Under the pieces are notes generated by a model that was not told the origin of the DNA, made no database searches, and worked only from the letters and a program-made list of their open reading frames with translations. Of a stretch of DNA of 64,000 nucleotides, positions 1-64,000 are shown piece after piece. Each line of letters starts with the position of its first letter. Position 1 is the first letter of the stretch. A program made the position numbers and the translations under genes. This DNA is from Macrostomum lignano (taxonomy: Eukaryota), in contig NIVC01000080.1 of the NCBI GenBank assembly GCA_002269645.1, positions 124,001 to 188,000 on the forward strand. The letters are read 5' to 3'.

Positions 1-369
1 AAGTCCGTATACTTTAGGGCGAAATGCCCTATTTTGCAGGTTCAGTCATATGCACCTAGTCGGTTCCGTAATTTATTTTAATCGCATCCCAGGACCGCAG
101 GAATTCTCTCTGCGTCATGTTGATGTCACTTTGAATAAGCCGTCAAATCGTTCAACAATCTTAGCATTTCTTTCAAGTGAAAAAGAAAACATGGGACAAT
201 CGGGAACAGATAGATAGGGAGAAAAATGTCATGATCATTGCGCTTGAAAAGAAAAACAGCTGTTCTCCAGTTTGCTCTCCGCATCGGGTTTGGTCAGTGC
301 AGTTAATTGATTGACTTTTTTTAGCTGGGATCGCTTTTTATTCAAGTGTGAGCCATGGATCCTGAATTA

Positions 370-505
370 TGTGAGAGGGGTGTTTCAACAGTAACGAGAA
401 TTTTGGCATAACTTTTGAATGGGTGAGCTTATCAACTGAAAATTCAGTTTTAACTTTATGAGCCTGTATGCATCAGTGATATCTGACAGGAAAATCGAAT
501 GATTT
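370..505 (+). mobile_element. Partial copy of the mariner-like MITE seen in full at 36517-36908
   Basis: gagaggggtgtttcaacagtaacgagaattttggcataacttttgaatgggtgagcttatcaactgaaaatt...catcagtgatatctgaca aligns by eye with the left end of 36517-36908. It runs almost directly into the 20-bp array. Confidence 0.55.
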
Positions 506-519
506 TTCAAAAGTACATT

Positions 520-1303
520 GTTTCCCATTTGACACGAGTGTTTCCCATTTGACACGAGTGTTTCCCATTTGACACGAGTGTTTCCCATTTGACACGAGTG
601 TTTCCCATTTGACACGAGTGTTTCCCATTTGACACGAGTGTTTCCCGTTTGACACGAGTGTTTCCCATTTGACACGAGTGTTTCCCATTTGACACGAGTG
701 TTTCCCATTTGACACGAGTGTTTCCCGTTTGACACGAGTGTTTCCCATTTGACACGAGTGTTTCCCATTTGACACGAGTGTTTCCCATTTGACACGAGTG
801 CTTCCCATTTGACACGAGTGTTTCCCATTTGACACGAGTGTTTCCCATTTGACACGAGTGTTTCCCATTTGACACGAGTGTTTCCCATTTGACACGAGTG
901 TTTCCCATTTGACACGAGTGTTTCCCATTTGACACGAGTGTTTCCCATTTGACACGAGTGTTTCCTCTTTGACAGGAGTGATTCCCATTTGACTCGAGTG
1001 TTTCCCATTTGACAGAAGTGTTTCCCATTTGACAGAAGTATTTCTCATTTGACAGAAGTATTTTCCATTTGACGGAAGTGTTTCCCATTTGACAGGAGTG
1101 TTTCCCATCTGACAGGGGTGTTTCCTATTTGACATGAGTGTTTCCCATTTGACAGAAGTGTTTCCTATTTGACAGAAGTATTTCCCATTTGACAGGAGTG
1201 TTTCCCATCTGACAGGAGTGTTTCCTATTTGACATGAGTGTTTCCCATTTGTTACAAGTGTTTCCCATTTGACATGAGTGTTTCCCATTTGGCAGGAGTG
1301 TTT
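520..1303. repeat. 20-bp minisatellite (TTTCCCATTTGACACGAGTG)n, about 39 copies
   Basis: Exact 20-bp period, homogeneous at the left and degenerate after about 960. It explains ORFs 385..1008, 473..1288 and 507..1088. Confidence 0.97.
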
Positions 1304-2019
1304 GACAATGACTACGAGGCTATCTTAGCATGATTGTACGCTCGTAGCTTAATCAAAGCAAGTCCTAAAAAACTCCTTTGAGTTCAGGTAAACATTAAAA
1401 AAAGCCAACACAATGATTAACCAAATCAGGTATTGAATGTGGAAATTATAACTAAACTATGAAAGAAATGATTGCTCGCAAAATGAGAACTGCGCATTAG
1501 TAAGCACGAACACTGAAAGGTAAGCGAGTCAGTATATATTTAGTATATTTAGATATAGTAGGATTATTATTCTCGGGGAAAACTGAAGAAAAGCATTCAT
1601 GTTTTTACAAAGCTAAAATTGAACAAAAATCGTCGCAGAACGTAGCCAGAAATAATAAAATATCAAAGCAGCTATTTCATAAAAAGTTATTACATTGCAA
1701 TACTACCGTATCAATAAAGAAAAATTTAAGCAAATGTAAAGACAGATAAGGAAATAATTTTCACTCATTGAGAAAATTAATTATTACATTCACCGATATG
1801 TGCAGCAAAATACAAAGAGAAAGTGGAATAAATTCGAGAATAATCTATACTTTCCCTACTTACTTAAGTAGGCATAGTCGAACGTGTGCAAGAAATAATA
1901 ACAAATAAATTCTTATGTATGCGGCCATGCGAACCAGAGGGAGAGGTCAATCTGCACCTGGACCACATCAGCAGCTGGAGACAGCGTATTATTTAACAGC
2001 GGAGTTTAAAGTCTGCTCT

Positions 2020-2100
2020 ACCGAAAATCTAGCAAAAGTCCGTCTAAAAACTATTCAACGCGCAATGGAAATGAAATTAATAATCGATAAGATTGCCCAA
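2020..2100 (+). pseudogene. Possible small fragment of a non-LTR (RTE-like) retrotransposon C-terminus
   Basis: The peptide AKVRLKTIQRAMEMKLI resembles the KL-x-TQRAMER motif of RTE-clade LINEs. No other RT motifs are seen nearby. Confidence 0.25.
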
Positions 2101-2146
2101 TACCGCTAGGAATTTGTGCCGGACTAGCAATAGGTCAGGCAGGTAG

Positions 2147-2472
2147 GTCAGGATGGGTCAGGGTAGTCAGGATGGGTCAGGGTAGTCAGGATGCGTCAGG
2201 GTAGTCAGGATGGGTCAGGGTAGTCAGGATGCGTCAGGGTAGTCAGGATGGGTCAGGGTAGTCAGGATGCGTCAGGGTAGTCAGGATGGGTCAGGGTAGT
2301 CAGGATGCGTCAGGGTAGTCAGGATGGGTCAGGGTAGTCAGGATGGGTCAGGGTAGTCAGGATGGGTCAGGGTAGTCAGGATGGGTCAGGGTAGTCAGGA
2401 TGGGTCAGGGTAGTCACATGGGTCAGGTTACTCACATGGGTCAGGGTTGTCAGGATGGGTCAGGGTAGTGAA
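2147..2472. repeat. 19-bp minisatellite (GTCAGGATGGGTCAGGGTA)n with alternating GGG/GCG variants
   Basis: Visible 19-bp period, about 17 copies. Confidence 0.95.
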
Positions 2473-2758
2473 GATAGTATTTACGTGTTCAGATGGTGTC
2501 CAGAGAGTAGAATAGTCAATGGGTCGTGGGAGCTGCATGGGTCAGGGTGGAAGAGTTAGGCTAGTCGGGAGGGTTGCAAGGCATGTGTAAACAGAACATA
2601 ACAGAAGCGATTAACAGAAAGTTTCGAGCACAAATCGAACAAATGGCAAGGTTACTACTTATAGTAGTTTAAGACAAGTTCATTAGTTCCAATTTGGCGG
2701 CTCAGCTCTGTGAGAAAGTGGATCAATTATTGGATTCATTGAGCTTGCTGTTAGGTTG

Positions 2759-18355
<15,597 letters not shown>

Positions 18356-18798
18356 TTTTATTAAGCTCAATTTCCTAACCCTTATGTAATTTTGCTTAGA
18401 AAACTTGCTTCAGAGTTAGAGGTTGCAAGAATTTAGTGAAGGAAATTTTCTTGCTTCCGTTTTCGCTTTCGCTTTTGCTGTAGGATTTGGCTCGGAGTGG
18501 GGGTGTCTGGCCGCGTGGTAAAGCACTGCATCTGGCGGAACCAATAGCTAAAGAGAGAGGCCTTGATCTGCGGGTCTCTTTCCCTCCGTCTGTCCCTCAC
18601 TCCCTCTCTCTAGCCTTATCCGTCTCTAGTCATTGGCTCATAGACTGCTCGAGAGACATTCATGGACAACTAAAGCAGAAGAAGCGCATTGGCAAGGATC
18701 TTATATTAGGAAGTTTCCAAGTTTGTTTAACACTAAAATTCACAATGTCTCACCTTCTGGACTTTCAAATACAAAACGGAGCAAGTCTTCCTCAAAAC

Positions 18799-19040
18799 GG
18801 AGAGGAGAGGAGAGGAGAGGAGAGGAGAGGAGAGGAGAGGAGAGGAGAGGAGAGGAGAGGAGAGGAGAGGAGAGGAGAGGAGAGGAGAGGAGAGGAGAGG
18901 AGAGGAGAGGAGAGGAGAGGAGAGGAGAGGAGAGGAGAGGAGAGGAGAGGAGAGGAGAGGAGAGGAGAGGAGAGGAGAGGAGAGGAGAGGAGAGGAGAGG
19001 AGAGTAGAGGAGAGGAGAGGAGAGGAGAGAAGGAGAGGAG
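18799..19040. repeat. (GAGAG)n pentanucleotide microsatellite upstream of the PRDM14 start
   Basis: Directly visible. Confidence 0.98.
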
Positions 19041-19146
19041 ATGTAGAGAAGAGAGCTGAAAAGAGACACAAACCTTGAGCGGACTGCTATTGCGAAGTTT
19101 CAAAGGACCCCACGAGGGCCGGATAGTGTCTCTGTGGGATCGTCGA

Positions 19147-19409
19147 ATGTATGTCTGGGATGTGTGAGAATGTGTTGGAATGTGTGGGAATTTGTGGGAA
19201 TGTGTGAGATTGTGTGGGAATGTGTGGGAATGTGTGGGAATGTGTGGGAATGTGTGGGAATGTGTGGGAATGTGTGGGAATGTGTGGGAATGTGTGGGAA
19301 TGTGTGGGAATGTGTGGGAATGTGTGGGAATGTGTGGGAATGTGTGGGAATGTGTGGGAATGTGTGGGAATGTGTGGGAATGTGTGGGAATGTGTGGGAA
19401 TGTGTGGGA
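19147..19409. repeat. 10-bp minisatellite (GGAATGTGTG)n
   Basis: Exact 10-bp period. Confidence 0.98.
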
Positions 19410-19947
19410 TCGTAGAGTTCTCTGTAGAATATATAAATGAGACTTATCTCATTGATAAATTTTCTCATTAAAAAACTCTGATTTTCAAGAGTTGCAAGCG
19501 TATAATAGCGCCCTGCCTTAGTCGTTTATGACTCCATGAAGACATGTGCGTACAGTCTGTCTTTGCCCGAGACTCTGAGAGAAAGTAGTACAGTTTTTGT
19601 TCGTCTCCGGCAATTACGAGCTATTTTCCTTTCCCGAAATGGCGATGCGGAGTCAGAGTGACAATTCAGGATTTATTGCTCCCCCGTCTTGCACTGAAGT
19701 TCTGCAGTCGTCAATAAATAAACCTCTGCATTGGCCTGCAGACGCTGTCTGCACAGGTTTTTTATGTTAATTTAAGACGCCTGGATTTTATACTTTTACT
19801 GGAAAGCTTAAACTCATTGAATAGACTGGCTTGCCTATCTTAGTGAGCAGAAATCTACACTATTGCCCTACTTCCAATATATCTCCCTAAAAGTGCTTTA
19901 TTATTAGGTTCATAAGAAAACCGCTGTCTCCAGAAGCACTGAGCTGG

Positions 19948-20510
19948 AGTTAGGAGAAGTAGCTGAGTTGGGAGGGATCCCTGAGTTTGGAGGGGTCGCT
20001 AAGTTGTTGAGTGGTCGCTGAGTTGAGAGGGGTCGCTGAGAGTTAGGAGGGGGTCCCTGAGTTGGGATAGGTCGCTGAGTTGGGATGGTCGCTGAGTTGG
20101 GATGGTCGCTGAGTTGGGATGGGTCGCTAAGTTGGGATGGTCGCTGAGTTGGGATGGTCGCTGAGTTGGGATAGGTCGCTAAGTTGGGATGGGTCACTAA
20201 GTTGGGATGGGTCGCTGAGTTGGGATGGGTCGCTGAGTTGGAGGAGGTCGCTGAGTTGGAGGAGGTCGCTGAGTTGAAGATCACTGAGTTGAAGGTCGCT
20301 GAGTTGGGATGGGTCGTTGAGTTGAAGGAGGTCACTGAGTTGGGAGGGTGCTTGAGTTGAGGGAGGTCGCTGAGTTGAAGGAGGTCACTGAGTTGGAATG
20401 GGTCGCTGAGTTGGAGGAAGTCGCTAAGTTGGGAAGTGTCGCTGAGTTAGGATGGGTCGCTGAGTTGGAAGAAGTCGTTGAGTTGGGGGAGGTCGCTGAG
20501 TTGGGAAGTG
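19948..20510. repeat. Degenerate 17-18-bp minisatellite (GTCGCTGAGTTGGGATGG)n
   Basis: Recurrent GTCGCTGAGTTG core with variable spacers. Confidence 0.9.
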
Positions 20511-21316
20511 TCGTTTTGTTGCGTCACAGTGGATTTATCTGACTGAATCCGTTAGGATCTCTGACTGTTCATCTTCAAATTTCGGCGCTCCGCCCCCACT
20601 CTGCAGGCCTCTTCAAATCAGGCATGGAGTTATCAGGCTGAAATTTGCAGAAGTGAAGGCGCTTCAGAGCCATTGCGGTGGCTATTTGTGCTTTCTTTTT
20701 GCTTGGCGGTCAGATTAGAACATTTGGATATTTTGGGACCGACTTCTTCAGAAAAGGAATGTCTGAGCTTTTAAGATGATGGAACGCGTTTCTGAAAATA
20801 TATTTCCGCCCATTTCCAGTTTGTAAACAGAAAGCCAATTTCATGGAAGATAAAAGCACATCCGGTGTTCAGGTAGCAACACCAGCTTGAAAACACCACA
20901 TCCAAGTAAGCGGGATGAATTATGGCCAGTACGAGTATTAGGTGTGAAAGACATCAGACTCTTATCTCTACTTAACTCTTGTCATTATTTTATCAATCTA
21001 TAAATCAGTTAGTCACTGATGCGTAAACACCATGCGGTGAAGTCCTGCTTTTGCAATTGGATGATCGCAAGAGAACTTGTGGGACTGAAACTACATTCAT
21101 CATCCATTATTATTACCTGTTAATTGCTAACAAGTGACTATTTTATACACAGGAAGCCAAAATAGTTGAAAGAGCAGTTTGTCACGGGCCATTGTAAACA
21201 AATTAGTATATAGTTAGCGCTGAGTAAATGGATGCTTTTTTGATGAGACCTAAACAAGCGACGACAATGGTGTGGAAACAGTACTGTGATTCCCGGCTGT
21301 ATAAAGAACTGATGGA

Positions 21317-21790
21317 CAGTGGCGGCGCAGGACCTCCAGCTGGGGGGGGGGCGGTGGTTGGGTGGTCACCCCCCCCCCGGCTGGGTGGTCACCCCCAGAA
21401 AAACGTCCTCAGTAAAACAAAACAAATGACAAGATTTCATTTTAAAAAACCGGTAAGTATCTATAAACAATGTTTTAAGGGTTATAAAACCTATTCCAGC
21501 TTTCCAAAATCGTTAGGATTCGTTATCGCCCAGGCCCTGTTCGCGGTTCGCCCTCAAAGGGTGACCACCCACCCTTACAGCCTACAGGCCCTACCGGGTG
21601 ACCACCCCCCTGAGGTCTCAGGTGACCACCCCCATGCCCCATGGGGTGACCACACTTTTGAAAAAATATGGTAAAGTACCAATTTTTTTAAGTGGGTGGT
21701 CACCCCCTGGGGTTGGTCACCCCCTGAGGGTGGTGAGGGGTGGTCACCCAGGGGCAGCCCGCCCCCCCGCCCCCCCCTGCGCCGCCACTG
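21317..21790. mobile_element. hAT-type MITE, 474 bp
   Basis: Perfect 15-bp TIRs CAGTGGCGGCGCAGG / CCTGCGCCGCCACTG, perfect 8-bp TSD CTGATGGA (21309-21316 and 21791-21798), and many subterminal GGTCACC/GGTGACC motifs. Confidence 0.93.
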
Positions 21791-21902
21791 CTGATGGAGA
21801 CTGAGGGCTCAAGGATTTACAATGATAGGTTACATGTATCTATGCACTGCATGCTTCCCAGTTGCCACATTCTTAACTCATCTGGCGCCCGCAATTTCCT
21901 GA

Positions 21903-22228
21903 CATGGCGCTTCGTTACCGATCCTCTGGCGCCCGGTTGCCTTACATGGCGCTTCGTTACCGATCCTCTGGCGCCCGATTGCCTTACATGGCGCTTCGTT
22001 ACCGATCCTCTGGCGCCCGATTGCCTTACATGGCGCTTCGTTACCGATCCTCTGGCGCCCGATTGCCTTACATGGCGCTGCGTTACCGATCCTCTGGCGC
22101 CCGATTGCCTTACATGGCGCTGCGTTACCGATCCTCTGGCGCCCGATTGCCTACATGGCGCTTCGTTACCGATACTCTGGCGCCCGATTGCCTACATGGC
22201 GCTTCGTTACCGATACTCTGGCGCCCGA
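21903..22228. repeat. 42-bp minisatellite (CATGGCGCTTCGTTACCGATCCTCTGGCGCCCGATTGCCTTA)n, about 8 copies
   Basis: 42-bp period. It abuts the inverted repeat copy at 22240. Confidence 0.95.
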
Positions 22229-22239
22229 CGGAGGCTCCA

Positions 22240-22439
22240 TGCAGTTTTAACTGTTTGGGATTTGGTTTTGAGGACTCTGTTTTTCTTTGAACTTTGGTTT
22301 TGCAAGGGGGCTGACACGTTTATAAGTCTCTGTTTTATGGTTTACCTAAGCATTCGTTCACTTAATTTTAGTCTTGTCAGCGCGGCCTCCGCCCGAGAAA
22401 TCTGATCTCTCCTTGTTGTGCACCGCTCTGTCAATTTCT
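22240..22439 (-). mobile_element. Interspersed repeat, right (inverted) copy of 16832-17035
   Basis: Reverse-complement identity to 16832-17035. It carries only one unit of the 39-mer. Confidence 0.9.
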
Positions 22440-25075
22440 TCTGTCCAAGTATTTTCTTTGTAGTATCGATGAAATTTACAGTGCAAAATTTGTCTTAGAT
22501 GAACTGCTCCTTTTCCCAATGCATCATCTGTGCTATCCACTCAACAGGTGGCGTAACTCACTACGAGTATCTATCGTTACAGCTCCGACCACTGCACAAA
22601 TTTCTGTAACCTTCACAAAAGTCAAGATCGCCCTCCCCCTGTCGCACAATATCCTGATCTGAAGTATAGGCTCTTTTCGTGAGATCAGACTCAGTTTTTA
22701 ATTTTACAGGCTGCATAAGCAGAGGTCGCTATCCGAAAAGGCATTCACTATAGGTGACAAATGTTCAGCTGATATTATTGAAGTCAAGGCATTTTTACTA
22801 ATTATACAACAGACCTGGAAGCCTTGCACAATAATTAATTAACGTAAGGAAATGCGAGACTTTTACGAGCTACTCATATAGAGAAGAACACATAAAATAG
22901 CCAGAGATAGGGAGAGAAGCGTGAGTCTGAATGCGAAGCTGGGCCCTCCCACAGCGTTGATTACTATGTAGCCAGAGGCCGGCAGACAGCGAGAGAAAGA
23001 GCTGATGAAAGAGCAGCAAGTGTAAGGCTGCAGCAGCGGGGTCAATTAAAATATTAATTCCCCACGCGAGTCAAGGGTCTGCTTTTAAAAAGACTAGCTG
23101 CATACAGAGCGAGTCAGATAGCCTGCAGAGCGCGAAGCCTTCTGAGTTGCACGGGCTTGATTCTCCCAGCTGCACGCTAACACTTGATCCCTTGGCTCCC
23201 GCTCCCCGCAACCCTGTCACTCACAACACGATTTGGAGGCGAACGGACAGACACACTGCCGGACGCTGCTAACCCAATAAGGATGCTCTCTCGTTGCCCA
23301 ATCGCCATTCCCCTCAGCGTGAAAGATATCATTTTCCTTCCTCGTCCTAAGGCAGGTCTTTTCGTGCAGCTCGGCCTCTTCTGCACTGCATAGAGTGACT
23401 TGGATTCGCCTTGAAATTAGGTCCGTCTCTCAAGGGACTCCTTTCTATCATGCAGAGTGAAGGCTGCACGGACGCCAAATAGTGATGTGATGAGGCGCGC
23501 AGCGAGAGGTCTCGTGGGGTGGGTGTTTCCGCATCTAATCGCGACCTGAATCCCAACAACCGATATGGGAGCAGCTCTCTCTTCAGGAGAATTAGGTAGG
23601 ATTATCCCCAGAAAACGCACGGACTCTGAGTCCTATACTGTCCAACTAAATTATCGAATGAAACCAGCTTGGTGCTTCAACTACGAGCGTACATGTAGAT
23701 CTTCAACATTTACATGCTCGAATTGTATACATCCTTTTCTCGGCTCGGTTCAATTCTGCGTACCTCTCAGATGTGCAGACCTAATTAGAGTTCAAATGCA
23801 CCAAGAATGCCTAGCACCAAAGTCTGGTTTAACAACTCATTCGACTCCTCATTTTGATCAGGCAACTGTAGACAGTGTTTTAGTTTTTAGCTCGTAATGC
23901 ACATCAAATAGGCGAGTACCTGAGTCATATTTTACTTAAGTTATCATAGCATAACGGCTTGATTGAATCGATTTTTTGTAGACTCGGGGGCATTACTCGT
24001 ATTTTCCTCATTTAATTAAGTAGACTAAAAAGAATTTACTTAAGAGGTTTTTAAGAACTTATTACAAGATTAGTTGTGACGCAGGAAATTCCTGACCGAT
24101 TTGCAATTTTAGGGTCACGCCACATTCACCTGAGCTGCACATGCACATGCTTAGATGAGCCTGTTCCCAATGGTTGGCTGTTTTGTAAAAATGAAGACAA
24201 ATTGCGACTAAAAACCAGTTCCAGAGTTCCTGAGCCAGTTTAAGGCTCAGTTTCAAAGTTTGTATCTGTATAGCTCTCTGTACGAGCGAAGTTGCTCTCA
24301 TTGGCAATTGTACAAAAAAGTATCCACCGTTAAAAGAGCTGAGGCTTGTTTTTGAATTTGAATAATTCTTTTATTGCGGTATGCATGAAGTTATAGCTAT
24401 AATAGACAAAAGGCAGCAGGAGCACTTTCATATTTTTTTGTGGATAGCGACCTACAAGTATATATAGGAGCATCATGTACTGACATATCGATCTGACAGC
24501 TTAATTTGATGAAAGCGTCAAAGCAAGGCAAATATAACAAAAAATAATGTTCAACTGCATCCTATCGAGGGAGACATGACCCCTGTAGCCACCCCTCTGG
24601 ATTCACCATAACCACTTTCAGGTAATTAAACGTGTGCTCTACCAGGCCATGCATATTGTACAGTGTAATGTACAACCATCTGTACAGTTTTTTTCTGGGT
24701 CAGCACTCTGCCGATCCGTTCCTTGTTGTGCAAAGCTTGGGACAGCTTGACTCGGCTAAATTAATGGGATGTCCGTGTGGTAACAGAAAGTCAGTCCGGG
24801 ATATAATCACTTGTCTTAATTCCTTTCCATACGCGTTCTTGTCGTGATCGAAATCTGTACAATATGCATGCGTATCCCTGTTCATGTAGTTCGTCGTACA
24901 TATGTATAATACATGCACATGTACGCCACATGTTATTTGCATTAACTTCATTTATTTCACATTCCATTGAACTGCATAAAGCCATGCAGCTGTGCTGAGG
25001 CTGTTCTTAACGGAGCCGGGGACTTATCCCACTGAGCTGAGCTTCAGAGCTTGGCGTCAGTGCTGCTCAGGCCTG

Positions 25076-26714
25076 CCCGGCGGTAAAAATCATATCGAAA
25101 TGACGTCGATATTCGCCTTTCAAAAACTGGCGACAAATGAGTAGTCGTTTGAACCTTCATTCGACGTCGAAATTTCGATATGAATTTTTTTATCTTCTTT
25201 TTTGCAGAATTGATCTTTATTAATACTTAAAAAGATTTTTTTTAACCTGATTTTTAGTTTACTGAAATGATCAATAAATTCAGTAAAACGGACACAACAT
25301 TTTTTGTTTCAACGCAGCGCGAGAAACACATTTTTTAAAAATATCACCATGCGATGTCGATCGATTATTTTTCAAATTGCAGACTTCCAAATTATTTTTC
25401 TGCGATCCATACGTAAATCTCTAGCTAAGGTATACTTTGTGTGACACACATGGCAGTTTGCATATCCTTTCAAATTGCGTTTCATTATTTTTGCCGCTAT
25501 TAATGTGTTATAAATTATGCGTTTAAAGTTCAATGTTTTATAATACTGTTGCCTGTAGGTTTAATCTTTTATACAGGATAAGTGAATTAATAATAAAGTA
25601 GCCATAAATGAGCAACTTTTTACGTTTTAAGTACAGCCTATTGGAAATTATTATAGCTGTAACATTTAATAAACAGTAACAGATTTAACTTTTATAAATT
25701 TAATACGAGCAAAACTCTATAAAAGAATATTTTGTTTTAAAACAGTTTTTAAGACATGTATAATTTTAGCTTAAATAGTAGCTATATATATTTATCCCAT
25801 TTCTACATTCTTTATTTCATTATTCATTCTAATGAAAATTTGTTACATTCAAAAATAAAAGCATAGCACACACCCATAGCTGCTCATGAAATAGAACAGC
25901 TATAAACATAGAACATTGTATAGTATTTTACTTGTTTACTAAAGCCACTTGCTTACTCTACCAAAAATTCCAGCAAATGCCCCTCTGTCAACTCGGCGGC
26001 TGATCGTGAGGATGTCCTACGTGTCCGCACAAGACGCTTTTTAAGGGCCACTAAAAAGCTGAATTTCCGTGAGGAGTAACCGTGCAGACGCCGTTGATTT
26101 TCAGTGTTTCCCTTTCACGATTCCAATTTGTTGAATTAATGTAGTTGCATTTGTTGCCATTGTTGTTCCTCATTTTTCCATCGTTTGCTTTCTGTTCTGA
26201 TAGCTTGATGCTATTTCTATGATCGTTTCCAATTGCTGGTGAGTTGAATACACCTGTATACTATTTCATGGTTGCGGGAATTGCATCTGGTTTGGATAGC
26301 AAATGAAACGTCATGCAGCCTTGCTTGGTTTAAAATTTCTTTCCTACGTACTTAGGTAGATTAGTGACACTGTATGTCTATGAATTTAGTCAGCTTAGTG
26401 ATCGTTTGTAGTTCGTACATGTAGTTCGTCAGTTTATGACTATTGTATGAAACAAATTAATGTCGTAGTACATCAATATTATTAATATAAGCTGTACATA
26501 CATAAAAAATCGACAATTTGTCGAAAATCGCTATCTACTTGCTGTCATCACGAATATGAACGACGTCGACTTTTCGCCATCAATAGTGGAAAACGCGACG
26601 TCGCATACTCGATATCTGATGGCGAAAATTTCGACGTCGAAATCGTGGTTCAAATCGACATGAAATTTCGACGTCGATTTTCGACGTCATTTCGACGTGA
26701 TTTTTACCGCCGGG
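25076..26714. mobile_element. Non-autonomous DNA transposon, 1639 bp, CACTA/EnSpm(CMC)-like
   Basis: TIRs CCCGGCGGTAAAAATCATATCGAAATGACGTCGA / TCGACGTCATTTCGACGTGATTTTTACCGCCGGG (2 mismatches in 34 bp), 2-bp TG flanking both ends, repeated subterminal TCGACGTCGA motifs, and an AT-rich non-coding interior. The superfamily call is inferred from the CCC ends and the 2-bp TSD. Confidence 0.8.
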
Positions 26715-28472
26715 TGGTATTACAAGTATAGGCCTATTATACAGAATGAGCTACATACATAACATGTACATGTATATACGAATATGTAGCTCCAGACGGG
26801 AGATGAATAATAACAAGATGTTGACTGTGGCGAGTGCTACATTACAACCAATATACAGCATTCCGTCGTCTATCGATGGCAACACTTACCCGGCTTTGAT
26901 GGACATCTATGATACGAAAATACGGGTATACATATCTAGCCAACGGTTCTAGCGTAGTAGTAGTAGTAGTAAATTTGGCTCAGGCAGCGTCGACGGATGG
27001 CGACAAAATTAAAAAACAACCATTTTACCTTTTGCACAAAAAAAGTTGTATAAGAATAATAGTATTTTTAACTGTTGATTATATGTTTTTGAGAAGTTAA
27101 TAAAATGTAGTGTTTAGTTACTTATTTGTTTTCAGTTCTGCTTTTTTGTTAAAATACACGCATTTTATCGCGTGTGTTTATTTTGATGAAAACCAGGACA
27201 TTTTAAGTTAAAATGGATATCGACAACACGACGACAACCCACACGTCGGGTCTCATATTGACATTGGGACAGTGCATCACTCTGAGGGACAGGTATGACA
27301 GCCTGGTAGGTGTCATAGGCGTGGACCTGGACCTGGACCTGGACCTATGTAGACCCCATCCTAGACCTACACCTACTGGCCTGTGTTTCTTGTTAAGTTG
27401 TTGACTTATGAGGCATCATAAACAGCAGTGATTGGTGATGAACTTACAGATTAGGAGACAAGCTGCCAGGATTGTATTGGATTGCCACTATTCAAAAATC
27501 TTATGTTGGTTTTATTCCTCTGTAGTGGCCACTGTTAGTGTTATTCCAGGAAGTGTCAACACAAACGAAAAATATTTTGCATCTTGCATGCACTTTGTCT
27601 TTGTTTATGCTCTAAAAAAATGTTCTAAAATTCTAAAAAATAGATAAAAACCTGCAAACTACCTAATTAGTAAATACACTGTTTTCTTCATCTTTAAAAG
27701 TTATTTGTCCAATGGCAACATGAGAGAGATAGTTGTAGATTTAGTAATTTTAAAAATAAAAATATTTTAATTTAAAATAAGTAATCAATCATTTTCTCCA
27801 GTTAGTTACAACTAGGATGATGACTTATTTTTCAATAAAACATTCAATTCAATACAAAAACATTTTACTTTTTAAACAGGTAGGCCCTAGTTGTTAATAT
27901 TGAGATTTTGTTTAAGATAAGATCAAAACAGAACAATAAGATTCAAAACAAGATACTTCTAATGTTCAAAGACTTCATTAGTAGATAACTGCCTGCTGAA
28001 GACTGCCAGACCCATAGGCATAGCCATTAGAAAACAAGTTCCAGTGCTAAAACTCTAGCCATTGCCATAAAATATAGTAGGTTATAATAGGCATAGTGGC
28101 TTATTAGTGGCTAATATAACAAGTTCTTTTTTTACAATGGAGGGTAAATTAAAAAATGGACATTAGTTAATATATAATAATATATGACAAAAAAGCCAGA
28201 GCAATTGTGACATAAACAACTATAAAACAAGATAAAAAAATAAACTTTTTAATAAAAATATAGTTGATAGGCTGGCATAACTATGATTTTGTTTGTTATT
28301 ATTTTATTTAAAAAAGTGACAAGTTATTAGAGATTACGACAAACTGTATTAAGAGAAGTTCAAATTAGAGTTCGAAGTCACGAGAAAGATAATTAGAGGG
28401 GATAATAATGTCATACCCAGTAGAGAAAGTTGCCAAACACATTCTGTGGATATAGATAGCACCATTTTTTTA

Positions 28473-28541
28473 TTGCACTTGGAATCGAGCCTGGGTCGCT
28501 GGCACACCAGAGCAGCTGCGCTACTGCTGGGCTACGGCCCC
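28473..28541 (-). mobile_element. tRNA-derived short repeat (SINE head or tRNA pseudogene), copy 1
   Basis: The minus strand reads GGGGCCGTAGCCCAGCAGTAGCGCAGCTGCTCTGGTGTGCCAGCGACCCAGGCTCGATTCCAAGTGCA, with A/B-box-like motifs. It is homologous to 33528-33598. Confidence 0.6.
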
Positions 28542-29477
28542 CTTAGAGCATGCAGCTACTAAGATGGCAACTCATCAGGGGACGCGGAGCGCTACAGCCA
28601 CCCTTCGCCGATGGCAGTGCTTCAATGGCCGCCACAAGGAGCTGCATGCACTTGCCCGCATCCGCCACAAGGACTCGCGGCCTGCCCAGCCGGAGCCTCG
28701 AGTGCCAGTCCCAACACCTCTGGCACCCTGCACTACACCTAGCAATAGCAGGTTGACCAATAGTCTATATAAGAAAGGAAAAAACATGGTCAAATGCCAG
28801 TAGTCCTATGTATCAGGACTTAGTAGGAAAATTGGCATGATTATTCTGATGTGCATCCTATCTAAGAGGAGTCATAATGGTAGATAGCTAGTTTAGCTAT
28901 CAGTTATGCCTATATGCTTCCTAAGTGATAAAGAATAGTCAGTGCATTTATTTAAAAAGTAGAAAAAAATAAAAACATAAAAACTAATTATTATATTATT
29001 TAAAACTTGAAATAAATTTTTGCTATAATTTTATAAGAAATATGCACTTAATCTATAGCTATAATGCATTATTAATCATATTTATCAGTGATCATTGAAT
29101 TAAATATGGCAATCAAACTGCCAACTTGCTATCCTTAAATATAGGGATTGTTTATAGAATTTATTTAATGTTATTTGCTATAAGGAGTTATGCAATCATT
29201 CACAGACACATTCATATACAAGTATATATAGTAGCCCTAACTTTATTTATCATATAAATAAAGCTATACACTGTAGCATGTAGCATGTACACTTTGCCTA
29301 CTGCATAGCCATCCACCACATTGAGGATTGGCCCTTAAGGGCATTAATTGCACTAGCAGATGCAAGCCAAGATTCACTAAAAACCTGATGTAATTTATGT
29401 GCTTCTTATTTGCAATATTGACAATGGATTAAAATATATATTCATGCTAAGCTTAAGCCCTCATCACTCTACATGCA

Positions 29478-41969
<12,492 letters not shown>

Positions 41970-43795
41970 GGCTTGTGCGTATTGCAGTTTCCATGCGTTT
42001 TGAGCAGGATGCAAGTATGCACTAGAGCTTGCTTATCACTTAGCTATATATATATGTATTTGCCACTTATTTTCAACATATAGGCCTTAAATATTTACAC
42101 TCGTACTGGCTGGTTCAAAACTATTATAATTATTCTGTATCTATTTTACTGACTTGCTCATACCAATTAATTATCTAACACGTGGTTACCAAATATTTTC
42201 CATTTTATAACCGTACACGTTATGAACAAATATCCACTCCCCCAAGTATTTGATTAATTTGAGATCCTATCAACTGCGCGTTGCACACACAGCTCGCATC
42301 TCTCTGTGCTGCACTATATGCTACTGTTCATCTCGCTTGCCGTATTGTGTTCCATCTAGCTTTAGTTTCTGCATTGTCGCAGGAATCGTATTGCTATAAT
42401 TGTGTACTTTTCTCTTGCACTTAGTGACCTTGTTTGGAGTTGACGTTTTCCAAGCCATTTCTCATTGAATTGGCCTTCGATTTAGATAAATCTATTCTAT
42501 TTAGATAAAATAACATTTTCACTGTGCCACATACTTGTTTATTGTTAGATGCCTTTGCAGCTGATGCTGAGGTAACAGTGCCATGTGAAAGAGTTGGTTT
42601 AACTAGAAGACTCCAGATCTCATTTAACTCTGTGCTATTTACCCACTCAATTCATGTTCATTTTTTGTAACTACTGACACCCGCTAACAAATGTTATATT
42701 TACTGCTTTGTCTGGCTTTATGAAATTAAACTGCATATAATGTTGATTTGTTTTTTTTCATTTCTCAGAACTTGTTTGCCAATGTTTTGTAATAGATATT
42801 TTTAACGTTTGTGTCGGCACTGTTTAAATCCGTTGATTTGTAACAGCAATCACATAATTTTAACTACACAAACCAGAGCCACTGACCTCGTAGTGGCATC
42901 AAACATGCTCATGGATTTTGTTTGCCAGACTGTAACATGTTATCCATGTTATCATTACACGCTTGTGTTTTTGTTAATCAGCAGACTCCAAACCTACAAC
43001 TCGACTTCCCACAATGGCGCAGTACAACCGTAATAGTTTTATTTGCTCCACACTTCCGCAAACTGTTTGTTGTATTTGTATTTTGCTAAGTTCTCACCGA
43101 GCTGAACTCGGTCACAGGATTTCCAGCAGAAATTGGATGGATGTATTCGCTCTTAATTCATTCATGTGTTTGGATTTATTTCTTATTTTTAAACAAATAA
43201 ATATATTTATTATCGCGTGGTTCAATCTCATTCCTTGGCGATGAGTATAGCGTACATGTATGCGTATGCTTATTGAGTCACTTTTTCATAGCTATTATTA
43301 AAGATGAAGTTATTTCAAATCTAGGCAATTGTTGAACTGTACAAAATTTTGGTTACTTCGATCTACCGAGCTGTCCTGATAACGATTTTAAGTAAAGTTG
43401 ACAATTACATGACATCTATATTGTTAATACCGGTATACCTTTTTGCAATTGAATTCGTCCAAACTGCAGTCTCGTCAACTAATGGCTTTCTTAATGGGAG
43501 CTATATTTGGATTATGCCATAAAGATGCGTTAACGTGCGTTTCATCTATCGCTTGCAAAACATTTCGTTCCAGCCTTTTTGATTCAAGATCGGAGCGACT
43601 TTATTCGATGGAAAAGAGCGCGAAACATAGCGTCAATATATATAATAATGTCAACTATAGTGCTCTCAGGGGCTGGAAAAAAGGTTTTTCGACGTTTTAT
43701 GTGAACGCAGCTGTGTAAGGCATGATCCAAATTTGGTTCCCTTAAATCAAAACATTAGTGGACGAATTCTGCAATTGCTAATAGCTACATGTATG

Positions 43796-44060
43796 TACTC
43801 AACATCGAAATGTCGCCATCACAGAAGATTCCGTCTTTAGTCGCCACTTTTAAGGGTGCAAGTAGTTTCAATCTTTGCGAGTGACGCAACTTAGCTACGC
43901 CGCGGCAGAGTTCAGGAATGAAGTGGGGGAGCGGTGTGCGAGGGTTGGATGGATTAAAGCTACCCCGATCAGTTTTCTCGTATCTTGTATTTGATAATAA
44001 TAGTCCAAGAGAAATTGATCACTGGCGCATAGAGTGGCGACTTTTCAATGTTGCTGAGTA
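43796..44060 (-). mobile_element. About 270-bp TIR MITE, copy 1 (copy 2 at 53257-53529 in the opposite orientation)
   Basis: Ends TACTC(AGC)AACATCGAAA / ACTTTTCAATGTTGCTGAGTA. The body is the reverse complement of 53257-53529. Confidence 0.8.
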
Positions 44061-44073
44061 TATGAACCATGAC

Positions 44074-44117
44074 GGCGTTGTCCCATGGTTCTATGGGTAG
44101 AACCATGGGACAACGCC
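44074..44117. repeat. Perfect 20-bp inverted repeat with a 4-nt loop
   Basis: GGCGTTGTCCCATGGTTCTA-TGGG-TAGAACCATGGGACAACGCC. Confidence 0.95.
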
Positions 44118-44723
44118 ATTGGGAACCGTTCTATGTGGTTCGTTTCCATGTAAGAGAACTTCGAAGCATTGAAAACAAAGAATTTTGTGTTGGTTCTTTG
44201 CTCAATCTCGAAAAGTTGCTATACAGAATTGTTTCGATTTAGCCTTATGAGTTCAAAAATAAATTTCTTCTAAATCCAAAAAAATCTTGAGAAATAAAAA
44301 TACTCCTCAAATCACTGATAGCTGGTATAGATTCGCTGATTTTTATGTACCAGTCGGTATATCGGTCTTGCTTAAGCAACAAAAATATATAACTTTTATT
44401 TAGTAAGCAGCTGACAAACTGAAGTTGATACTTGCTAGCTATAGTGACTAGTCAATGTCACTGGTAGAAATGAAACAAATGAATTTACTTGAGATGAGAC
44501 TATATATTTTACGGTAGAAATTTATGTGCAACAATTTAATAACTGTTTAAGCTTAAAATGTGAACATTTTTGTTTCATATTGCACTCCTGAACGATGGAG
44601 CGTGCGTGCAAAACTTTCTAACTACAAAATGTAATCAGGACCAGGTACTAGCCCTTAAGCAGAAAAAAGTATTATAAATACGAGGAAGCAAAACAAGTGT
44701 AAGTGTAGCAGAGTTACTTACTA

Positions 44724-45352
44724 TACTGTCCGTCAAAAGTTCCGGAACCCCTGCCACGATGTCTTCCAGCGGACACAATTTCAGTCCGTTTCAATTGTAA
44801 CTTGATTCAAATGAAAGCTGCGGATCTCAGCTCCATGGTGTGGTCAAGAAAAAGTTTCTTCGAAGGAGCGCGTGTGAACAGGCCAGTGCTATGTACATAA
44901 AGGTTAGAGAAAAAAAGTGAGGAAAAGACAAACAAGCAATTGTCTATGGCTGCTGAGTCTATGGAGCAAACACACAGGGCTATTTACACACTTGCTGCCG
45001 GCACAAGAATCCATAAGAGCCTGTTGATTTCAACACAAGTTTTGGCCATAGACTAATGTTAGCCAGGCTGAACACTGCGCGCAAACCGATTCCTTCCCAT
45101 GTGTGTTTGCTCCATAGACTCAGCAACCACAGACAATTGCTTGTTTGTCTTTTCCTCACTTTTTTTCTCTAACCTTTATGTACATAACACTGGCCTGTTC
45201 ACACGCGCTCCTTCGAATAAACTTTTTCTTGACCACACCATGGAGCTGAGATCCGCAGCTTTCATTTGAATCAAGTTACAATTGAAACGGGCTGAAATCA
45301 TGTCCGCTAGAAGACACCGCAGCAAGGGCTCCGGAACTCCTGACGGACAGTA
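44724..45352. mobile_element. Foldback MITE with about 250-bp inverted arms and TA-flanked ends (Tc1/mariner-like)
   Basis: Ends TATACTGTCCGTCA / TGACGGACAGTATA. Arms at about 44724-44975 and 45100-45352 are near-perfect reverse complements, with a spacer of about 125 bp. Confidence 0.88.
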
Positions 45353-45484
45353 TAGTTGCAGGTAAAGCTGTAAAAAGCTGTGTGCAAGAAGATTACAATA
45401 CAAGGGTTAAAAGCTATTTTAAACTGCATTTATCGAGTCCAGTCTCAAAAAGAAAACGCACGTGTCCAGCCCATGCTTCTAGAC

Positions 45485-48400
45485 CTAGCAGTTCTCACGC
45501 ACAATGTACCAATCAACAGAGCGCTGCCAATCGTGAAGGTCAACACCAGCAACAGGGAACAGCTGGTCAATAGCAAGGCGAGCCTCCGCCACTGTGGCTG
45601 GGCAAAACATAGGCGAAGCTGTTGAATTGCTGTTGAAAAGGTTGGTGTGGTTTGATAATTGGTAGATTTTGTGAATTTGAACTCAGCAATTTTTGCAAGT
45701 TCATGTGAAAAATCATGCTATAGGAACCTGCAACATCTAATGTCAATAGGATTCTTGGGATTAAACTAGCACTCTTGCTTTATCAGTTTATGAATAAAGG
45801 AAAGGTGCAATAAATTAAATGAAATCTTGCAATGAATAGAATACCTTACCCAATATTTAAACTGGTGCACAAATATCCAGAATGCTTTACATAGTTGTAT
45901 AGCATAGCAATAGAACCCTTGCCCTGAATGGCAACAACTGCCATAGGCACTTGAAACTTTGGTAGGCTACTCTAAAATAGTGCATTAAACAGTCCATTGA
46001 GCTTCATGAACTTAACAAGAATAATCTTTAAGTATATTAATTAATATGCAATATTATAAATTACATAAAAATATATGCATCATTAAATAAGTTCTATATA
46101 TTGAATTTAAAAAATGTTTCGAATTTTATAATACTATAGAATCTAGAATAGGCCTACAAACCCTTAATCTAAAGATAAGAGCTACATAGAAAAACCTTGT
46201 TAGCCCTTTAAGCCTTAGGCCTATTAATGAGATAAGATAAGTGCATTCTGATATGCCAATGGCCCAAGCTTAACTCCAAGTATAATCCTATTAATCTAGA
46301 CCAAAATCCTATTAATTTGGGTCTAAATTGAAATATTGCTTATAATGTATCTATCTACTCATGTAATTAGCTTGACCTAAATATAGTGAAATAGTACATG
46401 TCTAATGGTATATAATGTTACTAAATGATATAAAATAAAGCTATTATTTGGATTTATACCAGAGTAAATATAGTTTCTTATCTCTACTAAAAAGGTCTAT
46501 TAATATATACAAGCTTGGGTGCAACCTAGGGATTTACCCGGCCATTTCTATTGGCAACACACACATGTAAGTCACCATTAGGCAGAATAATAGTCAGTGA
46601 CTACTCTCAGCCAATAGCGACTTATGTGTGTGTTGCCAATAGAAATGGCCAAGTAATTCCCAAGGTTATGTATGTATAAATATATAAGCCCAACTATATT
46701 AAAGAAAAGTTCCATTATTATTGGAATAATGACCAACTAATAATAATAATCAACTATTAAGAATAGAAAACAAACTATCAACATTTGTAAGTTGACACAC
46801 TTTGCACTCCGTGGTGCATCTTCAGGTTTATTTTAATAGAATGAACAAAAAGCCAAGGCTGACGAAAATAAATTTTTGTGTGAGGCAAAAGAAGTTTTTT
46901 GATGAGTAATAAATTATTCTATACAGTAAATTTGTCCAAAGATCAATAGGTAGGTTGGGGATGGAAATTTTGGCAGAGCAGTGCAAGTCTATAGTTGGTG
47001 TACTCTCTCAAAACTTAAAAAAACATGGAGAACATGGTCTGCGCCACTATGTTGGAGTTGAGTGTTGAGGTTGGGGGACAAAGATTTTATGTGCATGGCC
47101 TCAAGAATCTTAAGTTTATAGTCAGATGTACATTAGTTGATAATAATAAAGCGTTCATTAAGAATGCTGTTGGAGCAGCTATTACATTCTAAGAGGTGGG
47201 TTTGAATGGCCAATGGTTTGAGCCAGTGCTCTCTGGTTCTGGTGTGTAAGTGCCTTTTTGTTTTCCCCATGTAGGAGATGCTCTGGTCACCAGAGCAGTT
47301 GAAACAGTAGACAACACCTGCACACAGAGCACATGGCACCTGTGACTTAAACCAGCCAACAAAATCACCAACTTTGGATGACCAAAAGCCAATATGGATT
47401 TTTCTGTTGAGTATATTGTTGAAAAATTTGCTGATTTTGCTTTTAAAGATAAGAGACAGATAACCAAAAAAAGGAAGAATGATGATTGGTTCACTGGGGT
47501 TGATGTTTTCAGCTTTAGTGGTTTGTTGTGGGTTGATTTTTTCAGTAATGAATTTATTTTAAAACTTGTACATTAATATACAATATTTACTCTTAAGTTT
47601 GCTAATACTTGTTTTAGTGAAATATAACCATTAAGCATAGTTTATACTCTGCTATATGTTCAGTTGTTTTAAAATTTATATTATAAGTAGCTATATGAAA
47701 AATATAGAATTAGAAGTTTGATACTGATTGTTTTTTGTAGCTTTGTAGACTAGAACATAATAGGCTATCATAACTGTACTAGTGCTATGCCTTTATCATA
47801 GTATACTCGAATGTTCTTTCAATGTAATAACTGTATATTCGAATCTTTCTTAGAAACTGAATCTACGCGAACGCCAAATAATAGTTTGTTTTAATGCGCG
47901 AAATAAATTGGAGAATTATTTTTTTGTTTTAATCGTATGTGGGGAAAATCACTATATATAGGAGCGGTTTCGCGACAAATATACTCTAACTGTCTTTTAC
48001 TCGTGAGCAAATAATTGCGAACAGAATAAGCAGTTCAATCTAAACCATTTCAAAGTCTATGAGCTAAATAGCGACTTATTCATTTGCAAAACCTGTGAAA
48101 CGATTCTAAGAAATTTGCTAAGAGAAGGGAATTGGGACTAATTCTTGGAGATATACTAAGAGAGGCGCCGTGACCCTCTAGTCTCGGTGAACGCCCGATT
48201 AGGACTATACACTAATACATATACCAGTACTAGACCGCTCAGGCCATAAGCTACTAGAACGCTACCAGAAAGCAAGCCATAAGCTACCAGAAACGCTACT
48301 AAGAACGCTACCAGAAACGCTACTAAGAACGCTACCCAGAAATATTTAAATGAAATTCTAAGAAATAGTTAGGGAGTAAAAGCAAGTATAATCAGGATAA

Positions 48401-49805
48401 CTGTAGTTGGCAAATCGGTGGGATCAAAATTGATAAAGTAAGAGGTGAAAGGCCTGTAACAACTTTGGTGGCAGCTCGTAGGATATTTAATAAACACTAA
48501 TAGTTAGAAGTTTAGAAAGACAGAGCCAAAAGGCCTGTCACATAACATAATTGATTAAGTTAGACTAATATTGATTAAGTTAGTTAATATAAAACTTTTG
48601 TTTTAATTAGTAAAAAATTAGGCCTACTGCATAGTTAAACCTAATATTAATTATGCCACACTTAGAGACACAGTGACTGTGTCTATAATGCAGAAACTTA
48701 TAGACATGGCGGCTATGTCTCTAATAGTGACTAGGTCCATACTTATAGACATGGCTACCATGTTTATAAGTTTCCGCATTATAGGCATGGCTGCCGTGTC
48801 TATAAATATGGACCTAGTCACTATTAGAGACATAGCCACCATGTCAATAAAACTTGCATGGCAGCCATATCGTTAATATTGAATGGGTTCACACTTAAAG
48901 ACACTATGGGTGGCCGTGTCATTAATATTAAATGGGTTCACACTTAGAGACACGGTGGGTGACTGTGTCTCTAATATTTGAGCCTATAGGCATGGCTGAC
49001 ATCGCTATGTATATAATCAATCAGATAAAAAGATCAATCAATTGAAAAGTCTGAGTTTTTTAATTTGAATTTTATAAAAATTAAATTAAAATTACTTTTT
49101 AAGAGTAACACGAAATCATTTAAAAGTGTGGCTGCAAGTACTGAAAATAAATATTTTTTTCGATATATATATTGGACATACTTTAAGATTTAGTCATTAG
49201 TGTATTTCTTATTACAAAATTATTTTAATTTAATTTAATTTATTATTTTATTTTAATTAAAAAACTTAAAAAAATCTAGACAGAAAATTTTCTGTTTGCT
49301 AAAAAATACAAATTAAAAAAAAACTCCAACCACTGGGGAGTCAAACCTAGCTAACATGCAATCCAAGGCAATTGACATATCCACTATTGCCACCATTTGC
49401 TTGTGAGAGAGCGCTAAAGAACACGCATTTTATATTGATGATTATAGCTGTGCTTATAAGTTCAAATATTATAGACATGGCTGCCATGCCCATAAGTACT
49501 CCATATTAATTAATCTAGTATTAGAAGCTACATTGACTAGACTAGGCCTAGCAATTGACATATTTTAACCAAAAAAAAAACAAAATATCACAAACAAATA
49601 AAACTTACTTCTTTGACTTTAGCTAGTGTAAAAACATAAGAAGGTAAGGATGGGAATAGTTTTAAGCCAACAACTTTAAAGCCTTTGTCTTCTAAGTATT
49701 GAACTACATTTCCAAGATTTACTTTTCTAGTATTCAAAGGAATGATACAGCATGTAGTCTCCTTATCAGGATTCACATTGGTATCAGACTCAGATCTTAA
49801 ATGCT
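45485..49805 (-). CDS. Partial gene with a degenerate nucleoside-diphosphate-kinase-like (NDK/NME) domain
   Basis: Phase-matched exons with good splice sites: 49805-49609 (ETTCCIIPLNTRKVNLGNVVQYLEDKGFKVVGLKLF; donor gtaagt), 45971-45850 (PMAVVAIQGKGSIAMLYNYV; donor gtaagg), 45629-45485 (PMFCPATVAEARLAIDQLFP...; stop at 45485 or donor at 45498). The order of motifs parallels the NDK fold (TCCIVKP..G.I....GF...MK; GPVVAM..EG; HGSDS.E.A..EI..FF). The 5' exons were not located. Confidence 0.65.
46525..46665. mobile_element. Palindromic MITE of about 140 bp, copy 1
   Basis: CCTAGGGATTTACCCGGCCATTTCTATTGGCAACAC...GTGTTGCCAATAGAAATGGCCAAGTAATTCCCAAGG is self-complementary and homologous to 52926-53071. 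Confidence 0.85.
47010..47500 (-). pseudogene. Decayed Penelope-like retroelement, GIY-YIG endonuclease region
   Basis: GVVYCFNCSGDQSISYMGKTKRHLHTRTREH...RFIIIN*CTSDYKLKILEAMHIKSLSPNLNTQL matches the PLE GIY-YIG pattern (VY..C..C...YIG.T.R.L..R..EH ... LEAL.I....P.LN). It has an in-frame stop at 47133 and a frameshifted upstream linker (IYSTEKSILAFGHPK). Confidence 0.85.
48689..48858. repeat. Foldback/inverted repeat built from TATAGACATGGC subunits
   Basis: Arms at about 48689-48757 and 48790-48858 are reverse complements. Related subunits continue to about 49010 and recur near 49470. Confidence 0.8.
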
Positions 49806-50848
49806 CTTGGAGAGAAAACAATTTCTCTATTAAAATATTTAGAGAGTGTAAAAAGGTAAAAATCATTTGCCGTTGATTAGGGGGACAATATCAATGATTA
49901 TTTATTCTTTAACTATATTATTCACTGACAGTTACAACTACAAATAAAATGTTACAACTTGTAAACTGAATTCTGGGTCAAACAGTTACATTAGCTACTT
50001 GTAGAGTTGCACTGTCTGCCTTAGCTCTGGTACTACGGTGGTACGGACTTACTTCTCAGAAGAATATTTGAAAGTTGAAAAAACTTTAAACTTTTAAAAT
50101 TAATGTCAATAAAAATAACAAAAAGATATTTTAAGATTCGTGCCCCCTGGAGTCATTTCGTCATCCCCCAATCAATTAGTTCCAACTTCCAAGTGAATCA
50201 TTTTGGCAATTGAACATTTACTTGGGAATCCTAATGATCCCAGTCATTTTGTCATCTCGATTGATAAAACCTGTCGATCGATCGGTTCTGCTTGCCGCAG
50301 CTTAGTTAATAAAAACCGAAATATACAGTAGTTTACACTAACTCGAATCTCACACAGGTTGATTGGTTTGATGACGAAGTATCCAGCATAACTAAATATT
50401 TGGTCACTTCATCATATTATTTTTCAAAGTCACTTTGCTTCTGAGTCACTATATGTCATCACCGTCGATATGACGAATGGAATATGCAGACGGTCTAATC
50501 CCAGTGACCGCCATTAATGTGCTTTTTTCGAAGAAAACTTCTTAAGCAAATAAATTTTCTTTTGAATAAAACCTTAGCAAAGCATCAACTTAAATTTTAA
50601 TTTCTCAAATACAAGCTCGTATATGTATCGTAATTGTTTCAATTTTAACTGTAAAATAATCGCACACATCTACATGTACTTCCGCCGTTTGACTTACAGT
50701 GTACAATAATCAAATGAACCTGTTTGGCGACAAGGTTTTTGACTAAATGTCCGTTTGAGCTCTTAATTCCCAAATTAAGTTTAACCTCAAGTGTCGCTTT
50801 AATTTTATAACTAGCTATCAACACGACCTTGTAATCAGTAAATTGACT

Positions 50849-50987
50849 CAGTGGCGCAACCAGGGGGGGGGGGCGGTCGCTCAATCCCACCCCCTAGGCG
50901 GAGACCGTAGGTCAAGAGCAGAGCCACCCCTCACGGGTCTTTTCCCTCCAGAATCCGCCCCTCAAAAAATTTCTGGTTGCGCTACTG
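50849..50987. mobile_element. Small hAT-type MITE, 139 bp
   Basis: TIRs CAGTGGCGCAACCAG / CTGGTTGCGCTACTG; 8-bp TSD AATTGACT / AACTGACT (7 of 8 match). Confidence 0.85.
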
Positions 50988-52294
50988 AACTGACTGCATC
51001 TGAATTCTGAATATGATTAAAATACTGCGCGGCGTCAAATTCTGCAATCCTGGAAAGTTTTAAACCCATGGCCGTTCTTTTTTGAAGAATTTTGCTAGAA
51101 TAACTTCATCTACTTAAATCGCAACATGCGATGCAGTTAGCATTAGAATTACAGATTACAGAATTCTCTGTGATTACGATCTGAGTAGTCAGCACGAAGA
51201 ATTACTCAACTTTACCAGCAAAATGTTCGTGGAATTGAATAGTATATGTAGTACTAATATAGAAGCGCCAAAATTGTTGATGGGTCATAAATTTGCTTCC
51301 TAGAGTACTAGTAAAAGAGAGAGTTGTTGACACTAAGGCCAGGGGCGCGTTTTCATGGATTTTATGGGGGGACAAAGCCAAGAATTCTGTATGTACATGT
51401 ACATGAATAAATTTCTACATGTACACTATTTTCAGAATCGGGGTTGTCAGCGATCATTTTAGCGCCGCAGGCACCATTTAAGCGCCGCAGGCACCATTTT
51501 ACTGCCGCAGGCACAATTTTAGGACCGCAGGCACTATTTTTGTTGCCCGGAAACAAACTTATTGATTTCCATAACAGATCAACAAAGGTGGGTGGGGGAA
51601 AAAGCATTGGCATATCCCCCCGGTGGCGACGCAACTGAACGAATACAGTAAATAAAGTAAAATCACAAAAAATAAACACAATAAATCAGTAATCTACACA
51701 GGGCAAACCTTAATAGAGGACTAGAGGTGTCACGCTCATATCAAAGAATTTGTAAAAGTTTACAAAGTAATTTATATTTCTTAATACAAACTGAAAACCT
51801 GCGGTAAATTTCAGTACTTTCAGCGAATAAAATATTAAACTTGTAGAATTAGAGAAACCGTTACTATAATTACGTACGAGTAAATTCCGTTACAAAGCAT
51901 GGATCTACAACACGAAAATGCAAATGCAAATAAGATTTGCTAATTTCAATTCGAAAGAAATTGGAAATGTGATTTTTTTATATACAGATTTCATATAGCT
52001 GTATAGCCACTAAAGAAGGTAGCCATAAATACTCAATATTTATAAAGCACGAAAATTGGGCATTATGACAATTATGAAACATCCCTTTCTTACTTTTACA
52101 TAAGCTGTAAGATTTAAGTATACGGTGTGATAAAACAAAGGAAAGTACAGAGTAACGTACAGTATAAAAAGCAGAGAAAAAGATTCAGCATTTCAAGGCT
52201 ATCCGATAGTTGCCCAATATTAATGAGACACCATAATATTTTTTACTCAATGCAGGCTCACTCGATTTTATCAACCAGCTGCTACACTCACTGG

Positions 52295-54093
52295 TCAGTG
52301 GTCATTGCTGCTATGCTCAGCGCTATTGCCAGTACCAGTCGTAGGCGGCGGCGACTCGCCGCAGCCGTCTGTTGGTCGGCGAAGACCGCCAACGCCACGC
52401 TGCTGCCATAAGTGACTGCCGCTGCCCGGGCCGCCATTGGCAGCAGCGGTGAAGTCCAGAGCGGAATAAAACACGGGCGACATGAGCGTCACATCGGATG
52501 ATCCGTTTGCGCCGCCAGCTCCAAAGTCGTCGAATGCGCCATCGAAGCCGTCGTTAAGTTCGTCTTCGAGTTCTTCGTCGTCATCATCATCTTCATCAAT
52601 GAGAGTCGCATCAGGATGCTGCTGCTGCCTACAGTGCATTCGTTGCAATCGAGACGAGGACTGCGCAGCGGCCGGATTCTGCAGCAGGTGGCGCGACAAT
52701 TGCGCAACGGAAGCGAATGCGGCGCCGAGATTCTGCTCAGCCCAGAGTAGAACTAAGGCTCTAGCGTCGGAGTCGGCCGCTGAATCTGAGTCGCGTTTCT
52801 GAATGAGCAGCACAATGGATTTTTATAGAATGGACCGGACTTAGTGTTGCACTAATAAGTGCTGATATTTCTTGGATCAAAGCTGAGACATAATGATAAT
52901 CAGCAACTCTAGCATACATGCGCAACCTTGGGAATCACCCGGCCGTTTCTATTGGCAACACATACACTTGTAAGTCGCTATTGGCTAAGAGCAGTCACGT
53001 GACTACTATTCCGTCCAATAGCGACTTACATGTGCGTGTTGCCAATAGAAACGGCCGAGTGAATCCCAAGGTTACGCCCAAGAATGAACTCTAGTAACAA
53101 CTACGAGTAACTCTTGAAGTCCCTTGCCAAGGCAGTGTCCCTTAGCATTGAGATGGAGATTATTGCCAAACTACAGTGGAGTGCTGTCCAGAAGACGCCA
53201 AGGGGCCAGTTTAGAAGACGCCAAACACCCATATTGTAAATGAGGGATCATACTCGTACTCAGCAACATTGAAAAGTCGCCACTCTATGCGCCAGCGAGC
53301 AATTTCTCTTAAACTATTCTGAAACAAAAGATACGAGAAAACTGATCGGGATAGCATTAATCCGTCCAACCCTCGCACACCGCTCCCCCACTTTATTTCT
53401 TAACTCAAGTCTGCGAGTGACGCAACTCGGCTATGCCGCGGCAAAGATTAAGAAACTTAACCTGCACTCTCAAAAGTGGCGACCACAGACGGAATCCTCT
53501 GTGATGTCAACTTTTCGATGTTGCTGAGTGTTTGTTCCTTCAGAACATCTCGCCTGCAGTGCAAAAATATTATAGCCAGAGGGACTCTTGCCTGCCATCC
53601 CCTGGCAAAAAAGTTTTTCCATGGATCTTGATACAAAGTTTATGAAGTTGCTCTATATCTATGCAAATATGCAGCAAGTTTCAAAGCAACAGCATTCAGA
53701 ATATTTAAGATAAAGTACTAAAGCAATAATCTAAGCGACACCAACTGTCAAGAACTTTGTATCTCCGTCAGCATTGACTACAATTGAGGACATTTGGATC
53801 ATCTTTACAGAACGAAAAACCTAGTTGAAAGCGGCATACAGCGATATAACTATTACCTCTACTCGAGAGCGATTCAGCCATTGAAAACCACGCTGACGGG
53901 CCGACAGAGCAACAGTAGGCGGTTCATCTTTTCCAGCTGGTAGCATTGTATAGAGCAGCAAGCGCTCAGCATCTGTTAGCGATTCAATTCGACGCAACAA
54001 AGTCTGAACTTTATTCTGAGAACTTGGACCCAGAGCTGTTTTTAGATCCTCAGCCAGAGACTGGGCCTGGTCTAAATTGTTGCCTTTTACAGA
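52295..54093 (-). CDS. Partial RFX5/RFX7-like gene (N-terminal dimerisation-type motif and post-DBD motif present; DNA-binding core not found)
   Basis: Exon 54093-53857 (phase 0/0) encodes SQNKVQTLLRRIESLTDAERLLLYTMLPAG...RQRGFQWLNRSRVE, like RFX7 [30 protein letters not shown]...AFSWIR. Exon 52798-52295 (phase 0, stop) encodes ARALVLLWAEQNLGAAFASVAQLSRHLLQ, like RFX5 [29 protein letters not shown], followed by an acidic low-complexity tail. The reference motifs are recalled from memory. The start exon was not located. Confidence 0.7.
52926..53071. mobile_element. Palindromic MITE of about 145 bp, copy 2
   Basis: Self-complementary, homologous to 46525-46665, with a central GTCACGTGAC. Confidence 0.85.
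53257..53529 (+). mobile_element. About 270-bp TIR MITE, copy 2
   Basis: Ends TACTCAGCAACATTGAAAAGT / ACTTTTCGATGTTGCTGAGT; homologous to 43796-44060. Confidence 0.8.
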
Positions 54094-54854
54094 CTGAAAA
54101 GTAGTTGTGTTCTGTATTGTAATCTATGCATTTATCAATGGCAAATTACACAAGATTCTATTTTTTCCAATATACTAAAAATGGTCTGTCGGTATGTGTG
54201 TGTGTGTATGTGTGTGTGTGTGATCGATTTTAGCAAAAACGGCTCAACCGATTTTCTTCGAACTTGCACTGTTCGATCAGAAATTTTCCCGTGACAGTAC
54301 ATGCATCGTGGCTAAGAAATTGCTTGATGCTAAAGGGATTAAATATCGAAAAACATGCTTTTTGCAAAGGTCAAGCAGCTCTTTCGACTTGAAATGCATC
54401 GTAAGAATGCTAGCAGAAAAACTGACTGGTTGAATTCTGATTCTGAAATAGATTGCATCACAATACACTTTATTTATCGTCTGTGTACTGGCTGAATTTG
54501 ACACTCAATTGAATTGCGTCACAGCTTTGAGTGTGAAAGCATAGCGCAGTACTGAATTTATATTACGTAACCATATTGTAAACTTTCATAGACACTGGTA
54601 CTGACTTGCCTAAGAAATTGATTATGTCATAACTGCTTCGTGAGACTTTTTACTCTACCTGACTTGGTGTGAGTGTTGAATTATATAAGTGGTACAACAT
54701 CACTGATAACTTCGATGAGAGCTAGCCTAGAGCTGAACAGACCAGACTGCTAATGCAGCGACCTAGGTTCGAATCTAAGTAGTTTAAAAGTAGTAGTGTA
54801 AAATTTTTTATTAAAAGGTTTTATTAAAGGACTAAATAAAAACACTTAGATTAC

Positions 54855-57470
54855 TGCACTCGATAAGCCAAGGATTATTGCTATTAATAAACCAAGGACT
54901 ACTGCACTCGATAAACCAAGGACTATTGCTCTTGGCAAACCAAAGATTACTGCACTTGATTAATCAAGGATTATTGCTATTAATAAACCAAGGATTACGG
55001 CACTTGGAAAACCAAGGATTACTGCACTCGATAAACCAAGGACTATTGCTCTTGGCAAACCAAGGATTACTGCACTCAAGAAGCCAAGAATTATTGCACT
55101 TGGAAAACCAAGGATTAATGCACTCGATAAACCAAGGACTATTGCTCTTGGCAAATCAAGGATTACTGCACTCAAGAAGCCAAGGATTATTGCTATTAAT
55201 AAACCAAGGATTACTGCACTTGGAAAACCAAGGATTACTGCACTCGATAAACCAAGGACTATTGCTCTTGGCAAACCAAGGATTACTGCACTCAAGAAGC
55301 CAAGGATTATTGCACTTGGAAAACCAAGGATTACTGCACTCGATAAACCAAGGACTATTGCACTTGATAGGCCAAAGATTACTGCGCTTGATAAACCAAG
55401 GATTATTGCACTTGATAAACCAAGGATTATTGCACTTGATAAGCCAAGGATTACTGCGCTTGATAAACCAAGGATTATTGCACTTGATAAACAAAGGATT
55501 ATTGCACTTGATAAACAAAGGATTATTGCACTTGATAAACAAAGTATTATTGCATTTGATAAACAAAGGATTATTGCACTTGATAAACAAAGGATTATTG
55601 CACTTGATAAACCAAGGATTATTGCACTTGATAAGCCAAGGATTATTGCACTTGATAAGCCATGGATTATTGCACTTGATAGTAAAGAATGTTGCACTTG
55701 ATAAGCCAAGGATTAATGCACTGGATTATTCAAGGATTATTGATATTAATAAACCAAGGACTACTGCACTTGATAAACAAAGGATTATTGCACTTGATAA
55801 ACAAAGGATTATTGCACTTGATAAACAAAGGATTATTGCACTTGATAAACCAAGGATTATTGCACTTGATAAGCCAAGGATTATTGCACTTGATAAGCCA
55901 TGGATTATTGCACTTGATAGTAAAGAATGTTGCACTTGATAAGCCAAGGATTAATGCACTGGATTATTCAAGGATTATTGATATTAATAAACCAAGGACT
56001 ACTGCACTCGATAAACCAAGGATTATTGCTCTTAATAAACCAAGGATTACTGCACTTGGAAAACTAAGGATTACTGCACTCGATAAACCAAAGACTATTG
56101 CACTTGATAAACCAAGGATTATTGCACTTGATAGGCCAAGGATTACTGCACTTGATAAACCAAGGATTATTGCACTTGATAGGCCAAAGATTACTGCGCT
56201 TGATAAACCAAGGATTATTGCAGTTGATAAGCCAAGGATTATTGCATCTGATAAACCAAAGATTATTGCACTTGATAAACCAAGGATTATTGCACTTGAT
56301 AAACCAAGGATTATTGCACTTGATAGGCCAAAGATTACTGCGCTTGATAAACCAAGGATTATTGCACTTGATAAACCAAGGATTATTGCAGTTGATAAGC
56401 CAAGGATTATTGCATCTGATAAACCAAGGATTATTGCAGTTGATAAGCCAAGGATTATTGCATTTGATAAAACAAGGATTATTGCACTTGATAAACCAAG
56501 GATTATTGCACTTGATAAACCAAGGATTATTGCACTTGATAAACCAAGGATTATTGCTCTTGGCAAACCAAGGATTACTGCACTCGATAAGCCAAGGATT
56601 ATTGCTCTTAATAAACCAAGGATTACTGCACTTGGAAAACTAAGGATTACTGCACTCGATAAACTAAGGATTATTGCTCTTGGCAAACCAAGGATTATTG
56701 CACTTGATAGGCCAAGGATTACTGCACTTGATAAACCAAGGATTATTGCACTTGATAAACCAAGGATTATTGCACTTGATAAGCCAAGGATTATTGAACT
56801 TGATAGGCCAAGGATTACTGCGCTTGATAAACCAAGGACTATTGCACTTGATAAACCAAGGATTATTGCAGTTGATAAGCCAAGGATTATTGCACTTGAT
56901 AAACCAAGGATTATTGCACTTGATAAACCAAGGATTATTGCACTTGATAAACCAAGGATTATTGCACTTGATAGGCCAAGGATTACTGCACTTGATAAAC
57001 CAAGGATTATTGCACTTGATAGGCCAAAGATTACTGCGCTTGATAAACCAAGGATTATTGCAGTTGATAAGCCAAGGATTATTGCACTTGATAAACCAAG
57101 GATTATTTCACTTGATAAACCAAGGATTATTGCACTTGATAAACAAATATTGCACTTGATAAACCAAGGATTATTGCACCTGATAAGCCAAGGATTACTG
57201 CGCTAGATAAACCAAGGATTATTGCATTTGATAAACCAAGGATTATTGCACTTAATAAACCAAGGATTATTGCACTTGATAAACCAAGGATTATTGCACT
57301 TGATAAACAAAGGATTATTGCACTTGATAAACCAAGGATTATTGCACTTGATAAGCCAAAGATTACTGCACTTGATAAACCAAGGATTATTGCACTTGAT
57401 AAACCAAGGATTATTGCACTTGATTAATCAAGGATTATTGCTATTAATAAACCAAGGATTATTGCACTAG
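54855..57470. repeat. 24-bp minisatellite (GATAAACCAAGGATTATTGCACTT)n, about 108 copies, with a 238-bp internal block duplication
   Basis: 24-bp period. The irregular junction GATAGTAAAGAATGTTGCACTT...TTCAAGGATTATTGATATT occurs at both 55678 and 55916. It explains the ORFs at 54878-57470. Confidence 0.98.
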
Positions 57471-57659
57471 CTGAGAAGCTGATTACTGCGCTGTCTAAAA
57501 AAGAGATTATTGCGCTCGCTGAGACGTGGATTGTTGCACAACCTGAGAAAGTGATTATTGCATTAGCGGAAGTAACATTTGCACTAGCTACTTGCTGTCT
57601 CGTGGATGCTTGCTCTCGAGGGGGATACTTGCTATTTGAGAGAGGGGGTACTGGCTACA

Positions 57660-58025
57660 TGCATGGGATTCTTTCTATCCAGGGATGCTTGCTATTCAGG
57701 GATTCTTGCTATCTGCAGGATGCTTGCTATTTAGGGATTCTTGCTATCTGCAGGATGCTTGCTATCTGGGTGGATGCTTCTATAATATCTGGGGGGTGCT
57801 TGCTATCTGCAGGATGCTTCTATAATATCTGGGGGGTGCTTGCTATCTGCAGGATGCTTCTATAATATCTGGGGGTGCTTGATATCTGCAGAATGCTTGC
57901 TATCTGAGTGGATGCTTGCTATCTGGGTGGATGCTTCTATAATATCTGGGGGGTGCTTGCTAATCTGCAGATGCTTGCTATCTGTGGTGATTCTTGCTAT
58001 GAGCATTAGAGGATGCTTGCTATCT
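57660..58025. repeat. Degenerate short-period repeat (GGATGCTTGCTATCTGCA-like)
   Basis: Recurrent TGCTTGCTATCTG core, plus three TGCTTCTATAATATCTGGGGG variants. Confidence 0.85.
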
Positions 58026-58393
58026 GCGATTGTTCACTTTTGGAGGGGGTTGCTTGCTGTCTTGGGAATATTTTCTATTTAGTGAAACGATATTTTGTTG
58101 ACTGTTTGTTAATTTTAGAGAAAAAGTGATTTTTTAATTTTGCAAACATCTTAGTCCGTGACAATTTTACACGAATAAGGTGATTTTTAAAATGTGAAGA
58201 AGGAATTAGTGTTTAAGAAAATGTGTTTTTTTATTGTTTTCCATGAACTATTTTTGCTCCTTTCTTATTGGGCGCCCCGAAGGGGGGCCGCACTAGATTG
58301 CTAGTTCTGAATTGTAATTCTATGCATTGTCAATGGTAAGTTGGTAACTACAAGTAGTTATACAAGTAGTCTAACTAGAGCTGTGGTTTAAAA

Positions 58394-59632
58394 GCAACAT
58401 ACATTTGGGTAATTGTAAATCAAAGGTGAAATATATAGGCTACCATAGCTCAAACTTGCAACTTGACAGTTGACATGTTTTCCTACTGCTAGCTTCGGTT
58501 TGTGATCATTTCAATGGGCAACATACATTTGGCTATTTGACCATTTTTTATTGGTGTCTAAAGTTAGTAGTTGTCTTTCTATTTCTAAGTTGCTTGCCAT
58601 ACTTTTCAATATATGAAATTGAATAGGCCTAAATACTGAAATAAGTTACAATAAGAAGGTCCATTTTTTTGCTTACATAGAACAGCAAGTCAGCAACTTG
58701 GCAAGAACAACTGCTGAAATTTGTGACCATAGATAATTTAGGTTGAGGTTGTATTGCATTATAGAAGCTAGGGGCCTAGGCTTCATATTCTGCCTAATAG
58801 ATTCTTTTAAATATTCAACTAAGAGCCCAAACTTTATATAGCTGCTTGACCCATGTATATGACTATGAGCATGTATATAATTTTTCATTCATTTATATAT
58901 TGCAGTTTAGAAGTTACTATGGGGGTTTAATGACCTTTGGAACACTGGATTATTAAAATCATTCCCTTTGACTTAAGCTTTTATTGTAGTAGCTTGACCT
59001 ATAAATATTTGGCAATCCTTTGGTTTACAATCACCGTCTATTTTGCCAGTTTTGGTTTATGATCACCTTCTATTTTTCCAGGTTTGGTTTACAATAACCT
59101 TATATTTTGCTTACTGCAGTGCAAAAATGGCATGTTCAAAACTAAGACTTAAAAACTGATAGTAGTTTCAAATGAAAAGAAAGCAAAAGTTGGTTGATAT
59201 ACTAACTTTGTTTATTTGAAATTGAAAAGATAGTACATCGGTTTACTAGTAGCTTATATATATATCACCTTCAGTTTACAATCATCCAAAGCTGGCTATA
59301 GGAAAGCATGTCAACCCTAGCTTAGTATAATTAATCTTCAGTGCCACATCTCCCCTCACTTTTAGTTTATGATCACTTCCACACATGCACTCCATTGAAA
59401 TGATTGTGAAGTGAAACTGGCTGTAGGAAAGCATGTCAACCCTTAGTATATTTTCTTATGGCTAGCTTTGGTTCATAATCATTTTAATGGGCAACATACA
59501 TTTGGGTAATTGTAAACCAAAGGTGAAATATATAGGCTACCATAGCTCAAACTTGCAACTTGACAGTTGACATGTTTTCCTATTGCTAGCTTCAGTTTGT
59601 GATCATTTCAATGGGCAACATACATTTGGCTA
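58394..59632. repeat. 142-bp direct duplication (58394-58535 and 59491-59632)
   Basis: GCAACATACATTTGGGTAATTGTAAA...CTTGACAGTTGACATGTTTTCC...GGGCAACATACATTTGGCTA is nearly identical in both copies. Confidence 0.85.
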
Positions 59633-60268
59633 ATTGTAAACTGAAGGTGAAATATAAAGTGCTACAACAATCTTACTATCTTTTGAAATAAACAAAGTCA
59701 GTTTGCCAACATTTGATTTTGTTTCATTAGAAACTATGGATTTTATGTCTTACAACTGTTTTTTGTGGTGATGGTCACTGTTTAAGGGTGATTGTCACTG
59801 TTTAGGGTGATCATAAACCAAAGGAATGCCAAATATTTATCTATTATACTAAATAAAGCAAGGGTGTAAGACCAAGATGGCCACACACCAAGATGGCCAC
59901 AGCTGGGGTGGGGGTCACGGAAAATGACAGCTGGTTTTCTATTGGATAGCTTCGGGTGGGGAGATGTGGGGTTGCAATGGGGGGTTTAGACAGGCAGTCA
60001 AAATTTTATTAGTATATTGCAGGGCTATTGACAAAAATGGTTACGAGTCTTAATTTCCTACTTATAGTAGGCCCCTAAGAGGTGTAAACATATAGCGTTT
60101 TAAACAAATCTCTTCTTCATATAAAATGAGGTGTAGCTTTTTTCCATTTCTCTTATTGGTCGAGACTAATTTACTTGTTTAAAGGGATAAAAACTGGGTA
60201 AATTTCATGCCCTGTTCAAAATTCATCTGTCTCATTCACTGACAGCAGTCTAAGCACTTAGATACAAA

Positions 60269-61319
60269 ATGGCAGGTGCATATCCATGTGTGGTCTGTCT
60301 GCAGCCAGTTTGCGATGGACAAGAAGCAATTGAGTGTTCTCAATGCTTGAATTGGCAGCACCGTGCATGTGATAGTCGCGTCACAATCGATCAGTATTCT
60401 GCAATGAGAAATGTTGGTGAGTTTTTCTGGCTTTGCAATCAATGCAATAGACGGGCTCCTGCAGGTAACTTAGCAGTGTCTCAAGCTGCAGATGCTGCAG
60501 TGGTACATGTACAAGCCCCGAATTCTGGACCAGGGGCTGTGTCCTCTGCCTGCTGAAAATCCAGAACCAGTGCATTTGATTCCGGCGCAAGCAGAAAATT
60601 TTCTTTACCAGTATCCAGATTTCAATGACCCTGATCCAGCTCTGGAAGAATCCATTCAAATTCCTCCAGCAGAGCTTGCACCGCCCTGCAGCCCACCTCC
60701 CCAGCCCTTTGAGATTCTTACAGGTGCAGGATGCAGTCACGGAAAAGACCTTCTAGTGCAGTATGCCCAACGAGACCTTGGCCATCTGATGAATGAAAAA
60801 ACGTGGCGAAATGGCAACACGTACTATCGCTGCACTAAGCGTTTATCACTGCACTGTCATGGCTCCGCAGTCCGCCGTGCTGATGGAACCATAGAAGCCC
60901 TTGCTCTGCACACATGCGATCCAGTTGATCGGCCAGCTCAGAAGAGAAAGGCAGCAAAGGAGGTAAAGGAGGGAGCAAAGCGCATGTTGTTTACCTCTGC
61001 TAGAATTATCGCGGAGGAGAAGGTAAGAGAATTTTCACCTGAAGTGCAGGAGGTGCTTAGTATTGAGTCATTGAGTCGCAATGCTAATTACAGTCGCAAA
61101 AAAGATTGCCCTATGGAACCTGTTGATGTACATTGTCAAGTTGATCCTAGACATGTACCTGCCCAGTTTCATTTGCAGGATGTGACAGTTCCTGAGACAA
61201 ACGGGCGACACTTCGTCTTCATGACAACAACTCAGCGAGAACTATTATCAACCCAACGAATCTTGAAGTGCGACGGAACTTTTAGCATTGTCAAGGCTAA
61301 TCAGATCATAATAAGTTAA
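60269..61319 (+). mobile_element. Truncated Mutator/MULE (Phantom-like) transposase with an N-terminal PHD finger and FLYWCH-type finger
   Basis: ORF 60269: CVVCLQPVCDGQEAIECSQCLNWQHRACD...WLCNQC (C4HC3 PHD). ORF 60492: TYYRCTKRLSLHCHGSAV...LHTCDP (FLYWCH/WRKY-like), then FVFMTTTQRELL...KCDGTF (first catalytic Asp of MULE DDE), with a stop at 61319. The two ORFs are joined by either an intron (60465-60564) or a frameshift. Confidence 0.8.
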
Positions 61320-62559
61320 AAAAGCCAAAAAAAATCCGCACTTACTTATTTATACTGCACTCATTGCTATAATTTGCTTGAACTTTGTCATCTATCCATG
61401 CCACCCATACCTTATTGCCATTTCAGATCATAAAGAGTTAAAAAAGCCAAAAAATGCGCACCTTCTTAGTTGCTGCAACCAATATAGCCCTGGAGCATAT
61501 TTAAGAATCACCGTGCACATTTCTTGCCAGATATTACACTTTGTTTTATGCTCAAATTTGGGATGGGGGTTCATTGCGTCGCACTTACAGAGCAAGCAGC
61601 CTTTACTTGGGCTAGTCACTGCATGTATGTGTGACTCAGTGCACTTCTGCCTCCATAATTCATCATCATCCTATCATCCCCATCATTATGCATGACATTA
61701 TATGAGCTACGTATACAAGCTATTAAAATGCAGATATGAGATACCTTTTGCACCCACATTCGCAGAACAGGCCTGATGAAAGATTTCATGAAAAAAACAA
61801 TTTATTCATTGCTACAAGCTACAAGCTGTTGTCAATCCGTTGGTATCTAGAAATAATATGAAATATCGTGAATGGGTGGCAACTGATGCAGTTTTTTATT
61901 TTTGATTTCTACTTCTATTGAGTTCACATACGACCCGTATTCTGTTGTTTAAGTTGAATACAAAAGGTAGGCGGGGTTGCTGTCAATTCAAGCTTGAATG
62001 AGCAAAGAGTTAATTTATGGTCAAACAGTCCTCACAGTGCTCCCCTAGTGGTGGTGATGCCTCACGGATCGTTACACTCAAGCCAACCCTAGAGCAACTT
62101 TTTTTTCAATCTTGGCCTATACTGATACGATACGATTGGAAGTCATAAATACAGTCTAAATAACTGACTGGCTTGCGTGGAGATAAAAATCTATCTATAT
62201 AAAACAGCTCACCTCAAATCAGCCATGTCGTTATTTTTCGTTGCAATCTTTTTTAGTTTCAACATTTTTAACCAACTGCTATGGTTGGTAACCATGATAA
62301 CAATATGGCTCGTAAATAAATAACTCAATATAGTGACTTTGCATGCAGCACTTAGCATGAAGCCTCAGATTTATTTATGTAAATATCATTTGTACTCTTT
62401 ATGCACTGCGGCAAATTTGCACAGATATGAGATGCATGTATTTTTCAGCAAGTACATACCCAAGAAATGCAAGGCTTCAACCAAAGTCTAACAATTCTGA
62501 AATCTCGTCAAAATAAGCCGAACCTCTAAATACATGTACAGATACAAGTCTGATACAAA

Positions 62560-62955
62560 CAGAAGAGAGAAGAGATCAGATAGGAGAGATAAAAGAGGAG
62601 AAAGGAGAGATGAGAGAGCAGAGACGAGAAATGAGACAGTAGAGCTAGAACAGAGGAGAGAGGAGAGGGAAGAGATTATAGAGACGAGTGGAGAAAGAAG
62701 AGAAATATGTGAGAGCAGACATGAGAGACAATGGGAGAGAAGTGGAGTGAAGGAGAAAGGAGAATAAAGGGGGAGAATCGAGAGGACAGGAAGAGAGGGG
62801 AGGTGAAAGAGTAAAGGGGAGAAAGTTGAGAGAAGAGTTGGGAAAAAAGAGGAGAGATGTTAAAGGAGAGTACAGATAAGAGATGAGAGAGAGGAGATAA
62901 GACAAGAAATAAATAATAGGAGAGAGGGTCAAGATGATAGAGGAGAGAGAATAGA
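62560..62955. repeat. GA-rich low-complexity tract
   Basis: Purine-skewed with no fixed period. It explains ORFs 62534..62767, 62645..63001 and 62676..62966. Confidence 0.85.
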
Positions 62956-63141
62956 GAATTTTGCACTGACCTACGAGGTGCAAAAAAACACGAGAAATCA
63001 AACTGAAATGTGCTAATTCTAACAGTCCTAGACTTCCATTGTTCCTACAAAATTTTAAACAGCGGGGCAGGACCTCCTGCGGGGCAGACCCATAGAAATT
63101 TTTCCGGTTTCCAAGATAAATATTGACTTATAGGGAATAAA

Positions 63142-63300
63142 CAGTGTTGGGCAAGTTACTCAAAAAAAGTAACTTGCGTTACTGTAACTTAAGTTACCAA
63201 TTTTTAAAAAGTAACTTACGTTAGCCTAGTAACTTTAGACAAAAACCCCGGTAACTTTTAAGTTACTGTCCGTTACTCACTTCCGTTACCCATGTTATTA
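63142..63300 (+). mobile_element. One end of a DNA-transposon-like element (CAGTGTTGGG start with repeated AGTAAC/GTTACT motifs)
   Basis: CAGTGTTGGGCAAGTTACTCAAAAAAAGTAACTTGCGTTACTGTAACTTAAGTTACC is an end layout common in non-autonomous animal transposons. The partner end was not seen in the window. Confidence 0.4.
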
Positions 63301-64000
63301 ACAAAATTTTCTGCTTTTTTCACATTGCACATTTTTTTCACACTGTTTTTACCGAAATTTGCCATTGGGCATTGGGATTAACCGATTAACAGACAGAGAC
63401 AGCAATTGGCGACACGATGTGAGGCAAGTAGAAGGACCGATGGGCAATGGCAATCAATAATTAAAATTATAAATGATAAAATAAACGAATATCAATAATT
63501 CAATAAAGTAAAATAAATAACTGTATAAAATGGTGTAGTGTACTGCAGTGCCAGCGGAGGGACTTGTGGAGGCTACAGATGAATTTCTTTCTTTGGTTGT
63601 TTGTTTGAATCAAACTTGAAAATTTTTAGTAACTTGAAAATGGAAACGTATGAAACATTCGCCGACACCCACTCAGACACTTCTACAGACACTTCAGTTT
63701 CTGTCATACGAATCGTAGGAACAAGCATTAAATTTGTTTATTCCTTACAAACTACCAGTAAACTGCTTTATTTTAAGCTTTTTTTGCTTTATTTTATTAA
63801 ATCTGAATCATGAAATTTGTTATTCTGCATAGATTCTCTTCACGTGAAGAAGAATGTTAAATTTGTCCAGGACACTTCCTAATTCATATTTAATAAAATA
63901 AAGCAAAAAAAGCCCAAAATAAAGCAGTTTACTGGTAGTTTGTAAGGAATAAACAAATTTAATGCTTGTTCCTACGATTCGTACGACAGAAACTAAAGTG

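Follow-up and report, generated by a model that had tools for sequence, protein, structure and literature searches.

An RFX5/RFX7-like gene lacking the winged-helix DNA-binding domain in the flatworm Macrostomum lignano

The locus and its two copies

The window analysed here is a stretch of 64,000 nucleotides of contig NIVC01000080.1 from Macrostomum lignano (positions 124,001 to 188,000). Its part 42295-63946 is identical to NIVC01000080.1:166295-187946 of assembly GCA_002269645.1 (Mlig_3_7) in reverse orientation. On the minus strand lies a gene with two exons, the features of which are listed below (DBD, DNA-binding domain; column numbers refer to the RFX5/7 profile described in the next section).

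54100-54094, minus strand: TTTTCAG acceptor, likely a spliced-leader trans-splice site, fitting the motif [T/C]TNCAG
54093-53857, minus strand: exon A, 79 codons, ending ...RQRGFQWLNRSRVE (fuller end ...SARQRGFQWLNRSRVE), phase 0
54057-53929, minus strand: RFX5_N domain (residues 13-55), Pfam PF18326, E=3.5e-6, 27.1 bits
53886-53857, minus strand: FQWLNRSRVE, all that is left of the RFX winged helix (its first helix); the hhalign match reaches column 107
53856-52799, minus strand: intron, GT...AG, 1,058 bp, without DBD-coding potential
53258-53529, no strand assigned: MITE-like element with 25-nt terminal inverted repeats, common to both gene copies
52913-53094, no strand assigned: palindromic MITE-like element of 182 bp, in the window copy only (a 182-bp gap in the second copy)
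52798-52295, minus strand: coding part of exon B, 167 codons plus TGA, beginning KRDSDSAADSDARALVLLWAEQNLG... after a CATTCAG acceptor, phase 0
52771-52673, minus strand: post-DBD motif (SDARALVLLWAEQNLGAAFASVAQLSRHLLQNP), exon B residues 10-42 on columns 209-241, hhalign E=2.5e-4
52600-52520, minus strand: acidic block with scattered aromatics, IDEDDDDDEELEDELNDGFDGAFDDFG; D or E 16/27, K/R 0/27, hydrophobic or aromatic 6/27
52294-52005, minus strand: probable 3′ UTR, without an assigned poly(A) site; divergence between the copies is 3.5% here versus 8.2% further 3′

The acceptor of exon A is TTTTCAG and its donor GTAATA; spliced together, the two exons encode 246 amino acids. The original prediction regarded the exons as phase-compatible and named the junction 53857->52798 as the one to be checked. 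Both exons are indeed in phase 0, separated by a canonical GT-AG intron, and the GenBank gene models of both genomic copies use this junction. The window gene is BOX15_Mlig029392g1, whose GenBank protein PAA91695.1 (197 aa) has its CDS annotated from Met50. The second copy, BOX15_Mlig028850g1, lies in a paralogous block on NIVC01000434.1 (a 21.6-kb locus); its protein PAA83099.1 (partial, 246 aa) is 98% identical, has the same exon structure and shares a 90% cluster with PAA91695.1. Both are labelled only 'hypothetical protein' in GenBank, with no domain assigned. A paralogous block is consistent with the partly duplicated DV1 genome, which is repeat-rich and hard to assemble (PMC5730564). The annotation of the assembly has no source other than transcript assemblies, both genome-guided and de novo, which were divided at the mapped trans-splice and poly(A) sites before TransDecoder processed them (PMC5730564). 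Because this pipeline used transcripts only, the exon A-exon B junction is transcript-supported at two loci, the support coming second-hand, through the GenBank annotation.

The two MITEs that had been noticed in the intron were recognised again by their inverted ends or palindromic structure and by additional copies in the window: the terminal repeat of the 53258-53529 element recurs at 44040, and the palindromic element, absent from the second gene copy, has another family member at about 46539-46651. In the window copy, a satellite-rich insertion of 4.1 kb also lies 74 bp ahead of the exon A acceptor.

Retained RFX5/7 segments and the absent domain

The RFX5/RFX7-like identity that had been proposed for the gene was borne out by three kinds of comparison. 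The RFX5_N match exceeds the Pfam cut-off of 25 bits; the best PDB sequence match of the protein is 2KW3, the N-terminal domain of RFX5 (E=0.005); and both exons find a place on a profile of 13 RFX5/7 N-terminal regions by hhalign. Exon A covers columns 30-107 of this profile (E=9e-7), from RFX5_N over the linker to W-I-R-x-x-L-E-E, with which the winged helix starts. In a 22-sequence alignment it matches the invariant columns L45, L47, Y48, L51, P52, G54, W72, R75 and E79, with a Thr at one position of the LYLxLP core where Leu is otherwise invariant. The interpretation of GFQWLNRSRVE as the first RFX helix is supported by its W, R and E, which occupy invariant columns, and by the extension of the match to column 107. 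Exon B was thought to start with the motif that normally follows the DBD, and its alignment to columns 209-241 agrees with this. The match, to LVCEWAQKVL...LARFLV, has a probability of 43% and is weaker than that of RFX5_N, although in the expected order; tblastn with a full-length RFX7-like protein produced a match at the same place. RFX5_N and the post-DBD motif are thus colinear with the profile, columns 108-208 being skipped. When the homologues were aligned globally with MAFFT, exon B was pushed onto the DBD columns, and because of this misplacement we used the local profile comparison instead. Judged by these alignments, the ancestor of the gene encoded an RFX5/RFX7-type transcription factor, and the original order of segments has been kept.

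Structural modelling gave a pLDDT of 71 for exon A (22 sequences), with helices at residues 5-20, 23-37, 41-50 and 63-78. Foldseek comparison of this monomer model with the PDB gave no significant match and did not retrieve 2KW3; as RFX5_N is an obligate oligomer, a monomer model is a poor probe of its fold. For the whole protein, AlphaFold on the single sequence reached a pLDDT of 41, too low to be of use.

The winged-helix domain is the defining feature of RFX proteins. What is absent from the flatworm gene amounts to about 100 profile columns (108-208), comprising the remaining winged helix and the linker with the ankyrin-partner motif PxLPx[I/L]. Residues P168, L170 and P171, nearly invariant in the homologues, belong to this missing stretch, and a search for PxLPx[I/L] throughout the flatworm protein found none. 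The long C-terminal part of RFX5/7 has likewise been lost. Pfam RFX_DNA_binding (PF02257, about 75 aa), by which RFX transcription factors are recognised, had no match in the spliced protein, in which the first helix alone is left. Pfam detected nothing in the three minus-strand frames of 52700-53960, and tblastn with RFX7-like queries at E<=50 returned exon A and exon B only, with nothing credible for the DBD. We then constructed a DBD HMM from 20 homologues, which scored the Ptychodera and Priapulus loci, used as positive controls, at 1e-28 to 1e-10. The original prediction of a missing winged-helix core had called for such a search in the six frames of the intron; extended with --max to six frames of the 64-kb window and of the 21.6-kb second locus, it gave no score above 1.1 bits, and no relic of the domain was seen in either. 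The single hint of a DBD that had been pointed out, VFRSVK...GDTKFLTVGV at 53820-53737, received no support from Pfam, tblastn or the DBD HMM. A faint tblastn match at 53555-53514 (RRDVLKEQTLSNIE against KREVNKSPTLPNIK, E=39) lies inside a MITE terminal repeat and was therefore taken as chance. The winged-helix DBD is absent from the locus itself.

Gene structures in other animals bear on how this arrangement arose. In Ptychodera and Priapulus, the exon encoding W-I-R-x-H-L-E-E runs unbroken to ...EVY-x-x-Y-[KR]. We therefore rejected an ancestral intron at the position of the exon A donor and regard the donor after R-V-E as new; it may be a cryptic site adopted after deletion of the DBD exons, or the deletion breakpoint. 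The last coding exon begins 6-25 residues ahead of the post-DBD motif in Ptychodera, Priapulus and Nematostella, which places the exon B acceptor roughly at an old intron site. The usual intron within the RFX5_N-to-linker region is also gone from the flatworm gene.

Constraint between the copies and the start of translation

To evaluate the constraint on the reading frame, we compared the window with NIVC01000434.1.

Coding sequence: 10/741 nt differ (1.3%), 5 synonymous and 5 non-synonymous
Whole intron: 54/870 aligned nt (6.2%), plus 9 indel events
Intron outside the MITEs: 26/599 nt (4.3%)
Near 3′ flank: 10/288 nt (3.5%)
Far 3′ flank: 45/551 nt (8.2%)

Mismatches numbered 4/237 nt in exon A and 5/497 aligned nt in exon B, and the coding sequence was less diverged than the intron (p=3e-7). 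Non-synonymous sites (5/558, 0.9%) were about 5-fold less diverged than the intron outside the MITEs (26/599, 4.3%; p=2e-4), while synonymous sites did not differ significantly from it (p=0.5). The dN/dS ratio that had been suggested as a check was 0.32 over the whole CDS; with only 5 non-synonymous and 5 synonymous differences it was not significant by itself (p=0.07). No frame-breaking indel was found in the coding sequence, where the non-coding rate would predict about 8.9 for 741 nt (P=1.4e-4); the sole coding indel, 7 nt over the stop codon, leaves the protein length unaffected. Between the copies, the acidic C-terminal half shows the same degree of conservation as the N-terminal half. 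These figures come from a single within-species comparison with few substitutions. They show that the reading frame has been constrained since the copies separated.

The start codon is probably supplied by a spliced leader joined at 54093. The frame of exon A is closed by a stop 10 codons ahead of its acceptor, and from this stop onward there is no in-frame ATG until codon 50 (Met50). The acceptor motif [T/C]TNCAG is enriched at M. lignano trans-splice sites, and the spliced leader of this species, CGGTCTCTTACTGCGAAGACTCAATTTATTGCATG, ends in ATG (PMC8629364). Trans-splicing onto TTTTCAG|TCT would create ATG TCT GTA..., in frame with exon A (M-SVKGNN...). In the second copy, TransDecoder placed the CDS start on the base that directly follows the AG of the acceptor, which is the expected output of the pipeline for a transcript cut at a trans-splice site. 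The use of leader-donated AUGs as initiators has been documented in flatworms. The protein started in this way would have about 247 aa, a computed mass of 26.5 kDa and a computed pI of 4.6. Translation from Met50 would remove RFX5_N, which is thus translated only with a leader-donated start codon.

Against 5.8 billion proteins, the spliced 246-aa sequence had a single match, PAA83099.1; exhaustive phmmer against 1.8 billion representatives added only two, a fish RFX7-like protein and an 837-aa RFX7-like protein (metatranscriptome contigs). In the search for an intact M. lignano RFX5/7, a single-sequence run gave 21 matches, and in a profile search the best 120 of 620 matches were nearly all vertebrate RFX5 or RFX7. 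RFX5_N was paired with a DBD in all of these best 120 of 620, the search profile itself containing the DBD. There was no flatworm entry among the best 120 of 620 matches listed, and most RFX7 proteins fall below the threshold for the flatworm query. No orthologue of the DBD-less form was found in another species in these protein searches. When the text and supplements of M. lignano papers were searched for Mlig028850, Mlig029392 and RFX, they yielded an ANKRA2 entry only. An ANKRA2 homologue is present in M. lignano, which suggests that an RFX7-type axis exists in this species.

A candidate non-DNA-binding subunit

RFX5_N is the region of RFX5 for dimerisation and RFXAP binding; the RFX5 N-terminal region of 2KW3 reportedly dimerises and holds RFXAP. 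Binding of ANKRA2/RFXANK is assigned to the PxLPx[I/L] motif after the DBD. The original prediction had made the N-terminal region the site of dimerisation and of RFXAP/RFXANK assembly. The dimerisation and RFXAP-type part of this statement stands, whereas the RFXANK/ANKRA2 motif sits past the DBD and is missing here.

In the predicted protein, RFX5_N would be followed by the helical post-DBD motif and by a strongly acidic tail whose acidic block is studded with Phe and Leu; no basic cluster occurs anywhere in the protein. The retained RFX5_N interface may let it enter RFX-type assemblies without touching X-box DNA, and without PxLPx[I/L] it would not bind the ankyrin partners ANKRA2/RFXANK. 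It could then either lower the number of DNA-binding subunits per complex, acting as a dominant-negative, or add an acidic surface resembling an activation domain. Since RFX5_N is kept while the DBD and the ankyrin-partner motif are missing, we infer that a role as a non-DNA-binding subunit is the most likely one; partner binding through RFX5_N is deduced from the sequence. Our main reading, to which we assign a probability of roughly 55%, is that the locus is a transcribed RFX5/7-derived gene without a DBD, started from the spliced leader, whose product joins RFX-type complexes as a non-DNA-binding subunit. More tentatively, we propose that this stand-alone, selectively maintained derivative, with its leader-donated start, is dedicated to such complexes, either as a subunit that does not bind DNA or as an antagonist.

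The gene might instead be a functionless transcribed relic, an RFX5/7 duplicate that has been decaying since its DBD was deleted and whose copies are alike merely through recent separation. Such a history would agree with the failure of the protein searches to find a DBD-less homologue outside M. lignano, with the invasion of the intron and the near-upstream region by MITEs and a satellite array, and with a dN/dS that, taken alone, is not significantly below 1. However, the full reading frame is kept by both copies, non-synonymous sites, unlike synonymous ones, are more conserved than the intron outside the MITEs, and none of the roughly 9 frame-breaking indels expected has occurred. These features together make simple decay unlikely and tell against the 'decaying duplicate' offered in the original prediction. 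The broken frame, neutral pattern and lack of transcription typical of pseudogenes were not found; both copies passed through the transcript-only annotation pipeline. Still less can be said for an artefact of assembly or annotation, or for DBD exons lying elsewhere: although the genome is difficult to assemble, two independent scaffolds show the same structure, N runs are absent from both loci, the junction is canonical and in phase, and neither the 64-kb window nor the 21.6-kb second locus gave a DBD signal. We consider it very improbable.

Two other alternatives concern the protein itself and its place in the genome. A start at Met50 would leave RFX5_N in the untranslated 5′ part and yield an acidic protein of 197 aa with only the post-DBD motif. 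GenBank PAA91695.1 begins there, and an upstream in-frame genomic ATG is absent, but the 49 upstream codons are open, in frame and encode the significant RFX5_N match, and they differ at only 2/147 nt between the copies. Moreover, the leader ATG is in frame, initiation at flatworm leader AUGs is documented, and GenBank lets the coding region of the second copy begin right behind the acceptor; a Met50 start appears improbable. The gene could also be the sole RFX5/7-type gene of the species, an orthologue minus its DBD, whose role would not depend on a DNA-binding RFX5/7 partner. The word 'paralogue' in the original prediction presupposes that the species also has an intact RFX5/7 gene. The protein searches found no second similar M. 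lignano protein, and nematodes are among the lineages that have lost entire RFX groups (PMC2873420). On the other hand, a divergent full-length gene would have gone undetected by a query for which most RFX7 proteins fall below threshold, and the ANKRA2 homologue has been kept, though ANKRA2 has other clients. We regard this possibility as distinctly improbable and favour a leader-started subunit of RFX-type complexes.

Several known systems resemble the proposed subunit in part. RFX7 and RFX5 (group 3) share with the flatworm protein RFX5_N, the W-I-R-x-x-L-E-E start and the post-DBD motif in the same order. They are 600-1,400 aa long, compared with about 247 aa, and the flatworm protein differs from them in having no DBD beyond the first helix, no PxLPx[I/L], an acidic tail without a detectable homologue and a donor site inside an exon that is continuous in Ptychodera and Priapulus. 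RFXAP is likewise a non-DNA-binding subunit of the RFX complex and docks on RFX5_N; it has no sequence relationship to the flatworm protein, which carries the RFX5 side of the interface. Id proteins and microProteins are relatives of transcription factors that have the interaction domain without the DNA-binding part. They follow the same logic in unrelated families; for the flatworm protein the parallel is a predicted one, and its acidic tail could equally make it an activating subunit. Human RFX4 and RFX8 ('group 4') give rise to DBD-less isoforms that keep the interaction region, and combinatorial regulation has been proposed for them (PMC5838959). These isoforms, in which the C-terminal DIM/B/C domains are retained, result from alternative starts or splicing of genes that also make DBD proteins. 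In the flatworm, by contrast, it is the gene that lacks the DBD, in both of its copies, and it belongs to the RFX5/7 branch with its RFX5_N interface. To our knowledge, DBD-less RFX products have so far been described only as such RFX4 and RFX8 alternative isoforms.

The assignment to RFX5/7 improves the annotation of two GenBank entries that carry only 'hypothetical protein' and no domain, and the gene provides an example of a coding sequence that would be complete only with a leader-donated AUG. A separate gene of the RFX5/7 branch that lacks both the DBD and the ankyrin motif but has RFX5_N and the post-DBD motif under constraint suggests that these two segments form a self-sufficient functional module. 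It may serve as a natural separation-of-function allele for RFX5_N and for the little-studied post-DBD motif, in an animal amenable to RNAi and transgenesis. If it were true that this is the only RFX5/7-type gene left in the species, the module of RFX5_N and the post-DBD motif would have a function of its own.

Differences between the two gene copies

The window copy of the gene (BOX15_Mlig029392g1) contains about 4.1 kb of sequence (54167-58301) that is absent from the second copy (BOX15_Mlig028850g1, on contig NIVC01000434.1). This insert, which lies 74 bp upstream of the acceptor of exon A, includes the following repeats.

54167-58301, within this interval: (CA)n run
54849-57468: 24-bp satellite, about 109 units
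57740-58037: 40/78-bp repeats

The upstream insert may explain why the coding sequence of the window copy is annotated to start at Met50 rather than at the acceptor. The copies also differ by an insertion polymorphism of a palindromic MITE, which is present in the intron of the window copy and absent from the second copy. Members of this MITE family were observed in the window at 52913-53094 and at about 46539-46651.

An older model of the second type of copy, UniRef100_A0A1I8J5R5 (251 aa), bears the UniRef name 'Rav1p_C domain-containing protein n=2'. This name probably goes back to the older ML2 annotation, in which the gene model would be longer or fused. No Rav1p_C-type gene is annotated within 10 kb of either gene copy.

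Repeats and open reading frames elsewhere in the window

Tandem arrays, their periods ranging from 4 to 49 bp, are very dense across the whole window, as the first eight entries below exemplify, and the majority of its long ORFs are artefacts of tandem repeats.

519-1303: tandem array
3481-4725: tandem array
11284-12927: tandem array
16996-18107: tandem array
29797-30817: tandem array
34655-35886: tandem array
37949-39088: tandem array
41158-41813: tandem array
60269-61319, plus strand: two overlapping ORFs

The first ORF of the overlapping pair gave a PHD-finger match of 22.9 bits, below the cut-off (24), and a Pfam search with the second (275 aa) returned no match. The pair may be a transposon remnant.

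RFX5/7 relatives and the ankyrin partner

Intron positions of RFX5/7-type genes look conserved across phyla. An intron shortly 5′ of the post-DBD motif was found in all three species compared (Ptychodera, Nematostella and Priapulus), while introns after the LP-x-G end of the RFX5_N domain and after EVY-x-x-Y-[KR] were found in both Ptychodera and Priapulus. In the RFX7-like isoform X2 of Trichomycterus rosablanca, the whole RFX5_N-DBD-post-DBD unit occurs twice in tandem; the unit may have been duplicated within the gene, or the gene model may be a fusion.

Trans-spliced homologues of the RFXANK-like protein ANKRA2 (Mlig030174.g2 and Mlig017032.g3) are listed for M. lignano in a supplementary table bearing neoblast and irradiation labels (PMC5816591). 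The species therefore has the ankyrin protein with which RFX7 usually pairs, even though the DBD-less protein is without the ANKRA2 docking motif.
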